This document shows, in pieces, positions 1 to 64,000 of a stretch of DNA of 64,000 nt; position 1 is the first letter of the stretch; each line of letters begins with the position of its first letter. The stretch lies in the sequence record MT028491.1. The stretch is one strand, 5' to 3'. The notes beneath the pieces were generated by a model. That model worked only from the letters and a program-made list of their open reading frames with translations. It was not told the origin of the DNA and searched no databases. The position numbers and the translations under genes were made by a program.

Positions 1-1
1 T

Positions 2-313
2 ATCGAAAAAATTGCGAGTGAAGAATTTTATATTCCTTACTACTCGCCTGTAGATAACAAGATGCATCGATATTTTGTTGACTTAATGGTCAAAACAAAA
101 ACTGGCGAAATTTGGATTATTGAAATTAAACCAGATTCGCAAACTAGACCTCCAAAGAATAGTAAAAGAAAAAAGCAAACTACTTTTCTTCAAGAGGCTC
201 TAACCTATGAGATAAATAATGCAAAGTGGACGGCTGCTAAAGAGTTTTGCCGTAAACGTGGATATAAGTTCTTGATTGCAACAGAATTAGATTTAAAGAA
301 CGTTAGGAATTAA
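2..313 (+). CDS. gp4: head completion nuclease (T4 gp4-like), 5' truncated by the window edge
   Basis: Frame is open from base 2 (IEKIASEEFYIPYYSPVDNKMHRYFVD...IEIKP...N.AKW.AA..FC); typical TnsA-like gp4 motifs; lies next to gp2. Confidence 0.9.
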   Translation: MEKIASEEFYIPYYSPVDNKMHRYFVDLMVKTKTGEIWIIEIKPDSQTRPPKNSKRKKQTTFLQEALTYEINNAKWTAAKEFCRKRGYKFLIATELDLKNVRN

Positions 314-315
314 TT

Positions 316-975
316 ATGGCGTCAATTTTTGGTTCAACTACAACCATTCGTGACATTGTTGAAGATGCTCTTCGCTCCAATGTTAATCTAAGAGATAGAA
401 ATCGCAAAAGCATGTTGTGGCTTGCCGAACGTGCTAGACAGATGAATTCAAGAGCAAACAATGCATCAACCTTTATTCGTGAAGATGGTCACACACTATT
501 GAATAAAGGTAATGAAGGTATCGGTAAAATGTTCCTTTATTTCTATGATGCTAAACATAAAGCAACACTACCATATTATGACCAAGTGCCATGCATATTC
601 GTTCTTGAACGTTATAAGGATGGTTTCTTAGGTCTTAACCTACACTATCTTGCTTATCGCGAGCGCGCCTTTTTGCTGGACGCTTTGTTTGAATTAGAAA
701 ACAATGCAAAGCTTCCTGAGAACAAAAAGTTGCGTTTGCGTTATGCTGTCTTGAAGACAATTAGCCGATCAGAATTGGCTATGCCTTGTATCAAGAGATA
801 TCTTTATTCACAAGTTAGAAGTCGTTTTGTTCGTGTGCCTGCCGATGAATGGCACATTGTTGCAATGCTTCCATATCAGGCTTTCCGCGATGGAAATGGC
901 AAGACTATTCCGGTTCGAAAGGTTTGGGCCGATTCCAGACGTGCCGCCAAAAAGAGACAAAGAAAAGGAAAATAA
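316..975 (+). CDS. gp2: DNA end protector protein (T4 gp2-like)
   Basis: Motifs GKMFLYFYDAKHK..LPYYD..P, GFLGLNLHYL, CIKRYL..QVRSRF. Confidence 0.92.
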   Translation: MASIFGSTTTIRDIVEDALRSNVNLRDRNRKSMLWLAERARQMNSRANNASTFIREDGHTLLNKGNEGIGKMFLYFYDAKHKATLPYYDQVPCIFVLERYKDGFLGLNLHYLAYRERAFLLDALFELENNAKLPENKKLRLRYAVLKTISRSELAMPCIKRYLYSQVRSRFVRVPADEWHIVAMLPYQAFRDGNGKTIPVRKVWADSRRAAKKRQRKGK

Positions 976-1517
976 TGTCAAACATTGATGAATTCCTATC
1001 GGCACTGTCGAAAGGTGGAATATCCAAATCTTCTAACTTTTCGTGCATTGTCACATCACCAACCGGATCAGCCGACGAAATGCGCGACCTTACAATGCGT
1101 ATTGAAGCGGCTGATATTGCCGGTCGAAACACTACAATCTTGGAAGATACTACAGGTGGTTTTCCAACAAAGGTTGTGGTTGGTTCAACAATGAACGAAT
1201 TACCCTTGAGCATTATTCTTTCCGAAGATTTGAAAGAAAAAATCTTTATGGAAAAATGGCAAGACCTTGCTACAGGAAGTTATCGATCTGGAACAATATC
1301 TAAATACATGTATAATCCGGGTTATTATAACGATTATGTAGGTACTGTTTTAGTCTATGTCAAAAATGATATGGGTGATACTACTTACGAAATCGAATAC
1401 GAAAATGCTTTCCCTGCATTGATTGGTAATATTTCTTATTCATGGGAAAACGGACAAGCAATTGCAAAGCTACCTGTGACATTTATATTCAAAAAGTTTA
1501 TAGACAAAACTTTATAA
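975..1517 (+). CDS. tail tube / baseplate tube-initiator family protein (gp19/gp54-like)
   Basis: ATG at 975 overlaps the gp2 stop (TAATG); MFMEKWQD, YYNDYVG, YENAFP..IG.ISYSW, KLPVTF.F resemble the T4 tube-protein fold. Confidence 0.7.
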   Translation: MSNIDEFLSALSKGGISKSSNFSCIVTSPTGSADEMRDLTMRIEAADIAGRNTTILEDTTGGFPTKVVVGSTMNELPLSIILSEDLKEKIFMEKWQDLATGSYRSGTISKYMYNPGYYNDYVGTVLVYVKNDMGDTTYEIEYENAFPALIGNISYSWENGQAIAKLPVTFIFKKFIDKTL

Positions 1518-1536
1518 AGGACTGTGACTTAATACT

Positions 1537-2256
1537 ATGGCGTTACCAAAACTTAGAGTACCTGAATATTTTACTAAACTACCTTCCAATGGAAAAGAAA
1601 TTAAGTTTAGACCTTATCTTGTTGGTGAACAGAAAACACTTCTGGTTGCTATTGAAAGTAAGGACGTAAAAGAAATCTATAACGCAATCTTGAACATTAT
1701 TAACGAATGTATTTTGACTCCGGGCATCAAAGCTGAAAAGCTGGCGTCCTATGATGTTGAATGGCTGTTCATTAAAATGCGCGAACATAGCGTCGGTGGG
1801 CAAATCGCACTTATGCATAATCATGTGGTTGATGAAGAGGAATTTGAAGTCCCTGTTAAAGTCAATCTTGCAAATGTCAAGTACGAAAATCCAAATGTAA
1901 ACAATAAGATTTTGCTTGAAGAAGAAACTGGAATTGGTGTTGTTCTCAAGCATCCAACTCTAGAAATGTCTCTTAAGATATCAGACTTCCAAGAGGAAAT
2001 GTCTCAAACAGAGTTGACATTCAAATTTGTTGAAGAATGCATTGAAAGCATTTTTGATAAAGATGAAGTCTATACAGATTTTCCAGATGGTTATGTTCAT
2101 GAATTTGTCAATAGCATGACCGAAACACAAAGACAGAAAGTAATGGCATTCTTCAAAGATGCTCCATATGTCTATCTAGACATTTCTTATATCTGTCCAA
2201 AGACTAATAATACCATCAATAAACGCTTGTCGGGTATTACCGATTTTTTTATCTAA
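1537..2256 (+). CDS. gp26: baseplate hub subunit / assembly chaperone (T4 gp26-like)
   Basis: MALPKL..PEY..KLPS.GKEIKFRPYLVGEQK.LL.A.ES, YDVEWLFIKMR..SVG, C-terminal L.GITDFF. Confidence 0.88.
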   Translation: MALPKLRVPEYFTKLPSNGKEIKFRPYLVGEQKTLLVAIESKDVKEIYNAILNIINECILTPGIKAEKLASYDVEWLFIKMREHSVGGQIALMHNHVVDEEEFEVPVKVNLANVKYENPNVNNKILLEEETGIGVVLKHPTLEMSLKISDFQEEMSQTELTFKFVEECIESIFDKDEVYTDFPDGYVHEFVNSMTETQRQKVMAFFKDAPYVYLDISYICPKTNNTINKRLSGITDFFI

Positions 2257-2432
2257 CCCAATCCCATGATAGTATCTTCAATTATCTCACTGTGAACTTT
2301 ATTCTAGTTCATGATGAAAAAATTGATCTTGTTACTATTGAAAATATGATTCCATGGGAAAGGGAATATTATATTATGAGTTTGAACAAGCGTATTATGG
2401 AACAGAACCAAAAGGCTCAAAATAATGGCTAA
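2244..2432 (+). CDS. gp51: baseplate hub assembly protein (T4 gp51-like), probably expressed by -1 frameshift from gp26
   Basis: The -1 frame after T TTT TTT (2244-2250) reads FFYLTQSHDSIFNYLTVNFILVHDEKIDLVTIENMIPWEREYYIMSLNKRIMEQNQKAQNNG*; ENMIPWER is a gp51 hallmark; there is no ATG at the start of the homologous region. Confidence 0.75.
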   Translation, partial: FFYLTQSHDSIFNYLTVNFILVHDEKIDLVTIENMIPWEREYYIMSLNKRIMEQNQKAQNNG

Positions 2433-4323
2433 TGAATTGCCAAGGCTTTCTAATACAGATGCTATCAATTCGGGTGATTTTTCAGCCGAATTTAGCAAAC
2501 TCATGGCTGGTTCGTTTGCACGTGCCAACAAGACAATGACGGCTATTAATGCTCGATTCATTGATGACACGATCAAAGTCACTGGCGACATGATTAAGGT
2601 TGATCAAGAGGCATATCAAAAAAGCGTTGATGACCTAAAAAAAGCCTTGACAAATTCGACTTCTATTGGAAATCAACCTTTGAAAGTTGAAATTACCAAC
2701 TACCATTTCATTACCGATAAGCTGGATAATCTTATCGGTAAGATTGACCTTTTGTCACTCAATCAAAATACTCCTATCGTTGACGGAACTCCAACACCAG
2801 AAGAAAACCCAACCAAACCAAAGCCAAAGAATCCAAAAGAAAAGAGACAGGACGAAAACGAAAAGAAAGATCGTTCTTTATTCTCAAAATTTATGTCTTT
2901 CCTTCAACTTGCCGACAATAAGCGTAAGATGAAGGGTGGTGCAATGGATGAAGATTGGCTTAAAAAGGGTGGTGCGCTTGCTTCATTGCTTCTAAATCCT
3001 AGCGAACACGTAAGCGTTATGAGTCGTATGCTTGTAGGAAGACTACTTCTTAAGCTTAATACGTCTCTGTTCTCACTGATCAATGGTATCATTGGAGCAA
3101 CATTCTCAACTCTTGGTGGGCTTACGGCTGTAATCATCGGATCAGTTCTTTCAACTACAATGTTGAAAGCCGGTATTGGTATGCTTGCTAGGGTGTTTTC
3201 CAAAATCAATCCATTAATGTTGATCCTAACCGGATTAGGAACAATGGCCTATGATGCTGTTACTGGTTGGATGAACACAGAAGGTTCAATGGGTGATAAA
3301 GCCATTGGAGCTTTGAAATCCGCTTTCCTAGAAGGTGGTGTTCTTAAGATGACCGGTAAATGGGCCGCAATGGGCGCTACAATTGGTATGATAGGTGGTC
3401 CTGTAGGAAGTCTTGCCGGTGGTATTATCGGCTCTGTAATCGGCCTTGTATTGGGTTTGGTTGGTGGAGATACGATTGCTGCTTGGACTTCGGCTGCATG
3501 GGAATCTCTAAAAGAACTTCCGGGTATGATCTGGAACGGAATTGAGGGGGTTTATAACTGGACAAGACAAAAAGTTCAAGACCTCATTGCATGGTTTCAA
3601 TCTATTCCAGATACCGTTTCAGCTAAGATTGATGAATGGGTGTCTTCTTCGGAAGCATGGGCTAATGAAAATATCATTAATCCTGTTATGACTAAAATCG
3701 ATGAATGGTCTGTGAAGGTACTTGCTTTCTTCCAACCAGCTATCGATTTATTTAACAATGTTTCAAATATGTTAAATGGTATTTCTATTGAGGGTATTCA
3801 AAATACTCTACAAGAATCCATTGATAAATTTTATGAAACATTCGATTGGATCACTGGATCAATTACACGTTGGTTTGATGAAAAGATTGGACAATTGAAG
3901 AACCTAAAAGATCGTATTTTAGGTATCTTTAATTATGGTGAAACTACAGAAGAACTTGACAAAATTGAACCTGTAGAACTTACACCAGAATCAAGAGAGC
4001 GCATGAGAGCTAGAGCCGCAAATATGAATACGTCTCTAGATAGATCATCTTCGGATGGAAACATGCTATTGGATAGCATGAATCTTTATGCGGAAAAAAA
4101 TAAAGAAAGTACCCTATCACGTAATTCCGGTATTAAGCCCGGAACAGAAGCATTGAATGACTACAATGCAGGAATTGCCGCTGCTGGAATTGCAGCTAAC
4201 TTTGTAGATAATTCAAGAACAAGTGTTAATAACACCAGTGTTACAAACGCTTCTAGCACTAGTGTCAATACTCCATTAGGGCCAACGGATAGACAGGGAC
4301 AAAAAGCTAATTTAGGTTATTAA
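2425..4323 (+). CDS. tape-measure / baseplate hub-like protein (gp29 position)
   Basis: 632 aa; Gly/Ala-rich hydrophobic middle; Trp-periodic helical repeats; C-terminal low-complexity N/S/T (VDNSRTSVNNTS); follows gp26/gp51. Confidence 0.65.
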   Translation: MANELPRLSNTDAINSGDFSAEFSKLMAGSFARANKTMTAINARFIDDTIKVTGDMIKVDQEAYQKSVDDLKKALTNSTSIGNQPLKVEITNYHFITDKLDNLIGKIDLLSLNQNTPIVDGTPTPEENPTKPKPKNPKEKRQDENEKKDRSLFSKFMSFLQLADNKRKMKGGAMDEDWLKKGGALASLLLNPSEHVSVMSRMLVGRLLLKLNTSLFSLINGIIGATFSTLGGLTAVIIGSVLSTTMLKAGIGMLARVFSKINPLMLILTGLGTMAYDAVTGWMNTEGSMGDKAIGALKSAFLEGGVLKMTGKWAAMGATIGMIGGPVGSLAGGIIGSVIGLVLGLVGGDTIAAWTSAAWESLKELPGMIWNGIEGVYNWTRQKVQDLIAWFQSIPDTVSAKIDEWVSSSEAWANENIINPVMTKIDEWSVKVLAFFQPAIDLFNNVSNMLNGISIEGIQNTLQESIDKFYETFDWITGSITRWFDEKIGQLKNLKDRILGIFNYGETTEELDKIEPVELTPESRERMRARAANMNTSLDRSSSDGNMLLDSMNLYAEKNKESTLSRNSGIKPGTEALNDYNAGIAAAGIAANFVDNSRTSVNNTSVTNASSTSVNTPLGPTDRQGQKANLGY

Positions 4324-5885
4324 TGCCAAAAATCCATTATGATGAAGATGAAGGTTATAAGGGTAATCCGCTCTTAAGACATGCCGGAGTCAAAATCGAA
4401 GTAACTAAAGAACAACTTATTGAAAAGGCTAAATGTAAATACGACATTCATTATTTTATGAATAACTATGTGTTCATTGAAACACCTAGAGCCGGTATTG
4501 AACAGTTTAAGCCTTACAAATATCAGAAAAATTTGACAGACATTGTTCAAGATGAAACACGTGTTATTGTCAAAATGCCTAGACAGGCAGGGAAATCGAC
4601 AATCCTTGCCGTCATTATTGCACACTATCTGATTTTCAATAGCAACTTCTCAATTCTAATTGCCGCGCATACACGTGAAGCTGCAATTGAATTCATGGAA
4701 CGTATCAAGATTGTTTATCAAAATCTTCCATCTTGGCTTCAATGGGGAGTCAAGAAATGGAACGTTCATTCATTCCGTCTTGAAAACGATAGCCGCGTAC
4801 AGTGCGTTGCTACTTCTAAAGGTGCCGGTCGTGGTTCGTCACGTAACCTTGTTATTCTTGACGAATATGCGTTCGTTGATCAGAACGTTGCAGATGCTTT
4901 CTATGCTTCGATATATCCTACAATTTCCTCAAACCCAACATCAAAATTGGTTATTATTTCTACTCCTAACGGCCTAAATCACTATCATAAAATGTGGGAT
5001 GACGCCGAAAAGGGAGAATCAGAATATCAACCATTCTCAATCAAATGGGATGATGTTGATGGTCGTGATGATGAATTTAAGCGTAAGACCATTTCTGACT
5101 TTGGCTTAGAACGTTGGGAAGTGGAATACGAATGTAAGTTTGCTGGTAAAACAGCATCGCTTATCAATGCCGTTAAGCTAACTTGTCTTGTATCCGATAA
5201 ACCCCAATATCAAGACGATCATGGTTGGACAATGTTCAAACAGCCTGAGAAGGGTAGGACATATGTTATAACCGTTGATACAAGCCGTGGTAAAGGACTG
5301 GACTATCACGCCTTCGTTGTCACTGACATTTCGGAAGAAACGTTTAAAGTCGTTGCTCATTTCCGAAATGATTCCCTAGACACTTTGGCTTACCCTCAAG
5401 TCATTTACAATGCGGCAATAGCGTATAACAATGCATATTTGCTCATTGAATTGAATGATCTTGGAAAACAAGTTTCGGATATTCTCTATAACGAATTCGA
5501 ATATGAAAACCTGTTAGGAACCAAAACACGTGAAAAAAGACAGGTTCTTGTTCCGTTTAATATTTCATCTATGGGTGTTATGACTTCCAAGGTGACAAAG
5601 CGTCTTGGTTGTTCCACACTCAAATCAATGATTGAACGTGACAAGCTTATTGTTAGTTCACGTGATATCATTGCTGAATTGTCGAACTTTGTCCTTGTCG
5701 GAAACAGTTATGAAGCCGACAAGGGTTTTAATGATGACTTGGTTATGTGCCTTGTCAATCTGGCATGGGCATCAACTCAACCGGTCTTTTCAGAACTTGC
5801 CGAAAATTTCTCATTGAAAGATGTCTATAGAGACAATGAATTCTATGATGAAATGCCGGTTGGTTTTTTTGATGATGGAATGTGA
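4323..5885 (+). CDS. terL: terminase large subunit (T4 gp17-like)
   Basis: YKGNPLL N-terminus, Walker A PRQAGKST, Walker B ILDEYAF, nuclease motifs VDTSRG and DDLVM. Confidence 0.97.
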   Translation: MPKIHYDEDEGYKGNPLLRHAGVKIEVTKEQLIEKAKCKYDIHYFMNNYVFIETPRAGIEQFKPYKYQKNLTDIVQDETRVIVKMPRQAGKSTILAVIIAHYLIFNSNFSILIAAHTREAAIEFMERIKIVYQNLPSWLQWGVKKWNVHSFRLENDSRVQCVATSKGAGRGSSRNLVILDEYAFVDQNVADAFYASIYPTISSNPTSKLVIISTPNGLNHYHKMWDDAEKGESEYQPFSIKWDDVDGRDDEFKRKTISDFGLERWEVEYECKFAGKTASLINAVKLTCLVSDKPQYQDDHGWTMFKQPEKGRTYVITVDTSRGKGLDYHAFVVTDISEETFKVVAHFRNDSLDTLAYPQVIYNAAIAYNNAYLLIELNDLGKQVSDILYNEFEYENLLGTKTREKRQVLVPFNISSMGVMTSKVTKRLGCSTLKSMIERDKLIVSSRDIIAELSNFVLVGNSYEADKGFNDDLVMCLVNLAWASTQPVFSELAENFSLKDVYRDNEFYDEMPVGFFDDGM

Positions 5886-5999
5886 TCAGCCAATAAAACG
5901 AATGGCAGAAAACACCAAGGCTGCAAAGACAGGAAGAACACAAAGAGATACGATAAGAGTTTCCTTTGCGTCACGACGATTGTAACAAATAGCCTTCAT
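5886..5999 (-). CDS. small membrane peptide (37 aa)
   Basis: Translated by hand as MKAICYNRRDAKETLIVSLCVLPVFAALVFSAIRFIG*; SD AAGGGAG; has its own promoter; abuts the terL stop tail-to-tail. Confidence 0.55.
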   Translation of the reverse strand: MKAICYNRRDAKETLIVSLCVLPVFAALVFSAIRFIG

Positions 6000-6034
6000 A
6001 ACAAAATCTCCCTTTAGGATTATCAACGTTTATA

Positions 6035-6063
6035 TTGATACCTAATAGGGAGATTAATGTCAA
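6035..6063 (-). promoter_or_regulatory. sigma70-type early promoter
   Basis: TTGACA-17nt-TATCAA on the - strand. Confidence 0.6.
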
Positions 6064-6072
6064 TGTTTATAT

Positions 6073-6106
6073 AAAGAAAAAGAGGGGTTTTTACCCCTCT
6101 TTTTTT
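6073..6106. terminator. intrinsic terminator, potentially bidirectional
   Basis: AGAGGGG-TTTTTA-CCCCTCT flanked by an A-tract and a T-tract. Confidence 0.75.
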
Positions 6107-6381
6107 ATTGTATCTGCCGTTTTAACATCACAAGACAGATTGATAAAATCTACTGTGTCAGATAGAGAAATGCCCTTGACCTTATACAGTTCATTGGCAA
6201 TCTGTTTGGCCTTTTCACAACGCTCAATTTTTACTTGTTCAAGCGAAGCGCGTTCTTGTTTGATATTGTGAATGTAGATCACAAATATGGCCACCAAAAC
6301 GCTAAAAATAATGCCACCAATAACGTTCAAGAACCAAGAGAACATACGCCCTCTATTTTGAGGTTTTTGTTTGGATGTCAT
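6091..6381 (-). CDS. hypothetical membrane protein
   Basis: One N-terminal TM segment followed by a charged helix; SD upstream. Confidence 0.55.
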   Translation of the reverse strand: MTSKQKPQNRGRMFSWFLNVIGGIIFSVLVAIFVIYIHNIKQERASLEQVKIERCEKAKQIANELYKVKGISLSDTVDFINLSCDVKTADTIKKEG

Positions 6382-6438
6382 TTGTTCCTTCCGAATGATT
6401 ATAGGTTATACCCCATACCCATAATCTTATTTATCGTT

Positions 6439-6597
6439 TTACCAGCCCAAAGATCGCATGTATATTGCCACAAACATGATAATTGCGGCTAATATCATCC
6501 AAATAGTTTGAATAATATTACCCTTTATTGATGGGCTATCAGCAACAATTGTTCCAAACAACAATAATGCGCCCATGATAAATGCAATCCAAGTCAT
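6439..6597 (-). CDS. small 2-TM membrane protein (52 aa)
   Basis: Translated by hand as MTWIAFIMGALLLFGTIVADSPSIKGNIIQTIWMILAAIIMFVAIYMRSLGW*; ATG overlaps the upstream stop. Confidence 0.5.
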   Translation of the reverse strand: MTWIAFIMGALLLFGTIVADSPSIKGNIIQTIWMILAAIIMFVAIYMRSLGW

Positions 6598-6812
6598 TTA
6601 TACAATCCCATTATTCCACCAATGCAGACTAAAGTAACCAACATGAATAGAGTGATCACGGTTGATAGAATCAATCCAACAGATGTAGTTGACATAGCAA
6701 ACATGCCTATGCTCCAAACAGCATAGGCCAATCCGATAAGAATCATAACAACAATTTTCATTTTATGATTAGTCAAATCATAGTTCTCCAATTCCACCAT
6801 AGAGTGAGCCAT
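6594..6812 (-). CDS. small 2-TM membrane protein
   Basis: Two hydrophobic segments; tightly packed in the operon; start uncertain. Confidence 0.5.
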   Translation of the reverse strand: MAHSMVELENYDLTNHKMKIVVMILIGLAYAVWSIGMFAMSTTSVGLILSTVITLFMLVTLVCIGGIMGLYK

Positions 6813-7014
6813 CCTTTTGATCCACTCGAAAAATTTCTACATAATCGGCCTTGTGCATAAGCTTCCAATCCATGGCCAGATTATATGCGTGGTCAAAATC
6901 ATCTGCCGAAAGTTCGCTTTCTCCACACCATGTGCGAATACGAACTACAAACGGAAGATCATAATCGGTTCCGTTGATGATTTCCAAACGATCTTCATTG
7001 GTTGCAAAAGCCAT
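6778..7014 (-). CDS. hypothetical protein
   Basis: ORF in a packed - strand operon. Confidence 0.55.
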   Translation of the reverse strand: MAFATNEDRLEIINGTDYDLPFVVRIRTWCGESELSADDFDHAYNLAMDWKLMHKADYVEIFRVDQKDGSLYGGIGEL

Positions 7015-7017
7015 TGC

Positions 7018-7248
7018 TCAAGCCTTTCTTACGATATCGTTGAAGCTTTCCGTACCAGCATACAGACGACCAGACTTATGCCAGCTTTCACTAACACCAC
7101 CAGCATTGTAGAAGCCGTGGCAACCCATATCATGCTTTGTGCTTACGATTGTCACCGTAACAACATCGCCGCAACGGGTAACATATTCACCAGATTCATC
7201 AATAACAACAGGAAGGGAAACCAGTGGGAGAAAGTAAGCTTTTGCCAT
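7018..7248 (-). CDS. hypothetical protein
   Basis: First ORF after the promoter at about 7290-7315; SD AAAGG. Confidence 0.6.
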   Translation of the reverse strand: MAKAYFLPLVSLPVVIDESGEYVTRCGDVVTVTIVSTKHDMGCHGFYNAGGVSESWHKSGRLYAGTESFNDIVRKA

Positions 7249-7286
7249 GTCCGTAACCTTTATGTTAGGTCGTTTTCGATGATTAA

Positions 7287-7354
7287 TATCTATATTAGTT
7301 TAAATGTTAAGTCAACACCTAAAAACAAAAAAAGAGGCCGTTAAGCCTCTTTTT
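7287..7354 (-). promoter_or_regulatory. terminator-plus-early-promoter cassette, copy 1
   Basis: On the - strand: hairpin AGAGGC-TTAACG-GCCTCT, then TTTTTTGTTTTTAGGTG-TTGACT-17nt-TAGATA; near-identical to 29456-29516. Confidence 0.7.
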
Positions 7355-7355
7355 C

Positions 7356-7829
7356 TCATTTTTCTTTCCACTGGTGTTTACGATAGCGTTTCCAGTTGTT
7401 ATTACCAACCGTTGAACACAGAATATCATCCCAAGAATTAGGAAGCTTGCGGCGCTTTCCACGTGTATATTCATCCACGCGAGAACGTTCTTGCTTCGTT
7501 TTCATCTTGGTACGATAATAATTACCAAAACGCCATTTTGCACAACTAATGCCCTCTACAGGACCATCACGAAACTTATAACGCTTTACATAAATCTGAT
7601 TCATACGCTTCTGCCAACGCTTATGAATTTCAGCATTATACTGTTCGTATGCCACTTTCATTTCATAAGGCTGGACATAAACACCATCCTCAAAAACCAA
7701 AACTCGATTGTCGTTTACTTTAATACAACCATCGAAAGTCACTGTTCTATAGGCCCAAAAGCGCATAAGTTCTTGAAAGGTTTCAAAAAACTGGCGAGTG
7801 CCATAGAACGTATTAATCACCTTATACAT
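7356..7829 (-). CDS. hypothetical protein
   Basis: 157 aa basic ORF ending WK..RK.QWK, a common phage hypothetical type. Confidence 0.6.
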   Translation of the reverse strand: MYKVINTFYGTRQFFETFQELMRFWAYRTVTFDGCIKVNDNRVLVFEDGVYVQPYEMKVAYEQYNAEIHKRWQKRMNQIYVKRYKFRDGPVEGISCAKWRFGNYYRTKMKTKQERSRVDEYTRGKRRKLPNSWDDILCSTVGNNNWKRYRKHQWKEK

Positions 7830-7899
7830 TTATTCCTCTTCTAAGCAAGTTGATTACTTAAAAGAATTGCATCCTGATAAACATATATGTTTCCTTTCT

Positions 7900-7983
7900 T
7901 TAGTGTGGAATGCCGATCCAGAGTCCAACAAAGGGAATCGTGAAAGCGGCTGACATCATCAAGATAGCGTAAAACTTAGACAT
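7900..7983 (-). CDS. hydrophobic mini-protein (27 aa)
   Basis: MSKFYAILMMSAAFTIPFVGLWIGIPH*; follows a promoter-like TTGCCA-17nt-TATAAG with SD TAAGG. Confidence 0.4.
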   Translation of the reverse strand: MSKFYAILMMSAAFTIPFVGLWIGIPH

Positions 7984-8031
7984 TTGTAAAGACCTTATGT
8001 TTGTCTTGTTTCGATGACTAAGCTTATACAT

Positions 8032-8166
8032 TCACTTTGAATTTCTGGCAACTAAACACCAAAAACATGATAAACAAATCCCTAATATCAATGGCGACCA
8101 ATCCCATAATGCGAGAGACAAGATAGCCGATACTAGTAAAGTGAATGCCACTTCGTAAATGATCAC
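8032..8166 (-). CDS. small membrane protein (44 aa)
   Basis: GTG start after SD AGGAG; MIIYEVAFTLLVSAILSLALWDWSPLILGICLSCFWCLVARNSK*. Confidence 0.5.
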   Translation of the reverse strand: MIIYEVAFTLLVSAILSLALWDWSPLILGICLSCFWCLVARNSK

Positions 8167-8177
8167 GGTATTCTCCT

Positions 8178-8205
8178 AAAAGAAAAGAGGGACCGAAGCC
8201 CCTCT
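8178..8205 (-). terminator. intrinsic terminator after gp32
   Basis: AGAGGGGC-TTCG-GTCCCTCT-TTTCTTTT; core identical to 31266-31290. Confidence 0.85.
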
Positions 8206-8216
8206 AATCGTTTGTA

Positions 8217-9188
8217 TTATAGGTCTTTTAGAAGGTCGTCCAACTCTTGTTCACCAAGCGAGTCGTCTTCTTCAAGATCGGTGCTTAGCTTAGAGTCGCT
8301 CTTCCCTTCATCAAAACCCGGTAGTTCGTCGTCAAGATCGCGAGCCTGTTCACGAACCGAAGCTGGAGTCGATCCAAGGTCTTTAGCCTTGACTTGTGCA
8401 ACGACATCAGGGCCGAATACACGTTCGATATCCTTGAAAATCTGTTCTTCCGAAGGGTAGAAAGATGGTTCTAGGTACTGACCAAGATCATGCGCCTGAT
8501 TCCAAATTGCTTCAATATCTTCATCGCTATCAGCAATTGCGCCAAAACGATTAGAGAAATTAGAAGCATCGTACTTTGGAACTTCAACAGAATTGCCGTT
8601 GATATCAATCTTTTCCTTAGTGATGATAAGATTGAAATTCGGTGCATTCCAAAGGTCGTAGATATCGATTCCTTCTTCGCCAAGTTCTTCCGGTGGATTC
8701 ATTGCCGCCTTGAGCTTGTCATGCAGCTTTGTACCGAAAGCGTACTTGAAAACCTTGCCTTCGTTAGAAGGGTTGTTCTTATCCTTGACGATATAGACGT
8801 TGGCAACGTACTTAAGCTGTCGCTTTTGTGCACGTGCCTTATTTTCCATGCCAGCATCCCAAAGAAGCTTATTATAGTCCATCATCGGATCAGGCAAGCT
8901 AAGAGTAGAAGGCGAAAGGTTGATGTACCAACGATTGTTTGCCTTGTTCTTAAAGCCATATGAGTAATAATGAACGATGTTCTTGGTATCTTCGCCAAAC
9001 TTTTCGAAGTCGTTCTTCGAAGTTGGAAGGAAACGCATAACAACGGTTGCATTGCCAGCCTTATCATAGGTAGGCTTGAAGAAACCATCATCATCCTTGC
9101 GTTCGTTCTTATTAACGAAAGATTCCTTGTTCTTCTGTAGTAGGGTTTCTTTATTCTTCTTTAGGTATGATAGGGAAATATTGCCCAT
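8217..9188 (-). CDS. gp32: single-stranded DNA binding protein (T4 gp32-like)
   Basis: D.GFFKPTYDKAGNA.VVMRFLP, N..NEGKVFKY.FG.K..DK, acidic C-terminal tail ending LDDLLKDL. Confidence 0.95.
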   Translation of the reverse strand: MGNISLSYLKKNKETLLQKNKESFVNKNERKDDDGFFKPTYDKAGNATVVMRFLPTSKNDFEKFGEDTKNIVHYYSYGFKNKANNRWYINLSPSTLSLPDPMMDYNKLLWDAGMENKARAQKRQLKYVANVYIVKDKNNPSNEGKVFKYAFGTKLHDKLKAAMNPPEELGEEGIDIYDLWNAPNFNLIITKEKIDINGNSVEVPKYDASNFSNRFGAIADSDEDIEAIWNQAHDLGQYLEPSFYPSEEQIFKDIERVFGPDVVAQVKAKDLGSTPASVREQARDLDDELPGFDEGKSDSKLSTDLEEDDSLGEQELDDLLKDL

Positions 9189-9281
9189 GTTTATTAACTT
9201 TCTTATAAAATAACTTTTAACTTTTATTAACTATTTCTTATCCACAACATAATATATAGGTTGTTTCACTCAAAAATTTCA

Positions 9282-9326
9282 TATCAAATATGGTCGTATA
9301 TTACTATAATGCTTTTTGTTTGTCAA
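9282..9326 (-). promoter_or_regulatory. gene 32 promoter with conserved start-site motif
   Basis: TTGACA-17nt-TAATAT followed by ACCATATTTGATA. Confidence 0.65.
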
Positions 9327-9949
9327 GCATTAAGTTGTTGAATAACTTCACAAATGAGCTTTTTTTGTTCCCCACTGATCGATAAAGATTGAGCATACTT
9401 TTCTAATGCTCTAATAAGGGGTTTGAAATAAAATTCATCGTCGGAATTATCCAACCAGTATCCCGCTAATTTTGGGATACAAACCATAAGAGCCGCAACG
9501 ATTGTATAATCAGTTTCGCCCAACTCCATGGATTGAATGAGAATTGGTATTTGTTGAGTCTCCCTATCGATCTTGATAAGGTGTTTCAACTTAATACCTT
9601 CCTCATTCGAAAGAGCTTTGTTTATGTGATACGCATACGCGCTCGCAATATTCTCCACTCTTAAGACTTTCTTGAAGTTTTCTTCTGAATAGAAGTCTCC
9701 AATGTATTTAGAGAATTTCGACTCCTTTAAAAAGAAATCGAAGTGATTTATCATAAAAAACTGTGTCGCGTTCTCTTCCGTTACAAAGCGATTAGCAAGC
9801 TTCTTAAATCTGCCCCATTCGGTCGTATTTTCCTTTAGCTTACTAGCAGTTTTCAACCGCCCCTTGTATTTGAAAAAATCATAGTTTTCGCGTTCATAAT
9901 GGATAGCGGACGCTAGAAACAATTCTTTAACACGCGACTCTGTAATCAT
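9323..9949 (-). CDS. gp59: helicase loader (T4 gp59-like)
   Basis: A.AIHY..ENYDFFKYKGR...F.KLA..F; lies between gp33 and gp32 as in T4. Confidence 0.88.
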   Translation of the reverse strand: MITESRVKELFLASAIHYERENYDFFKYKGRLKTASKLKENTTEWGRFKKLANRFVTEENATQFFMINHFDFFLKESKFSKYIGDFYSEENFKKVLRVENIASAYAYHINKALSNEEGIKLKHLIKIDRETQQIPILIQSMELGETDYTIVAALMVCIPKLAGYWLDNSDDEFYFKPLIRALEKYAQSLSISGEQKKLICEVIQQLNA

Positions 9950-10180
9950 TTAATAAAAAACTGATATCTCTTCATTTTCTGTTTTTGCCAGAAGGTTCAA
10001 GCTTCGTGCCTCAAGTTCCAGAAAGGTGATTAACTTTTCTGTAAGAAGGTTTGCCGCCGCTTCAATTTCAATGCCTCTTCGTTCGGCAACTGTAATAATA
10101 GCATCCATATATTCGGCACCGTCATGAGACATAACTAGAAGAACTTCTTCTGAAAAATCTTCCTTGGTTATGATATTCAT
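9950..10180 (-). CDS. gp33: late transcription coactivator (T4 gp33-like)
   Basis: YMDAII..AE..GIEIE.AA.LL...L...LE.EA..LNLL; T4 synteny. Confidence 0.88.
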   Translation of the reverse strand: MNIITKEDFSEEVLLVMSHDGAEYMDAIITVAERRGIEIEAAANLLTEKLITFLELEARSLNLLAKTENEEISVFY

Positions 10181-10345
10181 TTATCCTGCCATATTCACCG
10201 TCGAAACGATGATTACGTTCTGGTTCTTGTCATTCACTGTATATGAGGCTGTAAAGGGGATTTTCTTGGTCTTAAGGGCATCCATGCACTTATCCAAAAG
10301 GTCCATTTCAGTTTCTTCATTTACGCGGAATACAAACTTCTTCAT
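10181..10345 (-). CDS. hypothetical protein (54 aa)
   Basis: Translated by hand (MKKFVFRVKDEETEMDLLDKC...); SD GGAG; first gene after the promoter at 10382-10427. Confidence 0.5.
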   Translation of the reverse strand: MKKFVFRVNEETEMDLLDKCMDALKTKKIPFTASYTVNDKNQNVIIVSTVNMAG

Positions 10346-10381
10346 ATAATATTTACTCCATAAAACTCATAATAAAATTAG

Positions 10382-10427
10382 TATCAAAATATGGTGTTAT
10401 CTTAGCATTATGATTTGCTTTTGTCAA
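10382..10427 (-). promoter_or_regulatory. promoter of the gp33-gp59 unit with conserved start-site motif
   Basis: TTGACA-17nt-TAAGAT followed by ACCATATTTTGATA. Confidence 0.65.
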
Positions 10428-10468
10428 TATGTGGATAGAGAAAAACCCTATCCACATATGCATTTCGC

Positions 10469-11254
10469 TTAAGATTTTGCTAGTGCTTCGAACCATGCAC
10501 GGACGAAACCGCTTCTAACGATGTCTTCCGGCTGGAAATCCACAATGCCGAATTCCTGCATTTTTCCAGCAATCTTAACGAAGTCCTGAAATCCAGACTG
10601 ATCGTTCTTTTTGATAAGATCGGTCTGTCTGAAATCACCAGCCAAAATGATTCGGCTGTTTTGTCCAAGTCTGGAAATTACGGTTGAAATTTCCGTAAAA
10701 TTACAGTTTTGGATTTCATCAAAAATGATGATTGCGTCATTGAAGGTTAAGCCTCTAAGGAATGACGTTGACATAAATTCAATGTATCCCTTTTTCTCTA
10801 ATAGAGCGAAGGCATCACCCCCACCCATAACTTCACCAAAAATATTTCGGTAAATCTGTTTATATGGTTCTTCTTTTTCCCCTACGCTTCCGGGTGTAAA
10901 ACCCATATCACGCGACTGGACGGCTGATCTAACGATAATGATCTTATTAATTCCTGCCGATTTATCCATGAGCTTTTGAAGAGCTAGATAAGAGGCTAGG
11001 AACGTCTTTCCTGTACCGGCACAACCTAGCAATGCTAGATTTTTATTCTCTTTCTGGAATAGAGTGAATGCCTTGGATTGACTTCTGGTAATTGGCTTGA
11101 TGTCTTTTACATCAAGATTGTCAAGTGCTACAGTTGTCGTTTTATTTCTTTCTGCCCTTGCCTTAGCTTTTTGTTCTAATTTTTTACCGCGTTTGTTAGG
11201 GCGCTTGCCAGTTTGTTCGAAAAATCCATCATCAACAGATTGGTAGTTTCTCAT
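10469..11254 (-). CDS. phoH: PhoH family ATPase
   Basis: Walker A GCAGTGKT, IIIVRSAV, EFMSTSFLRGLTF, DEIQN, SRLGQNSRIILAGDFRQTDL. Confidence 0.96.
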   Translation of the reverse strand: MRNYQSVDDGFFEQTGKRPNKRGKKLEQKAKARAERNKTTTVALDNLDVKDIKPITRSQSKAFTLFQKENKNLALLGCAGTGKTFLASYLALQKLMDKSAGINKIIIVRSAVQSRDMGFTPGSVGEKEEPYKQIYRNIFGEVMGGGDAFALLEKKGYIEFMSTSFLRGLTFNDAIIIFDEIQNCNFTEISTVISRLGQNSRIILAGDFRQTDLIKKNDQSGFQDFVKIAGKMQEFGIVDFQPEDIVRSGFVRAWFEALAKS

Positions 11255-11267
11255 TGGGACTCCAGAA

Positions 11268-11519
11268 TTACAGACTTCCGATATTGCCCGAATCGATGGT
11301 CGATCCCGGATTCTGCTTCTTAATTTGTTTTAAAACGTCTCTGAAACCGGGTGGAACCTTATTAGTTAGGTTATGGTTATCGTAAATAAATCCCGGTGCA
11401 CTTACGATAAGTTGAATGATATGTGGATTTTGTTCTAGAAATTCTTCTCTAGCAGCAATCGACATATATTCGTCAAATTCCTCGCCTGTTTCAGTATTCT
11501 TAAATGTATATTTTGGCAT
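11268..11519 (-). CDS. FmdB-like regulatory protein
   Basis: MPKYTFKNTETGEEFD..MS...E.FL..NPHI.Q, a typical T4-like FmdB family sequence; adjacent to phoH. Confidence 0.75.
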   Translation of the reverse strand: MPKYTFKNTETGEEFDEYMSIAAREEFLEQNPHIIQLIVSAPGFIYDNHNLTNKVPPGFRDVLKQIKKQNPGSTIDSGNIGSL

Positions 11520-12169
11520 TAATGCATTGCGTCCTTAAAATTCACATTAAGTATAGATAGCTCACCTTGTTCAAACTCTGTTGTCTGTTTGGTGATATTA
11601 CAAAATAGACGTGCATAGTGAAGTTTATGTTTGTGAAATACAGTTCCTATACAAACAACATCATTCAAAACGAATGGTAAATCCTTTGCCCTCTTTACGC
11701 TAATTTTATCATGTGGTGTCTGTATAATAAAACGATCTGGTGTCGTTGTGACAACCTTGCCGTATATTGGATAAACCAGATGATCTAGGTAAGGAATATT
11801 TTTTGGAGTAGCGAATGATTTAAAGTGAGAATTGATGTCGGTTAATGTAACTTCTTCCAAATAGTTTGCGAATGTACCAAAGCTAGGTATTAAGCTAGTT
11901 AGATAAAACGGCAGTTTTGGTGAAGTATAGAAGCCGATTTTTTCAGATATATAACCTCCATCTTGTAGTCTAAAAATGTCTTGCGTGTTGACTAATATTT
12001 TATTTTGTTTTTTATCGACAACAACCACATGGTTTCGTCTATATTCAGAAGCAATAAATTCTTCTAATGAATCATTTTCCGCAAAGTTCTTTTCGACTAC
12101 AAAGCCATCTTTTTTATAATTAAAACTCAAATATATTTTGATGTCTTTGTGATATAGAGCCATAGCCAA
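11519..12169 (-). CDS. hypothetical protein
   Basis: 216 aa AT-rich ORF, no family recognised. Confidence 0.55.
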   Translation of the reverse strand: MAMALYHKDIKIYLSFNYKKDGFVVEKNFAENDSLEEFIASEYRRNHVVVVDKKQNKILVNTQDIFRLQDGGYISEKIGFYTSPKLPFYLTSLIPSFGTFANYLEEVTLTDINSHFKSFATPKNIPYLDHLVYPIYGKVVTTTPDRFIIQTPHDKISVKRAKDLPFVLNDVVCIGTVFHKHKLHYARLFCNITKQTTEFEQGELSILNVNFKDAMH

Positions 12170-12217
12170 CCTTTCTTATACTATTATGTATAACTTTTGG
12201 TTGGCTATTATTGCCCT

Positions 12218-12652
12218 TTACTTCCAAGTTTTTGTTAGTTCTGGAAATGCTTCGCTAACAATTTCAACATCGATTCTATCATAAGGAATTTCTTTATCCT
12301 TGATTGCTCCATAAACAATAGCAGCATCTTTAGGATGAATCGATTCGAGAATTTCCTTATAAATTTGGATACGATCACCTTTCGCCGCATCTGGATATGG
12401 CGTTAGATTGGTAAGATAGATCAGCTTGCGAACCTTGTTATAAAGTCGCTTTGCAGATGCACTTTCCGCATCCTTAGTGGATTTGAATTCCGGTAGATCG
12501 GTCAAAATCCACTTAATATTGGGATTGTAAACATAATCGAGTAAGAGCCTTAGCTGTTCCGAATCATTTGCCTGTAGGACTTCTACACGCTTCTTTTTAG
12601 CTCTGGTTGCTTCAATTTCCTCGAAAATTTCATAAATTGGTTTATTACTCAT
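12218..12652 (-). CDS. conserved T4-like hypothetical protein
   Basis: IYEIFEEI...K..RVEVLQ.NDS..LR.LL...YNP.I.W..., LES.HP.DA; a type usually found next to rnh. Confidence 0.65.
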   Translation of the reverse strand: MSNKPIYEIFEEIEATRAKKKRVEVLQANDSEQLRLLLDYVYNPNIKWILTDLPEFKSTKDAESASAKRLYNKVRKLIYLTNLTPYPDAAKGDRIQIYKEILESIHPKDAAIVYGAIKDKEIPYDRIDVEIVSEAFPELTKTWK

Positions 12653-13461
12653 GCTACCTCAAATATAGTGCTTTCCGCACTCTGTCTTTCATAAACATCA
12701 AGAATATCATCCTTGATGTCATTTGGGATATAGCGAAGATCGATCAACATTCGATTTAGCTCATACCCCTTCTTCACATCGGGAAATTCTTCACCGATGA
12801 ATTCATTATTAGCGTCAAACAGCTTTTTAACTACCTTAGAATTAAGTTTCCATTGTCTAACGTCTTGAAGGATCATACCGCCACCATAGTTCAAAATAGA
12901 TGGAATTCCATCCGTCTTGTCACCCTTCATAATATGCTTATGAAGATCATAGGAATCATCTGGTTCAATCCACTTTTTCTTTTGTGGAGACATGATCTTT
13001 AGATTAGGGACGTAATCAAATAGCTGGCGAAAATCCTTATCGCTGGAAATGATAGTGATATCTCTTTGACCGGCAAAATGGATAGCGATTGTTCCAATCA
13101 CATCATCAGCTTCGGCATCAGACACATAGATCGGTTTGAATCCATACTGACTTTGTAGGATAGGAAACGCTCCATCGATTACGGCATGGATTTGTTTCCA
13201 TTCCATCGAATCATGATCGCGTGTCGATTTGTATTGGGGAAGATATTCATAGCGCCATGGCCTACGGCCTTCTCTAGCAATGAGAACTTCATCACCACGC
13301 ATATAACCAGATTTTTCCAGATATTTATAAACGTAAGAGACTGCGCTATTTCGTGTACTGATATAGGGAACCTTATTTTCTTTATCTTTACGGCTCTTCA
13401 TAACACCGAAGGCCAATTGTACGACCAAAGAATTAAGGTCTACAATGAACAAATTTTTCAT
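12649..13461 (-). CDS. rnh: RNase H / 5'-3' exonuclease (T4 Rnh, FEN family)
   Basis: DLNS, EADDVIG, SSDKDFRQL, GDKTDGIP. Confidence 0.93.
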   Translation of the reverse strand: MKNLFIVDLNSLVVQLAFGVMKSRKDKENKVPYISTRNSAVSYVYKYLEKSGYMRGDEVLIAREGRRPWRYEYLPQYKSTRDHDSMEWKQIHAVIDGAFPILQSQYGFKPIYVSDAEADDVIGTIAIHFAGQRDITIISSDKDFRQLFDYVPNLKIMSPQKKKWIEPDDSYDLHKHIMKGDKTDGIPSILNYGGGMILQDVRQWKLNSKVVKKLFDANNEFIGEEFPDVKKGYELNRMLIDLRYIPNDIKDDILDVYERQSAESTIFEVA

Positions 13462-13505
13462 AATATCCTTTGAACATCACCTTAAAATAAATGGCGATGA
13501 CTGCA

Positions 13506-13703
13506 TTAACAATATGTTTGTTTATAGCATAAGTAAGAGGTAAAAATCAACCTTAAAATGTCAAAAAGAGGCTTTTGCCCTTTACGAGAATAAGCCCCTT
13601 TTCCTTTTTTCATCTTGACAATTCGCTTTCGTCTAAAAAGCAAATTGTTTGTTAGTTCCTTGGCAACTGGATTGCCCTTTTTAGGTTTTTCCACTTCTTT
13701 CAA
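13506..13703 (-). CDS. arfA: ArfA-like alternative ribosome-rescue factor
   Basis: LFRRKRIVKMKKGKGAYSRKG aligns with E. coli ArfA [20 protein letters not shown]; TTG start with SD GGAG; hydrophobic C-terminal tail. Confidence 0.75.
   Translation of the reverse strand: MKEVEKPKKGNPVAKELTNNLLFRRKRIVKMKKGKGAYSRKGQKPLFDILRLIFTSYLCYKQTYC
13563..13583 (-). terminator. terminator-like hairpin inside the arfA-like ORF
   Basis: The - strand reads AAAGGGC-AAAA-GCCTCTTTTT; the 3' arm GCCTCTTTTT matches the phage's own terminators; the stem is short or bulged. Confidence 0.5.
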
Positions 13704-13839
13704 GATAATGACTCCATAGATAAAGAATTGTTTCTAATGCATTTCCAACCTTAATTTCATACTCATTGATAAACAATCCATAATATTTATCAATGATGGA
13801 TCAGTTTCAAAAATCAACGTCTGGATAATGTTTTATCCA

Positions 13840-14520
13840 TTAGTCAAAGTTTTCCAACATTCCCAATGCCAATCTCGCACATACTCTATCGATATTCGAT
13901 TCGATTGTATAATAAACAGATTTATCTCCTGCAATAACAGATAGCACTCGCTGATATACCCTAGACAATCCGACTGTGCGATCTTTATTGACAACCAATT
14001 CGGAACATATTGTCACATAGAATTTAGAACCATCTGGCGAAGCATTAATATAATCAAGAAATTCATCCATTGGATCGGTTGCAAAATTGATCGAAAAATC
14101 CATAGGATATTGCATCTTAGGAGATACGTTATCGCGTGAAATTTCTTCCGGCGATACTGAGATAAAATTGCTTTCGTCTATCAGGTATTCTTTCCCCACC
14201 AACCCCGTTGAGAAAATAGATACTTTGCCTTGGAAATTTTGAATTTGTTCCGGCAGATTAGTGATTAGACGATTGTAGTTGGTGCTACGATCCCTTTGCG
14301 GGATAATAAGATCGCGCCAAAAATCATCAAAAAAATGGTCAACCTTCACATCATTAACGAAGATTGCCAATTCTTTAGTTGTCTTGTTTTTTCCATGATC
14401 ACGCACAAAACTAATGGCAGTGACAGGATTGAACATTGAAGCTGGTCTTTTTTCATGTGTCTCATAATAGACAAAATCTTTTGGAAGGCCAAAATGAGAG
14501 ATAACAATATCTTTATGCAA
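13840..14520 (-). CDS. hypothetical protein
   Basis: 226 aa ORF with a promoter directly upstream; no family recognised. Confidence 0.6.
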   Translation of the reverse strand: MHKDIVISHFGLPKDFVYYETHEKRPASMFNPVTAISFVRDHGKNKTTKELAIFVNDVKVDHFFDDFWRDLIIPQRDRSTNYNRLITNLPEQIQNFQGKVSIFSTGLVGKEYLIDESNFISVSPEEISRDNVSPKMQYPMDFSINFATDPMDEFLDYINASPDGSKFYVTICSELVVNKDRTVGLSRVYQRVLSVIAGDKSVYYTIESNIDRVCARLALGMLENFD

Positions 14521-14556
14521 TGATAAAACTCCAAATCAAAACTTTAAGTTAATCGA

Positions 14557-14612
14557 AACGTATATGAATGTGTAAAGAATGTCAAAAAGAAAATGGGGCC
14601 GAAGCCCCATTT
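14557..14612 (-). promoter_or_regulatory. terminator immediately followed by a promoter
   Basis: ATGGGGC-TTCG-GCCCCAT-TTTCTTT runs into TTGACA-17nt-TACGTT. Confidence 0.7.
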
Positions 14613-14615
14613 GTT

Positions 14616-14897
14616 TTAGAATGCCTCAATATTATCAATGACATCCTGAAAAGGATATTCCAGCCCGACTCCGCGTGTAAATGCCGATAACATAGTTTCG
14701 CGCATCATAAACAATTCGTTATCGATTGCAGCCACATCAACATTGTGTATCTGCATTGCAGCCATTACACTACCCATCAAGATATCAGCAACTTTTTCGA
14801 ATTCGCTGATACCTTCAAACTGACCTGTAATCATCGTGGTTTCGTTGATGATAGGTCCAACAACTTTTGGTTGGAATTGAATGATTTCTGCCGACAT
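14616..14897 (-). CDS. conserved hypothetical phage protein
   Basis: MSAEIIQF N-terminus and EYPFQ..ID C-terminus resemble small T4-like conserved ORFs. Confidence 0.6.
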   Translation of the reverse strand: MSAEIIQFQPKVVGPIINETTMITGQFEGISEFEKVADILMGSVMAAMQIHNVDVAAIDNELFMMRETMLSAFTRGVGLEYPFQDVIDNIEAF

Positions 14898-14939
14898 GTT
14901 GTTATCCTCTTCGTATTTTCTGTCTGGTGGTTTCTTTTG

Positions 14940-16022
14940 TTATTCTATACGCAACAACAAGCATTCCGCACTGATACGCCCCACGTCTTGTTGTGCGGGT
15001 TTCGTAGTCAGAGAATCGAAGAGTTTATAAGCCGTCTTTTTAGCAGCACTGGAAATCTTCGGAACATCAAGTTCCGGCTTCCTAACCTTTTTAGAGAAAG
15101 ACTTAGCCGGATCAAATCCAAGCACAGTTGTCCCTTTAACGGTTAGCTTCTCACCATCCTTAGCGGTAAGGTAGAAGAGTTGCCTTGTTTTGGTGTTATA
15201 AACCCATACCACAGAAGCGCCGATAAGCTTTTCTGGTGCAACACTGGAAAGATTCAATTCTTTGCAGTGAGGAAGGAACTTTAAGCCCTTCAAAAGCTTT
15301 TCTACCGAAGGCTTCTTTTTAGCTCGCGGTTTGCGTTGCTTTTTAGCATTGTCTAGACCGGTAGTTGCAGCATCGATAATACCCCTCACGAAGTCGGCAA
15401 AACGCCGCACTTCCACCCTCGACAAATAGGAATATGCTTCCTTAAGGTCTTTGTCTTTATTGACGGACTCTAGTTCGGAAAGCAGTGGACTATACCGTTC
15501 GGAAATAAGTTTCAGTTGCCCGACTGGAACGGTATATAAAGCATAAAGGTCTTTGAATTTAGTATTCGACTTACAGCCGGATTCAATGAACGAATCTATT
15601 TCATCTTCGATTGTTGCTAAGATCGGGATGTGTTCGTTCTTGACCTTTGGCTTATCCTCCTTAGCCTCTTGCTTTGCCGCTTTAACAGCCATGGCAAGTT
15701 CAAACAGTTTCGATTGCTGCCGGTCGAACCACTCTTCTGTGTCTGTCGGCAGAGTGCAATTTAGCAGTTTTAATTTAGAAATCCAGCCTATTGTTGTCGG
15801 AATTTGGTTGTCCGATAAACTTTTTACCCGGCTTAGATTTGGATTTTTTGTTGACTCCAAATATTCAAGCCACCATTCTTTAGAATCAGCATATCCATAG
15901 TGGTGGTTGAAAATGTTGAAAACGGGAGTTACCCATTCAATAGTAGTTCCAGCTTTCGGTATGTCGCCTACATATTTTACCTCTTGCGCCCTTGTGACGT
16001 TTCTAGTGATCTTTTGTGCCAT
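14940..16022 (-). CDS. conserved T4-like hypothetical protein
   Basis: 360 aa; RKPRAKK.PS.EKL.K.LK and KL.GA..VWVYNTK.R.L...LTVKGTT..GFD...S..K.VRKP resemble a widespread T4-like core ORF. Confidence 0.7.
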   Translation of the reverse strand: MAQKITRNVTRAQEVKYVGDIPKAGTTIEWVTPVFNIFNHHYGYADSKEWWLEYLESTKNPNLSRVKSLSDNQIPTTIGWISKLKLLNCTLPTDTEEWFDRQQSKLFELAMAVKAAKQEAKEDKPKVKNEHIPILATIEDEIDSFIESGCKSNTKFKDLYALYTVPVGQLKLISERYSPLLSELESVNKDKDLKEAYSYLSRVEVRRFADFVRGIIDAATTGLDNAKKQRKPRAKKKPSVEKLLKGLKFLPHCKELNLSSVAPEKLIGASVVWVYNTKTRQLFYLTAKDGEKLTVKGTTVLGFDPAKSFSKKVRKPELDVPKISSAAKKTAYKLFDSLTTKPAQQDVGRISAECLLLRIE

Positions 16023-16504
16023 TAATTACCTAACATAGATTCATATACCGTTCTATGATGAAGGTATATGAATTCGAATATTCTCTTTAAAATTCTGATT
16101 GAGTTGCCAGTCAGCAACACATGTTCTTTCTCAAATTGAAGTGTGAAATTCGTAAATCCATTTGTGACCGCGAAATTATACCCGTAATTGAAAAGACGAA
16201 TTTTCCCCAACTCCAACGCACAACTCCCATCCTCGGAAATAACGTATTCCAACTTTATTTCTATATCATCATATGCATCTACATAATCGAAGACAATATG
16301 AATATGCTCTCCAAAAATACCATCGTCAATGTTAATACTAATATAGGGTTTTGTCAACTTCAAAAATCCTATAGGTATCATTATTTCATATATTTCACCA
16401 TTGGCAGACGCCAAAGAAAAATAATATGAGAATTGATCGTTGACGACCTTTCCCCCATTAGCTCTAATTTCTTCAATCAAATCACTAATGTCGTCCATTT
16501 TCAA
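16022..16504 (-). CDS. hypothetical protein
   Basis: Overlapping operon ORF. Confidence 0.55.
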   Translation of the reverse strand: MKMDDISDLIEEIRANGGKVVNDQFSYYFSLASANGEIYEIMIPIGFLKLTKPYISINIDDGIFGEHIHIVFDYVDAYDDIEIKLEYVISEDGSCALELGKIRLFNYGYNFAVTNGFTNFTLQFEKEHVLLTGNSIRILKRIFEFIYLHHRTVYESMLGN

Positions 16505-16961
16505 TTGTCTTTCTGATTAGCTGCATTATCTTTAACATCACAATTTTTTCTTTATCTGTAAGAGCGCAATGTGTATCTGGACCGGATGATGAGCTTATGT
16601 AGAATGCAATTCTCTCTTTTGCCGCATCATAATACCAATATCGTCTTCCTGTGTCATGACGTTCTACCAATTTATAAATTGAACGTTTTGAATCAACAAA
16701 CCAATCAATACTAGTATTGGTATTCAAATTGATTTCGAAACAGAAACCAGCATCACCAAAATTAGTTGAGGCATCAAACTTACAATTAAGGAGTCGTCTC
16801 GGAATGAATAAGTTTACCAAACCAGAAGCGCTTGCAGCCTTTATCAATATGCCATAATCATTAGCGCAATATTCAATTATTTCACAGGTTGGAAATGTTT
16901 CTCTGAAACCATCAATGGTATCCAGTTTGGCGACAAACAATAACAAATTATTCGAAGCCAT
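16485..16961 (-). CDS. hypothetical protein
   Basis: Overlapping operon ORF. Confidence 0.55.
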   Translation of the reverse strand: MASNNLLLFVAKLDTIDGFRETFPTCEIIEYCANDYGILIKAASASGLVNLFIPRRLLNCKFDASTNFGDAGFCFEINLNTNTSIDWFVDSKRSIYKLVERHDTGRRYWYYDAAKERIAFYISSSSGPDTHCALTDKEKIVMLKIMQLIRKTIENGRH

Positions 16962-17436
16962 GACTAAAAAACTCTGGTTTTTCGATATTGAATTTTACAA
17001 AATGAACAATCTTTTTCATGAAATCATTTTCAATACCTTCAAAAAATGGCTTATATTTATATCCATCATCGTTGACAACTAATTCTGCCGAATGTGCATA
17101 AACCCGGTAGTGAATAAAAAAATCATTTTCTTTTTTGTAATAAACGATTTCATTGAAATCTTTTGCTACTCTCAATAAGTTCCCACCTACATTTGGAACA
17201 TATTGAGTAGCAAATTCAAAAATAGATTTATTAATAAATTCTGAGCTTGCGAATCTACCTTTGAACAAATCTTCAAACAGAATTATTCTTTTGCGCATCA
17301 ATTCATCTTGTGCGTGTGATGGAATAATAGACAAAAAAGAGGAATGGTATGCCATGACATTTATGATTGCCAATTCTTCAAAAGAATGACCTTCCAAATA
17401 ATAAGCTAAATCAGATTTAAACTTAATGTTTATCAT
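16948..17436 (-). CDS. hypothetical protein
   Basis: AT-rich operon ORF. Confidence 0.55.
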   Translation of the reverse strand: MINIKFKSDLAYYLEGHSFEELAIINVMAYHSSFLSIIPSHAQDELMRKRIILFEDLFKGRFASSEFINKSIFEFATQYVPNVGGNLLRVAKDFNEIVYYKKENDFFIHYRVYAHSAELVVNDDGYKYKPFFEGIENDFMKKIVHFVKFNIEKPEFFSHGFE

Positions 17437-18371
17437 AATCCCCCTAAAAGCCTATGCCATTTATCCATATTTGTTGAAACGGAATGATGTTTGATAAATC
17501 CCTTATTGTCAAGCTTTTTGTTGAAATCGATAATGGCTTCTTCCAACGCTTGATATGCACTATCAAGAAATTTGTCCATATTTACATCAAAATCAAATTT
17601 ATGAGACAGGTTAGGCCATGCAGTTTCAATCAAGGCTTCTAGATTTGGACAAACAACACGACAACCAGCCATTTGAGCTTCGATAGCTGCAATGCAACTG
17701 GTTTCAGGATAGACACATGGATAAAGAAAGATGTCACTCTCTAAAAGCGCTGATCTAACAATATCATTTGGTTGTGCACCATGATATGTGACATAGGGTA
17801 ATGATTTGAGAATATCGAACATTTGCTGGAATTGTGCGTCTCTCTGATTCCATCCATATACACCAAAAGACGAAAACACATTTAGGTGAAAGTCAATTCC
17901 AGACTTATGAAGTCTTTCAATTAATGGTATGATCAGATGCAAACCGCGATGTGGAGTAGTGTGGTAGATCAAACGAACCTTTCCTGATTCGTTCTTGATT
18001 CGTTTACCAAACGGTCTAACCATATTAGGAATTACGCAAGCTTCATCATAACCGATTCCATATCGATAACGATAGGTAAGAAACTGCATGTTTGAGACAA
18101 ACACCAGCTTTGCAAACTGATCGCGGAAAGCCTTGTCTTGTAATCGTTGTGTTTCTACATCAGTTACATGATCATGAAGCCATAGAATTTGTTTTTTATC
18201 CGGGTCTATCGTGCGCACACGCGAGCATATAATCTGAAACCGATCTTTCAATTCTGGTTTCAGATTAGCCATCAATGTTCTAAATTGTAGTTCTGTACCG
18301 CCATTTGAATTAGGATATGTGCCATTGTAAAGACTCATACCATTGGCATCAATTTGAGTTTTCAATATCAT
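17433..18371 (-). CDS. glycosyltransferase (GT-B, family 1/4-like)
   Basis: GGTE loop, LIYHTTPHRGL, YPETSCIAAIEAQMAGC (E-X7-E). Confidence 0.88.
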   Translation of the reverse strand: MILKTQIDANGMSLYNGTYPNSNGGTELQFRTLMANLKPELKDRFQIICSRVRTIDPDKKQILWLHDHVTDVETQRLQDKAFRDQFAKLVFVSNMQFLTYRYRYGIGYDEACVIPNMVRPFGKRIKNESGKVRLIYHTTPHRGLHLIIPLIERLHKSGIDFHLNVFSSFGVYGWNQRDAQFQQMFDILKSLPYVTYHGAQPNDIVRSALLESDIFLYPCVYPETSCIAAIEAQMAGCRVVCPNLEALIETAWPNLSHKFDFDVNMDKFLDSAYQALEEAIIDFNKKLDNKGFIKHHSVSTNMDKWHRLLGGL

Positions 18372-18874
18372 CTTTCAATATCACTTCTAACCAATCGAAT
18401 GAATTCCTTAATTATTTTATAATCCTTAGAATTCGGTGGCTGATAATCTATATAAGAATTTTCGGTTAAGTGATCTTTCCATCTATAATACACTTGGTCA
18501 AGTGTATAGTTGATACCATAAACAACGGAATAATCCCAACCATTTCCAGTGTCTTGAAATGCTAGTTCATATGAATCTGGACAGATAGAAACTCCGAAGT
18601 TAATTCCATTATTGTGTTCGCCGTCTGGAAATTCACACAGAAAAAACAATGTGTCTCCATGCATTTCAGACATGGTAAAGTTTTTATTGAGAACATCTAC
18701 ATGAAAGCGAAAGGATAGATATGATAGGTATTTACCGCTTATTTCCGCTTCGTCTTTTAGATTAATACACATTCTGGAATGACTAGTAATTTTGACTTCT
18801 AGTTTTTCACCAAAAACCAAACCACTTTCAATAAGGGATTCCATTATCCCCCGAATCCCCAACTTTTCAGACAT
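18368..18874 (-). CDS. hypothetical protein
   Basis: Operon ORF. Confidence 0.55.
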   Translation of the reverse strand: MSEKLGIRGIMESLIESGLVFGEKLEVKITSHSRMCINLKDEAEISGKYLSYLSFRFHVDVLNKNFTMSEMHGDTLFFLCEFPDGEHNNGINFGVSICPDSYELAFQDTGNGWDYSVVYGINYTLDQVYYRWKDHLTENSYIDYQPPNSKDYKIIKEFIRLVRSDIER

Positions 18875-19401
18875 CAGACAATGCCATTGGGCTTGACGAG
18901 AACAACATTAAAGCTGGAAATGGAAGTAAGATACTTCATACGCTCTTCAACTTCCATTGGATTAAGACCGCCCAAACCAGCACCCAAAAGAGGCATAGCA
19001 AATGTCTTACCTTCCAAATCTGGATCATCATTCAAAATCTTGAATCCAAGATCGATGAAAGCCATTTCAGAAGGACGTTTGAAATGAATCTTAGTTGGAA
19101 AGAAAAGAACACCATCTTCCTTTGGTGTACCACTTATAAGAGGTTTAATGAGCTTGAAACCATCAGCATCAGAAAGGCCAGCCGCAAGATTGTTGAACTT
19201 GTCAAACTCACGTTCTTTCTTTTGCAGACTGGCAGAAAGAGCGTTATATTCTATACAATTGGCGGCATAGTTTTTGTGGCGCATAAACTGGTATGCAAGA
19301 CCACCACCCATTGTGCCTACTGAATTTGTAGGCACCGTTATGTAATCAACCTTCTTTGCGTAGTTGAAGATGTTGCCGCGTTCAATTGTAAATTCACCCA
19401 C
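18874..19401 (-). CDS. macrodomain ADP-ribosylhydrolase, DarG/Poa1p-like
   Basis: GNIF, TNSVGTMGGGLAYQF, FPTK.HF..PS, AMPLLGAGLGGL; likely GTG start at 19401 after SD AAGGA. Confidence 0.82.
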   Translation of the reverse strand: MGEFTIERGNIFNYAKKVDYITVPTNSVGTMGGGLAYQFMRHKNYAANCIEYNALSASLQKKEREFDKFNNLAAGLSDADGFKLIKPLISGTPKEDGVLFFPTKIHFKRPSEMAFIDLGFKILNDDPDLEGKTFAMPLLGAGLGGLNPMEVEERMKYLTSISSFNVVLVKPNGIV

Positions 19402-19741
19402 GATAATTTTCCTTCTTAACCATGCTTTCAATAGGGTCCATACCATTGCGAAGAATCGATTCTCCACCGTCTACATATTCAATTATACCGTAATTGTAGC
19501 CGATGTAACGAACAACAAATTCTTCATCACCCCATAAAATTACTGTTTCTGTTCCAGCGTATTTTTCCAATTCTTCCCAAGTCATAGGCTTAACCTTTTC
19601 CCAAGAAACGTTAAGAGAACCACGAATAACGGAAATCTCTTCACCATCAGAACCTTCAAGAATGGCATAAGATTTGCTTGTTGCTACAAGCTTGTATGGG
19701 TTATGAGGTTCATTTGAATTAGTGTAGTACGTTTCACTCAT
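19394..19741 (-). CDS. hypothetical protein
   Basis: Operon ORF. Confidence 0.55.
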   Translation of the reverse strand: MSETYYTNSNEPHNPYKLVATSKSYAILEGSDGEEISVIRGSLNVSWEKVKPMTWEELEKYAGTETVILWGDEEFVVRYIGYNYGIIEYVDGGESILRNGMDPIESMVKKENYRG

Positions 19742-20010
19742 TCGGGCAAATTCCTTTTATCCAGCCATTCTTTTAGCATGACTTCATAATTGTTGATTTG
19801 ATCTGTTTCATTTTGAAATAACATTTCAAACTCTTTTCTAGCACCATCATCAATAATGCTTTCAAGAATTTTGTTGTTGTCACGCTTATGCTGGCGACAA
19901 AAATTCAACATGATTCTTACGGACGGAGCATCATGAAACCCATCCAAAGAACCATAATGTTTGTTTACGACTTCAAGCCATTCTGCAATGGTGGGAGCAT
20001 AGTTATACAT
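19738..20010 (-). CDS. hypothetical protein
   Basis: SD GAGG; operon ORF. Confidence 0.55.
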   Translation of the reverse strand: MYNYAPTIAEWLEVVNKHYGSLDGFHDAPSVRIMLNFCRQHKRDNNKILESIIDDGARKEFEMLFQNETDQINNYEVMLKEWLDKRNLPE

Positions 20011-20172
20011 GACAACCTCGCTTTAGTTTTGAGTTGAAAAGAGTGCTGCAACTGTGCACACAAAGAACATTACCAATGCAAAACCCGCAAGAAACATAAC
20101 AAAAATCCCCATCTACAAAGCCTCAATTAAGAACTTTATAAACAGGGATTTCGTATTAGTCAATAGACTAAG

Positions 20173-20688
20173 TTATGTATTAGGATTAATTGCGCGCCTA
20201 ATAGCTTCTTCAATCGTAATGGCATGATAGCCGATACTATCAACACCAACATCAATTCCGCATACACCTAAAGGATAGTCAACCTTAGCACCATGCACGT
20301 GTCCATGAATATTGACTTCACAAATACCGGTTTCGGTAACTGGATAATGCGTGAAAAGAATACCCGGCTCAATCTCTAATGAGTCGCGAATGTCTGTCCA
20401 ACCCATTGCTTCCATTTTGGATCGCGGATCATGATTCCCCTTGATCATAATCTTTTCGCCGTTCAACTGATCAAAGATTGGCTGAATCAATTCTGGTTTC
20501 AAGCAAAAAGTGAAATCTCCCCCGAAAATAACCACATCATCAGGCGCGATAGACTCATTCCATGCACGAATCAGAAACACATTCATCGTGTCAACAGAGT
20601 CAAAAGGTCTATTGCAATACCTAATAATGTTGGTGTGGAAGAAATGGGTATCTGCCAACGTCTTTGCTTTTAACCAGTTCATTTCCAA
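20173..20688 (-). CDS. calcineurin-like metallophosphoesterase
   Basis: ADTHFFH, GGDF, KGNHD, THYP, NIHGHVH. Confidence 0.92.
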   Translation of the reverse strand: MEMNWLKAKTLADTHFFHTNIIRYCNRPFDSVDTMNVFLIRAWNESIAPDDVVIFGGDFTFCLKPELIQPIFDQLNGEKIMIKGNHDPRSKMEAMGWTDIRDSLEIEPGILFTHYPVTETGICEVNIHGHVHGAKVDYPLGVCGIDVGVDSIGYHAITIEEAIRRAINPNT

Positions 20689-21074
20689 TCCCTATATCTA
20701 TTTTTTGGCTTGTCTTCTTTCTTCTTCTCACCAAAATTGGTTGCGATTCCTATGAATGTTCCAATCAGAACAATTGTAGAAATAATAACCACAATACCAA
20801 TTGCAGCATCAGTTTTAGGTGGTTCTGGTGGCTTTTCAGGCAACCATGCATTCCAATTCAAGTGATGAACCAGTGTTTTGGTATTGGTCAGATATTTAAG
20901 TTCGGCTTCTGTCTTACGACAAAACTTTTCTTCAACCGGTTTTTGACGAACGTATTGTTCCATCATTTGATTTTCGAAGAATTTACTCTTTTCTTCATCA
21001 ATACGAAATGAATCTTGTGTTCCGTTTGGACGTGTGATGACGATATAAACACCCGGATTGAAGAGATTATTCAA
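20679..21074 (-). CDS. hypothetical membrane-anchored protein
   Basis: One C-terminal TM segment. Confidence 0.5.
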   Translation of the reverse strand: MNNLFNPGVYIVITRPNGTQDSFRIDEEKSKFFENQMMEQYVRQKPVEEKFCRKTEAELKYLTNTKTLVHHLNWNAWLPEKPPEPPKTDAAIGIVVIISTIVLIGTFIGIATNFGEKKKEDKPKNRYRDWK

Positions 21075-21111
21075 TTGACCAATGCCCTTTCATTATTAAT
21101 TTGACAAGAAC

Positions 21112-21645
21112 TTAATATTGAAAATTAGGCTTGTCAACGCATATTTCTCTAAATTCGTCAAACCCTTCATCGATATCAGGTATAACAAAATGTTCGCGCA
21201 TAGTCTCATACACATGGTCTGGAATACGCTTATCAGGACGACTTGCAATGAAATTCTTATGAGCTTCATCAGAAGGGTTAAAATAAACCGCCTCAATACG
21301 ATAACCAGCTTCCTTATAAAAATCGATGAATGTCTTACGATCTTCAACCTTTAGATTGGTTCTATCCAAGACAACAACATCGTGTTCCAAGGAATATTCC
21401 ATCAGTTTTTTGAACGTTTTCTTTTCGTTTGCGGCACTGACAAAGATTCCGAAGCACTTCGAATAAGACTCGATTCCATAGACTTTACCCAAAGCCATAA
21501 GCATATCATCAGTAGAAATGACAAAATCATTCTCATGGTGCTTCTTTCTATAAGAAGACTTGCCCGTTGCAGGCAAGCATATCAGCATAATAAATCTTTT
21601 ATTGGAATTTGTTGTAGATAATCCCGTATTCTTTTCTTGCATCAT
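21112..21645 (-). CDS. polynucleotide 5'-kinase domain (PNK, P-loop)
   Basis: Walker A variant CLPATGKSS, VISTDD, VVLDRTN...R; adjacent to the RNA ligase. Confidence 0.82.
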   Translation of the reverse strand: MMQEKNTGLSTTNSNKRFIMLICLPATGKSSYRKKHHENDFVISTDDMLMALGKVYGIESYSKCFGIFVSAANEKKTFKKLMEYSLEHDVVVLDRTNLKVEDRKTFIDFYKEAGYRIEAVYFNPSDEAHKNFIASRPDKRIPDHVYETMREHFVIPDIDEGFDEFREICVDKPNFQY

Positions 21646-22759
21646 TTACCAAATTTCTAAAAAATGTTTGACCCTTACAATATTGATTGTACATGATCCA
21701 TTGAATAGTTCTTTCAGGGTCTTTTCCATTAAGAATATCAAGAGCAATGGAACGCTCAAAACCAGTGAATTTTTTACTATGAATTGTGGCTACTTCTTTA
21801 GGAGTGACATCGCCCAAAGATTCCATCTTTTTCTTAGCATTGGTTCGAACAGCAAGAATGAAATCTCTTACAAGGTTTTCAACTCTTTCAATACGTTCTG
21901 CATGTACAGGAAGATTAGCTTTTGCATCATCCGAATGTCCATTTAGAACTAGTTCGGCAATATGAAAATCAAACTTGATCCCATCGAAAATTTTATTCTG
22001 GATAAAATACCAAGGCGTTTTAAGCTTGATTTTATGACCATCAGGATAAAGGGCAATATAACCTTCTGTATGTGTCGTTGTTTCCAATTCCTTGATGATT
22101 TCCGGCAAAGTGCCTTTATCCTCAAGCTTGACAACTTCAACATTAAAAGACTTGCCGATATTCACAACATCCGAATATGGAACATATTCACCAGAAACAA
22201 TGTTTCTAACACCGAGCAACACCAACCCATGACGATCTTTGTAATCAAGAACAATGCGATTGTGAGGATGGATAAACTCGAAATATGGTGTATATCCTTG
22301 ACGCTGCATTTCATGAAACAACCGAATATAACCAAGATGATCCACCATATAGCGTTCTGCCATCATAGCGGTTTCAGTGACACCCTTTTTGGTTGCCAGA
22401 CGAAAAGCCTTATATTCCTTATTGAAAATTGGATGAATCATGCTCCCATCCAACTTTTCCATCAGTTCAAAACCAACATGAGGGATGACACTAAGTTGTG
22501 TTTCTTCCTTCTCATTGACATTATAAAATTTGTGTGGTGGACGTGCCAAAATCTCGCCGGTTTCACCATCAAAGGTGATACCACGACATTCACGCAAAAG
22601 AGCGTTTTCAATTGATCCCGGCGTTCCCAAATCACCTAGGATATTGTAGAAAACCTTTGTAAACCAACCAGCATTCTTTGCTACAGTGAAATTTTCATTA
22701 TTTTCAACAAGCGGCAACAATTGAGAAATGTCATTGATTACTGGAAATTGATAATTCAT
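21599..22759 (-). CDS. rnlA: RNA ligase 1 (T4 Rnl1/RnlA-like)
   Basis: ECRGITFD, ARP.HKFYN, adenylylation motif EKLDGS, FEFI.P.NRIVLDY, EGY, KIKLK..WY. Confidence 0.93.
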   Translation of the reverse strand: MNYQFPVINDISQLLPLVENNENFTVAKNAGWFTKVFYNILGDLGTPGSIENALLRECRGITFDGETGEILARPPHKFYNVNEKEETQLSVIPHVGFELMEKLDGSMIHPIFNKEYKAFRLATKKGVTETAMMAERYMVDHLGYIRLFHEMQRQGYTPYFEFIHPHNRIVLDYKDRHGLVLLGVRNIVSGEYVPYSDVVNIGKSFNVEVVKLEDKGTLPEIIKELETTTHTEGYIALYPDGHKIKLKTPWYFIQNKIFDGIKFDFHIAELVLNGHSDDAKANLPVHAERIERVENLVRDFILAVRTNAKKKMESLGDVTPKEVATIHSKKFTGFERSIALDILNGKDPERTIQWIMYNQYCKGQTFFRNLVNDARKEYGIIYNKFQ

Positions 22760-23075
22760 TCTTTACCCTCATATAATTTTCAAAAAGCTTTTCAATATTT
22801 TCTTTTCCCACTGGATTTTGGGAATGAACGGAAAATTCAAAATAGTCTGGCATAAACTCGCCATTCATGGCAATATCTCTATTGACAATCCACTTGGCAA
22901 TGTCATAACCTGTAAGTTCGCCTTCTCCTAAGTCATGATCAAACATGACATAATAAGGGCAACCAGCTAATTCCATAATATTGATAGCATCATTATAATT
23001 ACGGGCAATGATAGGAACACTGGACGTTGGAACACGTTCATCATCAATAAACAGAACGTATTCTCCAATAATCAT
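22731..23075 (-). CDS. cyclic-phosphate-processing receiver domain protein
   Basis: LFIDDER, FDHDLG, TGYD.AKW, VHSQNPVG..NI, the receiver-fold motifs seen in RNA-repair loci. Confidence 0.8.
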   Translation of the reverse strand: MIIGEYVLFIDDERVPTSSVPIIARNYNDAINIMELAGCPYYVMFDHDLGEGELTGYDIAKWIVNRDIAMNGEFMPDYFEFSVHSQNPVGKENIEKLFENYMRVKNELSISSNQ

Positions 23076-23515
23076 AGCAATTGCCCCTGTGAAACGTTGA
23101 AGGAATAAACCCCTTCTTCTGCAAACATTTTGATATTACCGTCGCGATCTTCAAAGGCCGCAAATGGCTCACCATATTTCTCACGAACGATTTTAAGCAT
23201 ATCGCGCTTAGCCTCGACATCTGGACGATAATCACCCAATGGACGCATAATCATATCGTGATATTTGATACCGTTCTTCTCAAGCCACCGTTCACTAACT
23301 TCTCTAAAGTCTTCTGGACGTGCCGTAAACATGATGATTTTATCGCCAGAATCATAAAGCATGTTGACAAGCTTTTTAACTTGTTCACATGCTGGTGTAT
23401 GGATCGAACCGTGAAAGAATGTCTTCCAATTTTTCGGCTTAGTCTTAAGAAAGATATAATAATCGTGGTTGGACAAACTTGCCGTTCCATCAATATCAAT
23501 CAACCAAATTTTCAA
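23072..23515 (-). CDS. HAD-family polynucleotide 3'-phosphatase (PNKP C-terminal domain)
   Basis: DIDGT, FTARP, MRP.GDYRPD...K, FEDR; likely TTG start at 23515 after SD AGGAG. Confidence 0.88.
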   Translation of the reverse strand: MKIWLIDIDGTASLSNHDYYIFLKTKPKNWKTFFHGSIHTPACEQVKKLVNMLYDSGDKIIMFTARPEDFREVSERWLEKNGIKYHDMIMRPLGDYRPDVEAKRDMLKIVREKYGEPFAAFEDRDGNIKMFAEEGVYSFNVSQGQLL

Positions 23516-23856
23516 AGTAATAATTCTCCTAAGTATGTGAGTCCCCAAATGACAGCCGCCGAGAATGTAAGACTCGGAAATATGGTAATGATAGCAACGT
23601 AATTCGATGAATATTCAAATCCATGACCTTTGTTGTTATCGTCATACCAAACATCATCAGCTTTCCATGGCTGGACGACAAATAACAAAAATATTGCAAT
23701 CAAGCTTAGATATGCCAAACCGCACATCATTACCCATGAATAATCTCTAAACTCACCTATGAGGTTAGCAAGATTGGACGAACGAGGATAAACCACGTTG
23801 TAAATATTTCGTCCATATGTAAAAACATCAACAGGATCGATCATTTTCCCAACCAA
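23512..23856 (-). CDS. hypothetical 2-TM membrane protein
   Basis: Two hydrophobic segments. Confidence 0.5.
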   Translation of the reverse strand: MVGKMIDPVDVFTYGRNIYNVVYPRSSNLANLIGEFRDYSWVMMCGLAYLSLIAIFLLFVVQPWKADDVWYDDNNKGHGFEYSSNYVAIITIFPSLTFSAAVIWGLTYLGELLL

Positions 23857-23935
23857 TGGTTAAGGCCAAATACAACCAATATGAATATAACGCATATGGC
23901 TATTATAAGGATCATTATCCGGTCAATGTAGTCCA

Positions 23936-24376
23936 TTACATACTGTCTCCTAGAATCGATTTGATGACATGTGTAATAAAGATATCATTATTCATAACAG
24001 AAATTCTTACAACTGAAAAGGGGCATTCTTCAAAAGAATTTACAATATTTGAGTAATAAGATTTATCTTCTGTAAACGCCATTGGGCATTTTGCTATCAT
24101 TGTTTCCATGAGATTATCATTAGGATAGACTGAAACAATTGGCAAATCGGCTTCAAACATGAGTTTTCTAAGTCTCTCATGGTATGGCAATAGAATGAAA
24201 TCATATGTTGAATTATCATCCAATTCCTTAAGTTTCTTGACGAAATCCTTAAGGGGAGTCTCAACTTCCATTTCCACAACTTTAAAAGTTTCGCCGTCAA
24301 AAGGTTCTGAAAACTCTTTGACGGCTGTAGTTCTTCCCATATGAGGGAAAGACATTAGATAGATAATGTTTGCCAT
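23936..24376 (-). CDS. hypothetical protein with a degenerate P-loop-like N-terminus
   Basis: Likely start MANIIYLMSFPHMGRTT after SD AAGGA, downstream of a terminator. Confidence 0.5.
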   Translation of the reverse strand: MANIIYLMSFPHMGRTTAVKEFSEPFDGETFKVVEMEVETPLKDFVKKLKELDDNSTYDFILLPYHERLRKLMFEADLPIVSVYPNDNLMETMIAKCPMAFTEDKSYYSNIVNSFEECPFSVVRISVMNNDIFITHVIKSILGDSM

Positions 24377-24393
24377 TTTTATCCTTTCAAATA

Positions 24394-24420
24394 AAAAGAG
24401 ACTCCTTAGCGGAGTCCCTT
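24394..24420 (-). terminator. intrinsic terminator
   Basis: GACTCC-GCTAA-GGAGTC-TCTTTTATTT. Confidence 0.65.
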
Positions 24421-24999
24421 CTCTTTCATGATTTCTTCGGCAGCGGCGCAAATGGTATTGAAAGCCGTCTTTTCACCACGAAGATACCAGTCAATGCGAA
24501 CCCATGATGTACCGAAAGAGTTGGTGCAATAAACTGGATAGGTGCTGATAGGAAGTGAAAGAACTTCCTTTTGCAGCTTTTCGCTGAAAACAACCTGTCC
24601 AAAAAGTTCACATGCGCGCTTGGCGATATCGAACTTTTCCTTGCGGCGTTCAATTTCTTCCTTAAGAGTACGAACAATTTTCTGTTCCGGGGTTTCAACC
24701 TTCGGCTGGCGAGTAATGATCGGCATAGCCTTAATTGCATTGCGCATTTCAACCAGTTCGGCAACTCGCGGCCAAACATCGCCCATTACTTCCTTATGCT
24801 TAACTTCGCGAACCTGATGAAGATTGAAAGGAATATCCCAAATGCTTACGCCGCGCTCATGCCAATTGATGTTCTTGATTTCGGCTTCATAAATCCAATT
24901 CAGAGCTTCCGTACCACGCTTGATGAAAGCCTTCGAACCCTGACCGGCTGCGAGAACTTCATTTACGGTTGCAATGTGGCGTTCGTTGCGAGTGGACAT
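24406..24999 (-). CDS. hypothetical early protein
   Basis: 197 aa; first gene after a near-consensus promoter. Confidence 0.65.
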   Translation of the reverse strand: MSTRNERHIATVNEVLAAGQGSKAFIKRGTEALNWIYEAEIKNINWHERGVSIWDIPFNLHQVREVKHKEVMGDVWPRVAELVEMRNAIKAMPIITRQPKVETPEQKIVRTLKEEIERRKEKFDIAKRACELFGQVVFSEKLQKEVLSLPISTYPVYCTNSFGTSWVRIDWYLRGEKTAFNTICAAAEEIMKEKGLR

Positions 25000-25031
25000 A
25001 ACCTTGTTCCTTTTCGTTTGGCTATGATCTT

Positions 25032-25060
25032 AAGATAGACCTAAGCCAAACGAATGTCAA
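25032..25060 (-). promoter_or_regulatory. sigma70-type early promoter
   Basis: TTGACA-17nt-TATCTT. Confidence 0.7.
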
Positions 25061-25098
25061 CAGCCATATTAAGAAAAATGCTAATTATTATGCATTTT

Positions 25099-25344
25099 TC
25101 ATATCTTGTGACAACTAACAGGAACCAAATCCTTTGACTTAACAGTCATCAAGAAAGTGTATCCATCATTTTCAGAATATCCAAGGGAAACAGGATATGC
25201 TTTTGCCTCTTTCCCTTCAATATTGAAACAAGTTCCAATAGGATAAATCCTCTTCGGCTTTGAATCTGAAAAATCCCCAAATATGAGAATTAAAGCGGCG
25301 GCTGGCATTAAAGACAGCAAACAATTCAAAGCAAGTTTCTTCAT
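25099..25344 (-). CDS. hypothetical exported protein
   Basis: N-terminal signal or anchor (MKKLALNCLLSL...). Confidence 0.5.
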   Translation of the reverse strand: MKKLALNCLLSLMPAAALILIFGDFSDSKPKRIYPIGTCFNIEGKEAKAYPVSLGYSENDGYTFLMTVKSKDLVPVSCHKI

Positions 25345-25346
25345 TC

Positions 25347-25613
25347 TTAATCAATACCCAAATAGATTTTCAATTCCTTGACACCCTTGGTAAGAAACTT
25401 ATCACGCTCATGATCAAAAAAAACCCCATCACCTTCAACAGCGGTCGTTGAAAAGATTTCCTCTTCTAGAGTTGTATCATATACCGTAAAACGACCATGC
25501 CGAAGACGGAAATATCCACAATACAAATCGTTATGGAACGCATCATATGCCTCTGGACATGCTCCACAACTTTCAACCAGTTTGATACCGTCTATTTCAT
25601 AATCGCATTCCAT
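25347..25613 (-). CDS. conserved hypothetical phage protein
   Basis: CGACPE.YD......GY.RLRHG.F, a recurring phage motif. Confidence 0.6.
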   Translation of the reverse strand: MECDYEIDGIKLVESCGACPEAYDAFHNDLYCGYFRLRHGRFTVYDTTLEEEIFSTTAVEGDGVFFDHERDKFLTKGVKELKIYLGID

Positions 25614-25650
25614 AACGTATTCCTTTACTTAAGAGTTTGCCTCTAACATA

Positions 25651-26196
25651 CTATTCATTTGTATGCTGTGTCAATTCATTAAATCGTTCCAAAAACAATT
25701 CTTCGGCTTCCTTTGGACCTAGACATTGAATTTTCAACGTAAGGTGTGCTTCTTCTGCCAATTTCCAATCATCTGGTTCTTTAACCATAATCTGTTTTGC
25801 TTCGGTTGCGAGAAGAATTGTATCGGCCCTTTTAACTTCTGGCGACATTGGATAATTCAAGCCAAAACGTTCTGAAATGGCTTTCATGTTTCGATCTTCA
25901 ATATCCACATAACCATCAATAAAACGCTTTGCCGGTCTTACAATATCAGCAATGTACGCTTCCGATGCATCATGCAAAAGAGCTTCCAAAGCATATTCGG
26001 GTGGAACTAGAAGGCTTACATAATAACTATGTTCTGCAACAGAGTAAAACTCATTACAGTGTCCATTAAAACGGCACATGAGACTTAGAGCATGTGCGAT
26101 GTCTTCAATAGATACCTCTTCTGGTCTTGGATCAATGGGCCAATACTTACCACCTGTGGCGGTCTGCATCCAATCGCCCTTTCTTTCATTAGTCAA
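25651..26196 (-). CDS. HD-domain phosphohydrolase (YfbR/YfdR-like)
   Basis: IEDIAHALS..CRFNGH...YSVAEHS, ALLHDASEAYI.D, VKRAD. Confidence 0.9.
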   Translation of the reverse strand: MTNERKGDWMQTATGGKYWPIDPRPEEVSIEDIAHALSLMCRFNGHCNEFYSVAEHSYYVSLLVPPEYALEALLHDASEAYIADIVRPAKRFIDGYVDIEDRNMKAISERFGLNYPMSPEVKRADTILLATEAKQIMVKEPDDWKLAEEAHLTLKIQCLGPKEAEELFLERFNELTQHTNE

Positions 26197-26229
26197 GCAA
26201 AAATATCCTTATAGCCTTTACAGCTAAAA

Positions 26230-26280
26230 CAAAAAATAGAAAATGGTTCCACTATCTAATATGACAGTGGAACCGGTTTT
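26230..26280 (-). terminator. probable terminator after the AAA ATPase
   Basis: GGTTCCACT...AGTGGAACC stem followed by ATTTTCTATTTTTT on the - strand. Confidence 0.55.
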
Positions 26281-26283
26281 TAA

Positions 26284-27465
26284 TTAAAGAAACTGGCGAT
26301 AATCAAATGCCTGAGTCTTTTCCTTGCGGATCATGACTTCATCACCTTCATCATTGCGATAGGTGTAAGTGTCATTCTTAATCGAAATCAGGTGCTTTGC
26401 TTCAAATTCGACATACGAAGCATCACGATAGGTACGTTCTTGTGGTGGCGTTGCCGTTGCCTTCTTAGCTACAGCGATGCTATCAGTGGACTTTTCATCT
26501 TCCAAGCCTACATCATCATCGGTTTCGAGGTATCGATAGCTAAACCGATAGCAAATGTGGAAAGAACCAGCCAACGGGTTAATATAACCACCATCGTCAA
26601 CTTCGGCTTCCAAGTCACCAACATATACACGGTCGCTTTCTTCACATTCCTTAACAGGATCGAAGTTGTTTGTAACAACCTTGTACTTCTTACGACCGCC
26701 ATTTTCAGGCGTAAGATTCAGGTGCGAAAGAAGTTCTGCCACCGGTTCATCATAACGATTGATTTCTTCAACCATTGCCTTGAGCATGTCGAAATTGAAT
26801 TCAGAGAACAATGCTGCAACGCGAACGATATCTTCAATCTTAGACTGATTCTTGAGAGAATCCTTACAATATTCACGAATGAATTCTTCATCCAAACCCT
26901 TATAAGTGTAAGAATAATAGATACGACCGGGACGATTGATAAAGAATTCATTTACCTTCGAAACGTTGTTCACGGTAAACATAAACAACTTCTTACCGGT
27001 AATCGTACCGTCCAAAAGCGTAAGGATGGTTTCTTGTTCTGCATTCGGATAAACCTTGTCAAATTCATCGAATACAACAATAGCTTCCTGTGTGATGGAA
27101 CCCATGAACGTAATGAAGGCTTCATTGGAATATGGAGCGGCAACAATAATCGTCGGAATTCCAAGTTTACGACCAAGAGCCGAAACTTGCTTGATCAAAA
27201 GAGTCTTACCAGAACCCCTTTCACCCTTGAGAAGAACACCGGTATTTGCTGGACGGTCGCGATAGGTATCCATGATTCTATCAGCACGTGCCGGTGCTTG
27301 TCCGTAAATCTTGGAAGGCATTTCCATATCAGGAATCTTTTCAAGATGAAAACCCTGCATAGTAACCTTGACGCTAAAGGTAGCTACCGGAAGGTTGTCA
27401 ACGATTTCATCAGCATCGCCAAGAACACGAACAGTAGAACCAAGCACCGAATATTTGGAATTCAT
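26284..27465 (-). CDS. AAA+ ATPase
   Basis: Walker A GERGSGKT, Walker B VFDEFDK, LLDG, INRPGRI. Confidence 0.9.
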   Translation of the reverse strand: MNSKYSVLGSTVRVLGDADEIVDNLPVATFSVKVTMQGFHLEKIPDMEMPSKIYGQAPARADRIMDTYRDRPANTGVLLKGERGSGKTLLIKQVSALGRKLGIPTIIVAAPYSNEAFITFMGSITQEAIVVFDEFDKVYPNAEQETILTLLDGTITGKKLFMFTVNNVSKVNEFFINRPGRIYYSYTYKGLDEEFIREYCKDSLKNQSKIEDIVRVAALFSEFNFDMLKAMVEEINRYDEPVAELLSHLNLTPENGGRKKYKVVTNNFDPVKECEESDRVYVGDLEAEVDDGGYINPLAGSFHICYRFSYRYLETDDDVGLEDEKSTDSIAVAKKATATPPQERTYRDASYVEFEAKHLISIKNDTYTYRNDEGDEVMIRKEKTQAFDYRQFL

Positions 27466-27492
27466 TATATATCCTTTTCTTTCTAATCAGGG

Positions 27493-28581
27493 TTATTCAC
27501 GAATAAAATTAACAATATTTTTGCTAATCCTATCAAATTCTTCATCCATTGAATTTCGAATAAATTGCTTCTTTTCTTCGAAATTCAAACCACGTGGCAC
27601 TTCAACATAACGAATATTAAATTCGTCTAACAAATCTTTCCAGAACTCATAGGATGATTCGCGCTGATCACCACCATACCTTAACTGATCTTGTTCAAAA
27701 GGTATATCATCTGGCATAAGAAAATATCTATCAATTTCATATGACATTTTCTTAGCTGCTTTTAATAGATAAGGATTGGTATTAATGTCAAGGTCCATTA
27801 TTCGATAATACCCAACTGTTGAAAAAAGATCGGTATCATGAATGATGGTATGATATTGATCCATACCAATAACAGCTTTTTGATATCCAGATTGACCAAA
27901 AGATATGTTTTCCATCTTCTCTTTAGTCAATTCAGCCCCTACATGTTCCAGATAACCACGTGCATATTCTGGAACAAACAAGGTGTGTCCTGTTTTATCA
28001 TCATCTGCCAAAGCCTTAGCCATTGTTGTTTTACCAACCGATTCTTGTCCAAAAATGACAAATCTTTGCTGGAAATTTTCCCGAAAATATTGAGACAATT
28101 GCATCCAATTTTCTTTGATGTTTTGTCTGGCAGTTGTCCCTTTAATCGGATTTAGAACGCGATCAATATCATAAGGTACAAATCGACATCCAAATTTATC
28201 GGCAATAATTTGTCCATATGGTTCGGAAGAAATAATTGCCGTATCGGGAACAACATCATTTACCAAACTGACAATTGCATCTGTCCAATATTTCCAAAAC
28301 TTGACATCAGCGCCCGGAGTCGTTTCCAAATCAGGATTTGGATTTTGTGGCGCTTGATCATCCGCATGAGAGATAATTTCCACATTGTTCAAATTCTCAC
28401 GTCTAGCAAAGGATACTAGTGCTTCTGTTCTTTGAATAGAATAAATAGGTTCAAAAGAACGAGAACTAACAATTACATGAACTTTGCCAAATGTTATTGA
28501 AGATGCAAAACGAATTAAATCTTCATGACCGCGAGTCGGCAATAATGCCGTCATAAGTACAACAGAATTAACTATACGCAA
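27493..28581 (-). CDS. nadR: NadR-like NMN adenylyltransferase / ribosylnicotinamide kinase
   Basis: N-terminal cytidylyltransferase-fold MTALLPTRGH; C-terminal P-loop GQESVGKTT with PEYAR, DTDLFST, LRYGGD.RE; next to pnuC; likely TTG start at 28581. Confidence 0.82.
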   Translation of the reverse strand: MRIVNSVVLMTALLPTRGHEDLIRFASSITFGKVHVIVSSRSFEPIYSIQRTEALVSFARRENLNNVEIISHADDQAPQNPNPDLETTPGADVKFWKYWTDAIVSLVNDVVPDTAIISSEPYGQIIADKFGCRFVPYDIDRVLNPIKGTTARQNIKENWMQLSQYFRENFQQRFVIFGQESVGKTTMAKALADDDKTGHTLFVPEYARGYLEHVGAELTKEKMENISFGQSGYQKAVIGMDQYHTIIHDTDLFSTVGYYRIMDLDINTNPYLLKAAKKMSYEIDRYFLMPDDIPFEQDQLRYGGDQRESSYEFWKDLLDEFNIRYVEVPRGLNFEEKKQFIRNSMDEEFDRISKNIVNFIRE

Positions 28582-29224
28582 GATGCTTTCTCCATTGCGA
28601 ATACCCATAGACGGCATTCAAGAGGAATAGGAAGAATTGAATAGCAATTAGGTAGTTGCCTGTTTCAAAATTGACGTAAACAGAAACCACATTAACACCA
28701 ATCCACACGAACCAAGTTTCAATCTTTTTGCGATCTAGAAGGAATTGGGCAAGAATAGTACCAATCATTCCTAGAGAATCTAGAACCGCAAAACTACCAC
28801 CAAAATAACTATTGATTAGCAGTGCACCCAAATATGCAAGAGCCGTGAAAAACATATATTGATATAGGGATTTACCCTTTACATGTTGTACAGGCTTTGT
28901 TTCACTATCTTTGCCCCAAATGAAATAGCCATAGATGACAGTGGGAATGAGATAGAGATTAAGCATCATCGAAGCGTAAAGACCAGATTTCCAAAACACA
29001 TATGAAAGCAATGCCGTTGATAGAACTGCCATAGGGTAATTCCATCTGGTTTGCTTTACGCACATATATGTACATGAGAATGAGGTAAATGTTGCGGCAA
29101 CTTCCCACCAGTTAATTGCAGTCATCCAACCCATATTTTGGGCAAAAACAATAGAAAAACCTGTAAGCAATACTGCCAGTGCGAGCGATTCCAAAAGAAC
29201 CATTAACGAACGTTTATTAATCAA
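28568..29224 (-). CDS. pnuC: nicotinamide riboside transporter PnuC
   Basis: Multi-TM; WNYP, LDS......ILAQFLL.RKKIETW.VWI.VN, NAVYGY.QW. Confidence 0.92.
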   Translation of the reverse strand: MINKRSLMVLLESLALAVLLTGFSIVFAQNMGWMTAINWWEVAATFTSFSCTYMCVKQTRWNYPMAVLSTALLSYVFWKSGLYASMMLNLYLIPTVIYGYFIWGKDSETKPVQHVKGKSLYQYMFFTALAYLGALLINSYFGGSFAVLDSLGMIGTILAQFLLDRKKIETWFVWIGVNVVSVYVNFETGNYLIAIQFFLFLLNAVYGYSQWRKHLAYS

Positions 29225-29422
29225 CTACTCCCCCTTATTCGATGGTTTGGAAGGCGTCATGTCTTTGACTTCAATGCGACGAAAGAAAATCTTGAGTGTA
29301 GGAAGGTCTTTGACGGATTCTTCCCATGCCTCTTTGACCGGCTTATAATTTTCCGAAATCAAAAGAGGTTCTTCATCTGGAAAATGAGCTAGATAGAATT
29401 CGACAATACTTTCCATATCCAT
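29225..29422 (-). CDS. hypothetical protein
   Basis: First gene after the promoter cassette. Confidence 0.5.
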   Translation of the reverse strand: MDMESIVEFYLAHFPDEEPLLISENYKPVKEAWEESVKDLPTLKIFFRRIEVKDMTPSKPSNKGE

Positions 29423-29455
29423 AAACCCTTACTGGTTTGTTGACTTGATGACTAA

Positions 29456-29516
29456 CTTTTAGATTAAACTAATTCCTATGTCAACACCTAAAAACAAAAA
29501 AGAGGCCGAAGCCTCT
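29456..29516 (-). promoter_or_regulatory. terminator-plus-early-promoter cassette, copy 2
   Basis: AGAGGC-TTCG-GCCTCT-TTTTTGTTTTTAGGTG-TTGACA-17nt-TAAAAG; shares about 30 nt with 7311-7340. Confidence 0.72.
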
Positions 29517-29947
29517 TAAATATTTTTAAAATCTCTTTTCTCTTGCCATGGTGTTTCATTATGAATTTCTTCTGCAACACCACCAAATCGACTTTCAAAC
29601 TCTTCACTCATTTGATGTCGTCTATTCACATCAATAGGAATACCAAGCCGCTCACATTCTGCCCTACTGAGAACACGAACATCATAATTAATATCTCTAT
29701 GACGAAGTTTGTATTCGCCAAACAAAATCTTGTCTTCTGAATATCCTAGGCCTGTTTCAATATAATAATGTCTGACAACAATCATATCATTAAAAGGATA
29801 GGTTTCGCCTGTAGGAAAGGTAAACTTCTTTCTACCGTTGGCGTTAGATAGCTCTTGTTCCAGCTTCTTTTTTTCAGCTAATAGCTTATTAATTTTTGCT
29901 TCATTTTCTGCAATCTTCTTTTCAATTGCAGTTACGGCTTTACTCAT
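29516..29947 (-). CDS. hypothetical protein with N-terminal coiled coil
   Basis: Heptad-like N-terminus. Confidence 0.55.
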   Translation of the reverse strand: MSKAVTAIEKKIAENEAKINKLLAEKKKLEQELSNANGRKKFTFPTGETYPFNDMIVVRHYYIETGLGYSEDKILFGEYKLRHRDINYDVRVLSRAECERLGIPIDVNRRHQMSEEFESRFGGVAEEIHNETPWQEKRDFKNI

Positions 29948-30162
29948 TTTTTAGGTCTTCCCCTCTTTCGGACAAGAGACAATTTTCCCTCATCTTCCAT
30001 CTTGTTCATAATTTCTTCTGGACACCACATTTCTTGATTGTCTTTCTCACGTACACAAAGCCATTCGATTCGGCCTTTCATACGTTTGTTCTTTCTGGTT
30101 GCTTTGATCAAATAGACAGTACCATTTGCATCTTTGATTTTTTCAGAAATCGCCAGAATCAT
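29944..30162 (-). CDS. hypothetical basic protein
   Basis: Ends in the AT-hook-like KRGRPKK. Confidence 0.55.
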   Translation of the reverse strand: MILAISEKIKDANGTVYLIKATRKNKRMKGRIEWLCVREKDNQEMWCPEEIMNKMEDEGKLSLVRKRGRPKK

Positions 30163-30355
30163 TGTTGATATCCTCTATCAGTCTGTCAAATTCGTTCTCA
30201 CGCATAATTCTACAAACTTTATGACAAGCATAAATTTGTTCCTTGCAATGGTTACTAGGTTTAGATGAACGATTGAGTATATCACGAACTTTACGAAAAT
30301 GATTTAATACCTGTCTGGCTTCATCTAATGAACCAGCTTCTACTATGATATCCAT
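30143..30355 (-). CDS. hypothetical protein
   Basis: Overlapping operon ORF. Confidence 0.5.
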   Translation of the reverse strand: MDIIVEAGSLDEARQVLNHFRKVRDILNRSSKPSNHCKEQIYACHKVCRIMRENEFDRLIEDINNDSGDF

Positions 30356-30558
30356 TTTTCTCTAATAACTTTCATCGCAACAGTGGAACTATTGCCCACG
30401 TATCCAGATTCATGTTTTGGTGGATATAAGGCATATTTAATTCTATTCACCTTACCGTACATAGACAGTGCTTTTTTATGATATATGGATGTATATGGAT
30501 ATCGTACAAAGATGATTTCCAAATGATTCAATAGATCATCAATTTCTTGTTCTGTCAT
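30343..30558 (-). CDS. hypothetical protein
   Basis: Overlapping operon ORF. Confidence 0.5.
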   Translation of the reverse strand: MTEQEIDDLLNHLEIIFVRYPYTSIYHKKALSMYGKVNRIKYALYPPKHESGYVGNSSTVAMKVIREKWIS

Positions 30559-30872
30559 TAAGTAATCACTGACATTTCAACCTTGACAATGACACCATTT
30601 GTTACATTTTTGACATGCTTTCTAGCGTTATCAAGATTATAAAAATGATCGATAGGGTGATGAATGCCGCAATGATCAACAGAGTTGACAGCATATAACG
30701 GTCGTTTGTTCATTTCATCATGTGCCGCCACAAGCTGTTCTGGATTATTAGTTGACAGGTTTTCATAGACTTCTGCGAGTCTGTCTCTTAGTTCTTGAGG
30801 ATATGACTCTAGATCGGCTCTTAGGTCTTCCATCTGTTTAATAATGGATTTGTATTCTTCAATTAGAGTCAA
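30558..30872 (-). CDS. hypothetical protein
   Basis: Overlapping operon ORF. Confidence 0.5.
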   Translation of the reverse strand: MTLIEEYKSIIKQMEDLRADLESYPQELRDRLAEVYENLSTNNPEQLVAAHDEMNKRPLYAVNSVDHCGIHHPIDHFYNLDNARKHVKNVTNGVIVKVEMSVIT

Positions 30873-31203
30873 TATGCACTTCCTTCATCGTCACACAGAA
30901 TACCTTGTTGTTGGGATTTTTATCAGCTTTGATATATTCCAAAGCGTTCTTTTTGGAAAAGAAACGTTGACCAACCATCATAGCCCAATGTCGGTTCTCA
31001 CCAATAACATAAATTTTTCTTGAAAAGAAATCTCCAATGTATTGACGATCTTCAAAAGAACAATTCGTTATAAGATCGTCAAAAATTTTTTCAAGTTCAT
31101 TGATTTTTGAAAACAAATTTCTATCAGCCAAATAAGCAATATCAAGCTTTTCAATTTGATTCTTGATCTTCTTAATTTTTTTAATTCGTTGTTCAAGTTC
31201 CAT
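30859..31203 (-). CDS. hypothetical protein
   Basis: SD GGAG; layout similar to 30558-30872 (helical N-terminus, F.....NA..Y). Confidence 0.5.
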   Translation of the reverse strand: MELEQRIKKIKKIKNQIEKLDIAYLADRNLFSKINELEKIFDDLITNCSFEDRQYIGDFFSRKIYVIGENRHWAMMVGQRFFSKKNALEYIKADKNPNNKVFCVTMKEVHIDSN

Positions 31204-31265
31204 ATCAATATCTCCATAACAAATAAAACACCATTAGCCTAACATATCGTTTATTAAAAAGCAAT

Positions 31266-31290
31266 AAAAAAGAGGGACCGAAGCCCCTCT
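31266..31290 (-). terminator. intrinsic terminator after NAMPT
   Basis: AGAGGGGC-TTCG-GTCCCTCT-TTTTT. Confidence 0.85.
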
Positions 31291-31298
31291 TTTAATCT

Positions 31299-32723
31299 TT
31301 ATACGTTTGCACGTTCCCTGATAAGCTTGAAGTTATCATCAACGATAAGTTTACCATTGACATAAACATCACGCATCAGTGGGTATCTATCGCGGAATAT
31401 CGAACCCTTTTTGTACTCTTCTTCCGGCAACGAAACGACTTTGCCAGCAATCATATACGTCTCATGGCGACCAAGCTTAGAAGCTTTACCATGATCGGTA
31501 GCAGGGTTTTTGTTAACACCGCGAATTTCACCATTGACAACAATTTCGCAAGCCTTTTGAGCAAACTTCAAAGTGTCTCTGGTCATCCCCTGTAGGAGAT
31601 ATCCACCGCAACCAAAAACAACATTTTCCGAAGAAATTTGATTGTCCTTGAGAACGTTCAAGATTTCATCGATAGTTGTTTCGGTAATGCCGTCGCCCTG
31701 AATAACACGAACACAATCAGGAAGAACCTTGTAACCCTTGGAATTGATACGGAAGCCGAAGCTATCCATAAGCATTTCAATAGTCTTGAGAACGATTTCC
31801 TTTGGTTCGCCCGAATCTGGACGTACCACCAAACGACCGCCCGACTTTTCGATACGGTCTTTGAACTTATCGCCCCAAAGGTCTTTGACGGCGCGGAATA
31901 GATCATACGAATCACTTACAACCGAAACAATCGAACCTTTCTTAAGAAACTGATCAAGCATATTTTCATAAGCAGCCGTTTCATCTTCGAAAGTTGAACC
32001 CCAACTGGTAATCGTGCTATGTTCCGCTGCCGGTACACTGTACGACAAACCATCCTTATCAGCATTGTAATAGCGCATAGCACCAATCATTCCTTCAAGG
32101 GTATCAGAACCCATGAAATTGACCAGATGTGCCATGCCACCTAAAACGGCTTGTTCGGAACAAGTTGCACCACGACCGCCGAAGTCATGAAGAGAGAACG
32201 AAAGGTCTTCGTTTTCCGCCGTTTCTTCTGCGAACTTTCTCAAGACTCCCTTGATAGTAAAAGAACGGGTTGCAACTGTCGTTGGATACCAAATACCGCG
32301 CAACAGATTTGTTTCGAGATATTGAGGCAACCAACTAAAGCGAGGATCGGTATTTTCAATTGTCGCCAAGACAATACGAGGCCCAACAACCATACCTTCC
32401 GGTATTGCTCGAATCTTAACTGGAATGAAACCCTTATGCTCACGCAAAATGGTTTCCCAATCGCCACGATTGAACACATCACCATGGGCAGTTGTCAGAA
32501 CTTCCATTTCATCGATATCCTGCATAGTAATTGGCTTAAGAAGATTTTCCTTAACCCATGCCTGTAGACCGAAGAATACTAGACGATCATAAAGACCACC
32601 ACGCGATTCGATATATGAGACAACCTTACTAATACCATCTGGATATTGAAGGAAATGGCCTGTCTTGTAACTATCAGCTTTGTTGATAGTTGATGTAGTT
32701 GTGATTTTAGTAATTGCATTCAT
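31299..32723 (-). CDS. nadV: nicotinamide phosphoribosyltransferase (NAMPT)
   Basis: KADSYK.GH, HDFGGRG, GSDT, PAAEHS, VVSDSYD, RPDSG, QGDG, FGCGG. Confidence 0.97.
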   Translation of the reverse strand: MNAITKITTTSTINKADSYKTGHFLQYPDGISKVVSYIESRGGLYDRLVFFGLQAWVKENLLKPITMQDIDEMEVLTTAHGDVFNRGDWETILREHKGFIPVKIRAIPEGMVVGPRIVLATIENTDPRFSWLPQYLETNLLRGIWYPTTVATRSFTIKGVLRKFAEETAENEDLSFSLHDFGGRGATCSEQAVLGGMAHLVNFMGSDTLEGMIGAMRYYNADKDGLSYSVPAAEHSTITSWGSTFEDETAAYENMLDQFLKKGSIVSVVSDSYDLFRAVKDLWGDKFKDRIEKSGGRLVVRPDSGEPKEIVLKTIEMLMDSFGFRINSKGYKVLPDCVRVIQGDGITETTIDEILNVLKDNQISSENVVFGCGGYLLQGMTRDTLKFAQKACEIVVNGEIRGVNKNPATDHGKASKLGRHETYMIAGKVVSLPEEEYKKGSIFRDRYPLMRDVYVNGKLIVDDNFKLIRERANV

Positions 32724-32800
32724 TTCTAAGACTCCCTTAGATATTTTAAAAATTACAACTTAAGCAAACCCCTTGCTTAAGAGGATTTGGGTTTTCACCC
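32721..32800 (-). promoter_or_regulatory. structured 5' leader of nadV (tandem GGRGU-loop hairpins)
   Basis: ATCCT-CTTAAGCAA-GGGGT-TTGCTTAAG...TCTAAG-GGAGT-CTTAGA-AATG; the same design recurs at 34768-34826. Confidence 0.7.
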
Positions 32801-32808
32801 GAATTCTT

Positions 32809-33054
32809 TTACCATTTTATGGTTAGATGATATTTCAAAAGAGTATCATTATCTACAGATACTTTAAATCCATACCTTTCAAGAGTGTCAACAATGACAT
32901 CTTTACATTCATAGGATTTACTAGGATAGACGAAAATTAAGTCTAAGCTGTTTAGACCATTTTTGGCCTTTGTCTCAATACTTTCTGAAATTTCTTCCAT
33001 GACTTCATCAATGGCAATTACAGACAATTCTAATGCATCTTTAGCCGTTATCAT
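32809..33054 (-). CDS. hypothetical protein
   Basis: MITAKDA... short alpha/beta phage type; similar layout to 33265-33582. Confidence 0.5.
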   Translation of the reverse strand: MITAKDALELSVIAIDEVMEEISESIETKAKNGLNSLDLIFVYPSKSYECKDVIVDTLERYGFKVSVDNDTLLKYHLTIKW

Positions 33055-33274
33055 TATCTTCTTTCCACTTAGTCCACTGTGTAGACCAAGACAAATTTAT
33101 AAACCATAAACCAAACAATTTATGTGGACCATCATACCAATTTTGACGATATCCCCAAAAACGTTCTTCTTTAGGAAGCCAATTCCAATATGAGAAATAG
33201 TACCAATCTGATTTAGGCCCACCCCATTCGAAAAATGCACCGTTTTTAACTATTCTGTGTTTTATCATGACCAA
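33041..33274 (-). CDS. hypothetical Trp-rich protein
   Basis: WGY.Q.WYDGP...FGLWF motif. Confidence 0.5.
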   Translation of the reverse strand: MVMIKHRIVKNGAFFEWGGPKSDWYYFSYWNWLPKEERFWGYRQNWYDGPHKLFGLWFINLSWSTQWTKWKEDNDNG

Positions 33275-33582
33275 TCTATATCTAATATATATGCTACCCT
33301 GTAAACATTAGATGTCCCATTTAAATCAAACGTGATATAATGTCCCCTGATATCAAGATCGGTCTTATAACCATCCTGAATTAGAAGTTCTTCCAAATAT
33401 TCAACATGTTCCAAACACACATTAAAAATATGGTTGGGTGCAAAATCATTCGTATTGATCAAGATTGAAGTTTTATTGGACAATGCAGCCGCTTCAATCA
33501 ATGGCTCAAGAGCCTTGATAGCCTTTTGACAGGCAATGTATTTACGATCTTCCATAATTGCTTTTGCATGAGCGGCTAACAT
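33265..33582 (-). CDS. hypothetical protein
   Basis: SD GGAG; first gene after the promoter. Confidence 0.5.
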   Translation of the reverse strand: MLAAHAKAIMEDRKYIACQKAIKALEPLIEAAALSNKTSILINTNDFAPNHIFNVCLEHVEYLEELLIQDGYKTDLDIRGHYITFDLNGTSNVYRVAYILDIDWS

Positions 33583-33609
33583 ATTTTCTCCATATTAAAA
33601 TGTTGACTA

Positions 33610-33638
33610 AGATTATAGTATCCTAGCCAACATGTCAA
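33610..33638 (-). promoter_or_regulatory. sigma70-type promoter of the nadV operon
   Basis: TTGACA-17nt-TAATCT (TATAAT at 15 nt). Confidence 0.6.
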
Positions 33639-33654
33639 CAACTATTTAAATTAA

Positions 33655-34770
33655 TCAGATGTTTAGCATCTTCTTAATCATGAAATAATGATCATCGTAG
33701 AATTCAAGCTTATGGATGTCAGAGACATGAACCCACTTGGCAAAAGCCGCATCGTCATCACCCTTGACATGGAAAAGCTTTCCCGTATCTGGTAGATCAT
33801 ACTTGAATACGGTTGTAATCACGCGACCACGCAAAGAACGACCCGGATAATCATTTGTCCATGTTGCACGTTCATCAATGAAGCTTTCGAGAATTTTTGC
33901 AGGAATTTTACCCTTGTGATCGCTCACTAGAGTTTCTTCGCGCAGTTCACGAATTGCAGCATCCTTGAATGTTTCCAGTTGTTCAATATGTCCACCGGGC
34001 AAAGCCCATTGACCAATACCAGAATCCTTACCACGCTGGATAAGAAGGATATGGCCAGATTGGACAACCAGATTATCCACACAATGAATTGTTGGTGGAT
34101 ATGGTGCACTTTCCCATGCCTTTTTATAGTCACGGTAGAACTCATATTCTCGCTTCAACCATTTGAAATGATCTGGATTCATTTCCTGCATATATGAAAG
34201 AATTTTCAGAACCGATTCAGGAACAAATTTTTCATCCCAAACACCAGTTTCATAAAAATTATCACGCAAATAAGTTGCGTCGATAGGCTTACCATTACCA
34301 TTTGGTTTTGGATCAACCAAGATAGGCGGAATCCATTCTGGAAACATTTTGATATAGGCTTCTGTAGCCTTATCCTTTGCACAGCCAACGATAGCAATTT
34401 GATTGAATTCGGCTTCAAGGTCAATATCTGGATCGATAAAACCGTTTCCACGTTCCAGCATATGTGTAACAGCTTCATGAACAGCATCACGAATATTTTT
34501 CGTCCATACCGTATCATTATACCAATCATCATCAGCCGTGGTTACAGTGAAATGATTTCGATTCCAACCGGCTTCCATAAGCGCATTATCAACCATAGAT
34601 GTACGCCAATTGGCAGGAAATGGATTCTTTGGAGAACGCGACACATTGGCAGAGCCGACAACCACAATGAGATTTTCACAGTGTTTCTTGGCTTCTGTAA
34701 CCACATGCATGTGACCAGTGTGGAATGGATGAAAGCGACCAATATAGACGCCATACTTTACTTTAGACAT
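33655..34770 (-). CDS. nadM: bifunctional NMN adenylyltransferase / Nudix ADP-ribose pyrophosphatase (NadM-Nudix)
   Basis: YIGRFHPFHTGH, GSAN..RSPKNPF, Nudix box GGHIE.LETFKDAAIRELREET, GDDDAA.A.W, DH..MI. Confidence 0.95.
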   Translation of the reverse strand: MSKVKYGVYIGRFHPFHTGHMHVVTEAKKHCENLIVVVGSANVSRSPKNPFPANWRTSMVDNALMEAGWNRNHFTVTTADDDWYNDTVWTKNIRDAVHEAVTHMLERGNGFIDPDIDLEAEFNQIAIVGCAKDKATEAYIKMFPEWIPPILVDPKPNGNGKPIDATYLRDNFYETGVWDEKFVPESVLKILSYMQEMNPDHFKWLKREYEFYRDYKKAWESAPYPPTIHCVDNLVVQSGHILLIQRGKDSGIGQWALPGGHIEQLETFKDAAIRELREETLVSDHKGKIPAKILESFIDERATWTNDYPGRSLRGRVITTVFKYDLPDTGKLFHVKGDDDAAFAKWVHVSDIHKLEFYDDHYFMIKKMLNI

Positions 34771-34826
34771 TTTCTAAGACTCCCTTAGACATTTAATAAC
34801 ACGACAAACCCCTTGTCGCTTAGGAT
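34768..34826 (-). promoter_or_regulatory. structured 5' leader of nadM-Nudix (tandem GGRGU-loop hairpins)
   Basis: ATCCT-AAG-CGACAA-GGGGT-TTGTCG...TCTAAG-GGAGT-CTTAGA-AAATG. Confidence 0.7.
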
Positions 34827-34831
34827 AGACC

Positions 34832-35083
34832 TTATTCCTCTAGCAATTCAAAACGGAATTGTAAAGTCTTATTGTCCATTTTACATAAAAGTTCACAATA
34901 GACAAACAAAACACCTAGAGAAACAAGTTCCAATCTATAATTCGAAATGGCAGAAATAGCCGCTTGGTTAATACCTGTAGCATTGGAAATTTCTGTACCA
35001 TTTATATTTAGCTTGGCACGAATAGCATTTCCCTTTTCAGCAAGCTTAAACTTAATTCTGTCAATTTCGATATGTGATGTCAT
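34832..35083 (-). CDS. possible XRE-type helix-turn-helix protein
   Basis: INGTEISNATGINQAAISAISN resembles an HTH. Confidence 0.5.
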   Translation of the reverse strand: MTSHIEIDRIKFKLAEKGNAIRAKLNINGTEISNATGINQAAISAISNYRLELVSLGVLFVYCELLCKMDNKTLQFRFELLEE

Positions 35084-35319
35084 TCCTGATCCTGAATATG
35101 AACAGAAAAGATTTCGATAGAATCGATAATCAACTCACCATTCTGAAAAATGATGTAGAAACGTTCCTGCCCACCAAATGCATGAGGAACGTACTTGGCT
35201 TCTACGACATCCTTATAAACGGAAGCTTTTCTACCCCTGTAATAGACTGTAACAGTCTTTAGGGTCTTATCGCTTAGAATTTCATTTTCAAGTTCTGTCG
35301 TATCAATTACGTCTGGCAT
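35080..35319 (-). CDS. hypothetical protein
   Basis: Operon ORF. Confidence 0.5.
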   Translation of the reverse strand: MPDVIDTTELENEILSDKTLKTVTVYYRGRKASVYKDVVEAKYVPHAFGGQERFYIIFQNGELIIDSIEIFSVHIQDQE

Positions 35320-35329
35320 TCCAAATTCC

Positions 35330-35689
35330 TTAATAATATTTTTTCACGTTATAGTCACGTGCAACATCGAAATAGTTTTCTGGAACAGCTTCATTATAAG
35401 AGACAAACATTGCCGTATCAAATTCAACACCAGAATCAACAAAATACATTCTTTTGAATGTAACCCTGAATCCGCGATCCCTGAATATTCTTGTCAATGC
35501 CATCATTTCAGCATCACTAGGAAGCTTGCCCAAAACATGTTCATAGACAAGATTTCCATCTTTTGATGCATTAAGCACTTTACGTTCCATCTTATCAACA
35601 AACTTCTCGATGTTGCGTTGATATATTTCTTTTCGCTTTTCTGGTGTAAGAGGTTGTTTTTTAAACAATGTCTTCAACTTCGCAAACAT
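35330..35689 (-). CDS. hypothetical protein
   Basis: Operon ORF. Confidence 0.5.
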   Translation of the reverse strand: MFAKLKTLFKKQPLTPEKRKEIYQRNIEKFVDKMERKVLNASKDGNLVYEHVLGKLPSDAEMMALTRIFRDRGFRVTFKRMYFVDSGVEFDTAMFVSYNEAVPENYFDVARDYNVKKYY

Positions 35690-36374
35690 TTATCGCAGCC
35701 TCCATTTCACCAACACGAAAGATTTTCAATGGCTTTAGATTATCAGATTCCGTATCAAACAAAGCACCAACCAGTTTACCACCATAAACACAACCACCAT
35801 CCAAATTACAACGGTTATCTCTGATATCAATATCACCCGTAATTTTGGTAAAATCGTCATCATATGGTGTATGACCATGAACGATATAATAGGGCATAGG
35901 GTCTTTGTATTTCAGGAATTCCTTACGAATCCAAAGCATATCCTCACTTTGTACATTATTATCTAGTTCAAGATAAGGATTGATACCGGCATGAACGAAC
36001 ATATGATCATCAATGATCTTGTAAAGTTCTGTATGTTCGTTTAGCCACATTAGGTCTGCGACAAGTTCTTGAGAGAAGTTTGAATAATCACATTCATATT
36101 CCTTAAGAACCTTGTCGCCACCATTGGCAACCCAATTTTGACGCCAATATCCACTGGTCAAAGATCGGATTGCCATATCTTCATGATTTCCACAAAGAAG
36201 AGTAACGTTAGAAAGTTGTCGAATAATTTTGATGACTTCACGACTCGATTCGCCGCGATCAATATAGTCACCAATGAAAACGATATGATCATGATCAACA
36301 TCTTTAATAGCATCCAACATCAAATTAAGATGTCGGTATTGTCCATGAATATCACCAATTGCGACAACTTTCAT
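35661..36374 (-). CDS. Ser/Thr protein phosphatase (PPP-type metallophosphoesterase)
   Basis: IGDIHG, GDYIDRG, GNHE, NGG, HAGI, WIR..FL, VHGHTP, D.G.VYGG.L. Confidence 0.93.
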   Translation of the reverse strand: MKVVAIGDIHGQYRHLNLMLDAIKDVDHDHIVFIGDYIDRGESSREVIKIIRQLSNVTLLCGNHEDMAIRSLTSGYWRQNWVANGGDKVLKEYECDYSNFSQELVADLMWLNEHTELYKIIDDHMFVHAGINPYLELDNNVQSEDMLWIRKEFLKYKDPMPYYIVHGHTPYDDDFTKITGDIDIRDNRCNLDGGCVYGGKLVGALFDTESDNLKPLKIFRVGEMEAAINVCEVEDIV

Positions 36375-36379
36375 AACAT

Positions 36380-37039
36380 TTAGCCTTTCTTAGCTGGTGC
36401 CTTTTTAGCAGGCGTTTTCTTAACCGGAGTCGACTTAGCTTTTGATGTCTTTACCACAGGTTTAGGTGAAGGTACAACAGAATTCTTAACAAAGGGCTTA
36501 GTCGAAATGGAAACAAAAGGTCCACGAACACCACCGGAATATTCTTCCGCCGCTTCCAAAGCCATCTTCAAACGGGTTTCAGGATCAAGATTGGATTGCG
36601 CCGTGGCATGAAGGCTACCAATAGCGTAATCACCACCACAACCAATGCTATCAAAATTCTGATAAAGTTCACCAATCTGAAAATCCATATCAGACAAGAA
36701 CAGACGACCGCGAACACCAATCAAAAACTGTGCACTCATGCGATCCTGACCAGCTTCATTCTGTGAGGAACCAATTCCCTTGAGAACACCGCGCATGGAT
36801 TCAATAACTTCGGTATTTACATATTCTTCAACATCTTCGTCTTCGTACATTGCACGAAGGTTAAGATGGTTCTTAATGGCTTGTCCGCCTCGAAAACTCC
36901 CCGCGAAACCGAAAATGACTTCACCGACTGCAAAAACTTTAGGGTCTTTACGTCTCTGAATATCAATACCGGCTACCCCTGCCGAATCAGCTAGGAGATA
37001 AACAACACCATCTTCCACAATTCCAGCTACACACGTCAA
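36380..37039 (-). CDS. Ntn-hydrolase peptidase (HslV / proteasome beta-like) with basic PAKK tail
   Basis: N-terminal (M)TC, ADS, K at about position 33, GFAGS, IGCGG.YA.G.L; tail KKTPAKKAPAKKG. Confidence 0.75.
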   Translation of the reverse strand: MTCVAGIVEDGVVYLLADSAGVAGIDIQRRKDPKVFAVGEVIFGFAGSFRGGQAIKNHLNLRAMYEDEDVEEYVNTEVIESMRGVLKGIGSSQNEAGQDRMSAQFLIGVRGRLFLSDMDFQIGELYQNFDSIGCGGDYAIGSLHATAQSNLDPETRLKMALEAAEEYSGGVRGPFVSISTKPFVKNSVVPSPKPVVKTSKAKSTPVKKTPAKKAPAKKG

Positions 37040-37069
37040 ATTATTTTACTCCTATATACAATTAAAAAA

Positions 37070-37630
37070 TTATAAAATTCTTCCATGATTTTCATGGAAA
37101 CCATATTTTATTTCAGCTTCTTTTCTAACAAAAACAGCTTCATCATAAGATGAATAAGAACCTAAATTGATTTTTTGTTTATCAACTGTAATAATAGATC
37201 GCCATTTTTGAGTATCTTTACGCCAAATGACTCCCATAACACCACTTGTGTTATTCTTATAAATCTTCTGATTCTTCATATTTTCTTGATCAGAAACGTC
37301 TCTTAAATTAACCCATCGATTATCATTATAGATACCATTAATATGGTCAACCCTATCTGGCCATTCACCAGTCATCCAAAGCCATATAATCCTATGGAGT
37401 TTGTAATTTTTAGCGAATATCATAATATGACGATATCCTTTTAATTTACAAAGATTTCCAGCTATAGCATTAGCATGGCGGGTATTCCATCTTTTAACAC
37501 GTTGGTCTAACGGATTACCACCATTCGGATCAAACCATTTGGCATCCCGTTCCTTCCACCGGCAAATGCCGGTTTCGGGATCATAATCAATTAGTTCTTT
37601 AACAATTTCTTGAGTTAGTTCAAATTTCAT
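37070..37630 (-). mobile_element. free-standing HNH-AP2 homing endonuclease
   Basis: L.YDPETG, HRIIW..MTGEWP..VDHING..DNRWVNLR, NNTSGV.GV, LG.Y...DEA...R..AE. Confidence 0.88.
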
Positions 37631-38187
37631 GCAACCTGATTTTCGGGTAGATCAGATTCTTTGACAAAAACGCCATTGATCATTCTACCACGACGATCTT
37701 TAATTTCGTCGTAAGCCACTTCAAGAGCTTCAACTTCGGTAAATTGACCAAGAGAAGCACTAAAAGAAATCAAAAAGATAACAATATCACGAACAAATGT
37801 ATCAACTTCATCAGTCTTGCCACGTGCAATCTTGCCGGAAATACGACCAAGAGAACCCATGAAATTAATAGAAGTTGGATCGAAATTTGGTGCATTAATG
37901 GTGTTATACGCATCAGCAATAATTTGCTGAGAAGAGAAACCCATCTGTTCGGCTAGGATAATAAGGGTAACGAGTGTATCACCAACGCCGTCTTTAAGTC
38001 CGTCAACATCTGCTAGAGCAAGAGCATCATCAATTTCACCAGCTTCTTCGAACACCTTCAAAATCTGGCGATCTGCCGAAGCACCCTTAACGATATTTCT
38101 GTCTTCTGCCCATTGGACGGTCTTTTCTGCTAGAGTAAACAAATTTTCGGTAGTCATATTTAAATTATTATTTAACCTTTCAATCAA
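37627..38187 (-). CDS. mazG: MazG-like NTP pyrophosphohydrolase (tandem domain)
   Basis: WAEDRN...Q..K..EEAGE....DG.GD.LVTLII and AYDEIKDR.G..ING.FVKE; second degenerate helical copy in between. Confidence 0.82.
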   Translation of the reverse strand: MIERLNNNLNMTTENLFTLAEKTVQWAEDRNIVKGASADRQILKVFEEAGEIDDALALADVDGLKDGVGDTLVTLIILAEQMGFSSQQIIADAYNTINAPNFDPTSINFMGSLGRISGKIARGKTDEVDTFVRDIVIFLISFSASLGQFTEVEALEVAYDEIKDRRGRMINGVFVKESDLPENQVA

Positions 38188-39082
38188 CCCATACGGATTG
38201 ATGCACTTTCAAAATAAATTCATCAAGCCAATCCGAATCAATTTCGGATGGTAGGAATGTGGTTTCTTTTAAATTAAGAACCTCATTATACACTGTATCA
38301 ATGTATTTTGCAACAGTGTCATAGTCCACTTTACCCATTTTAACATCAAGAAAGAAATCTCTTTCATCAGTAAATGGGAATTTAAGTTCACCGGTAGACA
38401 ACAAGTCGTGAACCTGTCGCATGATTCGGCAAACATGGCTTAGACCTTTCCAGTCAAAACCCGCTTCATCCACTCGCTTACGCGCTGAATTTCTATAAAT
38501 CTTAGCCAAACTTTCGGAATATTGATTATATGCGTGATCCACGGTAATTGTCAGAGTTGCTTTACGATTGGCAAACTCTACAAAATCAACACCGTTTTTA
38601 GAAACCAACACACCACCAACTGCAACCAAATCATCTTTGTGATCGATTAGTTTTGCGTTAGGATCAAGTCTTGACAAAATGTCAATTGCGGTTTCCAGTT
38701 CCCTTTGGAAACGATTATCAAAAACATGATAACGAGCATTGGTATTGCAATATCCCATAGCGTCATCCAATTTAGATGAAACAAGCTTGGATCGATTGGC
38801 AACAAGTTCTTGCCAAAATGCATGAGGAACTTCTTCATGATGATCATCAGGGGCAAACAAGCACTCCAATGCCATCATTTCCCCATTCTTAAGACGTTCT
38901 CCAAAAACTACCAATGGAGCGCTATGAATGTCACCGGCTGGACTGATTTCATGTGTTGGCCTATCCAAATGGAAAACTGTTTCCCTTAGTGTAGGAACAA
39001 ATACCGTGTGAAAATCGATATCACTATTTTCATTATGTAAGCCATATAGACGTGATCCATGTAGAATCTTACAAAGCTTCAT
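38180..39082 (-). CDS. Pol-beta superfamily nucleotidyltransferase (RlaP-like)
   Basis: GSRLYG...NSD.D, DWK.LSH..RI, LL.TGEL.FP, LDVKMG. Confidence 0.8.
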   Translation of the reverse strand: MKLCKILHGSRLYGLHNENSDIDFHTVFVPTLRETVFHLDRPTHEISPAGDIHSAPLVVFGERLKNGEMMALECLFAPDDHHEEVPHAFWQELVANRSKLVSSKLDDAMGYCNTNARYHVFDNRFQRELETAIDILSRLDPNAKLIDHKDDLVAVGGVLVSKNGVDFVEFANRKATLTITVDHAYNQYSESLAKIYRNSARKRVDEAGFDWKGLSHVCRIMRQVHDLLSTGELKFPFTDERDFFLDVKMGKVDYDTVAKYIDTVYNEVLNLKETTFLPSEIDSDWLDEFILKVHQSVWVD

Positions 39083-39095
39083 TATATCAAACCTT

Positions 39096-39464
39096 TCAAT
39101 CCAATGGCAAGCCGTGTTTATCTTTTAACCAAAAATAAACTTTTTCTGGCGTTTCTCTACTATATGCATGTTCTACCTTTTCACCAGTAAGGGCAGAAAA
39201 CATGAGTATGTCAGTTGTATGGTTGTTATCAAACAAGGTAACAATATTTCCAGCCCAATAAAAACGATCTTTTGCGCATGGTGATAGAATTCTGGTTTTG
39301 ATAATTTTCAATTTAGATAGAGTTTCATGTTGTGTTGAACACTCCAAATGCTCTACATTTGAATAACCAGTTATTGGATCATAAGTATTACAATAAAAAC
39401 TGGTTTCATAATCAATATACCAGTTTATATTTTTCTTGTATGAAAACCTTTTATAAGTCAGCAT
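39096..39464 (-). CDS. hypothetical protein
   Basis: AT-rich operon ORF. Confidence 0.5.
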   Translation of the reverse strand: MLTYKRFSYKKNINWYIDYETSFYCNTYDPITGYSNVEHLECSTQHETLSKLKIIKTRILSPCAKDRFYWAGNIVTLFDNNHTTDILMFSALTGEKVEHAYSRETPEKVYFWLKDKHGLPLD

Positions 39465-39640
39465 TCATCATCCAAAATCCAACCGTAATCATTGTGATAT
39501 TTTGCACCAATGGCAGTCAATGAAACGTTTGGAAGGGCGATATTTCTACCAGTTTCAGCATCAACACCGTGACTGATAATGTCTTCTTCAACACCAGTTT
39601 TTGTGTTGATTTCTTTCGTAGTGATTAGCTGTATAATCAT
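39458..39640 (-). CDS. hypothetical protein
   Basis: Operon ORF. Confidence 0.5.
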   Translation of the reverse strand: MIIQLITTKEINTKTGVEEDIISHGVDAETGRNIALPNVSLTAIGAKYHNDYGWILDDEC

Positions 39641-39957
39641 GGTGCGATCCCCTTATCATAATCATATTCTTCACCTTCGTAAAACTTCATATCGTCAACC
39701 CAATCACAATATTGTTTACTAGGTTCTTTCAATGAAATTCTGATTTCAGTATGACCATCACCCCAACGAGCTTCTTTCACATCGATTTCCGTACCTTGCA
39801 AGATACGTGCCACTTGATCAAGAACCCAAGCCTTATGATGTGCACCATCAATTTGACCATAATGTTCAATCCAAGTCATAGCCCAATCGGAAGGCGTGAA
39901 ACTTTCATACATTGTCCCTGTAATATCAAAGGGAAATTCGCCAAGGTAATTAGCCAT
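39637..39957 (-). CDS. conserved hypothetical phage protein
   Basis: YGQIDGAHHKAWVLDQVARIL...WD.GIAP-like, a recurring phage motif. Confidence 0.65.
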   Translation of the reverse strand: MANYLGEFPFDITGTMYESFTPSDWAMTWIEHYGQIDGAHHKAWVLDQVARILQGTEIDVKEARWGDGHTEIRISLKEPSKQYCDWVDDMKFYEGEEYDYDKGIAP

Positions 39958-40244
39958 TAGGCTTTATCCAAAGCGTCTTTGAAATCAGCAAGGACGTTTT
40001 TGACTTTACGCTTGGTTTCAGCACGACCAATAGCAACGCCGCTATTGTGAACGGAACGAAGTAGATGGAAAACCTGTTTGGCTTCTGTTTCGTCATCAAA
40101 AACATGTTTTCGGTCAGAATCAATATAATCATAATCTCTTTTATGATAATCAACTAGGCCAAAATATTGGTAGACGATAACGTTTTTCCGGCGAACGACT
40201 CTTTGTTCATCACCTGTTTCAATATACTCTTCTTCTAGAGGCAT
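39957..40244 (-). CDS. hypothetical protein
   Basis: Likely start MPLEEE after SD TAAGGAG. Confidence 0.55.
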   Translation of the reverse strand: MPLEEEYIETGDEQRVVRRKNVIVYQYFGLVDYHKRDYDYIDSDRKHVFDDETEAKQVFHLLRSVHNSGVAIGRAETKRKVKNVLADFKDALDKA

Positions 40245-40345
40245 TAAAAACTCCTTATAAACTAATATCGGTCTTATACACGATCTTAACATATATGTCA
40301 AAAGAAAAATGGCGAACCAGTTTCCCGATTCGCCATTTAGAAAGC

Positions 40346-40735
40346 TTATTTCTTCCATTGAACACGAACGCCATATTTTGCTGGCATCGCGTGACAATGT
40401 GCTGCTTTTGTTGGATGATTACCCACTTTGTCGTAACAGAGCTTTAAATGTCTAAGCCCAAAGGTTAATCCGGCTCCACAATTGTTTAACCCATTCCTTG
40501 CACCTTTGTATCCTAGCGCTTTAGCTGATGGATAGCTAATCTGTAAAGGTCCAAAATATTTTGGATTATTAGGGGAACAACGGAACCCTGATTCGCGTTT
40601 AGCGACGTGGGTAATAACAGTTCTGGAAATTCCAGCACTCATGCCCGCGTGGATAATGTGTTCTCTTTCGCTTCTGGCGGGGGCAGGGAGTGTTAGGCTC
40701 ACTACCATCACCACGGCTAAGAGGAATTTTATCAT
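40346..40735 (-). CDS. exported lytic transglycosylase (SLT-like)
   Basis: Signal peptide; catalytic RES.F, GPLQI...A..LGY, G.RHL. Confidence 0.75.
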   Translation of the reverse strand: MIKFLLAVVMVVSLTLPAPARSEREHIIHAGMSAGISRTVITHVAKRESGFRCSPNNPKYFGPLQISYPSAKALGYKGARNGLNNCGAGLTFGLRHLKLCYDKVGNHPTKAAHCHAMPAKYGVRVQWKK

Positions 40736-40761
40736 GTGTTATCCTTTTCTGTCTAACTTTA

Positions 40762-40905
40762 AAGGCGGTTGGATTCATTCCTTCCGCCTTCTTTTTTACG
40801 TGTAGTTTAGAGACGAAAAAGTAAGCAACTAAACTACAAGACGCGACTATGCGCGTATCCGCGTGGCTCATTCCACACGAAATTCAAATATCTGATTTTG
40901 AAGGA
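40762..40905. ncRNA. cluster of consecutive hairpins upstream of the SLT gene (candidate structured leader or ncRNA)
   Basis: Stems at 40762-40790, 40801-40838, 40841-40856 and 40860-40879, plus a weaker one near 40885-40905. Confidence 0.45.
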
Positions 40906-41081
40906 TATTTACGGCTTAGATAGAGCGCGTACCAACAAGATTCTTCTACTGGTTTACGTTTCGTATAATCGCACTCTGTCAACACCTTTTCTAATTCTTC
41001 GGTTGTAATAATTTCACAACCTTCTAGCGGCAACTCCCCATGTTGACAACCCTTTTATGTCAAAAAGTTAACAAAAAATTT

Positions 41082-41113
41082 AAAATAAAAGAGGGGATTT
41101 CTCCCCTCTTTTT
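41082..41113 (-). terminator. intrinsic terminator after the endolysin
   Basis: AGAGGGGA-GAAA-TCCCCTCT-TTTATTTT. Confidence 0.8.
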
Positions 41114-42395
41114 AGACCTTGTTTCTAACGCCGTCTTTATACTCTTGGACCGTATTGTCCTTCATTTTCTTAGCATATAAGAACACTAAGACAAATGCGA
41201 TAATTAACAACAGCCACCAATATTGACTTGCCCAAATCCAAATATCATTCAACGAAGAAACGATACCTTGGAATGCATGGAATTGATCAATATATTGATC
41301 AGTGTTATTAAGGACATCAGGCGGAACCATTTCGGAAACACCTTTAACAGCACCAATACCAGTACCAATTAAACCTAATTTTTGTAGATTGTCGGCTTGT
41401 TTTACTGGAACAGAACCTTTTTCCTTTAGTTCCTTCGCCGTCACATCAGCTAGAAGTTCCTTAGAAGGCTTTACTTGATCAGACTTCATAATGACATCAT
41501 ATGTGTCTTCATCAATGTAGTCTGGTGTAGGAGTGATTCCGTTATCGGCTTGGAAAGCCATTATAGCGTCACGTGTCATGATACCGAAGGCACCATCAGC
41601 ATCCAGACCATATCCAAGTTCCTTGAGCTTTTCCTGTGTCTGTTTGACATAAGAATTCTTATCGCCGCGCTTGGCAATAATTTTAGGAGTGCTTGGACGT
41701 GGTGTAGGGACTGGAATGTTTTCGGTTGGAAGAACGACACCTACACCATCAGATTCGAAAGAACGACCGGCAAGGTATTTCATCGCTTGATCAAAAATCT
41801 TTTGACGTTCTGGTAAACCAACCGTACCACCGTTCCACTTGACAGCAACAGTTTTCAATGGTGTTGAATTCGTTACAGTGATTCCTTTCCATTTCCAGAA
41901 AGAAGCACCGCAAAGGACACCATATTTACGATCTAGGAGCAAATCAGGATTGGTTTCAATATCAATCCCCATAAGCTTTCCAACGGCTCTATAGGCGTCT
42001 CTACCAGTCAAATGAGGATATGAACGACCGCGATAACGCCATCCGTCGCCAGAAGCTTCACTACCATTACCCATGCGATTAGCATAGACATTATTAGCTA
42101 ATGCTTTTGGATTTCTAACATATGGTTGAGCGGCTTTGTCGGTTTTAAAACGAGAAGGCCAAACAGCGCGGAGTCTGGTTGTCGTGGTGTAGTTTAGGTT
42201 TTCTTCGATAGAACGTAGGTTTCCAGTTTCATGCAAGACATTTGCAAGAAACATCGAAACGGCTCTAGGGGAATTAATGCCATATTTAGGCAAGACTGAA
42301 TTACAGTCAGAAACAAATTGGCCGATATATGATGGATTGATTGTTCCACCATTACCGGCCTTTGTAATTTTATTCAGAATATCAACTGTTAGCAT
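41112..42395 (-). CDS. endolysin: GH19 domain + peptidoglycan-binding domain + C-terminal TM segment
   Basis: FLANVLHETG, ENLNY, YANRMGNG..SGDGWRYRGR; PG-binding VKQTQEKLKELGY..DADG.FG..T..AI.AFQ..NG; hydrophobic C-terminus. Confidence 0.9.
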   Translation of the reverse strand: MLTVDILNKITKAGNGGTINPSYIGQFVSDCNSVLPKYGINSPRAVSMFLANVLHETGNLRSIEENLNYTTTTRLRAVWPSRFKTDKAAQPYVRNPKALANNVYANRMGNGSEASGDGWRYRGRSYPHLTGRDAYRAVGKLMGIDIETNPDLLLDRKYGVLCGASFWKWKGITVTNSTPLKTVAVKWNGGTVGLPERQKIFDQAMKYLAGRSFESDGVGVVLPTENIPVPTPRPSTPKIIAKRGDKNSYVKQTQEKLKELGYGLDADGAFGIMTRDAIMAFQADNGITPTPDYIDEDTYDVIMKSDQVKPSKELLADVTAKELKEKGSVPVKQADNLQKLGLIGTGIGAVKGVSEMVPPDVLNNTDQYIDQFHAFQGIVSSLNDIWIWASQYWWLLLIIAFVLVFLYAKKMKDNTVQEYKDGVRNKV

Positions 42396-42407
42396 AAGTA
42401 TGACCTC

Positions 42408-42439
42408 TATTTATTATTTGGAAGGCATACTTATTTATG
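42408..42439 (-). promoter_or_regulatory. two T4-type late-promoter-like boxes upstream of the endolysin
   Basis: CATAAATA and AATAAATA (T4 consensus TATAAATA); gp33 is encoded in the window; the short AT-rich motif can arise by chance. Confidence 0.45.
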
Positions 42440-42441
42440 AT

Positions 42442-42771
42442 TTAATGCAATGTTGGCGGTTCAATAAACTTCAACACCAACGGATTGTCATTAGTATTAC
42501 TGGTATTATGAGCATGAAATTGTTTCAAGATACCAAAATAATGTGGCATGAAGTAGATGCAAAAATATTCGTATTTACCACGTGCAACCTTTGCATCATA
42601 GGACTGATCGTCATCAGAGAAAGTCACATAATGTTTGGCGATGTTTTGATAAAGTTCCAGAAGGGTTTCAATATCAGTAATCTTATAATGTTGGCACCAA
42701 TCTTCGAAATTTTCGATAGCTTCTTTGACTGGATCGCTTTTTGGTTCTTCTTCAATAACTTGTTTTGTCAA
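42442..42771 (-). CDS. hypothetical protein
   Basis: Operon ORF. Confidence 0.5.
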   Translation of the reverse strand: MTKQVIEEEPKSDPVKEAIENFEDWCQHYKITDIETLLELYQNIAKHYVTFSDDDQSYDAKVARGKYEYFCIYFMPHYFGILKQFHAHNTSNTNDNPLVLKFIEPPTLH

Positions 42772-43004
42772 ACTAATTCCTCTACCACCACGTCACTAAT
42801 AGTGTAACGATCTTTGCTATAATCCCATTGACGATATAGAACACCGTCGCCAAATTCTTTATGTGAAAGAAGCTTTTCCTTTAAAGTTTTTGCCCCATCC
42901 TCATTCAATGTTCGAAATGAACCGTCTTCATCTGGCCTATTTGAATCATTCAAATATTTTTTCTTAAAACGGACTATCCACTTGAATTCCATCGCTTTTG
43001 TCAC
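42768..43004 (-). CDS. hypothetical protein
   Basis: Operon ORF. Confidence 0.5.
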   Translation of the reverse strand: MTKAMEFKWIVRFKKKYLNDSNRPDEDGSFRTLNEDGAKTLKEKLLSHKEFGDGVLYRQWDYSKDRYTISDVVVEELV

Positions 43005-43383
43005 CTTCCTGTGTCTTGAAGATTTGCCAGCGTGTCCTTTGAAGGTTTATCGTATCCATACCGATTTTATGTTCTTTCCATAAAATCTTTTCACCGGATT
43101 CGTACACGTCTCTTGGCAATACCAAATCAACAGCTTCACCCAACATTTCGTTGATGAATTCACCATTATGGTTGAAGCCATCATTCAACGTTCCTCTAAT
43201 GCCATATCCATGCATAATCAATAGACAACTAAAAATTATTTTAGGATCGGCTTTGCTCTTTATATTTTTATTTAGCAAAAGGGAATCGTCTCTGACTTCG
43301 CCCATAACTCCATCGCCAAGGTCTTCAATTTTCATTTCTAGACCAGCATTCTTAATGAAATTGGCGATAGATATTACTGTCAT
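42964..43383 (-). CDS. hypothetical protein, weak IrrE/ImmA-like resemblance
   Basis: LGDGVMG...LLLN.N and A.DLVLP layout, but no HExxH. Confidence 0.4.
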   Translation of the reverse strand: MTVISIANFIKNAGLEMKIEDLGDGVMGEVRDDSLLLNKNIKSKADPKIIFSCLLIMHGYGIRGTLNDGFNHNGEFINEMLGEAVDLVLPRDVYESGEKILWKEHKIGMDTINLQRTRWQIFKTQEGDKSDGIQVDSPF

Positions 43384-43590
43384 TTAGCCCAACTTTTTGA
43401 AAGTGAGAGTTTTGTCAAGTTTTGGTTTTTTTCTAGTCAAATCGGACATAGACACTGTGAAAGTTGTTGCGGTTTCATCTTCAAAATATTTGTCAACGAC
43501 AATTTTTGAAACTTTATTGAAACCACTGGAAACGCCAACAATCATTGAAATGACAAAAGCTATAAAACAAAAAACTACTGCCAAAATCAT
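43384..43590 (-). CDS. small membrane protein
   Basis: N-terminal TM segment. Confidence 0.5.
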   Translation of the reverse strand: MILAVVFCFIAFVISMIVGVSSGFNKVSKIVVDKYFEDETATTFTVSMSDLTRKKPKLDKTLTFKKLG

Positions 43591-43772
43591 TTCTTAAGCC
43601 TTTCCTTAATACGCGCAAGAATCAAATCAGGAACAGCACCCAAAAGTAGTGTATTCATCATGATAAGAAGGGCGGCGCTTCTTCCATATGCATAACCTAG
43701 CCATGCAAACAGGAAAATAAAAAGAGAAACAACTAATTGCTCCAAAATATTACCCCAAAAATAAGGCGGCAC
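43587..43772 (-). CDS. small membrane protein
   Basis: Hydrophobic 61 aa ORF. Confidence 0.45.
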   Translation of the reverse strand: MPPYFWGNILEQLVVSLFIFLFAWLGYAYGRSAALLIMMNTLLLGAVPDLILARIKERLKK

Positions 43773-43818
43773 TAAACACCACCCTATTCACATTGTTATT
43801 TGAAAATGATTGCGACAA

Positions 43819-45222
43819 TTAAGCCGCAATCTTGTATCGATCATCCATCAGGGTCTTAGTGATGACCTTGATTGGATCAATCTCACCACCCAAGAGATTC
43901 TTGAGAATGGAAGGACTGAAACCGGAAACAAGAGCCGTGCCATTCGTATCAAATTCCACAGGGGAACCAACCGATGCACGAAGATTCCAGAAAATGATAC
44001 CCGGCATTTCATAACCAGCATCATTAAACTTCTTTGTCCAACGCTGATACATCGTTGCATCAGTGCCACCAGACACACACCTATCAAACTGCATATCCGA
44101 AAAGATAATGAGTTTGTTTGGAAGGTCTGATTGAGGAACTGCATTTTGAACCGCATGATCCAATACCAGCTTGAAAGCCTTATCGATATCAGTATTCATA
44201 GCCCAATCGCGATCCATACCATGGACAAAATGCTTTCGATCAAGAATGGTATTACCAGCTACCTTGATCAACCTTGGATTTCCTGAGAACGTAAGAACGT
44301 AATCCTTGAAAGCCGACTTGTTGCGTTCGGAACAATAAAGACCAAGTGCAACAGAAACTTCCATCGGAACACCAGACATAGAACCAGAAACATCACACAT
44401 TGGAAGGAAACTAGTGTTTTCCGTGATGTAGTTTGGCAACGCCTTCCACTGTGCATCCATGACGCCAGCATTAGCACCCCTTAGAACATCATGAGGGAAG
44501 ATCGCACCAGCATTGACCTTTGCACCAGAATCCGGCTTGGAAAGAGCGGCAATCCATTCACGATAACGCTCACCATCATTACGATGAAACGCCTTCTGGT
44601 AGTTCTTTGCGGCAACAGAAGGAATATGATTGTAATCAATCGCATCCCATTCCTTGGCACACATCTTGGTTTCAACCACATTCGTAAGTTCCACAAGGGT
44701 CTTACGATAGGTCTTTGGATTCATACCAAGATACTTGCGAAGTGCAATAGCTTGTGCACCCTTGCGAGGCATCCACTTTGCACAAAGACCATCCTTGGCT
44801 TCCAAGGCTTCCTTGATTACCGGCATTGCCGCTTCAAAGACCTTATCACCAGAATGAAGAACATCATCCCAACGGCCCATTTCGACCATCTTGCGAATAA
44901 CCACATCAGGAGTCACCCCATGATCGGCAACGATTCGTTCAAAAAAAGTATTCATAAGGCGACGGCCCATAGCGCGTTCACCAGCACCTTCACGAACATC
45001 ACGACCATAAAGCACAAGGCGAGCAAACATTTGTGGATCGCTAATATATGCAGTTTCGGCAAGCTTCATAAAGCTACCAACCGACTGGCGAGAAGCGCCA
45101 ATACGGAAAAATGCATCTACCATATACTTACCAGAAGTATCTAGAGTTGCATCACCATTTTCCGTAACGGTACGACCAACCGAGACATCAGCACCGTTAA
45201 GCGAAGATACAAACTTATTCAT
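43819..45222 (-). CDS. TROVE-like / vWA domain protein (DUF2828 type)
   Basis: TENG...TSG...VD.FF, RDVREGAGER, GRWDD, LCAKWMPR, VNAGAIFPH; vWA MIDAS CDVSGSM, TD..KAF..VL, IFSDMQFD, FWNL, SGFSP. Confidence 0.88.
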   Translation of the reverse strand: MNKFVSSLNGADVSVGRTVTENGDATLDTSGKYMVDAFFRIGASRQSVGSFMKLAETAYISDPQMFARLVLYGRDVREGAGERAMGRRLMNTFFERIVADHGVTPDVVIRKMVEMGRWDDVLHSGDKVFEAAMPVIKEALEAKDGLCAKWMPRKGAQAIALRKYLGMNPKTYRKTLVELTNVVETKMCAKEWDAIDYNHIPSVAAKNYQKAFHRNDGERYREWIAALSKPDSGAKVNAGAIFPHDVLRGANAGVMDAQWKALPNYITENTSFLPMCDVSGSMSGVPMEVSVALGLYCSERNKSAFKDYVLTFSGNPRLIKVAGNTILDRKHFVHGMDRDWAMNTDIDKAFKLVLDHAVQNAVPQSDLPNKLIIFSDMQFDRCVSGGTDATMYQRWTKKFNDAGYEMPGIIFWNLRASVGSPVEFDTNGTALVSGFSPSILKNLLGGEIDPIKVITKTLMDDRYKIAA

Positions 45223-45301
45223 TACAAACCTCTTTCTTTTAGGATCGACATTCGATCAAACATTTAAATTCATTTACGATTTTTTGCATCCTACTATACA
45301 T

Positions 45302-45709
45302 TTAGGATAAAGTCAACCACGATCTTGACGGTATTATAAAATTTTCGAATGTTATCGTATAATTTATGATGTCATATATGCGTTTTGCATGAGTGTTATC
45401 AGACGACATAGTACCAGCCGTTCGTGCTATGCTGAAAATTTTTATACCGTTTCCCAAATATCGATAATATGTTCCAATTCCATTGTTATAAATCGTTATC
45501 GCAATGGATTGCCCAATATGGTATCCCAATTTATTATTCTTAAATCGAACTCTACAATAGACCCCATCCCTTTTCATTTTTCTAGTTTCAAAGAAATAGA
45601 CAGTTGTTAGTATGTCATGCGAAATTTCCATAAATTCCCGACATGCATGAAAACGCTGGCGTCTACTTAAATGTGGTTCTCTTTCCATCCACATATTGCT
45701 ATAAAACAT
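45302..45709 (-). CDS. hypothetical protein (AT-rich island)
   Basis: ORF, no family recognised. Confidence 0.5.
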   Translation of the reverse strand: MFYSNMWMEREPHLSRRQRFHACREFMEISHDILTTVYFFETRKMKRDGVYCRVRFKNNKLGYHIGQSIAITIYNNGIGTYYRYLGNGIKIFSIARTAGTMSSDNTHAKRIYDIINYTITFENFIIPSRSWLTLS

Positions 45710-45710
45710 A

Positions 45711-46010
45711 TCACAACCTATCCATCTTCATTATTTCATCAATGAATTTATCGATATCAAATCGTCTATCATAAATCAATCTGTTTGGATGCTCTATTGT
45801 GCCTTGGACTATCAAACCTACTGAATAGTTGTTATTCAACGCCACTATAATATATGCACGATGCACCGCCCTATAATCTTTTATTCTTTGTAGTCTAAAT
45901 ATTTCGGTATCGTATGAATAGACATATTTGTTAAAAACTAATTTCTTGCACAACATATCCGAGAATTTTTTCAGGTTGTTGCGATATAATTTTTGAATAT
46001 TTTCTGGCAT
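45711..46010 (-). CDS. hypothetical protein (AT-rich island)
   Basis: ORF. Confidence 0.5.
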   Translation of the reverse strand: MPENIQKLYRNNLKKFSDMLCKKLVFNKYVYSYDTEIFRLQRIKDYRAVHRAYIIVALNNNYSVGLIVQGTIEHPNRLIYDRRFDIDKFIDEIMKMDRL

Positions 46011-46488
46011 ATCTTGAGAATACTTTATCAGACTTAATAAGTCTTTGTATTATTTCTAACTGATTATTTTCCATTGAATCTATTTGTGTACTAATGGGGG
46101 TTTTATACAAGAGTATTAAACATTCAAATGTTGAATTGTGCATATTGACGAAAAAAACATGTGTGTTTATCTTTTGAGGTTCCATTCTAAATGTTGAATC
46201 AATATATGTTGTATTAAATTTTTCATCATCATAACCACGAAATATCCTCATTCTTTCATGCCATTCTATTTTTCTAATTTTTTTGGCAAAGAAAGAATTA
46301 ACAAGCTTTCTTATTTCCAACATTCTGGATAATTTTTCTTTGGTTTTAGTACAATATGAATATCTTTTCTTGGCCCATTCAAATTTAACAATGAATTGAT
46401 CTGGATTGATATAGATAGCTGGACCTGTTGTCGTTGTGCTTATTGGTTTAAATATTACATTAGTCTTATTAATAATAACATTATTCAT
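45931..46488 (-). CDS. hypothetical protein (AT-rich island)
   Basis: ORF. Confidence 0.5.
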   Translation of the reverse strand: MNNVIINKTNVIFKPISTTTTGPAIYINPDQFIVKFEWAKKRYSYCTKTKEKLSRMLEIRKLVNSFFAKKIRKIEWHERMRIFRGYDDEKFNTTYIDSTFRMEPQKINTHVFFVNMHNSTFECLILLYKTPISTQIDSMENNQLEIIQRLIKSDKVFSRYARKYSKIISQQPEKILGYVVQEISF

Positions 46489-46934
46489 AGTTCACCACAA
46501 AAATCCACGTATTTATTGTTCATAAAAAATATCAAATATGACTGATTTTTAGCCATCAATGCATTTGTATAATAACTATACATCATTGTATGAAATATAT
46601 AATGTGACGTATTAGTTCTCATAACAAATTTAACACCATCCAATAACTTCCAATGGTGGAGCATCACATCTGAATTATCATATCGATACAATTTCTTAAT
46701 AGAACTATCTCTAAACCTTTCGAAGTGATCGTTCTTATCGTAACGATACAATGAACTTTCCCCATCACTAGCCCAATCACAAAAGAAATTTTCTGACAGG
46801 AAATCATCGAATTGATAACTGGCCTTTCTAACATCATGAATCAATGTCACCGCATTTCGAAAATATCCCAACTTTGCCCTTTGTTCCAAATCATCATAAT
46901 TCGTCTTATAAGGGTTTTCATACATTGACTTCAT
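46485..46934 (-). CDS. hypothetical protein (AT-rich island)
   Basis: ORF. Confidence 0.5.
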   Translation of the reverse strand: MKSMYENPYKTNYDDLEQRAKLGYFRNAVTLIHDVRKASYQFDDFLSENFFCDWASDGESSLYRYDKNDHFERFRDSSIKKLYRYDNSDVMLHHWKLLDGVKFVMRTNTSHYIFHTMMYSYYTNALMAKNQSYLIFFMNNKYVDFCGEL

Positions 46935-47388
46935 TTCCGAATTTCAAACATATTTTTCTGATAAACTCTTTCTCATAATCATCAAACTCAATTTTGCTCG
47001 AATGGATTCTGGACAGAACAAAAGACAGATATAATGCAGGATAATGCGCTATCGTTTGGATATCTTTATTCAAATTTTTGGCGAAAAACCCCGGAAAATG
47101 TAAAAGGGTACAGCTTGGAAAAAGTGTTGGATTATTCACGTAAAAATAAAGTCTTTCGGAATATACCATTTCCAAATTCATAAGAGCGTCACTTAGTAAA
47201 TCAGCATAGTTGCGCGAACCCCAAAAATATTTAAGGGTATTATACAATCTAATAAATTCTTGTGGTTCAATCTCCATCAAACATTTAGCTAGGAAATTGT
47301 TCATTTTAGTGGAAAATAAAACACATTCCAAATTTTCAAGCGTATTGTCGAAATTATCCCGACGCCTTCTAGCATTCATATTTCTCAA
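46918..47388 (-). CDS. hypothetical protein (AT-rich island)
   Basis: ORF. Confidence 0.5.
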   Translation of the reverse strand: MRNMNARRRRDNFDNTLENLECVLFSTKMNNFLAKCLMEIEPQEFIRLYNTLKYFWGSRNYADLLSDALMNLEMVYSERLYFYVNNPTLFPSCTLLHFPGFFAKNLNKDIQTIAHYPALYLSFVLSRIHSSKIEFDDYEKEFIRKICLKFGNEVNV

Positions 47389-47486
47389 AAAATAATTCCC
47401 TAATATCCTAGAATCAAAAAGGCTAAGACAAACATTAATCTTAACGTCTATCTTAGCCTAATTTTCATGCAATGTCGAATCAAAAG

Positions 47487-47759
47487 TTACTTCGATTTGC
47501 AATAAGCCCTCCACACGCTAAAAGCTGGCATCTGGTAATTCATGGGATCACCCTTAACAGTGATGCTTTCATATGGATCGCCATTCATCCAAACCTTACG
47601 GTTTTTACAATTGACAATAGCAGTGAATTTCACACCACTATATTCAGACAGAACCATATCACCACGATCCGTCTTTTTGATGAATTCGGGTTTAGTTGCA
47701 GCCATTGCCGAAGTTACAGCAAGAGCCATTACAACACCAAGTACGAGTTTCTTGATCAT
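47487..47759 (-). CDS. small exported protein
   Basis: Signal peptide MIKKLVLGVVMALAVTSAMAA; two Cys. Confidence 0.6.
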   Translation of the reverse strand: MIKKLVLGVVMALAVTSAMAATKPEFIKKTDRGDMVLSEYSGVKFTAIVNCKNRKVWMNGDPYESITVKGDPMNYQMPAFSVWRAYCKSK

Positions 47760-48133
47760 TTGACACCACCCTTACACGTAGCTCGCCAGACATTAAACAG
47801 GATATATTCCTTACCTGTGCGAAAACGAATGTTCTTGGTCTTGGCAGGAATTTCAAAAACCTTACCAGTTCCAGCATCGGTTACATATGCGCCATTATCG
47901 CCGCCACACATGATACGAACATTGAAGCCGTCTTTCTTGTTGCCTTCCCGAATAATTACGGTAGCATTGATTTGACCGTCTTCATCGTCTGGTTCGACAA
48001 ATGGATTGATAACAGCGTATTGTCCACATTTACCCTGCCAGCAAAGCTTGAAAGGTTGGGGATCGGTCATAGCAACAGCCGGAACCGAAACAGATGCAAA
48101 GGCCAAAGCCCCTAGAAAAAGTGCCATTTTCAT
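47756..48133 (-). CDS. small exported protein
   Basis: Signal peptide MKMALFLGALAFASVSVPAVA; SD AGGAGG; four Cys. Confidence 0.6.
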   Translation of the reverse strand: MKMALFLGALAFASVSVPAVAMTDPQPFKLCWQGKCGQYAVINPFVEPDDEDGQINATVIIREGNKKDGFNVRIMCGGDNGAYVTDAGTGKVFEIPAKTKNIRFRTGKEYILFNVWRATCKGGVK

Positions 48134-48280
48134 AACAAAACCTCCTATGGTTAGAATCACACTTACACCATAGGATATAGAAACCTTAAAAATCATGTCA
48201 ATACCTATTTTATGTCAAGCATTAAATTTTATGTAAGGTATTGATTTATATACATTTTATTTTATGTAATAATTCGTGAT

Positions 48281-48309
48281 TTGACTCTTCAAACAAGTTT
48301 TGCTAATAA
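48281..48309 (+). promoter_or_regulatory. plus-strand sigma70-type promoter with no downstream ORF
   Basis: TTGACT-17nt-TAATAA. Confidence 0.55.
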
Positions 48310-48310
48310 T

Positions 48311-48450
48311 GACAGCGTAGCTGTTCAAGAAAAACCTTTAGAGTCTGGTTTAAATATCCCTTAAAAAATTCAAATAGTTGAAGTTGTGTAGCAACACACC
48401 TGAAAGGTGTTCAATTAACATCCTTCGGATGTGCAAGCTTCGCTTGCTTA
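48311..48450 (+). ncRNA. candidate small structured RNA
   Basis: Hairpins GACAGC-GTA-GCTGTT, ACACC-TGAAA-GGTGT, ACATC-CTTCG-GATGT and GCAAG-CTTCG-CTTGC downstream of the + promoter. Confidence 0.5.
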
Positions 48451-48461
48451 ATTTAGATTCT

Positions 48462-48827
48462 TTAAATATAAATTTGAATCTGTAAAAGTTCTTTATAGAT
48501 ATAAAGCATATTGGATACATTACCTCTATAGTTATTGATAACTTTCAATAAATCATCGTCTTTTACTACAAAAGTAATATTTTCAATAGATTTAATTTCC
48601 TCTTCATGTTTCATGATACATGAAATCAAATAACTTGCATCTTCCAAATTCTTGAAACAACGGCCCATTACTTCCATTGTTTCTAAAGAAATAGGATCAA
48701 AAATTGTCGCCTGCCCATTCCCATTTTTGTAAGATTGGAAAACTGGTAGAACTTTCTTGTATGTGAAAACAAGACAGTTCAATTTTGCGTTTAAGGCACT
48801 CAATTCTTTTGATGGTACTCTTGACAT
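48462..48827 (-). CDS. hypothetical protein
   Basis: ORF; likely start MSRVPS. Confidence 0.45.
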   Translation of the reverse strand: MSRVPSKELSALNAKLNCLVFTYKKVLPVFQSYKNGNGQATIFDPISLETMEVMGRCFKNLEDASYLISCIMKHEEEIKSIENITFVVKDDDLLKVINNYRGNVSNMLYIYKELLQIQIYI

Positions 48828-49203
48828 TATTAAACCTTTCAACATCAGACATTTTTTCTAGATCGCTTTTTGTCTGGTTGTACAATAACCAATATTCTTT
48901 CGTTTTATTAAGTGTGCAATGTTCTGTGTCGTCAATCCATTCCTTGATGGTATGAAGCCTGTTTTCAAATGCTGATCTATTAATTTGAAGTAGACGAATT
49001 TCATTCGGTTTGTATGCCTCTTCCGGTGAAACTATTCCTCTTTGGGCATTAATGAACAAAAGATCATTGACGAGTGCACAACCAATCTCAAGAATCATGA
49101 TTGTGCTTCGACACGCATACTCGACTTTAGTTCTTTCTTTTAAACGAATCATACTGATAAAAGCCCATGTGAATAATTTCAAGAGTGCTATCGGGTATAT
49201 CAA
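48697..49203 (-). CDS. hypothetical protein
   Basis: ORF with large overlaps; boundaries uncertain. Confidence 0.45.
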   Translation of the reverse strand: MIYPIALLKLFTWAFISMIRLKERTKVEYACRSTIMILEIGCALVNDLLFINAQRGIVSPEEAYKPNEIRLLQINRSAFENRLHTIKEWIDDTEHCTLNKTKEYWLLYNQTKSDLEKMSDVERFNNVKSTIKRIECLKRKIELSCFHIQESSTSFPILQKWEWAGDNF

Positions 49204-49648
49204 TCATTTCATCGTCTGAAATGCTGACATACATTTCGAGAAGGGTTTCAATAGCCGTAATTGAATTTTTAAGATAGCTGATAACGTCTCGACTGACTTC
49301 CCAATACAGCTTAATCGCTTTGCTGATATTATGATAGTTAATGTCATCCATCATGAAATGCCATCCATTCTTTTTCCAATACATTGGAATGGCAATATAT
49401 CGATAATCGGTTCTCAAAATTTGATTAAAGTATTTGATCCATTCTTCGCGTTCGGAAGTCTCAATGATCTTTCTACGAAACGGCCATTTTTTACCGATAA
49501 CAGGTTCGGCATAAACACCATCTTCAATTGTGTTTTCAGCATTCGTTTCGATATCAATTTTCATTTTCTGTGCATCTGCCAGACAAACCTTTAGATGATC
49601 CAGAAGCATTTTATAAGTCGCGATTCTCATCAATAACCTTTCATTCAA
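49127..49648 (-). CDS. hypothetical protein
   Basis: ORF after a terminator. Confidence 0.5.
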   Translation of the reverse strand: MNERLLMRIATYKMLLDHLKVCLADAQKMKIDIETNAENTIEDGVYAEPVIGKKWPFRRKIIETSEREEWIKYFNQILRTDYRYIAIPMYWKKNGWHFMMDDINYHNISKAIKLYWEVSRDVISYLKNSITAIETLLEMYVSISDDEMIDIPDSTLEIIHMGFYQYDSFKRKN

Positions 49649-49690
49649 AAACGATTTGCAAATTAGTATAATACTAATCTAATTTTAGCA

Positions 49691-49720
49691 ACAAAAAAAA
49701 GAGGCCGAAGCCTCTTTTTC
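49691..49720 (-). terminator. intrinsic terminator
   Basis: AGAGGC-TTCG-GCCTCT-TTTTTTT. Confidence 0.85.
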
Positions 49721-50277
49721 TATGTAGGATTTTCAACAATGATTTCCCCTTCCCAACCGGGAAGGAAATCTAGCCAACCTATGTCATTGACAACCAGCGG
49801 GAATTTCTTGCGAACTTCCAACATCTGGCCAAAGGTTGGTTCAAATGGCTTCTTAATCGGTATCCAAAGCCCTTTAGGATCATGGTGTCCTTTCTTGTTA
49901 TTACAATCGGTACAAGCTGCAACGATGTTATTCCAAGAATGTTCACCACCCTTCACACGTGGAACCACGTGATCATAAGTGAAAGAGTTAAGCTTTAGAG
50001 CCTTTTCGCAATACTGGCAAATACCATGATCGCGATAATACAAGGCTTCTCGCTTAAGCCTTAACTTTTCTGAGAAGCGCTTATTCGTCACAATGACACT
50101 TGGCCAATACAAATCTGTACGACTTGGTGTTTTGATGACATTTGAGTGATTAAGCACAACTCTTGCCGATCCTGTTAGAACTTTGGTGATAGCGTCTTCT
50201 GCCGGTATTGTCTTCACTGGAAACAGAGAGACAGGCATATATGCATTATTGAGAACCAAAGTCCTATAACCAATCAT
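49720..50277 (-). CDS. HNH endonuclease (LVLN-type, McrA-like)
   Basis: TLVLN..Y.P, RD...CQYC, TYDHVVPR.KGG.HSW.N.V.AC..CNNKK. Confidence 0.9.
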   Translation of the reverse strand: MIGYRTLVLNNAYMPVSLFPVKTIPAEDAITKVLTGSARVVLNHSNVIKTPSRTDLYWPSVIVTNKRFSEKLRLKREALYYRDHGICQYCEKALKLNSFTYDHVVPRVKGGEHSWNNIVAACTDCNNKKGHHDPKGLWIPIKKPFEPTFGQMLEVRKKFPLVVNDIGWLDFLPGWEGEIIVENPT

Positions 50278-50289
50278 TTTACACCACCA

Positions 50290-50745
50290 TTATCCATTAG
50301 CCTTTTTCAAGCTATCTGCCGTTGTGAAAACTTCCAACAATTTGGAAGCCTTTACCTTGGCTGATTTCACCCATGCCGCTACAACTGGATCGGTTTTGGA
50401 AATAACAACCATAAGGCTGAAATCTTCCTGCAACTCTTCATCCATTGCGCCTAGCGCTTTGTCGAAACCTTCTTTAAGGTTCAATTGACGTAATGCCCTA
50501 ACAAACCAAATCTTGTCAACTGAATTAATATCAGGTTCAACACTTTTTGGTGCTTCATAGGCTTCAATTACGATAGAACCTTCATCTAGAAGCTTAATGA
50601 CATTTTGATAATCAACATTACCAGCAATCATAACATTGCTTCTATCTGTTGTATATGGAATTGTGCGTTCGATCCCGGTTTCAGGATCGAATTCGATAAC
50701 ACTTTCATTATTAAAACCAAAACGGTATGTCTTAGCCTTTACCAT
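50290..50745 (-). CDS. tail-fibre-associated (chaperone-like) protein
   Basis: Directly downstream of the tail fibre; N.DYQ....L...G..I..Y..P motif typical of fibre accessory proteins. Confidence 0.55.
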   Translation of the reverse strand: MVKAKTYRFGFNNESVIEFDPETGIERTIPYTTDRSNVMIAGNVDYQNVIKLLDEGSIVIEAYEAPKSVEPDINSVDKIWFVRALRQLNLKEGFDKALGAMDEELQEDFSLMVVISKTDPVVAAWVKSAKVKASKLLEVFTTADSLKKANG

Positions 50746-50761
50746 TAAATTAACCTCTTAA

Positions 50762-52495
50762 TTATACCAAAATATCAGCACTGAATTCAGTTACAGATTC
50801 GGCATTAATGTTACCGTCTGTGCTTGAGACAACCGCATATTTGAAATTCTTTTCGTTCAATGGTGTAACGGTTGTGGTGCTTACGTTAGTGTTAGCCGTA
50901 TTGACCTTTGTAGCAGTTGGAGTAACGCGCATAGGAACAATAAAACTGTTTGTGAATGCAAGGACTTGAGAACCAGCCGTAGCAAAATATGTTGCATTTT
51001 GCGTTAGTTTCTGATAATATCTCTTACAAATAGTGTCTTCATAATCTCTTGGCTTATATTCGTATTTAGTAGCCTTATTTCCAGCTTCCAACATGAATAG
51101 AGCAAAATCAGCATAGGAAGTTCCGATATCGGAACCAATAGTGCCGTCTTTTAGAACAACCTGAATTCTAATATGATCGGTAGCATCATTTGTACCCAAA
51201 ATCTTACCAGCAATGGTAGGCATGGTGAATGTCGCTGTAACGCGCTGCCAAGCCGAATTAAGGGTAAACTGATTGAGAACAGTTGTTGTAACTTCTGCCG
51301 AAACTGTACCACCCGTTCCGAAGTTCTGAATTACCTTCAAGCGAATGTCACGATCTGTTGACGATCTAGCCCAAAATGACAATGTAACTTGCTGGCCTTG
51401 GAAAATGGTTACGTCTTCAAATCCAGTTTCAAGAGCAAGATCAGCAGATGCAAAATTTTCACCACGCAAACGAATGTAATAACGTGGATTGTCTGCAACT
51501 TGAATTTGACCCGGCGCAAATGATTCGCGAGTAGTATTCAAAACACCTGTAGGAGAACCAGAATCAACGCGGGTTTTCCAACCATCAGCATTGAAGCCGA
51601 TCCCTGTGAAGGTTGATCCTCTTTGCCAGATATTCAAAGCACCATTGACGATTGGTGAACGCCACGAACCAATAGACCAGTTATTTAGAGACTGTACATT
51701 GATGTTTGTATCGCCACTTTTCAAGCCAACGGCTGTTTGTGCTGTTTCAACATTTGCTGCGAAGAATAGGGTATTACCGATGTTGGTTGCACCCAAGTTC
51801 AATACGGCTTGTTGACCATTCTGAATATCAGATAGATTGCCATTCTTGGTTACAAACGTATCTAGAGCCGTTGTAAGACCCGTTACATCTGCAATAGCGT
51901 GTACGTGCGTCTTACGCGCAAACGTGTCCAATGTTATTTTAAGATGTTCTGTAGACAGTTCATCATAAACAGCCACATAAACATTCTGGAAATTGGAAAT
52001 ATTGGCTGTTGCCGTCATTCCATTAATGTCAAGAGAAACTTTACGTGAGACTGTGTTTTCTTCAAATTTGATCCCGGCACCAGTTGCGATATCGTGAGGA
52101 CGCCAACCATTGTTTGTGAGGGTTACGTTAAATGAAGTGTTTCCCGGTGCTGGAACCAAACCCTTATCAGAAGCCGAAAAAGCATCCAATTGAATTGTAG
52201 CCGCATGGGAATTTGTTGCGGTCAAAATAGAACGTCCGACATTAGACGCATCTGTAATGTCAGTTGAAACGTGTGTATGAATAACGTTAGCTTTTAGATC
52301 GAAATCTTCGATATCAACCTTTTCGTCTAGAGCGTCTTGCAAGCCGACAATATTGTCAACTGTAACGCTGATAGGCGCAAGGGCAAGCTGAGAAATAGTT
52401 GCCTTGTAGGTTTTACCATTTTGAATTACCAAAGTTTCATCAGTACCTACAACGATAGATGACTTAGGTAATTCGGTAATTCTCTTTTTAGCCAT
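50762..52495 (-). CDS. tail fibre / receptor-binding protein
   Basis: MAKKRITELP N-terminus; HTHV and H.HAIADVTGL fibre repeats; NG...IWQRG carbohydrate-binding-like C-terminal module; start at 52495. Confidence 0.78.
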   Translation of the reverse strand: MAKKRITELPKSSIVVGTDETLVIQNGKTYKATISQLALAPISVTVDNIVGLQDALDEKVDIEDFDLKANVIHTHVSTDITDASNVGRSILTATNSHAATIQLDAFSASDKGLVPAPGNTSFNVTLTNNGWRPHDIATGAGIKFEENTVSRKVSLDINGMTATANISNFQNVYVAVYDELSTEHLKITLDTFARKTHVHAIADVTGLTTALDTFVTKNGNLSDIQNGQQAVLNLGATNIGNTLFFAANVETAQTAVGLKSGDTNINVQSLNNWSIGSWRSPIVNGALNIWQRGSTFTGIGFNADGWKTRVDSGSPTGVLNTTRESFAPGQIQVADNPRYYIRLRGENFASADLALETGFEDVTIFQGQQVTLSFWARSSTDRDIRLKVIQNFGTGGTVSAEVTTTVLNQFTLNSAWQRVTATFTMPTIAGKILGTNDATDHIRIQVVLKDGTIGSDIGTSYADFALFMLEAGNKATKYEYKPRDYEDTICKRYYQKLTQNATYFATAGSQVLAFTNSFIVPMRVTPTATKVNTANTNVSTTTVTPLNEKNFKYAVVSSTDGNINAESVTEFSADILV

Positions 52496-52510
52496 AAAAA
52501 AATCCTGAAT

Positions 52511-52556
52511 CAAAAAAATAAGGTGAAGAGGTTTCATCCTTCTCACCTTATTTATT
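52511..52556 (-). terminator. tk terminator overlapping a late-promoter-like AATAAATA box
   Basis: ATAAGGTGA...TCACCTTAT-TTTTTT on the - strand; AATAAATA at 52549-52556. Confidence 0.6.
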
Positions 52557-52559
52557 ATG

Positions 52560-53147
52560 TCAGGTTTTGGCTATTTCGCCCAATTTCCAATGATATCGAC
52601 AAACAGAAGCATATCGGTCTTCTGCCCCAATCTCGACAATCTGTCCATCACGAACGATTCTCATATTGACTGGATCATATCGCAAAACCATATTGGCTTT
52701 CTTACCACAATGACAGATTGATTTAATCTCTTCTGAATAGTCACAGATAGCTAATAGACGTTCAACAGCATCGGAGAATAGTTCTCCCTTGAAGTTGTTT
52801 TTCAAACCATAGCAGAACACATCTACATGGAGATAATCAACGATATCTGATAGTTCTTCAATTTGTGTTGGGCTGAAAAATTGGATTTCATCAATGAAGA
52901 TTGCATCAATCTTTTCATCTTTATGTTTATTATAAAGGTCCATGATTGACTCTTCCTGAGATACCGGAAATGCCGGAATTTGTAGACCGATTCGAGAAGA
53001 AATCTTACCCATACCATCCCGATCATCAAGACCGGAAGTCAACAAAAGAGTTTTGAAATTGTTAGTTTTAAAATTATGATTCGTCTGTAGTAAGTGAGCG
53101 CTTTTTCCAGCACCCATTACTGAATAAAAAAATCTAAGTTTTGGCAT
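52560..53147 (-). CDS. tdk: thymidine kinase
   Basis: SVMGAGKS..LL, DDRDG...I.SRIG, DEIQF, YGL.NNF..ELF, zinc ligands CHCG and CRYH. Confidence 0.96.
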   Translation of the reverse strand: MPKLRFFYSVMGAGKSAHLLQTNHNFKTNNFKTLLLTSGLDDRDGMGKISSRIGLQIPAFPVSQEESIMDLYNKHKDEKIDAIFIDEIQFFSPTQIEELSDIVDYLHVDVFCYGLKNNFKGELFSDAVERLLAICDYSEEIKSICHCGKKANMVLRYDPVNMRIVRDGQIVEIGAEDRYASVCRYHWKLGEIAKT

Positions 53148-53167
53148 TTAGATGTTTGTATAATCCT

Positions 53168-53392
53168 TTACTGACTGTTTAGCTGGTTGCCATTTTCATC
53201 GATCACTTTGACGGCACCAGACTTGATCCTATTATAAAGATCAAGAGAAATCCCTTCACCACCACCCATACCGGCGATGATTTCACCGGTAATAAAACAG
53301 GTTGCACATGCTGCCGGGGCAATCTGGCCAAATTTGATTTGAACCAGATTTAGCGAATAATATTCTTCATAGACTTCATCGGAACGTGTCAT
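53168..53392 (-). CDS. hypothetical protein
   Basis: Likely start MTRSDEV; CATC motif. Confidence 0.5.
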   Translation of the reverse strand: MTRSDEVYEEYYSLNLVQIKFGQIAPAACATCFITGEIIAGMGGGEGISLDLYNRIKSGAVKVIDENGNQLNSQ

Positions 53393-53802
53393 GGGTTTGC
53401 CCTTGGTAGATTCCTCAATTCGCATGGTCGATAAACCTCTACAGTCTTCAACTTCGTAGCGATCTTAGCATAATAATTCGTTCCATTCCACGAATCATAA
53501 ATTCCACTGATACCAATAAAAGTGTCAGTTGGAACATGGTAAACACCGGCAATGGTGTTGTTCCCCTCATATCGCCACAGTCTTTTTGAGCGGTCTAGGT
53601 CGTCATGTGGTGTTGAATATGAGATATATTCGAAATAATTACCAAGATCATCTAAATCGGTAATATTTTCAATATAACCATTGGTATCATAATGAAGTGT
53701 AAAATCTGTGATTTCACCAGCATCAACAAAAACCGTCAACACCTGTTTCTTATCCACACCCCTAATAGTGATGTTTGCTTCATAAGTATATTTGTCTGTC
53801 AT
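53389..53802 (-). CDS. hypothetical protein, YDSW family paralog 1
   Basis: GVYHVPTDTFIGISGIYDSWNG. Confidence 0.65.
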   Translation of the reverse strand: MTDKYTYEANITIRGVDKKQVLTVFVDAGEITDFTLHYDTNGYIENITDLDDLGNYFEYISYSTPHDDLDRSKRLWRYEGNNTIAGVYHVPTDTFIGISGIYDSWNGTNYYAKIATKLKTVEVYRPCELRNLPRANP

Positions 53803-53984
53803 AGGAGTCTTTGTAATTCCTCATAGAATTCTTCTGGACTAGAATTCTTTTGCATACAATTTTCACTAAGGTATTTGATTTTGGCAAATTCTGTCTGTTT
53901 ACGAATTCGCTTTGTCCTGCTACCAAATAAATGGTTGAACATACACCGATACGTTTTCATCAATTCCTTATACAAAATAAGCAT
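53799..53984 (-). CDS. hypothetical protein
   Basis: Short operon ORF. Confidence 0.4.
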   Translation of the reverse strand: MLILYKELMKTYRCMFNHLFGSRTKRIRKQTEFAKIKYLSENCMQKNSSPEEFYEELQRLL

Positions 53985-53985
53985 A

Positions 53986-54759
53986 TCAAATTACCTGTGC
54001 TAAGTTATATTTCAGTTGCTTGATCAAATCACGATAAGTGCAACCATTTCCGTAAACAGATATATAGGAAATCTGCATTTGATCCAAAACCATAGAGAAC
54101 AAACGATCTTCAATCACATAGTTTCGTGAATATTTGATACCTTTAGCTACCATCTTAGGATCGCTATGAACTAGCAAACGATTGCAACGCATTACATTAT
54201 GCATTCTGTCTGCCAACTTAGCTAAACTCATATTAGCCGAAAGAAGATATGGATAAGACGCCAGTTTGATATCCGGGCGTGCTGTTATATCAAGAAACAC
54301 ATCAGGAACTAGTTCAATCTGTGTTGTGTCTGTGAAAGACATGATACTTTTATAGATGTGACCAGAAGGGCCAAAATTGGTATCTTCCTTTAGAATATTT
54401 GCCAATTGTTCCTTAGTGATGTAATTGTCTTCAACCATATCATGACATAGACCAATGACAAATTCATCTGACCAAACAGCATCAGACTTAATTTTTGCCA
54501 TGGACTTGGAAGCTTGTGCAACCCAAGTCCAATGAAGGATTTCACGGATAGTTGGGCATTTCGACATTACAAATTTATGCCCACCACCAAACAAGATATT
54601 GGTGATAGTACCTTCATTGTAAAACTTGTCACCTAGATTGAATGCATCGTCATCAAGTGCCTGTAGCTCCATAACATCTTCATTTACAGAACTAATAATA
54701 GCATCAATAATTAGCGTTCCATCTTTAGTAGTAAAATTGTCGAAAAAATTAATATCCAT
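53986..54759 (-). CDS. HD-domain protein, RelA/SpoT hydrolase-like
   Basis: GLCHDMVED and AKLADRMHN match the SpoT/Mesh1-type HD pattern; N-terminal part is atypical. Confidence 0.6.
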   Translation of the reverse strand: MDINFFDNFTTKDGTLIIDAIISSVNEDVMELQALDDDAFNLGDKFYNEGTITNILFGGGHKFVMSKCPTIREILHWTWVAQASKSMAKIKSDAVWSDEFVIGLCHDMVEDNYITKEQLANILKEDTNFGPSGHIYKSIMSFTDTTQIELVPDVFLDITARPDIKLASYPYLLSANMSLAKLADRMHNVMRCNRLLVHSDPKMVAKGIKYSRNYVIEDRLFSMVLDQMQISYISVYGNGCTYRDLIKQLKYNLAQVI

Positions 54760-54798
54760 GAAATCCTCTTATATAATAATCTTTATGCCAATATTATA

Positions 54799-55197
54799 TC
54801 AAAGAATCTTCGAATTGGCAAGTCCATAAGACGTATAAGCTTTGACATCTGCAACGATTCGATCATTCCAATCTGTACCGTTCCAAGAGTCATAATAACC
54901 ATCTACACCAAGAAACTGGTTTGTAGCCTTGTAAATGATACCAGCCGCCGACTGAGAATGTTCATAGCGGTAAAAATCGGTCCATTCGAACGTATCTGGA
55001 TACGCCTTAGCAAGATCAGAACCTTCAAAGATTTCGGAGATTTCACCATATTCGCTAGTAATATCGTCACCGTTAGAATAAAGCTTCCAATCAGAAACCT
55101 TTTCATCATCGCCAAAGGTAAGAACCAAACGATATTCGAAAGTTTCAGTGTTATTCCAATTGCTAAGCGACCATGTAAATTCTTTTTCGTTACTCAC
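54799..55197 (-). CDS. hypothetical protein, YDSW family paralog 2
   Basis: GIIYKATNQFLGVDGYYDSWNG. Confidence 0.65.
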   Translation of the reverse strand: MSNEKEFTWSLSNWNNTETFEYRLVLTFGDDEKVSDWKLYSNGDDITSEYGEISEIFEGSDLAKAYPDTFEWTDFYRYEHSQSAAGIIYKATNQFLGVDGYYDSWNGTDWNDRIVADVKAYTSYGLANSKIL

Positions 55198-55240
55198 TTA
55201 ATGCCTTTCAAATGTGAAGTAATACATCTTCACAACCAGT

Positions 55241-55426
55241 TTAAAATTGGATTTGATTATGCAAATCCATTGCATGGCGAGCTTTTTCATAACATTCGCT
55301 CGCCAAACTCTCATATAGGTTCCAATAATGGGAACCCGGTTTGTAGTGTTTCATTGATTTGCGACAAGCATATGCCGCAAATTGGTTATAGATTGCGCTT
55401 TCTAGAAACGTGTGTTCCATTACCAA
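55241..55426 (-). CDS. hypothetical protein
   Basis: Short operon ORF. Confidence 0.45.
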   Translation of the reverse strand: MVMEHTFLESAIYNQFAAYACRKSMKHYKPGSHYWNLYESLASECYEKARHAMDLHNQIQF

Positions 55427-55920
55427 TCGACCGACTGATAAAGTTCAAAAAGAGCATCAAAAGCCGCTTGAGCCTTTTCCTTTAGCTCTGGAAATTCATC
55501 AATTCGTGGATGTCCAAGAACATGGGTAGAAAAATGATCCATGGATGTATAGGTTCTGTCTAGGATTTCGTAAGAACCTAGATCAAATTCTTCTCCATCA
55601 ATATCAACAATCTGTTCATTGGCATAAAGATGCTTAATCAGCTTTGCCGAAGGCTTTTCAATATCACCGCGCAACATAGCTAGATGAACAGCGTTAGGAT
55701 CGGAAAGAACGCTCTTGTATTCAGAAATACGTTCAACCAAACCATTTATTTCACCGGCTGTTACTGGTTCCGCCAATTCGCAATCATTCGGTCCTTGTGC
55801 ATAAAGTGGATGGTTTTCCTCATAAAAACCATAAACCACTTCGCCATTAAGACGTGCAATTTCTTTTTCCAGCCGCGCAATCTTTTCTTCCAAGGTTTCA
55901 TTCTTAAGTTCATTCATCAA
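55420..55920 (-). CDS. hypothetical protein
   Basis: Contains DPNAVHLAMLRG.I..P, a recurring phage motif. Confidence 0.6.
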   Translation of the reverse strand: MMNELKNETLEEKIARLEKEIARLNGEVVYGFYEENHPLYAQGPNDCELAEPVTAGEINGLVERISEYKSVLSDPNAVHLAMLRGDIEKPSAKLIKHLYANEQIVDIDGEEFDLGSYEILDRTYTSMDHFSTHVLGHPRIDEFPELKEKAQAAFDALFELYQSVDW

Positions 55921-56267
55921 TAAATACTCCCTTGATATTCGTCAACTATATCAAGAACATCAGAATGTTTTTTAATATAGTCAATTGCATCTTTCATAGT
56001 CCAAAATGATGCAAAGCTTTCATTGATCTTGATAGGTGGCAATAGCAACGCAAGATCATTATCGGTCGTATGACCACCAAGACTATTGATACTATAATAG
56101 TCACTTTCTAGTGATGCTGGATCGCCTTTATGATACGCTGCCAAATCTTCGTACATCGATTCAGTGAAGACAAAAGTTTCAAAAGCATTCCAACTGTCTT
56201 CACTGACAATTTTGATGTCAAGGTCTTCCGAACCAATCAAAACGATCAAATAGCCTTTAATTTTCAT
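55917..56267 (-). CDS. hypothetical protein
   Basis: Likely start MKIKGYL after SD AGAGG. Confidence 0.55.
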   Translation of the reverse strand: MKIKGYLIVLIGSEDLDIKIVSEDSWNAFETFVFTESMYEDLAAYHKGDPASLESDYYSINSLGGHTTDNDLALLLPPIKINESFASFWTMKDAIDYIKKHSDVLDIVDEYQGSIY

Positions 56268-56478
56268 CGGTTGACCTCTTGAGTTTATAGGTTGGTGGAA
56301 TGGGATATCTTGCGCGCTTTTCAAAAAGCAACCCTGCTATAGACGAACCTGTCATTATCCCACCAATACAAGCAATTACCAAGCCAAACCAAAATGGCAA
56401 AGCCGTGACAAAAATAGAAATTCCAATAAGTGTCAGGCCAGCAATTCCACGAAAAATGAGTTGGGTTTGTCTAGTCAT
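56257..56478 (-). CDS. small 2-TM membrane protein
   Basis: Hydrophobic hairpin. Confidence 0.5.
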   Translation of the reverse strand: MTRQTQLIFRGIAGLTLIGISIFVTALPFWFGLVIACIGGIMTGSSIAGLLFEKRARYPIPPTYKLKRSTDEN

Positions 56479-56834
56479 TAGTCGTCAAACTCCACAATTT
56501 TTTTCTTGACAATCTTATAGCTATTGACAGGTTCAATAACAAAAATACCGGGATCGCCACCATCACGACCAGACCAAGAATCATATGTCTGAATAGTCGC
56601 ACCGACAACGTAATCAGTATCCTTGTATCGATAACCCTTAAAGCCAATGCCTTCTACAAAAGACCAAGTGCCATCATCATAGCTATGGAAATGGAATAGA
56701 TCGTAAGCATCGCATTGACGTTCAATCTTTTCACCACAACGTTCCAATTCAATGTTTACAGGAACATCATGTTCCAGCGTGACAAGAATTGTACCTTCAT
56801 ATTTACCAAAATCAATCTTAACTACATTACTCAA
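56478..56834 (-). CDS. hypothetical protein, YDSW family paralog 3
   Basis: GYRYKDTDYVVGATIQTYDSWSG. Confidence 0.62.
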   Translation of the reverse strand: MSNVVKIDFGKYEGTILVTLEHDVPVNIELERCGEKIERQCDAYDLFHFHSYDDGTWSFVEGIGFKGYRYKDTDYVVGATIQTYDSWSGRDGGDPGIFVIEPVNSYKIVKKKIVEFDD

Positions 56835-57273
56835 TTTCTGTCCTTTTATAGAACCTTAGCTCAATACCAGATTCTTCCGCTTTAATCTTTGTAATATCGA
56901 AACCATAAATTTCTGGATTATGAAAATCATCTACTGATTCGACAACTATACACTTAATACCAGATTGTATAAGTAAGTCGATACAATGTTCACATGGCAT
57001 ATGGGTTACATATGCACTTGCACCTTTCAATCTGGTTCCTGCCTTTGCTGCATTACAAATAGCATTAGCTTCTGCATGAATTGTCCAATGATATTTTTCT
57101 GGACGTTTCATGCGTTCCGGGGTTTCATTGATACCTCTAGAGAACCCATTCCAACCGGTGGATAAGACCTCTTGATCTTCCCCAACAAGGACACAACCAA
57201 CTTGAGTCGTGTCCTTTGCTTTGGATTTAACCGAATGAGCAAGATCGATAAAATATTGATCCCAAGACTTCAT
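56827..57273 (-). CDS. dcd: dCMP deaminase
   Basis: WDQYF..LA, TQVGCVLV, STG.NG, HAEANAI, PCEHC. Confidence 0.93.
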   Translation of the reverse strand: MKSWDQYFIDLAHSVKSKAKDTTQVGCVLVGEDQEVLSTGWNGFSRGINETPERMKRPEKYHWTIHAEANAICNAAKAGTRLKGASAYVTHMPCEHCIDLLIQSGIKCIVVESVDDFHNPEIYGFDITKIKAEESGIELRFYKRTEIE

Positions 57274-57536
57274 AGATTATCTTCGATAATTTCCGTCTCA
57301 TATTCGGTCACAATAGCTACCTTTGCGCCGCATTTAACCACTGGCGAACCATCGGTTGTAGAAACGATGACGGCAACAGTATTGCCGTCTTTATCCTTGA
57401 TTGCGAGCTTATGAGCGCGCTTTGTTACCTTGCCAGATGGAGCTTTTGAAACTCGAATAGCAGGATCGGGGTTAACCCAACCTTTCTTGTTGTTACTGGC
57501 AATGACATTTTTACAAACTGAAATATAATTAGACAT
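57270..57536 (-). CDS. conserved hypothetical phage protein
   Basis: V..N.I..N.K.G...P.I and CGAKV.I.T, a recurring phage motif. Confidence 0.6.
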   Translation of the reverse strand: MSNYISVCKNVIASNNKKGWVNPDPAIRVSKAPSGKVTKRAHKLAIKDKDGNTVAVIVSTTDGSPVVKCGAKVAIVTEYETEIIEDNL

Positions 57537-57696
57537 GTTTATTTGCTAGAATTTCCCTCTTCATGATGTAGTGAGTCATCGCTACACCCTGATATGCAAA
57601 GCCAATATCCCAACCTTCGGCCCCTTCAACATTAAGCTTATCTTGAGCTTCGTTAAGGGTTTCTGCCGATATAATCTTGTACTCGAATTTCTTCAT
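57529..57696 (-). CDS. DUF4177-like small protein
   Basis: MKKFEYK...LN..G.EGW; start at 57696 after SD AGGAG. Confidence 0.6.
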   Translation of the reverse strand: MKKFEYKIISAETLNEAQDKLNVEGAEGWDIGFAYQGVAMTHYIMKREILANKHV

Positions 57697-57703
57697 GATG
57701 CTC

Positions 57704-58147
57704 CTATGTGCCGTATTTGTAAATAATTTCCTCTTCGTTCGACACATCCCGAACTTCGATTGTCTGGTAGCTATCGAACGGGTTTTGTTCCCGCCTTGGT
57801 TCTGAGACTTGCATGATGTAGAATTCTTCACCATATTCCATATCAGACCATGAATCATATACGGTTTTGATACCGAACATGAGTCCTGTTGATTTCTGTC
57901 GGAAGCCAACAAGAGAACGATTCTCGACCAATTCGAAATCATCCCCAAGATCAATCTTATCACCATAAGCCGCATTGTTTACCACATGGTAAAATGATTC
58001 GCTTTCTGTAATAAGACTACCCTTATCATTAAACAAACGACCTGATACCAGTTCTCCATTTTCAATATCTAGTTCAAGATGGAATCGCTTATCTCTATTC
58101 GCCCATTCTTGAGTGTTAGAAAGAAATGATACAACTTTGGTTTCCAT
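57704..58147 (-). CDS. hypothetical protein, YDSW family paralog 4
   Basis: GFRQKSTGLMFGIKTVYDSWSD. Confidence 0.62.
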   Translation of the reverse strand: METKVVSFLSNTQEWANRDKRFHLELDIENGELVSGRLFNDKGSLITESESFYHVVNNAAYGDKIDLGDDFELVENRSLVGFRQKSTGLMFGIKTVYDSWSDMEYGEEFYIMQVSEPRREQNPFDSYQTIEVRDVSNEEEIIYKYGT

Positions 58148-58164
58148 AACAAAAATCCCCTAAA

Positions 58165-58425
58165 TTAGAGATAGGAAATAATCCTATCAATTTCATCTGT
58201 TTGATCCTTAAGCCATTCTTTGTAATGATTAAGGACATATTTCTTTGCGTCCAACTCACTTGTCAAGTTATTGATTAAGCAAGTCGAATCATAGTCTGGA
58301 TCATGAGGATGTGCGCCTGAAAATACAGAATAAGTTTTTTCCAGTTTACTATTATGAATATGGTATCCATAATAGTATGCATATCCCAAATGATCGTATT
58401 GTAGTTCGTTATTCATTAACGACAC
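58165..58425 (-). CDS. hypothetical protein
   Basis: Operon ORF. Confidence 0.5.
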   Translation of the reverse strand: MSLMNNELQYDHLGYAYYYGYHIHNSKLEKTYSVFSGAHPHDPDYDSTCLINNLTSELDAKKYVLNHYKEWLKDQTDEIDRIISYL

Positions 58426-58538
58426 ATACTATTCGTCAAGAATTCCGTAGTGTCGCAGTTACGCTTGAACATTGCGCAACCAGAAGCCGTTCCAGCCAGA
58501 AGACCGATAACCATAAAGCTTGCAATAATCTTCTTCAT
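58416..58538 (-). CDS. small lipoprotein (40 aa)
   Basis: Translated by hand as MKKIIASFMVIGLLAGTASGCAMFKRNCDTTEFLTNSMCR*; lipobox ASGC; SD AGGAG. Confidence 0.6.
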   Translation of the reverse strand: MKKIIASFMVIGLLAGTASGCAMFKRNCDTTEFLTNSMCR

Positions 58539-58546
58539 TTCTTCTC

Positions 58547-58987
58547 CTAGTACAAGATATCCGACATCAGTTTTTCCGTTCGAATATCCATCAAAATTTT
58601 ACCCAAGTGATTAGAGCCTTTGCCATTACAAATACCCCAATACGTATCACCCCATGTATTACCTTCAATAAGATCATGTGGTGAAGTGGCTGTTAGTTTT
58701 TCTGACAATTCATATTTAAGAAATTTTTGAAAAACTAACATTTTCATCACATCTAACTTAACATCTTCCCAATCATTACGCAAGGGTAATTTTTTACCTT
58801 CTCGCTTTGCTTGACCGGCTGTTAGTGAACCAGATATCATAAACTGATATCTAAGATCGATATTTAATGTCTTTGCAGCTTGATAAGCATGTTCAACAGA
58901 AGGATACACATACCCATCATAATGAATGTCACAAGGATAGAAATTACTAAGGAATTCGTATTCCCCTATAAATCTATCGATTGGCAT
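58547..58987 (-). CDS. NADAR family ADP-ribosylhydrolase (YbiA-like)
   Basis: FLSNFYP, SVEHAYQAAK, LR.DWEDVK, KF, LIEGN.WGDTYWG, NHLGKILM.IR. Confidence 0.92.
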   Translation of the reverse strand: MPIDRFIGEYEFLSNFYPCDIHYDGYVYPSVEHAYQAAKTLNIDLRYQFMISGSLTAGQAKREGKKLPLRNDWEDVKLDVMKMLVFQKFLKYELSEKLTATSPHDLIEGNTWGDTYWGICNGKGSNHLGKILMDIRTEKLMSDILY

Positions 58988-59285
58988 AATCGATAATCTC
59001 TATTTCGGTATTGATAAACTGTTGAAAATATTCCAGCCGATCAATGATGTCCGAAACTTGTATAGGTTCTTCGGACGCCTTCCATTTCTCGATATTTTCT
59101 TTGAAAACTTCTGCAACTGGACGCTTTTTAGAAACCAATTCAGGATTTTCGTTTTCAACGAATGTGGAGATTGCCAAACAAGCGGCACCTTCTCTACTAA
59201 TCTTTTTGATAGAGGCAATAGTATCCAATGAATTCATTGCCTCATCATCAGCGTCAAATTCCATTTTGACATATTTTTCAGTCAT
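58974..59285 (-). CDS. hypothetical protein
   Basis: Operon ORF. Confidence 0.5.
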   Translation of the reverse strand: MTEKYVKMEFDADDEAMNSLDTIASIKKISREGAACLAISTFVENENPELVSKKRPVAEVFKENIEKWKASEEPIQVSDIIDRLEYFQQFINTEIEIIDYANR

Positions 59286-59449
59286 TTTCTTTTCCCATTA
59301 GGATCATGTGGTTCTGTCGATCCATCATCACATTTGTACAAGAATGCATAACCATCACATTCTGGACACGTTTCATCAAACATTTCGCCCCCGGAAATCA
59401 TCTGCCCATACCCGTAACAATACCAGCATTCAACAATTCTCTTCTTCAT
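59282..59449 (-). CDS. small DnaJ-type zinc-finger protein (55 aa)
   Basis: Translated by hand; CWYCYGYG...CPECDGY; SD AGGAG. Confidence 0.55.
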   Translation of the reverse strand: MKKRIVECWYCYGYGQMISGGEMFDETCPECDGYAFLYKCDDGSTEPHDPNGKRK

Positions 59450-59495
59450 TTGGACTTATGACTCCTATGCACTAAATTACAATAAAACTAATAAC

Positions 59496-59524
59496 AAAAA
59501 AAGAGGGATTTTGCAACCCCTCTT
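59496..59524 (-). terminator. intrinsic terminator after SPFH
   Basis: AGAGGGG-TTGCAAAA-TCCCTCT-TTTTTT. Confidence 0.75.
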
Positions 59525-59542
59525 TACATTTATTTTAGTCTT

Positions 59543-60394
59543 TTAATCGACTTGCTTCTTAAGCATATTGACCAACTGATCAGCATTGCCAACATAACCA
59601 AGCGTTGCTGGCATCTGGCCATTCCAGCGCTGAATAGCTTCAAGAGTAATCAGTTCTGGATTCTTTCGAATTGCTTCACCACGAATGGTAATTGCCTTTG
59701 CTTCTGCTTCCGCCTTTTCAACCGCCGCATCAGCAAGGCCCTTGGCTTCAATACGGTTCTTTTCAGCTTCGGCTTTAGTCGTTTCGATTTCGTTATTACG
59801 GGTAATCGATTTCTGTTGAGCAATGATCTTTTCGTTGATCGAATCCTTGACAACATCTGGTGGAACGATTTCCGAAAGAATATTCACTGATTCGATGTTG
59901 ATTCCATAAGGCCCAACTTGACTACGCAAACGCTCTTCTGTTGCCTTCAAAAGATCGGCCTTCTTAGGTCCAATAATATCTTCAATAGACATTCGAGAAG
60001 CGGACGTATTCATTGCAGAGTAAAGAAGCTGGCGAAGCTGAATTTCAGAAATTTCATCCACACCCTTACGATACTTCTGGAATAGAAGTGGAACCTTATC
60101 TTGTTCTACTGAAAAAGTTACACCGATTCGAGCCTTTGCCGAAACACCTTGATCAGCCTGAATATCAAATTCGTCATACTGTTTGGTAACAGTAAAGGTT
60201 GGGAACGTATAAAGGGTCTTTGTTGGGAAAGTCAGATACCAGCCAACCGGAAGGACTTCCTTTGGAACACCACGTTCCGTATCATCACCATACTTGTTGA
60301 CCATAATGCCAACTTCACCCGGATTTACCCAACCACATGCGGTCACGAAACCCATCATAAAAATCATACTAAAAACGGTAACGATTTTTCTCAA
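59543..60394 (-). CDS. SPFH / band-7 (prohibitin) lipoprotein
   Basis: Lipobox VTAC; V.PGEVGI.V..YG, PT....FPTF, LRSQV..YGI.IE, coiled coil AEAE...IRGEAIRKNP, WNGQMP. Confidence 0.9.
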   Translation of the reverse strand: MRKIVTVFSMIFMMGFVTACGWVNPGEVGIMVNKYGDDTERGVPKEVLPVGWYLTFPTKTLYTFPTFTVTKQYDEFDIQADQGVSAKARIGVTFSVEQDKVPLLFQKYRKGVDEISEIQLRQLLYSAMNTSASRMSIEDIIGPKKADLLKATEERLRSQVGPYGINIESVNILSEIVPPDVVKDSINEKIIAQQKSITRNNEIETTKAEAEKNRIEAKGLADAAVEKAEAEAKAITIRGEAIRKNPELITLEAIQRWNGQMPATLGYVGNADQLVNMLKKQVD

Positions 60395-60897
60395 TTGTGT
60401 TTTCCTTCTTTTATCATTTGTTTAACTAGCAGGCCCATTGCCTTTCTAGCCTTATTTTTATCCTCAAGATTATAGAGAATGCCTTTAACCACTATCGATG
60501 TATCATGAGGGGTATTCGGTTTTCTAACCGGAATTTCGTAATTCTCACCACCAGCCTTAATTACGATAACTGGTATTTCTGTCTGGCCTGTATGTTCGAT
60601 ATAAGTTCTGGTTTGAGGATATGCTAGATAGCGACTATCCAAACCATCAAACATCAATGCGCTTCGATATATATCCTCTTGTTTGGCTTTCAACTGATTG
60701 AGTTGTTTCAGAAATGTTAACATCATCAAATCTTTGGTTCTATAGACAGAGCTAATAGAAGAAAAGATCATGAACACACTAAATGTCATTAATGGTGTTA
60801 GCCATGGGTTTCCATATACGAATTGCAAAACAGTTGCGAATGATATCAACACTAATGAAGTCATCATCAGAATTATTTTAAATCTATGTGAACCCAT
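60391..60897 (-). CDS. 2-TM membrane protein with soluble C-terminal domain
   Basis: N-terminal hydrophobic hairpin. Confidence 0.55.
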   Translation of the reverse strand: MGSHRFKIILMMTSLVLISFATVLQFVYGNPWLTPLMTFSVFMIFSSISSVYRTKDLMMLTFLKQLNQLKAKQEDIYRSALMFDGLDSRYLAYPQTRTYIEHTGQTEIPVIVIKAGGENYEIPVRKPNTPHDTSIVVKGILYNLEDKNKARKAMGLLVKQMIKEGKHN

Positions 60898-60899
60898 TA

Positions 60900-61409
60900 C
60901 TAAGACCTTTCATCTAGCAAATCATTAACCAACTCAATCAATGGATCGACCAAATATACCGTATATTCATCACCCTTAAAAACCTTTTCCGTTTTAACGG
61001 TATATGATTCGGTTGGAATATCAAATGATATATAGATAGTTTTGTTATAATTTTTGGTAAAAAGCGCAAACGTACCTAGAGTTTCATATTGTAAGGTATT
61101 AGGGTTTTGATAAGGGTATTCGGCAGTCACAAACTTGTCTCCACATTCGACATATTTGAAAAACTTTCTCATATCCTCATCATATCGAGTCATTATATCA
61201 TATGGAACCCGCCAAGAGCTTCCAGCGAGTCCCATTACTTCACGATGTCTTCTTTTGATGTCCCGTTCAATGCTTAGACATGAATAACCTAGGGAAACAA
61301 TACATATGGCAGTTGCTATTGGCATTTTCCATAGAAGAATATCAATAAACATCCCAACCATTAGTATGCAACATATGATTATAAAGTCTAACCACATCTT
61401 ATAAGTCAT
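60900..61409 (-). CDS. 2-TM membrane protein with soluble C-terminal domain
   Basis: N-terminal hydrophobic hairpin. Confidence 0.55.
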   Translation of the reverse strand: MTYKMWLDFIIICCILMVGMFIDILLWKMPIATAICIVSLGYSCLSIERDIKRRHREVMGLAGSSWRVPYDIMTRYDEDMRKFFKYVECGDKFVTAEYPYQNPNTLQYETLGTFALFTKNYNKTIYISFDIPTESYTVKTEKVFKGDEYTVYLVDPLIELVNDLLDERS

Positions 61410-61897
61410 CGCATGAATGCCTTGCCGCTTCTTACGTTTTCATCTTCCTTCAACCATTCCAAGAAACGATTGATGCTTTTGTATTCGTTGGCACCAACAT
61501 AAAACACGCCATTACCATGAAATGTAACAGTCTCATAAGAATGGTAATTTGAGATATACACTCTTAAGGAAATTTGAGTTGGAGAACAATTGTATGAGTT
61601 AATTTCACATTTCCCATCAATACGAATCACAGAGAAAAATTCTCTAATGTCTGGTGCTGTTAGACTAAGAAACTCTCTTTTGATGGAGTGAGTATTCACC
61701 ATCATTGAAAACAGTTTTTTAATTTTGGTGTATTGGTCCAATGTGCGATTGATGAACAAAATGGTTCCGGTAACCAGAACAAAAACAGTTGCCATCAATC
61801 CGAACAACAAATTAAATCCCCAACCCAACACCAGCAAGATAAACATCGCAGAGAAAGCGGCAATGCTGATTTTGTCGTGTTTTAGGATGCTAAGCAT
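61406..61897 (-). CDS. 2-TM membrane protein with soluble C-terminal domain
   Basis: N-terminal hydrophobic hairpin; likely start MLSILK. Confidence 0.55.
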   Translation of the reverse strand: MLSILKHDKISIAAFSAMFILLVLGWGFNLLFGLMATVFVLVTGTILFINRTLDQYTKIKKLFSMMVNTHSIKREFLSLTAPDIREFFSVIRIDGKCEINSYNCSPTQISLRVYISNYHSYETVTFHGNGVFYVGANEYKSINRFLEWLKEDENVRSGKAFMR

Positions 61898-62102
61898 TAT
61901 CAGACTCCGGCTTGTTGCCAAATTTCGAAATAAGCTTGGCAATTACACCACCAATAATCAGAAGAACAACCAGATAGCAAATGATCCAGTAGGTTGAGGC
62001 ATAATTGACCAGATATTGGAACACACCCCAAAGGCCGCTGATTGCCAGAATAGAAACACCAATCAAGATAAGAATGGTGGAAAGATCAAACTTTTTAAAC
62101 AT
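61890..62102 (-). CDS. small 2-TM membrane protein
   Basis: Two TM segments. Confidence 0.55.
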   Translation of the reverse strand: MFKKFDLSTILILIGVSILAISGLWGVFQYLVNYASTYWIICYLVVLLIIGGVIAKLISKFGNKPESDNA

Positions 62103-62566
62103 TACTTCCCTTTCATAAAGGACTTGATATCCTCTATACGCATATACATTTCTTCAAAATTATCATCGGTAATTTTGACTTCGTTATTACCAAGGAATTC
62201 GATAAAGAAACCAGTTCCCTTGTCACAATAGAATATGACATTGTTTTTATGGCTCAACAAAATCTTACCATAATGTCGATTCAATGCAGTCTTATATGCA
62301 TACATTTCGGCATCTTGTAAAGATAATTTATTCGCTTTTTTATGGTTGCCAACATACCAACAAAGGTACATGATCCAGAAACGGAATAGCTGTTCACAAA
62401 AGAATAGTGTAGCACCGAATAGGAACACTGCAATAATGATATGAAATATATTGGCAAAATCTAAAGCCGATACCATAGATATAGTAAGTATATGCCAAGA
62501 TATAATATCGAATAGCATAAATGACTTTGGAAATTTATTTAGCATCGTCTTTATAATACCCCTCAA
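62102..62566 (-). CDS. 2-TM membrane protein with soluble C-terminal domain
   Basis: N-terminal hydrophobic hairpin. Confidence 0.55.
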   Translation of the reverse strand: MRGIIKTMLNKFPKSFMLFDIISWHILTISMVSALDFANIFHIIIAVFLFGATLFFCEQLFRFWIMYLCWYVGNHKKANKLSLQDAEMYAYKTALNRHYGKILLSHKNNVIFYCDKGTGFFIEFLGNNEVKITDDNFEEMYMRIEDIKSFMKGK

Positions 62567-62972
62567 TGACCTTGTTATAATCTTTTACCAAAGTCATAAT
62601 AATTCTTTTAATATCTAGTATGTTTGGTTCTTTTCCAAGAACGTTCTTCTTAATACTATCTAGAGCATGGACGTTTAAATCAGCTAGTTTTTCATCAAAA
62701 ACAGCGTCTTCAACTTCATTTTGCAGCTTTGTGATTGTATCTTGAAGTATCTCTATTTCTTCGTTTTTCAAATTCAATTCAGAATTCAGAAATTGAATAT
62801 CATTTTGAAGACTGTCGTTTTCTTTTTCAACTTTGCGAAGAATCAACATTTCTTCAAGAGCAATATCCGCAATTTGTTTTTCATTAATCGCCATATCCAG
62901 CGATGTTTCTAAATCTTTTATAATGTCTTGAAGTTTTTCAATTTGTTTTTGATAATCTAATTCTGTCGTCAT
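62535..62972 (-). CDS. coiled-coil protein
   Basis: Long acidic heptad pattern. Confidence 0.55.
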   Translation of the reverse strand: MTTELDYQKQIEKLQDIIKDLETSLDMAINEKQIADIALEEMLILRKVEKENDSLQNDIQFLNSELNLKNEEIEILQDTITKLQNEVEDAVFDEKLADLNVHALDSIKKNVLGKEPNILDIKRIIMTLVKDYNKVIEGYYKDDAK

Positions 62973-63346
62973 AATCCTGCATGTTTAAGATGTAGCTTTA
63001 TCTCTAGCAATACATCCTTTACCGAAGTACCTTTTATCTCGCCACTATGAATTTTTGCAATTCTATCCAAACCCCTTGCCATGATTTTGGATTGGGTTTC
63101 GAAATGGCCATCGTTTTCGTTTAGTCTCTGTATCCTATCTTCCAAATCTTTATTCTCTTGCTTTACGCTTGACAATTCGATTCTTAGAGATTGAATACGC
63201 GCAGCATATTGAGAATTTTGATTGTCTGTTGCATTGACCGAGTCAAGTATGTTTTCAATTTCTGAATAGAAAACATATTCTCCATTTGGAGCTTCAACCA
63301 TTTTCATACGACCAGCAAAACCGCGCTCAATTTTGTATCTTTTCAT
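62969..63346 (-). CDS. coiled-coil hypothetical protein
   Basis: MKRY...M.E.PNGEYV.Y N-terminus followed by heptads. Confidence 0.55.
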   Translation of the reverse strand: MKRYKIERGFAGRMKMVEAPNGEYVFYSEIENILDSVNATDNQNSQYAARIQSLRIELSSVKQENKDLEDRIQRLNENDGHFETQSKIMARGLDRIAKIHSGEIKGTSVKDVLLEIKLHLKHAGL

Positions 63347-63385
63347 TTCACCTGTCCTACTTTCTTTGTGGCTTTGGTGCATTTT

Positions 63386-64000
63386 TCATGCGACATTGAC
63401 CTTATCAATTTCTTCACGCTTTGCGTTGATACGTTCAACGAAATCAAAATCAAGTGTGAAAACTTCCGCAAGATTGTCGATCACGAATTGCTGAAACCAG
63501 CCTTTGCATAGTTCTGTAGTGAATTTTGCAATACCAATTTCATAGATTTCTTGCGTGGTTTTGTTTGGCGTATTATAACGCTCATACGCAATCACCATGC
63601 ATTCTTCTTTGGCCATTCGAACCTGATCATCATGAGAAAGCTTTTCAAAAAGATCACGATCAATCTTAGCCAAATTCATATCATGCTTGCATTTCTCAAA
63701 TAGAGGCACGTCATGATATGCCACAATGCGATGAAGGGCATCATGGTCAAACTCACGCAAATTTTGTGCCGGTTTGAAGAAATGTTCATTTGGCTTGTTC
63801 AAATTGATTTTGGCAATGCGCAGCTTATGACGCTCATATGCTTCTTCGCCGCGCAATTTCTCAACTTCAAGAGCTACATCAGAAGGTTCATAATGATCCT
63901 TGAGAATTAGCCAATCCTTGAGGTTTTTGAGCGCATTTACTGGATATTTGATATGAGACTTTTTCATCGCAATCAAAATGTCCAATGGTGGAACGAATAG
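63386..64000 (-). CDS. conserved phage protein (DUF7275-like), 5' truncated by the window edge
   Basis: K.SH, N...E.FF, FDHD.LH..VAY...PL, EE..V.A.ER, GWF..F.IDN; frame is open to base 64000. Confidence 0.65.
   Translation of the reverse strand, partial: LFVPPLDILIAMKKSHIKYPVNALKNLKDWLILKDHYEPSDVALEVEKLRGEEAYERHKLRIAKINLNKPNEHFFKPAQNLREFDHDALHRIVAYHDVPLFEKCKHDMNLAKIDRDLFEKLSHDDQVRMAKEECMVIAYERYNTPNKTTQEIYEIGIAKFTTELCKGWFQQFVIDNLAEVFTLDFDFVERINAKREEIDKVNVA

Follow-up and report, generated by a model that had tools for sequence, protein, structure and literature searches.

A probable -1 frameshift linking the gp26 and gp51 reading frames of Ochrobactrum phage vB_OspM_OC and its T4-like relatives

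The gp26 locus of vB_OspM_OC

We analyzed a window of 64,000 nucleotides from sequence record MT028491.1, whose bases 1-6000 correspond to positions 62001-68000 of that record at 100% identity; all positions below are those of the window. The record is the genome of the Ochrobactrum phage vB_OspM_OC, a T4-like myovirus of 227.7 kb that is assigned to the Kyanoviridae in GenBank. The local gene order is gp4, a gp2-like end protector, a gene of the tail-tube family, the gp26 homolog, a small open reading frame (ORF), an ORF of 632 amino acids (aa) and the large terminase (Table 1). A tRNA scan of the window found none. The orthologue of the tail-tube-family gene in close relatives contains PF23849 Phage_TTP_2. 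Between this gene (975-1517) and the 632-aa ORF, which starts at 2425, lie two overlapping frames, the second of which runs 8 nt into the start of the 632-aa ORF.

The first of these two frames encodes the gp26 homolog, which the depositors named “baseplate wedge protein phiOC_p071”. It matches PF12322 over residues 9-238 with 171 bits (gathering cut-off, 24.5) and phrog_150, “baseplate hub”, over profile positions 5-232 of 282. As read from the sequence, its last codons are GAT TTT TTT ATC TAA. The original prediction had pointed to a slippery T TTT TTT heptamer at 2244-2250 in this gene end, and the heptamer is indeed present there, in the X_XXY_YYZ register of the gp26 frame. Runs of seven T's are scarce in the window, with 24 on both strands compared with 80 +/- 13 in shuffled sequences. 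The -1 frame, said to be closed by a TAA at 2220 and to continue for 62 codons, is closed at 2220-2222 and open from 2223 to the TAA at 2430-2432; counted from 2244, it holds exactly 62 codons up to that stop. A standard tandem slip would join 238 residues of gp26 to 60 residues of the extension, so that the predicted product has the claimed size of 298 aa.

Database searches were run on the gp26-frame and -1-frame pieces separately, and never on the joined sequence. The -1 piece matched phrog_634, “baseplate hub assembly catalyst” (the gp51 family), at 1e-14, which upholds the gp51 similarity claimed for this frame; the match starts with the heptamer's first Phe codon. The same piece also matched positions 227-277 of the 282 positions of phrog_150, in which the gp26 match stops at 232. 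A single family profile is thus covered by the two pieces in turn, colinear over two frames, with the hand-over at the heptamer. The genome of vB_OspM_OC contains one gp26-like place and one gp51-like place, so a long form would be possible only via recoding.

The extension also lacks a convincing start of its own, as had been asserted. Its first ATG, at 2346, is codon 35 of the -1 piece, and the sole earlier canonical start is the GTG at 2292, used in the deposited annotation of phiOC_p072. Unlike the neighboring genes, this GTG has no purine-rich Shine-Dalgarno-like motif in the preceding 20 nt. Since the GTG is codon 17 of the -1 piece, a protein started there would be deprived of the earlier codons, and two codons of the -1 piece upstream of the GTG position match 81-89% of relatives. 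Judged from these sequence features, phiOC_p072 is probably not an independent gene.

The 632-aa ORF that follows gave weak matches to the tape-measure PHROGs 1272 (3.8e-8) and 28 (1.9e-5), and a BLASTP comparison with T2 gp29 returned only a short match rich in Pro and Lys (6e-4). In relatives, the same position is held by an ORF of 500-700 aa, and these downstream ORFs fall in different PHROGs. On the basis of the weak profile matches, the position and the size, we regard the 632-aa ORF as a probable tape measure.

Table 1. Genes and sequence features around the end of gp26 in the analyzed window
Feature	Position	Strand	Remarks
gp2-like DNA end protector gene, phiOC_p069	316..975	+	phrog_429 at 4.6e-49
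Tail-tube-family gene (gp54/gp19-like), directly 5' of gp26	975..1517	+	phrog_45 “tail tube”, 9.6e-25
gp26 homolog, zero-frame product of 239 aa	1537..2256	+	PF12322 T4_baseplate, 2.9e-50
Weak 5-bp hairpin adjoining the T run, terminator-like	2229..2244	+	Judged incidental; 1 found vs 0.7 by chance
Slippery heptamer T TTT TTT, proposed -1 shift site	2244..2250	+	X_XXY_YYZ register in gp26 frame
-1 frame extension, gp51-like C-terminal segment	2250..2432	+	60 sense codons + TAA; phrog_634, 1e-14
gp26 zero-frame stop	2254..2256	+	3 nt (one codon) past the heptamer
Interrupted hairpin, predicted	2268..2339	+	-17.5 kcal/mol, z = -3.9; starts 17 nt past the heptamer
Deposited ORF “hypothetical protein” phiOC_p072, 46 aa, GTG start	2292..2432	+	GenBank annotation
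Probable tape measure, 632 aa (gp29 analog), deposited as “tail protein”	2425..4323	+	Weak PHROG matches
Large terminase subunit gene	4323..5885	+	PF03237 + PF17289

The junction in close relatives, the wider family and T-even phages

We compared vB_OspM_OC with two metagenomic lineages, L011 and L012, whose gp26 proteins are 72% and 70% identical to its own. The 16 nt GATTTTTTTATCTAAC, comprising the heptamer and the stop, are invariant in the three lineages at 70-72% gp26 identity, while the flanking synonymous sites vary, and the identical 16-nt junction occurs in four independent assemblies of close relatives. The translation of the -1 frame is kept from the heptamer onward in both L011 and L012. 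The GTG at 2292 is absent from both, and candidate starts differ in place between the lineages; gene callers left a 168-nt gap over the extension in these close relatives. From the heptamer to the GTG, the variable columns among the three lineages are distributed over -1 frame positions 1/2/3 as 4/3/8, and downstream of the GTG as 10/9/32. The third-position bias of the -1 frame is therefore already present upstream of the GTG.

The wider sample combined 80 IMG/VR loci, obtained with a gp26 profile search, with isolates. After removal of duplicates it comprised 93 distinct junctions, which form 31 clusters at 60% gp26 identity and have a median pairwise identity of 43%. Every one of the 93 junctions carries T6[T/C/A] in the same register (C in 68, T in 22 and A in 3), and the stop lies exactly 3 nt past the heptamer in 83. 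The codon before the heptamer's first Phe always ends in T (AGT, TCT, GAT, AAT or GCT), and the first Phe codon of the heptamer is always TTT, compared with 70% TTT among Phe codons elsewhere in these genes. If the loci were independent, the probability of the invariant TTT together with the T-ending preceding codon would be about -32 on a log10 scale. This value is overstated because the loci share ancestry, and Phe-Phe is kept at the protein level too, which accounts for part of the T run. The codon constraint at the heptamer remains extreme when counted over 18-31 lineages.

Five further phages have the site, with T6[T/C] in Cr30, phiN3, Assk and ZPAH1, and T6G in RL2RES. Among named phages, it is present in the Aeromonas phages PX29, Assk and ZPAH1 (Straboviridae), Vibrio phage K491, Stenotrophomonas phage Mendera, Caulobacter phage Cr30 and Sinorhizobium phage phiN3, and as the variant TTTTTTG in Rhizobium phage RL2RES. 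The groups with the site include cyanophages and vB_OspM_OC (Kyanoviridae), several Aeromonas Straboviridae, a Vibrio phage, rhizobial phages of Innesvirus and Emdodecavirus, Menderavirus and Cr30.

The extension comprises 56-70 codons, and its alignment is gap-free from the heptamer onward (93 loci; 31 representatives). Many of its columns are common to more than 80% of the sequences, some of them upstream of any start codon. The original prediction had anticipated that junctions across T4-like phages would share a slippery site and lack a gp51 start. The first part held at all 93 junctions. The second held for vB_OspM_OC and its close relatives; among the 31 representative lineages, the first ATG lies at least 33 nt inside the extension in 22, and in 8 an ATG occurs no more than 18 nt from the heptamer start, in many cases where stop and start overlap. 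Counted over all junctions, an ATG is found 12-15 nt past the heptamer start in 45 of 93, often in a TGATG-type stop-start overlap.

As controls we used eight T-even-type lineages, in which gp51 is a separate gene: T2, RB49, CC31, JD18, JM10, vB_YenM_P8, CF1 and one IMG/VR contig (L110). They were chosen from GenBank, since querying IMG/VR with T2 gp26 gave only near-identical loci. In T-even-type phages, gene 26 is followed by gene 25, and gene 51 lies apart, divergently transcribed, upstream of genes 27, 28 and 29. The gp26 end keeps Phe-Phe or Phe-Leu in these eight lineages, and an in-register heptamer was found in none of them. TTC is the first Phe codon in seven lineages, where it follows GAA, GAG or AGT; L110 has TTT TTT after GAG, a T run that is six long and out of register.

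T2 gp51 (249 aa) matches PF12322 over residues 1-201 (4e-55), phrog_150 over positions 13-280 of 282, and phrog_634 over residues 147-246 (8e-24). These profile matches identify T-even gp51 as a gp26 paralog that carries the extension in one frame. In a profile comparison, residues 200-244 of T2 gp51 pair with positions 2-47 of the aligned extensions (hhalign E 1.3e-4, probability 54%), which places the junction in T-even gp51 at the residue equivalent to the heptamer position. The heptamer's loss coincides with the long form having its own gene.

We also searched for RNA signals that might accompany the heptamer. Upstream, a G-rich purine motif, mostly GAGGG or GAAGG, begins 8-16 nt (mostly 12-15 nt) before the heptamer in 82 of the 93 junctions; at this position vB_OspM_OC has only TCGGG. 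A distance of 8-16 nt is a spacing at which upstream Shine-Dalgarno-like elements stimulate -1 shifts, and the -1 frameshift of Escherichia coli dnaX uses such an upstream stimulator. The 82 relatives resemble dnaX in having a purine-rich motif upstream of the heptamer, and differ from it, as vB_OspM_OC does, in the lack of a conserved downstream hairpin. In most relatives, the GAGGG/GAAGG motif might act as an internal Shine-Dalgarno stimulator; it also encodes a conserved Glu/Lys-Gly, so its conservation may instead be at the protein level. Downstream, a consensus fold of the three close lineages yielded no conserved stimulatory RNA structure. The interrupted hairpin predicted at 2268-2339 was considered as a conserved stimulator and rejected, being absent from this consensus fold and specific to vB_OspM_OC. 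Folding of 2200-2300 gave z = +0.3.

Proposed frameshifting and competing explanations

We propose that the end of gp26 is the site of a -1 frameshift of the lambda G/GT or P2 E/E+E' type, which produces a 239-aa protein and a rare 298-aa one, and we put the probability of this reading at roughly 0.78. The sequences show the layout of the frames, their conservation, the colinearity with T-even gp51 and the association of the heptamer with gene organization. The slip, its rate and the chaperone role of the products are inferred, as there are no expression data; the paper describing vB_OspM_OC mentions neither frameshifting nor mass spectrometry. The G/GT-type interpretation offered in the original prediction is nevertheless supported, since all of its sequence-level predictions that were tested (the heptamer, the extension, the starts, the gene position and the loss in T-even phages) were met.

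According to the proposed mechanism, most ribosomes translating gp26 (1537-2256) would terminate at the TAA at 2254 and release the 239-aa protein. A minority would slip back by one base while two Phe-tRNAs occupy the TTT TTT of 2244-2250. On U UUU UUU, both anticodons would be able to re-pair perfectly after the tandem -1 slip, and the -1 frame would then be translated for 60 codons, up to the TAA at 2430, yielding the 298-aa long form. Its predicted layout is that of T-even gp51, a gp26-type domain followed by a C-terminal extension of about 50-60 residues.

The alternative that survives best, although we consider it unlikely, is that no frameshift occurs and the small ORF is translated alone, from the GTG at 2292 or by termination-reinitiation, into a free gp51-like peptide of 46-60 aa. 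This is how the depositors annotated the ORF, and the ATG beside the stop in 45 of the 93 relatives makes a free small gp51 by re-initiation possible in those lineages. Moreover, in the one Kuttervirus included (n=1), a similar small ORF has its own ATG and no heptamer. Independent initiation seems to be the sole route there, and the segment may therefore be able to act unfused. In vB_OspM_OC and its close relatives, however, start codons are not conserved, and nothing resembling a Shine-Dalgarno motif precedes the GTG. Both the conservation and the codon bias of the -1 frame start at the heptamer, upstream of any start. Independent initiation also leaves unexplained the invariant T at the preceding wobble position, the invariant TTT, and why phages with gp51 as a separate gene have lost the heptamer; in T-even gp51, segment and gp26-type domain form one protein. 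The explanation fails for vB_OspM_OC. Where lineages have a start codon beside the stop, it cannot be excluded as a further route.

A decidedly unlikely possibility is transcriptional slippage, in which RNA polymerase would add one U within the T7 run and a minority of the mRNA would encode the fusion. Only six T's followed by C are present in 68 of the 93 relatives, and a run of six is shorter than those known for efficient slippage by bacterial polymerases. The site is admittedly a homopolymer, and slippage is known to yield products of this kind (PMC5009743). Nevertheless, what is conserved is an in-register heptamer beside a stop, as at the P2 site (PMC3091744), and not the length of the run.

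The T run could also be a signal unrelated to recoding, namely a weak terminator or attenuator, formed by the hairpin at 2229-2244 with U7, or a U-rich ribosome-loading site. We find this very improbable. There is one terminator-like pattern at 2229-2250, and U-rich tracts can help initiation. The number of such patterns, however, is that expected by chance (1 found, 0.7 expected), and the pairing of the hairpin is kept in L012, whereas L011 and the cyanophage junction contexts that were inspected show no evident counterpart; on these grounds an intrinsic terminator at 2229-2250 was rejected. In addition, a terminator there would cut off the tape-measure gene, and a loading site requires a nearby start codon, which is missing in most lineages.

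Finally, homopolymer runs are error-prone in some sequencing chemistries, but an assembly or sequencing indel in what is really one fused ORF, or a decaying gene, can be practically dismissed: the two-frame arrangement with a stop was found at all 93 independent junctions, from isolates and metagenomes of many studies, no in-frame fusion of gp26 with the extension was found among them, and none of 33 database matches contained a gp26 homolog longer than 254 aa.

Precedents, putative function and meaning

The -1 frameshift we propose has two precedents in tail-assembly genes. In phage lambda, gpG and gpGT arise by -1 frameshifting (Levin 1993; Xu 2004, 2013, 2014, as reviewed in PMC5009743). 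Both proteins bind the tape measure, and the tube protein is brought in by the T part; G and GT are made at a ratio of about 30:1 and do not become part of the virion (PMC5009743). As with gp26 and its extension, the lambda pair is flanked by the tube gene on one side and the tape-measure gene on the other, and the absence of G and GT from the virion is shared with T4 gp51 (PMC3004832). There is, however, no detectable sequence homology with lambda. The short form here is a 239-aa PF12322 protein and not a small single-domain chaperone, the extension has only 60 residues, and the heptamer is all-U.

The closest documented precedent is the E/E+E' pair of P2, a contractile-tailed phage. In its FETUD tail operon, a -1 shift on TTTTTTG without a hairpin produces E (91 aa) and E+E' (142 aa), with the tape measure gene immediately downstream (PMC3091744). 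P2 and vB_OspM_OC are both myoviruses with a U-rich heptamer, no conserved downstream hairpin and a short extension before the tape measure gene, and the P2 heptamer is identical to the site in Rhizobium phage RL2RES. The systems differ in that E is much smaller than the gp26 homolog and in that, in most members of the present family, the zero-frame stop lies one codon past the heptamer.

Within the T4-like phages themselves, gp26 and gp51 of T4 and T2 belong, like the vB_OspM_OC protein, to the PF12322 family, and the predicted long form would share the architecture of T2 gp51. The difference is that in T-even phages the two forms are separate, divergently transcribed paralogs, and that gene 26 lacks a slippery heptamer, with gene 25 next in order.

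By analogy with these systems, we infer that the abundant short form and the rare long form would cooperate as assembly chaperones for the tape measure and the hub, whose genes follow directly, and would not be part of the virion; both this activity and the expected binding, of the short form to the tape measure and of the extension to the tube or hub, are inferred. Hub assembly in T4 requires gp51, which the finished particle does not contain, and both gp26 and gp51 have been classed among the chaperones of hub assembly (PMC3004832). This classification and the absence of gp51 from the particle fit a pair of short and long chaperones for a gp29-type tape measure.

Structural comparison offered limited help. 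The AF2 model of gp26 has a pLDDT of 90. Searching the PDB with the gp26 sequence profile returned nothing meaningful, and a fold search of the PDB with the whole model returned nothing at E <= 0.001. In a fold search of BFVD, most matches were baseplate-hub proteins or proteins without a name, from a range of myoviruses; none was a named chaperone. The N-terminal domain of the model (residues 1-91, pLDDT 89) consists of two short strands and three helices, and its best PDB matches are both chains of 2ob9, the HK97 tail assembly chaperone (Foldseek probability 0.75-0.89, TM 0.37-0.53), followed by the small proteins 3fgx, 5ir0 and 3klu. Over these matches TM was about 0.4-0.57, and E was non-significant throughout (0.1-0.9). 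A tail-assembly-chaperone fold of the gp26 N-terminal domain is thus only suggestive and rests on a predicted model.

The mechanism is of a known kind; its occurrence in the gp26/gp51 family, and T-even gp51 as a fixed long form, appear to be new. Our literature search, which did not cover subscription papers, found no published link of gp26 or gp51 to frameshifting. In the GenBank and RefSeq records examined, the extension is annotated as a small separate ORF or not at all. The -1 frameshift in tail-assembly chaperone genes belongs to the textbook picture of long-tailed phages, and a 2016 review described it as conserved in them “except T4” (PMC5009743). On balance, we slightly favor the view that the gp26/gp51 frameshift is common and probably ancestral across the wider T4-like group, and that the T-evens duplicated the gene and fixed the long form as gene 51.

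If our reading holds, phiOC_p071 and phiOC_p072 would become one recoded gene, and the annotation could be corrected in hundreds of T4-like genomes, in which the extension is now either skipped, leaving about 170 nt without explanation, or annotated as a small ORF whose start was chosen arbitrarily. It would also give gp26 and gp51 a testable role, as the short and long chaperones of a gp29-type tape measure, and would present a recoding signal and a gene duplication as alternative solutions to the need for two products. Were the frameshift indeed ancestral, gp26 and gp51 of T4, whose roles have been unclear since the 1970s, would be the missing tape-measure chaperones of the G/GT type, and the “except T4” exception would be removed.

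Sequence context of the proposed slippery site

We surveyed the ends of gp26 genes in relatives for sequence surrounding the proposed T TTT TTT shift site. In 75 of the 93 junctions, GAGGG or GAAGG was found at a fixed distance, 12-15 nt 5' of the heptamer, where the Ochrobactrum phage itself carries TCGGG. The motif could be a Shine-Dalgarno-like stimulator of frameshifting, or it could merely reflect the codons of a conserved Glu/Lys-Gly. Downstream of the heptamer, an interrupted hairpin is predicted around GTG 2292, the deposited start of phiOC_p072 (Table). The closest relatives do not share this hairpin; should it fold in the phage, initiation at this GTG would be still less likely.

Runs of T7 or A7 were strongly under-represented across the window (1-64000), with 24 observed compared with 80 +/- 13 in dinucleotide-preserving shuffles, which suggests that slippery homopolymers are generally avoided in this phage genome.

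Gene order and deposited names

The large terminase gene directly follows the tape-measure-like gene, with an ATGA-type overlap at 4323, whereas in Aeromonas phage PX29 and Vibrio phage K491 this place is taken by a gp3-like or tail-tube gene. The T4-like module order has therefore been rearranged locally at this point. In Caulobacter phage Cr30, Rhizobium phage RL2RES and Sinorhizobium phage phiN3, the gp51-like extension is separated from the large tape-measure-like gene by an additional ORF, 82-142 aa long; no such ORF was found in the Ochrobactrum phage or in the cyanophage records examined. The closest metagenomic relative, L011, has a homing-endonuclease-like insertion that is absent from the window and from L012, another close metagenomic relative.

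Several product names in the deposited record look wrong. Within 1537-4323 of the window, the gp26 homologue phiOC_p071, which has the PF12322 domain, is deposited as 'baseplate wedge protein', and the probable tape measure, phiOC_p073, as 'tail protein'. Similarly, a 187-aa gene annotated 'T4-like gp7' (upstream genes p066, p067 in record L001) has the PF11246 Phage_gp53 domain in L012.

Features of the gp26-gp51 region and its relatives
Feature	Record	Coordinates	Details
Interrupted hairpin (predicted)	Window	2268-2339	-17.5 kcal/mol, z = -3.9; GTG inside
Large terminase gene	Window	4323-5885	
Extra ORF, Cr30	L102	3324-3572	
Extra ORF, RL2RES	L103	3348-3776	
Extra ORF, phiN3	L104	3346-3765	
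NUMOD3-domain ORF	L011	800-1489	229 aa; between gp2 gene and tail-tube-family gene
gp26 CxxC, PX29	L096	about 4655-4672	
gp26 CxxC, Mendera	L003	about 4203-4220	
gp26 CxxC, T2	L097	5023-5040	
gp26, place corresponding to CxxC	Window	2190-2215	Cys-Pro-Lys-Thr
Kuttervirus arrangement, fGh-Ecl02	L114	1238-2193	

Cysteine pairs and an arrangement without the heptamer

A CxxC pair lies near the gp26 C-terminus in PX29, Stenotrophomonas phage Mendera and T2, and another occurs at residues 85-88 of T2 gp51, potentially contributing to a zinc ribbon. At the corresponding place in gp26 of the Ochrobactrum phage, only the first cysteine is retained.

A third arrangement was observed in the Kuttervirus Enterobacter phage fGh-Ecl02. 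Its gp26-like gene ends in the codons GAA ATT TTC ATT, with no slippery heptamer, and is followed by a 49-aa ORF that has its own ATG, overlapping the gp26-like stop, and an MPW motif resembling the gp51 extension. The gp51-type segment may thus act unfused in Ackermannviridae.

Follow-up and report, generated by a model that had tools for sequence, protein, structure and literature searches.

We found that Ochrobactrum phage vB_OspM_OC (MT028491.1; hereafter phage OC), a T4-like jumbo phage of 227,654 bp filed under Kyanoviridae, carries a gene, phiOC_p093, whose product by its sequence belongs to the ArfA family, and that the reading frame of this gene contains a hairpin abutting a run of five U residues that ends 18 codons before the stop codon. 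The presence, the position and the non-randomness of this hairpin and its U-run are direct observations at the sequence level. The best explanation of the locus, and one that we regard as probable, is that phage OC carries a copy of arfA that has kept the self-limiting internal-terminator design of its family. ArfA has so far been regarded as a back-up factor of narrow distribution, in Gammaproteobacteria and some Betaproteobacteria. The ArfA annotation of phiOC_p093 is not itself new, as GenBank came first: the record gives the product as "hypothetical protein" and adds the note "putative stalled ribosome alternative rescue factor ArfA". The genome paper of phage OC mentions neither ArfA nor ribosome rescue (PMC7139368), and ArfA is likewise unmentioned in a comparative jumbo-phage review that covers this phage (PMC7824862). 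What is new here is the evidence for an internal terminator, its positional homology with the hairpins of other phage and bacterial arfA genes, and a picture of phage arfA genes in two grades.

The phiOC_p093 protein and its genomic setting

The stretch of DNA analysed here (the window) comprises 64,000 nucleotides of the record, whose coordinates equal the window coordinates plus 62,000. The 65-aa reading frame that a first-pass annotation had described there, with its ArfA-like core and hydrophobic tail, is present on the minus strand (Table 1), and that annotation's reading of it as a phage-encoded ArfA-like factor held up: the profile search proposed as a check placed the protein above the gathering cut-off of the Pfam ArfA model PF03889 (27.4 bits vs. 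25.5, E 2.3e-6, residues 22-44), and the single OC sequence matched the E. coli ArfA chains in the PDB (E about 3e-3, phmmer). A profile of seven cultured-phage homologues (alignment A1) matched the E. coli ArfA chains with E 3.6e-9 and without gaps, the matched span beginning at the conserved Asn and closing with the basic motif. PF03889 was matched by all seven of these homologues. In PHROGs, the OC protein matched only phrog_20887, a family of unknown function that is also matched by 5/7 of the homologues, and an NCBIfam scan returned no match for it.

Residues N11, P12, A14, L17, V29, K33, G34, G36, R40, K41 and G42 were invariant in 7/7 cultured-phage homologues, and the basic K-G-K-G-x-Y-x-R-K-G segment (OC residues 33-42) could be matched position for position to that of E. 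coli ArfA, where it occupies the mRNA entry channel. Upstream of it, F23 aligned with E. coli F25, N11 and L17 with N14 and L20, and K26-V29 with Q27-E30, the E. coli residues (27-30) that add a beta-strand to RF2 (PMC8012679). The position of E. coli A18, at which the A18T substitution blocks RF2 activation (PMC8012679), is occupied by Lys15 in the OC protein, the other phage copies having Ala, Lys or Gly there. Directly after R-K-G stand Q43, K44 and P45, and there is no His in residues 43-65, so the 'KH' motif, which follows R-K-G in both ArfA and BrfA and contacts the mRNA channel (PMC8012679), is absent. The reading frame is small and ends in a poorly conserved hydrophobic tail, residues 48-65 being without a homologue, and we predict that these tail codons are mostly untranscribed or untranslated. 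ArfA is ordered only when it is on the ribosome. In that state 46-48 of its residues are ordered, and a 40-residue form is inactive (PMC8012679); the predicted 47-residue OC product would cover the region that is ordered in the E. coli structures.

By the record annotation, the surroundings of the gene are of early type and hold RNase H, ligase, gp32, gp59 and RNA-repair genes, the last including RNA ligase 1, polynucleotide kinase and a Ro60-like gene. The RNase H gene downstream of arfA begins ~100 nt later; its best match in phage records is ~33% identical, so a synteny comparison with relatives was not possible. On the other side, a weak terminator-like hairpin (about 13847..13814, U-run 13813..13809) follows phiOC_p094, and one weak sigma-70-like match lies upstream of arfA at 13810..13782, each of them a consensus match only; on such matches a separate transcription start for arfA is possible. 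No tRNA or tmRNA was found in the 64 kb window, and no phage tmRNA partner was seen there.

Two further gene sets of the window may be recorded here. The RNA-repair set (minus strand, window 21112-23515, 38180-39082 and 43819-45222) consists of RNA ligase 1, two polynucleotide-kinase ORFs, a putative nucleotidyltransferase and a Ro60-related protein, and Rfam, run over the window, found no Y-RNA-like or other known RNA at gathering score. A full NAD-salvage set (NadR-like, PnuC, NadV and NMN adenylyltransferase/Nudix) is also annotated on the minus strand (window 27493-29224, 31299-32723 and 33655-34770), with macro-domain and NADAR genes elsewhere in the window, and together these genes look like counter-measures to NAD-depleting or ADP-ribosylating defences.

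Table 1. Features of the phiOC_p093 locus in window coordinates
Feature	Position	Strand	Description
Intergenic region upstream of phiOC_p093	13704..13839	-	136 nt
GGAG, Shine-Dalgarno-like element	13715..13712	-	8 nt before the phiOC_p093 TTG start, read from sequence
ArfA-family ORF phiOC_p093 (QIG65758.1)	13703..13506	-	65 codons plus stop, TTG start
Conserved ArfA core, residues 11-43	13575..13673	-	N-P-x-A-x-x-L segment, F23, K-G-K-G-x-Y-x-R-K-G motif
Hairpin A, codons 19-29	13618..13648	-	13-bp stem, 5-nt loop, -13.1 kcal/mol, z -4.75
Hairpin B, codons 34-47	13603..13563	-	-17.2 kcal/mol, z -3.6; ends in U5 run 13567..13563
Tail codons 48-65 and stop of phiOC_p093	13506..13562	-	Hydrophobic/aromatic, without detectable homologue

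Hairpins inside the reading frame

The first-pass annotation had placed a hairpin plus U-run at the end of codon 47. This element is there (13583..13563, minus strand, its U5 run closing with codon 47), but it is weak when taken alone: the mini-hairpin folds at -8.4 kcal/mol with a z-score of -1.4 to -1.8, 11-16 of 200 shuffles fold as well, and on its own it is not significant. It is the core of the larger hairpin B, of which it represents, over 13583..13565, an alternative inner fold, the 3' arm and the U-run being common to both; without the U-run, the hairpin B stem has a free energy of -11.0 kcal/mol. We propose hairpin B as a putative intrinsic terminator or processing site, which would give rise to a non-stop mRNA ending near codon 47-48.

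Free energy alone was rejected as evidence for hairpin B, as the minus strand of the window holds 78 loci at or below -17.2 kcal/mol (53-nt windows). What is rare is a hairpin that abuts a U5 run inside a gene, not the folding energy. Among the 161 runs of five or more U on the minus strand of the window, the hairpin B site ranked 15th, and the 14 sites that were better or equal comprised 11 at gene junctions, two that were intragenic and one opposite a plus-strand gene (at the window edge). Under a synonymous-codon null, in which the protein was held fixed and the codons were redrawn from the phage's own codon usage, p was 0.006 for the structure of the hairpin B region and 0.017 for the occurrence of a terminator-like site at any place in the ORF; hairpin A had p = 0.0007 and the whole ORF p = 0.003.

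The arfA internal site also has the form of phage OC's own terminators, because copies of its motifs are otherwise found in intergenic terminators. The 10-mer that joins the 3' arm to the U-run occurs six times in the window (vs. 0.34 expected), the other five copies lying in intergenic terminators, and GGC-N4-GCCUC-UUUU occurs four times (vs. 0 expected), with its sole intragenic copy in arfA and the other three in intergenic terminators; likewise, the GCCTCTTTTT and GGC-N4-GCCTCTTTT motifs of hairpin B are shared only with intergenic terminators. A consensus terminator scan did not list the hairpin B/mini-hairpin site, which was missed because its loop or stem falls outside the scan rules; in its stable form, hairpin B has an atypically large loop. 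As to the intergenic terminators themselves, those at window 7329-7354, 29497-29513 and 49696-49719 are stereotyped (a G/C stem, a tetraloop and then a U-run), and two of them are bidirectional, their 3' arm being the one that recurs inside arfA.

Hairpin A lies in the conserved core and cannot serve the truncation logic, though it is the most significant structure of the gene; it may be a processing or translational-control element. An Rfam PyrR match over the ORF was sub-threshold (22.8 vs. 54 bits) and was taken as chance. A terminator-like site was flagged on the plus strand at window 13662-13676, antisense to the 5' part of arfA, and is probably also a chance occurrence because there is no plus-strand gene nearby.

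Two architectures of phage arfA genes

Searches for close homologues of the OC protein (a word-index search, phmmer against 1.84 billion representatives and an IMG/VR single-protein search) returned only the query. We searched the INPHARED phage records by tblastn, using the OC protein and a Brevundimonas phage copy as seeds, and recovered ArfA-like ORFs in eight Brevundimonas jumbo phages, Citromicrobium phage RXM and Caulobacter phage Cr30; with phage OC included, these amount to 11 distinct cultured phages in 12 records. All of the copies pass Pfam ArfA and several are annotated "alternative ribosome-rescue factor". The hosts of all 11 phages are Alphaproteobacteria, a result biased by a search that was seeded from such phages. 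The ArfA of phage RXM (gp10) has received one descriptive sentence, in which the hairpin was not analysed (PMC8953757). In Cr30 (KF301602.1), the ArfA-like ORF is an unannotated one of 50 codons between two annotated genes (L007:1111-1263); it passes Pfam ArfA, and its stop overlaps the start of the next gene.

Profile searches extended the family to metagenomes, where PF03889 peptides number in the thousands and many have 35-45 residues, and to 65 IMG/VR viral contigs. Two long metagenomic contigs with short ArfA forms carry arrays of small same-strand ORFs with almost no Pfam matches, and they look like phage early regions. Other arrangements were seen as well: five IMG/VR contigs (L019, L021, L022, L061 and L072) encode an ArfA-like N-terminus fused to a conserved C-terminal domain of ~50 residues, in proteins of about 110-142 residues without an internal hairpin, and three metagenomic proteins (P0003, P0011 and P0044) are single ORFs that each contain two tandem ArfA cores.

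Most phage copies end at a real stop codon 1-11 residues past the motif, with no notable structure there; these short forms look pre-truncated, and would therefore stand outside tmRNA control. In the tail-bearing phage copies, the 5' arm of a hairpin consists of the (Arg-)Lys-Gly codons, the 3' arm lies in Leu/Pro/Phe codons, and a U-rich tract follows. RXM and four metagenomic relatives have stems of 11-13 bp (-21.7 to -23.6 kcal/mol, z -3.5 to -4.8), and in this group, which holds five sequences only, 96.7% of cells pair and double changes occur at two pairs. A further group (L013, L014, L016, L017, L041 and L037) has a 9-bp stem followed by U5-6 (z -2.2 to -3.6). Comparison of L013/L041 with L037 showed ~95% similarity through core, hairpin and U-run, which was gone ~10 nt later, and such a loss of homology past the U-run is what one would expect of a gene whose functional part stops at the terminator. 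In related tail-bearing phage genes, the tails are not conserved and could not be aligned.

Phage OC falls in the tail-bearing class and has the weakest hairpin among all comparators, and, in keeping with the other tail-bearing arfA genes, its hairpin B has a 5' arm made up of the Lys-Gly codons. Across tail-bearing arfA genes, the position of this candidate terminator is thus conserved. Conservation in phage homologues, which the first-pass annotation had put forward as a check, was accordingly found in part: the tail-bearing copies have the hairpin at the same Lys-Gly codons, but most copies end with a real stop. A similar qualification applies to the non-stop design of ArfA/BrfA type that it had proposed, of which this much stood: the internal hairpin occupies the position of the hairpins of other tail-bearing phage and bacterial arfA genes, and it fits the published logic (PMC8012679).

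As positive controls we took bacterial arfA genes (Neisseria, Carnimonas, Aliivibrio, Rheinheimera and Denitrobaculum), and these had strong hairpins just past the motif, in agreement with the published arfA stem-loop, which terminates transcription or is cut by RNase III (PMC8012679). A survey found arfA in 0/2,376 alphaproteobacterial genomes (PMC11633108). This absence is not absolute, because one genome-collection scan turned up a small number of alphaproteobacterial assemblies with ArfA-like ORFs (Denitrobaculum, a Hyphomicrobiaceae MAG, Zavarzinia, and Pelagibacteraceae SAGs and MAGs); with a strict peptide pattern, the scan gave 21 loci, none of them from Brucella or Ochrobactrum. Alphaproteobacterial ArfA-like genes include L080 and L087 (Denitrobaculum MAGs), L082, L084 and L088, and both Denitrobaculum copies have a Lys-Gly-anchored hairpin; the genes are either divergent copies that escaped the survey or prophage-borne. 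ArfA/RF2 pairs have been reported to be species-specific (PMC8012679), and this, together with the survey, makes the compatibility of OC ArfA with Ochrobactrum RF2 uncertain.

We tentatively suggest, as a possibility that we would not yet favour, that phage ArfA proteins, seen here in 11 cultured phages, 65 IMG/VR contigs and many metagenomic contigs of phage-like character, are a widespread and essentially unstudied class of viral translation-rescue factors, with an always-on majority and a tmRNA-sensing minority that includes OC, and that the OC factor is released only when trans-translation is overloaded by infection or by RNA-cutting defence systems. In this proposal the stop-codon copies would make up the majority and the internal-terminator copies of OC, the RXM group and the L013 group the minority. 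Were the phage copies functional, hosts that lack RF2-dependent rescue would gain it from them, and the always-on (stop-codon) and tmRNA-gated (internal-terminator) forms would offer a natural comparison for why the feedback loop exists. For the OC locus alone the gain is modest, namely a sharper annotation of phiOC_p093 and predicted transcript ends at 13560-13567.

Proposed mechanism, alternatives and known systems

We reasoned that, if phage OC has kept the internal-terminator design, transcription of arfA, probably from within the early-type region, would terminate or be processed at about 13560-13567, the 5' arm of Lys-Gly codons and the U-run bringing about a transcription stop or cleavage at about codon 47. 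The ribosome would then run to the mRNA's 3' end at ~codon 47 on a message without a stop codon. With host trans-translation active, the OC peptide would be tagged and degraded, and where tmRNA is saturated (infection or RNA-cutting host systems yielding truncated mRNAs) an active peptide of ~47 residues would accumulate. By homology, the basic K-G-K-G-x-Y-x-R-K-G segment of this peptide would sense that the mRNA channel is empty in a ribosome stalled at the 3' end of a broken message, and the task of its N-terminal part would be to bring host RF2 to other non-stop ribosomes, freeing the peptide. Of this chain we infer the termination at the site, the control by tmRNA, the recruitment of RF2 in Ochrobactrum and the benefit to the phage, and the counter-defence role that the first-pass annotation gave OC ArfA is pure inference. 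The mechanism is in doubt mainly because the hairpin is weak, Lys stands at the A18 position, the KH motif is missing and the fit with RF2 is uncertain.

The locus could instead hold an ArfA homologue with a decayed or incidental hairpin, which is read through to give the full-length 65-residue protein, or a stable fraction of it, with no tmRNA-sensing switch. The mini-hairpin's lack of significance on its own, the failure of the terminator scan to flag the site, and a hairpin weaker than every comparator all speak for such read-through, as does the nearby RNase H gene, which may need it, and most phage ArfA genes do manage with a real stop and no switch. We nevertheless think read-through unlikely, given that the synonymous-codon nulls (p of 0.006 and 0.017) and the exact match to phage OC's own terminator motif both tell against an incidental hairpin; moreover, an unregulated factor could simply have a stop after the motif, as its relatives do, and a hydrophobic tail, if retained, is a liability in E. 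coli ArfA (PMC8012679). A different alternative gives hairpins A and B a role mainly as RNase III or other processing sites, or as a stability element, of a polycistronic early transcript, the overlap with arfA being secondary. It draws on the whole ORF being more structured than the protein requires (p = 0.003) and on hairpin A, useless for truncation, being the most significant element (p = 0.0007), but it does not account for the placing of the 5' arm of hairpin B on the Lys-Gly codons, a coincidence found in unrelated arfA genes too, and we give it very little credence as a separate account. It also largely merges with the internal-terminator explanation, because RNase III cleavage in the hairpin is a published route to non-stop arfA mRNA.

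A last alternative concerns the protein rather than its transcript. The OC peptide might bind the vacant mRNA channel or A site without activating RF2 and, by competition, deny tmRNA-SmpB or ArfB access to non-stop ribosomes, and it could thereby protect phage products from tagging or modulate host translation. Such a role would suit a Lys at the E. coli A18 position, where the bulkier Thr blocks RF2 activation (PMC8012679), as well as the absence of the KH motif and alphaproteobacterial hosts that are reported to lack arfA and whose RF2 would thus not have co-evolved with ArfA. However, the N-terminal segment, which in E. coli contacts RF2 and not the channel, has four residues invariant in 7/7 cultured-phage homologues, and F23 aligns with E. 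coli F25, which together argue that the RF2-facing surface is under selection; some alphaproteobacterial genomes (Denitrobaculum), furthermore, carry ArfA-like genes with the Lys-Gly-anchored hairpin. We consider a pure competitor decidedly improbable, and the internal-terminator design, with recruitment of RF2, remains the explanation that we prefer.

Among known systems, E. coli ArfA (YhdL; PDB 5MGP, 5MDV, 5U4I, 5H5U, 7OJ0) shares with the OC protein its family (PF03889), basic motif and small size, the aligned Phe (F25/F23) and the N...L spacing in the N-terminal part, as well as a hydrophobic, non-conserved tail and a stem-loop within the ORF before the stop (PMC8012679). The two are about 40% identical over about 29 residues only, and OC differs in the Lys at the A18 position, the lack of a His after R-K-G, an insertion of one or two residues ahead of the beta-strand segment and a predicted truncation ~5 residues past the motif (vs. 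about 11-12 in E. coli); unlike the E. coli gene, it is borne by a phage, whose host is of a class reported to be without arfA.

The short peptides of the Brevundimonas jumbo phages (Gurke, Bajun, Kikimora, Domovoi and others), of Cr30 and of most IMG/VR contigs belong to OC's family and have its invariant residues (Pfam ArfA 31-33 bits), but their length is 36-50 residues and they close at a real stop 1-11 residues past the motif, without an internal terminator. Gp10 of Citromicrobium phage vB_CbaS-RXM, annotated as ArfA, and its metagenomic relatives L075-L078 resemble OC in being phage-encoded and tail-bearing, with a Lys-Gly-anchored hairpin and a U-rich tract. Their hairpins, unlike that of OC, are 11-13 bp, GC-rich and far stronger, and their tails are unrelated; the RXM and OC proteins are ~34% identical over the whole alignment and 44% identical over the aligned core. 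B. subtilis BrfA has no sequence relationship with the OC protein, whose only Pfam match at E up to 10 was ArfA and for which NCBIfam gave none. The likeness to BrfA is one of regulatory logic only, and there it would be close: a rho-independent terminator before the stop, a non-stop mRNA, control by tmRNA and dependence on RF2 (PMC8012679) are the logic that we propose for OC.

Follow-up and report, generated by a model that had tools for sequence, protein, structure and literature searches.

Several described systems resemble, in one respect or another, the leaders analysed here. The NAD+-I (nadA) and NAD+-II (pnuC) riboswitches are likewise cis-acting 5′ leaders of NAD-metabolism genes; NAD+-I has tandem domains and NAD+-II holds the ribosome-binding site within its structure (PMC7749635, PMC6859854). 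NAD+-II, known from Streptococcus pnuC through 43 unique sequences, differs in its single P1/P1a stem, its internal loop and its pseudoknot onto the ribosome-binding site. The NrtR and NadR operators also control nadV and nadM, together with prs and pnuC, with ADP-ribose as the effector of NrtR, but they are DNA palindromes whose half-sites are conserved (GT-N7-AC within 21 bp, and TGTTTA-N6-TAAACA; PMC2330246).

Guanidine-II (mini-ykkC) riboswitches share the arrangement of two small hairpins with conserved loops, freely varying stems, a variable linker and translational control at the Shine–Dalgarno (SD) sequence, but each of their two hairpins ends in the same ACGR tetraloop, and the pair kisses through its self-complementary CG. 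The operators of Escherichia coli thrS, T4 gp43, RegA and the MS2 coat protein also place one or more hairpins at or beside the SD and AUG, with covarying stems and conserved loops; the loop is recognized by a protein, in many cases the very enzyme that the gene encodes, and this protein is frequently a dimer that contacts two hairpins. The lambda-type boxB has a similarly short stem with a purine-rich pentaloop, R-N-N-G/A-A (GAAGA in lambda nutL), but acts in transcription antitermination together with boxA.

The DNA considered here is a 64 kb stretch (the window) of the 227 kb genome of Ochrobactrum phage vB_OspM_OC (OC), which carries two NAD-salvage genes. The NAMPT encoded by phiOC_p128 is 54% identical to that of contig L002, and the NadM-Nudix protein encoded by phiOC_p132, annotated as an NMN adenylyltransferase fused to an ADP-ribose pyrophosphatase, is 41% identical to the L002 homologue. 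The closest relatives of OC NAMPT in phage, viral-contig, metagenome and genome collections show 50–57% identity, and no close relative of OC was found in these collections. An earlier note on this DNA placed the two genes in separate transcription units, which is uncertain: a promoter-like TTGACA-N15-TATAAT lies between them, but no terminator was found 3′ of NadM-Nudix.

The paired leaders of phage OC

Table 1. Coordinates of the two NAD-salvage genes and their leader elements in the window
Feature	Position	Strand	Basis and remarks
NAMPT/NadV gene, phiOC_p128, 474 aa	31299-32723	-	annotation; downstream of first leader
NAMPT hairpin 2, UCUAAG-GGAGU-CUUAGA, SD in loop	32741-32725	-	sequence, RNAfold
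NAMPT linker, 17 nt, A/U-rich, G-poor, UUGUAAUUUUUAAAAUA	32742-32758	-	sequence
NAMPT hairpin 1, CTTAAGCAA-GGGGT-TTGCTTAAG	32781-32759	-	sequence, RNAfold
NAMPT ATCCT pentamer	32786-32782	-	sequence
Small hairpin GGGU-GAAA-ACCC	32789-32800	-	sequence; part of RNAfold minimum-free-energy structure
NadM-Nudix gene, phiOC_p132, 371 aa	33655-34770	-	annotation; downstream of second leader
NadM-Nudix hairpin 2, same 17 nt as NAMPT copy	34789-34773	-	sequence, RNAfold
NadM-Nudix linker, 11 nt, A/U-rich, GUUAUUAAAUG	34790-34800	-	sequence
NadM-Nudix hairpin 1, GCGACAA-GGGGU-UUGUCGU	34801-34819	-	sequence, RNAfold
NadM-Nudix ATCCT	34826-34822	-	sequence
GGUCUAUCC, directly 3′ of phiOC_p133 stop codon	34823-34831	-	motif match on antisense strand

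Both genes are preceded by the same two-hairpin design, as the earlier note had observed, and the SD sequence lies in the loop of both identical 17 nt copies of hairpin 2, separated from the start codon by a single A in NAMPT (ATG at 32723-32721) and by AA in NadM-Nudix (ATG at 34770-34768). With its tail, hairpin 2 extends to 19 nt that are identical between the leaders. The stems of hairpin 1 are unlike while the loop is GGGGU in both: the NAMPT copy has a 9 bp stem, CUUAAGCAA/UUGCUUAAG (loop 32772-32768; −8.5 kcal/mol), and the NadM-Nudix copy has 7 bp including one G-U pair (loop 34812-34808; −6.8 kcal/mol). The NAMPT copy of hairpin 2 has a free energy of −4.1 kcal/mol. In each leader RNAfold returns both hairpins, at modest z-scores (−0.8 to −1.75), and folding energy by itself thus proves nothing. 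ATCCT stands 7 nt from AAGGGG in both leaders and is placed by the sequence 5′ of hairpin 1, not inside it as first described. The covariation claimed for hairpin 1, in which the stems differ and the loop is kept, comprises two copies only, from a phage that has no close relative. In the NAMPT leader the small GGGU-GAAA-ACCC hairpin directly follows the stop codon that ends the upstream ORF (32809-33054) and occupies the position that hairpin 1 has in canonical leaders.

The 17-mer occurs exactly twice in the window, even with three mismatches allowed (expected 0.07), and none of 100 shuffles reached two occurrences. Exact matches to ATCCT-N7-AAGGGGTT are confined to the two leaders. Outside the leaders, CAAGGGGTTTG has an exact copy at 63068-63078, within an ORF, and at 9415-9425 a copy with one mismatch; since neither is upstream of any gene, both are taken as chance matches. 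A scan for SD-in-loop hairpins adjoining start codons found nothing comparable at other genes of the window and blastn found no further leader copies in the whole OC genome, in agreement with the earlier statement that the design precedes no other gene in the window.

These similarities could in principle arise from an accident specific to OC, in which one leader was copied by duplication or gene conversion and has no function, with NAMPT hairpin 1 being merely a weak terminator. The 19 identical nucleotides would fit such an event, as would the terminator-like flag on NAMPT hairpin 1, which is raised because a T-rich run comes next. However, no T-run is present at NadM-Nudix hairpin 1, the hairpin 1 stems differ between the copies with the loop kept, the same hairpin 2 stands at the same two genes in distant phages with proteins that are 31–41% identical, and the design covaries family-wide. 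Contradicted by these comparative data, the accident is scarcely credible.

A leader family at nadM and nadV

The OC leaders are real and belong, as divergent copies, to a widespread leader RNA that precedes nadM(-Nudix) and nadV/NAMPT. The two-hairpin design was found before these genes in hundreds of phage contigs, in isolated phages (DSS3P8, RTH11 and GAP32-like jumbo phages) and in bacterial genomes (Thiothrix, Pseudoalteromonas, Microbulbifer and cyanobacteria). A covariance model seeded with 24 phage leaders gave 134 matches in 100 sources at nadM or NAMPT starts, all on the strand of the NAD gene apart from one marginal match (17.9 bits, E = 0.75). Loci from metagenomes and GAP32-like phages yielded a further 83 matches, and those from bacterial genomes 48. 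Among 81 strict matches to AAGTCC-N4-GATAGAC-N4-GGCA in IMG/VR, 74 precede NAMPT, two precede a C-terminal NAMPT half, one is cut at a contig end and four are chance. The gene between nadM and NAMPT in GAP32-like phages has no leader. Sigma-70-like promoters lie 5–25 nt upstream of hairpin 1 in many contigs, which places the leader in the 5′ UTR. Bacterial nadV promoters in the set carry, besides the RNA leader, a separate inverted repeat, TAGTGGC-N5-GCCACTA.

No family in Rfam 15 matched, even at E = 10, NAD+-I and NAD+-II included, which bears out the earlier impression that the leader is unlike either of these two riboswitches. No earlier record of the leader was found in the searchable literature.

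The leader RNA consists of two independent hairpins. In hairpin 1 the stem varies freely and the loop is nearly invariant, canonically A-(U>G>A)-A-G-A closed by G-C. Hairpin 2 carries the SD in a 3–5 nt loop and its 3′ arm forms the SD–AUG spacer, with the start codon 0–5 nt past the stem or within it; it is marginally stable (median −2 to −4 kcal/mol). The linker is A/U-rich with a median length of 9–10 nt, and the hairpins stand 3–19 nt apart in the aligned leaders and about 36 nt apart in one outlier. Both helices covary strongly across the family. In the first set 94.2% of cells are paired versus 56.0% in shuffles (37–48% in slid controls), with both sides changed in 630 cells versus 183 in shuffles; in a test set drawn from bacteria and metagenomes and free of seed leaders, the corresponding values are 95.9% versus 59.7% and 349 versus 99. 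The earlier note had made absence or lack of covariation of the motif in homologous phages the sign that it was mistaken; the design is present and covarying there, and in bacteria as well.

The perfect 6-N5-6 palindrome of hairpin 2 (TCTAAG-N5-CTTAGA), the sequence of which is unchanged in OC, L002 and all GAP32-like phages, could alternatively be a DNA operator for an NrtR/NadR-type factor or for the weak HTH protein phiOC_p133, which has a sub-threshold HTH_26 match. A DNA half-site would keep its sequence, whereas here the two arms change freely and in step with each other. In 90 of 125 leaders (72%) a G-U pair closes hairpin 2, which fits an RNA rather than a DNA palindrome. The strand bias of the model matches, with its one marginal exception, also argues against this explanation, as do the position of the site at the ribosome-binding site, downstream of the promoter, and the absence of the NrtR core GT-N7-AC and the NadR operator TGTTTA-N6-TAAACA (PMC2330246). 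A DNA operator is therefore highly improbable.

Within this family OC is an outlying member. In the window, the covariance model matches the OC NadM-Nudix leader best (18.9 bits, E = 0.043) and gives the NAMPT leader 14.9 bits; this weak fit results from the different hairpin 1 loop. Hairpin 2 is as in GAP32-like phages and hairpin 1 is different, and the family-wide properties may not be fully valid for OC. A 15–20-mer of OC hairpin 2 recurs at the nadM and NAMPT starts of GAP32-like phages and in IMG/VR contig 3300022562_000051, and the 21-mer TTCTAAGGGAGTCTTAGAAATG recurs unchanged in a contig with just 41% identity in NadM-Nudix, which is conservation beyond neutrality. The 13 nt core of OC hairpin 1, GCAAGGGGUUUGC, has the same sequence as the SD hairpin in the nadM leader of Pseudoalteromonas luteoviolacea; from this likeness, OC hairpin 1 appears to be another SD-type hairpin. 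The apex of canonical hairpin 1, GGAUAGACC, and GGUCUAUCC are exact reverse complements, and the sole exact GGATAGACC match in the window (∼0.5 expected per 64 kb) is on the antisense strand within the NadM-Nudix leader. GGUCUAUCC may be a relic with an inverted loop.

ATCCT and GGGGU, described earlier as invariant between the two leaders, are specific to OC and not conserved in the wider family. Pairing of ATCCT with a G-rich loop as a switch thus lacks comparative support, and no member of the family showed an alternative pairing. The earlier interpretation is thus supported in part, namely in shared, gene-specific control at the RNA level at the ribosome-binding site.

Mode of action

The leader is very probably a functional cis-regulatory RNA acting on translation. 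Within one genome, the nadM and NAMPT leaders switch loop and closing-pair type together, while their stems are unrelated. Both leaders have the C[ANNGA]G type in L037, L040, L048, L077 and L092, the UCC-AGAGA-GGA type in RSL1, the G-W-W-G-U-A type in GAP32-like phages and the GGGGU hairpin 1 loop in OC, and GUAGA stands on all four hairpins in L012 and L021. These concerted changes suggest that the trans factor is a co-evolving macromolecule. The earlier proposal of two related pentaloops read by a dimeric protein agrees with other lineages, in which both hairpins carry the same loop and the changes are concerted. Short gene conversion or variant ligand specificity of a riboswitch are other possible sources of such changes.

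The most likely explanation is a translational operator that sets enzyme amount. Hairpin 2 is too weak to block ribosomes alone and is therefore taken as a recognition and occlusion site. A trans-acting factor would bind the conserved hairpin 1 loop and the SD hairpin, keeping the latter closed or covering the 30S landing site, so that translation of each NAD-salvage gene would be set separately. No conserved regulator gene neighbours the leader, and the only proteins that always accompany it are the two enzymes. The best guess would be that NAMPT or NadM-Nudix, as a dimer, represses its own synthesis and that a substrate or product possibly relieves this repression, much as in thrS or the T4 gp43 operator. 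This chain as a whole, with a co-evolving protein such as NAMPT or NadM-Nudix as the partner, is put forward tentatively, at somewhat less than an even chance. Neither enzyme is known as an RNA binder, which counts against it, as do some bacterial nadV genes that have the leader but no nadM within 3 kb and phages that retain hairpin 2 alone, with hairpin 1 missing (IME-SM1, RB43 and L004). The leader also precedes a few other phage genes (encoding proteins of 108, 118, 98 and 50 aa and a radical-SAM-like protein), which an autogenous model must treat as co-regulated passengers.

The main rival, which we regard as rather unlikely, is a new riboswitch class in which the two hairpins jointly recognize a small-molecule ligand from the NAD cycle (NAD+, NMN, nicotinamide, ADP-ribose or PRPP). 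The ligand would stabilize or open the SD hairpin such that salvage enzymes are made only under NAD depletion or in the presence of nicotinamide, and the loops would meet only with ligand bound, as in guanidine-II. The exclusive tie to one metabolic pathway is consistent with this, as is the very broad, riboswitch-typical spread, which takes in Gammaproteobacteria and cyanobacteria, metagenomic contigs of high GC content and up to 860 kb in length, and phages whose hosts are alpha-, beta- or gammaproteobacteria. The invariant loop shows no sign of base-pairing, the marginally stable SD hairpin needs a stabilizer, a variable linker is tolerated as in guanidine-II, and no conserved neighbouring regulator gene was found beside leader-bearing loci. 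Ligand control is also plausible in view of the metabolic cost of NARP2 (10.1101/2024.02.11.579819). However, only about five motif-specific nucleotides outside the SD are invariant, no alternative pairing or expression platform was found, and some phages have hairpin 2 without hairpin 1. The hairpin 1 loop, moreover, is lineage-dependent (AUAGA, GWWGUA, GGGGU) and concerted in both leaders, which is unexpected for a fixed ligand pocket.

A purely constitutive structural ribosome-binding site would require no trans factor: hairpin 2 would tune costly or toxic enzymes low, the G-poor linker would be a ribosome standby or S1-binding site, and hairpin 1 would insulate the site and shield the 5′ end of the mRNA from RNase E. 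In E. coli the KVP40 NARP2 operon is reportedly toxic (10.1101/2024.02.11.579819), which supports this explanation. A stable hairpin, a G-poor single strand and an SD hairpin together match standby-site designs, hairpin 1 is at the predicted 5′ end of many transcripts, and hairpin 2 is kept alone in some phages. Yet loop positions 1, 4 and 5 are strictly invariant in more than 190 leaders with unrelated stems, which neither stability nor insulation explains. Hairpin 2, at −2 to −4 kcal/mol, is too weak to cut translation much, promoterless internal copies bear the same hairpin 1, and a generic design hardly accounts for the gene specificity. We consider this explanation improbable.

It is very doubtful that the hairpins are read by a conserved host factor such as a CsrA-type RNA-binding protein, a ribosomal protein or an RNase. 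GGA is always in or beside the hairpin 2 loop, and the apex of many bacterial hairpin 1 copies is GGAUAGACC, resembling paired CsrA sites of which one overlaps the SD; the linker resembles RNase E sites. GGA is not kept in hairpin 1, however, as seen in GUGAUAGACAC, GCGAUAGACGC, CAGAGAG and the OC loop GGGGU. Leader hosts include Alphaproteobacteria, in which CsrA is generally absent, and the fact that loop types follow lineage among phages with similar hosts speaks against a single universal factor.

Comparison with described systems

Compared with NAD+-I and NAD+-II, the leader RNA has two separate hairpins and no pseudoknot, and it stands on nadV and nadM in many phyla and phages. Its loops usually differ from one another (A-N-A-G-A and the SD loop) and are not complementary, unlike those of guanidine-II, and Rfam scans gave no match. 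In contrast to the thrS, gp43, RegA and MS2 operators its loops mimic no known substrate and the protein partner is a candidate; set against phage-specific operators, its occurrence in unrelated phages and bacteria alike is unusual. Relative to boxB, it has no boxA, is fixed at the ribosome-binding site, has loops most of which begin with A and occurs also in bacteria. Unlike the NrtR and NadR operators, the leader is strand-specific, covaries and is located in the transcript.

The paired leaders in OC

The window corresponds, at 100% identity, to bases 62001-126000 of Ochrobactrum phage vB_OspM_OC (OC; MT028491.1, 227,654 bp). The genes surrounding the two leaders all lie on the minus strand, with three small genes of unknown function between NAMPT and NadM-Nudix. 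On the coding strand, with hairpins 1 and 2 in parentheses, the NAMPT leader reads ...GGGUGAAAACCCAA-AUCCU-(CUUAAGCAA GGGGU UUGCUUAAG)-UUGUAAUUUUUAAAAUA-(UCUAAG GGAGU CUUAGA)-A-AUG and the NadM-Nudix leader reads UAA-GGUCU-AUCCU-AA-(GCGACAA GGGGU UUGUCGU)-GUUAUUAAAUG-(UCUAAG GGAGU CUUAGA)-AA-AUG. RNAfold predicts both hairpins in both leaders, with unremarkable z-scores, and the 17-mer of hairpin 2 occurs in the window at just these two sites when up to three mismatches are allowed (0.07 expected). Sequence reading, folding and the two-site 17-mer thus agree with an earlier note that the same two-hairpin design precedes both genes. Its statement that no other gene in the window has this design also holds: a mechanical scan for hairpins with a Shine-Dalgarno (SD) sequence in the loop beside start codons revealed no other comparable case among the window genes, and blastn against the whole OC genome returned two sites. 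The ATCCT element, which had been placed inside hairpin 1, actually lies 5' of it. The string ATCCT-N7-AAGGGGTT is found exactly in the two leaders only, and CAAGGGGTTTG has a single extra exact copy, within an ORF. The hairpin 1 stems do differ in sequence and do pair, but as covariation within OC this is a comparison of two sequences.

The two genes may belong to separate transcription units: a TTGACA-N15-TATAAT sequence is present between them, upstream of phiOC_p131, but the terminator scan found no terminator after NadM-Nudix and a sole clear one 3' of NAMPT. The TTGACA-N15-TATAAT sequence is part of a 34-nt inverted repeat (ATGTTGGCTAGGATACTATAATCTTAGTCAACAT), itself flagged in the terminator scan as well, and TTGACA promoters with terminators before them are also present upstream of p144 and p121. 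Hairpin 1 of the NAMPT leader was flagged as terminator-like (ten pairs, three of them G-C, tail TTGTAATTTT); hairpin 1 of the NadM leader was not flagged, and the canonical family hairpins described below are followed by CA-rich linkers. A MotA box or σ70 promoter within the leaders was rejected, as the two copies have unequal spacing (a 6-nt difference) and the promoter scan finds none there. Tiny possible ORFs follow the SD-like AAGGGG of hairpin 1 (GUG-UUA-UUA-AAU-GUC-UAA in the NadM leader, with its stop within the 5' arm of hairpin 2, and UUG-UAA in the NAMPT leader) and are inconsistent between the two leaders. The product of phiOC_p133, named earlier as a helix-turn-helix protein, does match the Cro/C1-type HTH_26 model, but at a sub-threshold 17.2 bits (cut-off 22 bits), and no counterpart was found beside the NAD genes of other phages.

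Positions of the features discussed in OC (window numbering) and in the comparison loci (L numbers)
Feature	Position	Strand	Description
phiOC_p128	31299-32723	-	NAMPT/NadV enzyme
phiOC_p132	33655-34770	-	Bifunctional NMN adenylyltransferase/Nudix hydrolase (NadM-Nudix, NatV)
pnuC	28568-29224	-	Downstream; without two-hairpin leader
nadR	27493-28581	-	Downstream; without two-hairpin leader
phiOC_p133	34832-35083	-	Sub-threshold HTH_26 match
Terminator	31293-31268		3' of NAMPT
TTGACA-N15-TATAAT	33600-33640	-	Upstream of phiOC_p131
Possible mini-ORF	34801-34773	-	NadM leader
Possible mini-ORF	32759-32742	-	NAMPT leader
GGUCUAUCC	34823-34831	-	GGATAGACC on the + strand
Weak R1 match	42939-42988	-	Probably chance
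ORF	42964-43383		Start overlapped by the weak R1 match
PHROG 12218 protein, 108-109 aa	L044:129-455, L087:1092-1418, L102:95-421, L072:219-548		HTDGCGW motif; own promoter and full leader
PHROG 37251 protein, 117-118 aa	L094:677-1033, L114:3818-4171		Own promoter and full leader
310-aa ORF	L013:4785 onward		Behind GAUAGAC hairpin and SD hairpin
98-aa ORF	L015:2138		Behind GAUAGAC hairpin and SD hairpin
50-aa ORF	L199:7403		Behind GAUAGAC hairpin and SD hairpin
PnuC-like gene	L101:199		Hairpin 2 only
C-terminal-half-NAMPT ORFs	L131:6066, L195:932, L172:5047	- (L172)	Full leader
UUCG-tetraloop hairpin	L223:4085-4128, L224:2400-2442, L226:4113-4160		After nadM of GAP32-like phages
tmRNA-like sequence	L088:1-294		Beside NAD genes; cut by contig end
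Two tRNA genes	L009:303-375, 2357-2428		Just 5' of nadM

A leader family at nadM and nadV start codons

A search of IMG/VR with the exact hairpin 2 17-mer gave one further meaningful site, TTCTAAGGGAGTCTTAGAAATG before nadM-Nudix on contig 3300022562_000051. The NadM-Nudix and NAMPT proteins of this contig are 41% and 54% identical to those of OC, yet 21 nt of the leader are identical, which at 41% protein identity is far past neutral conservation. This locus has, in order, a terminator, the promoter TTGACT-N17-TATACT, the hairpin GUAACGGG-AUAGA-CCUGUUAC, a short linker and then hairpin 2, an arrangement that identifies the element as a 5' UTR. Protein-guided retrieval from IMG/VR nadM-Nudix loci, IMG/VR NAMPT loci and isolated phages yielded a family with a recurrent design: hairpin 1, whose stem varies freely and whose apex is G-AUAGA-C, a linker rich in A/U and poor in G, and hairpin 2, defined by a stem of 5-9 bp, the SD sequence (GGA/GAG) in a loop of 3-5 nt and the AUG 0-5 nt past the stem or inside it. 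The full leader precedes each of the two genes, as in OC, in Roseobacter phage DSS3P8 and Xanthomonas phage RTH11. The common NAMPT form comprises a promoter, AAGUCC-NNNN-GAUAGAC-NNNN-GGCA, a linker with a UAAC end and then, for example, UGAUAAG-GAG-UUUAUCAUG.

A covariance model of the family (R1; 24 seed leaders) produced 134 matches in 100 sources, at nadM or NAMPT starts and, apart from one marginal match, on the strand of the NAD gene throughout. The strict pattern AAGTCC-N4-GATAGAC-N4-GGCA occurs in 106 stretches of IMG/VR; among the 81 matches read, 74 precede NAMPT and two the C-terminal half of NAMPT, one is cut by the contig end and four are non-pairing chance matches. The 759 kb of loci contain 162 distinct SD-loop hairpins at the start of an ORF, 117 of them at the two NAD genes. 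The core proposal of the earlier note, a shared translational operator, was most likely right.

The specificity extends to the GAP32-like jumbo phages, in which a gene of ∼172 aa (PHROG 25832) between nadM and NAMPT is leaderless and both flanking genes have the leader. In these phages nadM is followed by a terminator-like UUCG-tetraloop hairpin (GGAGUACUUCGGUACUCC and a U-run), located before the leaderless gene. The non-NAD genes with a full leader encode small phage proteins of unknown function and a radical-SAM-like protein of 310 aa (table); a CxxxCxxC radical-SAM-like motif is present in one of the ORFs of L013, L015 and L199. The PHROG 12218 and PHROG 37251 proteins are likely to belong to the same regulon and are possibly NAD- or defence-related. 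The C-terminal-half-NAMPT ORFs with a full leader (225-249 aa, starting MSE(R/K)(Q/K)Y...) may be split or truncated NAMPT genes. The PnuC-like gene with hairpin 2 alone is on an IMG/VR contig. A tmRNA-like sequence scoring under the beta_tmRNA gathering score lies beside the NAD genes of one phage contig, and two tRNA genes precede nadM in another locus (table).

The leader is also present in bacteria. A metagenome scan gave, in addition to phage contigs, high-GC contigs of 268-860 kb, in which the leader of nadV takes the form GGCCCCG-GUUGA-CGGGGCC-AAC-GUGAAAG-GAG-CUUUCAC-AUG with covarying stems. A GTDB scan with one genome per species gave 80 nadV loci, from taxa including Thiothrix, Pseudoalteromonas luteoviolacea, Microbulbifer, Neptuniibacter, Psychrobacter, Candidatus Thiodiazotropha, Oceanobacter and Xenococcaceae cyanobacteria; R1 matches 48 sites, again at nadM and nadV starts, and the GAUAGAC hairpin is visible by inspection in many bacterial loci that score under the R1 threshold. 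The bacterial versions of hairpin 2 have the form of classical SD sequestors (AGGA-GGAUU-UCCU-AUG or GGAG-GAA-CUCC at nadV, CAGUAAG-GAG-CUUACUG at nadM). The -35 and -10 elements of bacterial nadV promoters additionally flank a conserved inverted repeat (TAGTGGC-N5-GCCACTA), ∼60-110 nt 5' of the nadV start (L389, L395, L401, L409, L411, L351 and L359). This repeat is a candidate operator for a transcription factor, distinct from the RNA leader and unlike the published NrtR core GT-N7-AC.

In the alignment of the 134 matches, 94.2% of cells are paired, compared with 56.0% in column shuffles and 37-48% with slid partners; changes on both sides occur in 630 cells (183 in shuffles), with compensatory changes in 13 of the 14 pairs. 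The motif is present in homologous phages and covaries, contrary to what the earlier note had named as a refutation. Since this alignment was fitted to the model, the count was repeated on bacterial genomes and metagenomic contigs with no sequence in common with the seeds, giving 95.9% paired cells against 59.7% and 349 both-side changes against 99. The alignments are model-based because MAFFT-only alignments misalign hairpin 2. Hairpin 2 is closed by a G-U pair in 90 of 125 leaders, and this together with the confinement of matches to the NAD-gene strand (one marginal exception) indicates an RNA and not a DNA palindrome. The successive positions of the hairpin 1 loop are A (120/120), U>G>A, A (111), G (118/118) and A (118/118), closed by G-C (96) or C-G (16), while hairpin 2 has the conserved core AAG-GAG/U/A-UUU. 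The linker has a median length of 9-10 nt and a range of 3-19 nt in the aligned sets, with one cyanobacterial outlier of ∼36 nt. The canonical loop is A-N-A-G-A, and the weight that had been placed on GGGGU is not supported by the family.

Both OC copies lie on the sense strand directly 5' of the nadM-Nudix or nadV/NAMPT start codon, with UCUAAG-GGAGU-CUUAGA as hairpin 2, 1-2 nt before the AUG, and G-poor A/U-rich linkers of 17 and 11 nt. However, their hairpin 1 loops are GGGGU closed by A-U, and the family form R-N-N-G-A with G-C or C-G closing is absent. Since the location, hairpin 2 and the linker are those of the family but the loop is not, OC is a divergent member with an atypical pair of copies. 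With R1 run on the window only and filters off, the NadM leader ranks first (18.9 bits, E = 0.043) and the NAMPT leader fourth (14.9 bits, E = 0.33), compared with 30-62 bits for canonical members. A weak match elsewhere in the window (15.4 bits, E = 0.26), which contains GGAUAGUCC, is probably due to chance (table).

The OC version of hairpin 2 is common to the GAP32-like jumbo phages (Serratia phage BF, Pectobacterium phage CBB, Cronobacter phage GAP32, Yersinia phage fHe-Yen9-04, Xanthomonas phage XaC1 and ∼20 IMG/VR contigs), in all of which CUAAGGGAGUCUUAG is unchanged before both NAD genes. Hairpin 1 of the GAP32-like phages (for example CAAAGC-GUUGUA-GCUUUG, GAAAGC-GUUGUA-GCUUUC and AGAGAAC-GUAGUA-GUUCUCU) has a covarying stem and a G-W-W-G-U-A loop that is also outside the R-N-N-G-A rule. 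The 13-nt core of OC hairpin 1, GCAAGGGGUUUGC, is identical to the SD hairpin in front of P. luteoviolacea nadM, and OC hairpin 1 may, on this sequence identity, be a duplicated hairpin of the SD type. At the site in the NadM leader where a canonical hairpin 1 would lie, OC has GGUCUAUCC (table), which in reverse complement reads exactly as the canonical apex GGAUAGACC and is the sole exact match to this 9-mer in the window, in antisense orientation. It is probably a relic, as inversion of an ancestral GG-AUAGA-CC loop between its arms would yield exactly GGUCUAUCC. Searches of GenBank phages, IMG/VR, metagenomes and GTDB genomes found no close relatives of OC, the best NAMPT identity being 50-57%, and exact 15-mer and 17-mer searches led to the GAP32-like phages and L002 (NAMPT 54% and NadM-Nudix 41% identical to those of OC) only and never to a GGGGU hairpin 1.

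Probable control of translation initiation

The element consists of two covarying hairpins with the SD sequence in the loop of hairpin 2 and the AUG at its foot, has an invariant hairpin 1 loop, is located in the 5' UTR or between cistrons, and occurs in one copy per gene with strict gene association. We infer that it controls translation initiation of each gene. Hairpin 2 is marginally stable, with medians of -2.0 kcal/mol in phages and -4.3 kcal/mol in bacteria (-4.1 kcal/mol in OC); as it is kept by selection yet is too weak alone against ribosomes, it probably serves as the binding site of a partner by which it is stabilised or covered. That the leader is instead a constitutive standby or stability design seems quite improbable. 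RegB-type cleavage at GGAG and an RNA thermometer were rejected, since both leave the gene specificity among unrelated phages and bacteria unaccounted for.

The nature of the binding partner is suggested by the loops. In five lineages the nadM and NAMPT leaders within a genome share the same change of loop and closing-pair type although their stems are unrelated: C[ANNGA]G in L037, L040, L048, L077 and L092, GUAGA as the loop of all four hairpins (two per leader) in L012 and L021, UCC-AGAGA-GGA in RSL1, G-W-W-G-U-A in the GAP32-like phages and GGGGU in OC. Such parallel changes at two separate sites point to a co-evolving macromolecular partner and are not easily explained by a fixed small ligand. 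Pfam and PHROG scans of ten neighbours found unrelated families of unknown function and no regulator gene travelling with the element; its sole constant companions are the two enzymes. Taken together, the loop co-changes, the lack of a travelling regulator and this companionship favour, as a tentative first choice, autogenous translational repression, in which dimeric NAMPT or NadM-Nudix would bind the leaders and repress its own translation, possibly modulated by substrates. The suggestion in the earlier note that a dimeric protein reads two related pentaloops is in line with this preferred reading.

The broad distribution and exclusive pathway association of the element would also suit a metabolite-binding riboswitch. 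This appears doubtful in view of the concerted loop changes and because neither an alternative pairing nor an expression platform was found and the linker varies several-fold in length, features that argue against a compact two-state aptamer although not against a loop-loop arrangement of the guanidine-II type. In some NAMPT leaders the hairpin 1 loop could base-pair with hairpin 2 (GAUAG with a 3' arm UUAUC or UCUAU), but in many others (L007, L009 and DSS3P8) it could not, and L048 and L053 combine different loops (AGAGA and AUAGA) with one and the same hairpin 2. When 36 leaders extended to +45 were folded with RNAalifold, hairpin 1 alone was recovered, and pairing of its loop to hairpin 2 or the coding region was rejected. 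A switch in which ATCCT pairs alternatively, as once proposed, is not supported by the family, from which ATCCT is absent. In OC itself, the ATCCT-GGGGU pseudoknot or alternative helix has five base pairs on paper, three of them G-U wobbles, is sterically poor and is outside the minimum-free-energy and centroid structures.

NAMPT and NadM-Nudix constitute NARP2, a costly pathway with which phages rebuild NAD+ against the NAD-depleting defences Thoeris, DSR, SIR2-HerA and SEFIR (10.1101/2024.02.11.579819). The leader could conceivably, if improbably, be a third and widespread NAD-pathway riboswitch class sensing NAD+ depletion or its products (nicotinamide, ADP-ribose or NMN), by which bacteria would gate nicotinamide salvage and phages would switch on NARP2 only when a host NADase defence fires, the OC and GAP32-like loops then reflecting altered specificity. 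A host factor, a DNA operator or accident jointly account for the remaining probability. A dedicated translational switch on each NARP2 gene would explain how phages afford the pathway and would offer a handle on the timing of counter-defence deployment.

Significance and relation to known systems

NAD+ is among the most abundant cofactors, yet its two known riboswitch classes are uncommon and have a narrow distribution. A nadV/nadM leader with strong covariation that occurs in Gammaproteobacteria, in cyanobacteria and in numerous phage lineages is thus a leading candidate for a layer of NAD control that has been missing so far, be its binding partner a metabolite or a protein. At ∼50 nt the element is suited to probing, reporters and structure work, and the loop-swap lineages (AUAGA, GWWGUA, GGGGU and GUAGA on both hairpins) are natural specificity mutants. 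R1 also marks the true start codons of nadM and nadV and points to a few small, functionally uncharacterised phage proteins that probably belong to this regulon.

The finding exceeds the view taken in the earlier note: this is a widespread nadV/nadM leader RNA of bacteria and phages, in which the OC pair is atypical, and it is uncatalogued in Rfam 15 and in searchable papers. Rfam 15 gave nothing at the OC leaders or at canonical phage and bacterial members at E values up to 5-10, and a full-text literature search on named motifs and on nadV together with riboswitches, covering few subscription journals, turned up no account of one like it. The OC genome paper mentions no promoters, terminators, hairpins or leader, and the NARP paper (10.1101/2024.02.11.579819) mentions no UTRs, control of NARP2 expression or leader.

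The earlier judgement that the leaders are not NAD+-I (nadA) or NAD+-II (pnuC) riboswitches stands, as neither Rfam model matches at the OC or canonical leaders even at E = 10; NAD+-II moreover has a different architecture and is confined to Streptococcus pnuC. Guanidine-II (mini-ykkC) RNAs have an ACGR tetraloop on both hairpins, whereas OC has GGGGU and GGAGU and the family has A-N-A-G-A and the SD loop, without an Rfam match. Paired CsrA/RsmA sites need GGA in both hairpin loops; it is present in hairpin 2 but missing from OC hairpin 1 (GGGGU) and from most phage hairpin 1 apices (GAUAGAC, CAGAGAG). No NrtR or NadR operator matched at the leaders. The NrtR operator is a DNA palindrome of 21 bp in which GT-N7-AC forms the conserved core (PMC2330246), while neither TCTAAGGGAGTCTTAGA nor OC hairpin 1 has a palindromic GT-N7-AC and the leader arms covary and are not conserved. 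For autogenous repression, the thrS and T4 gp43 operators provide working analogies.
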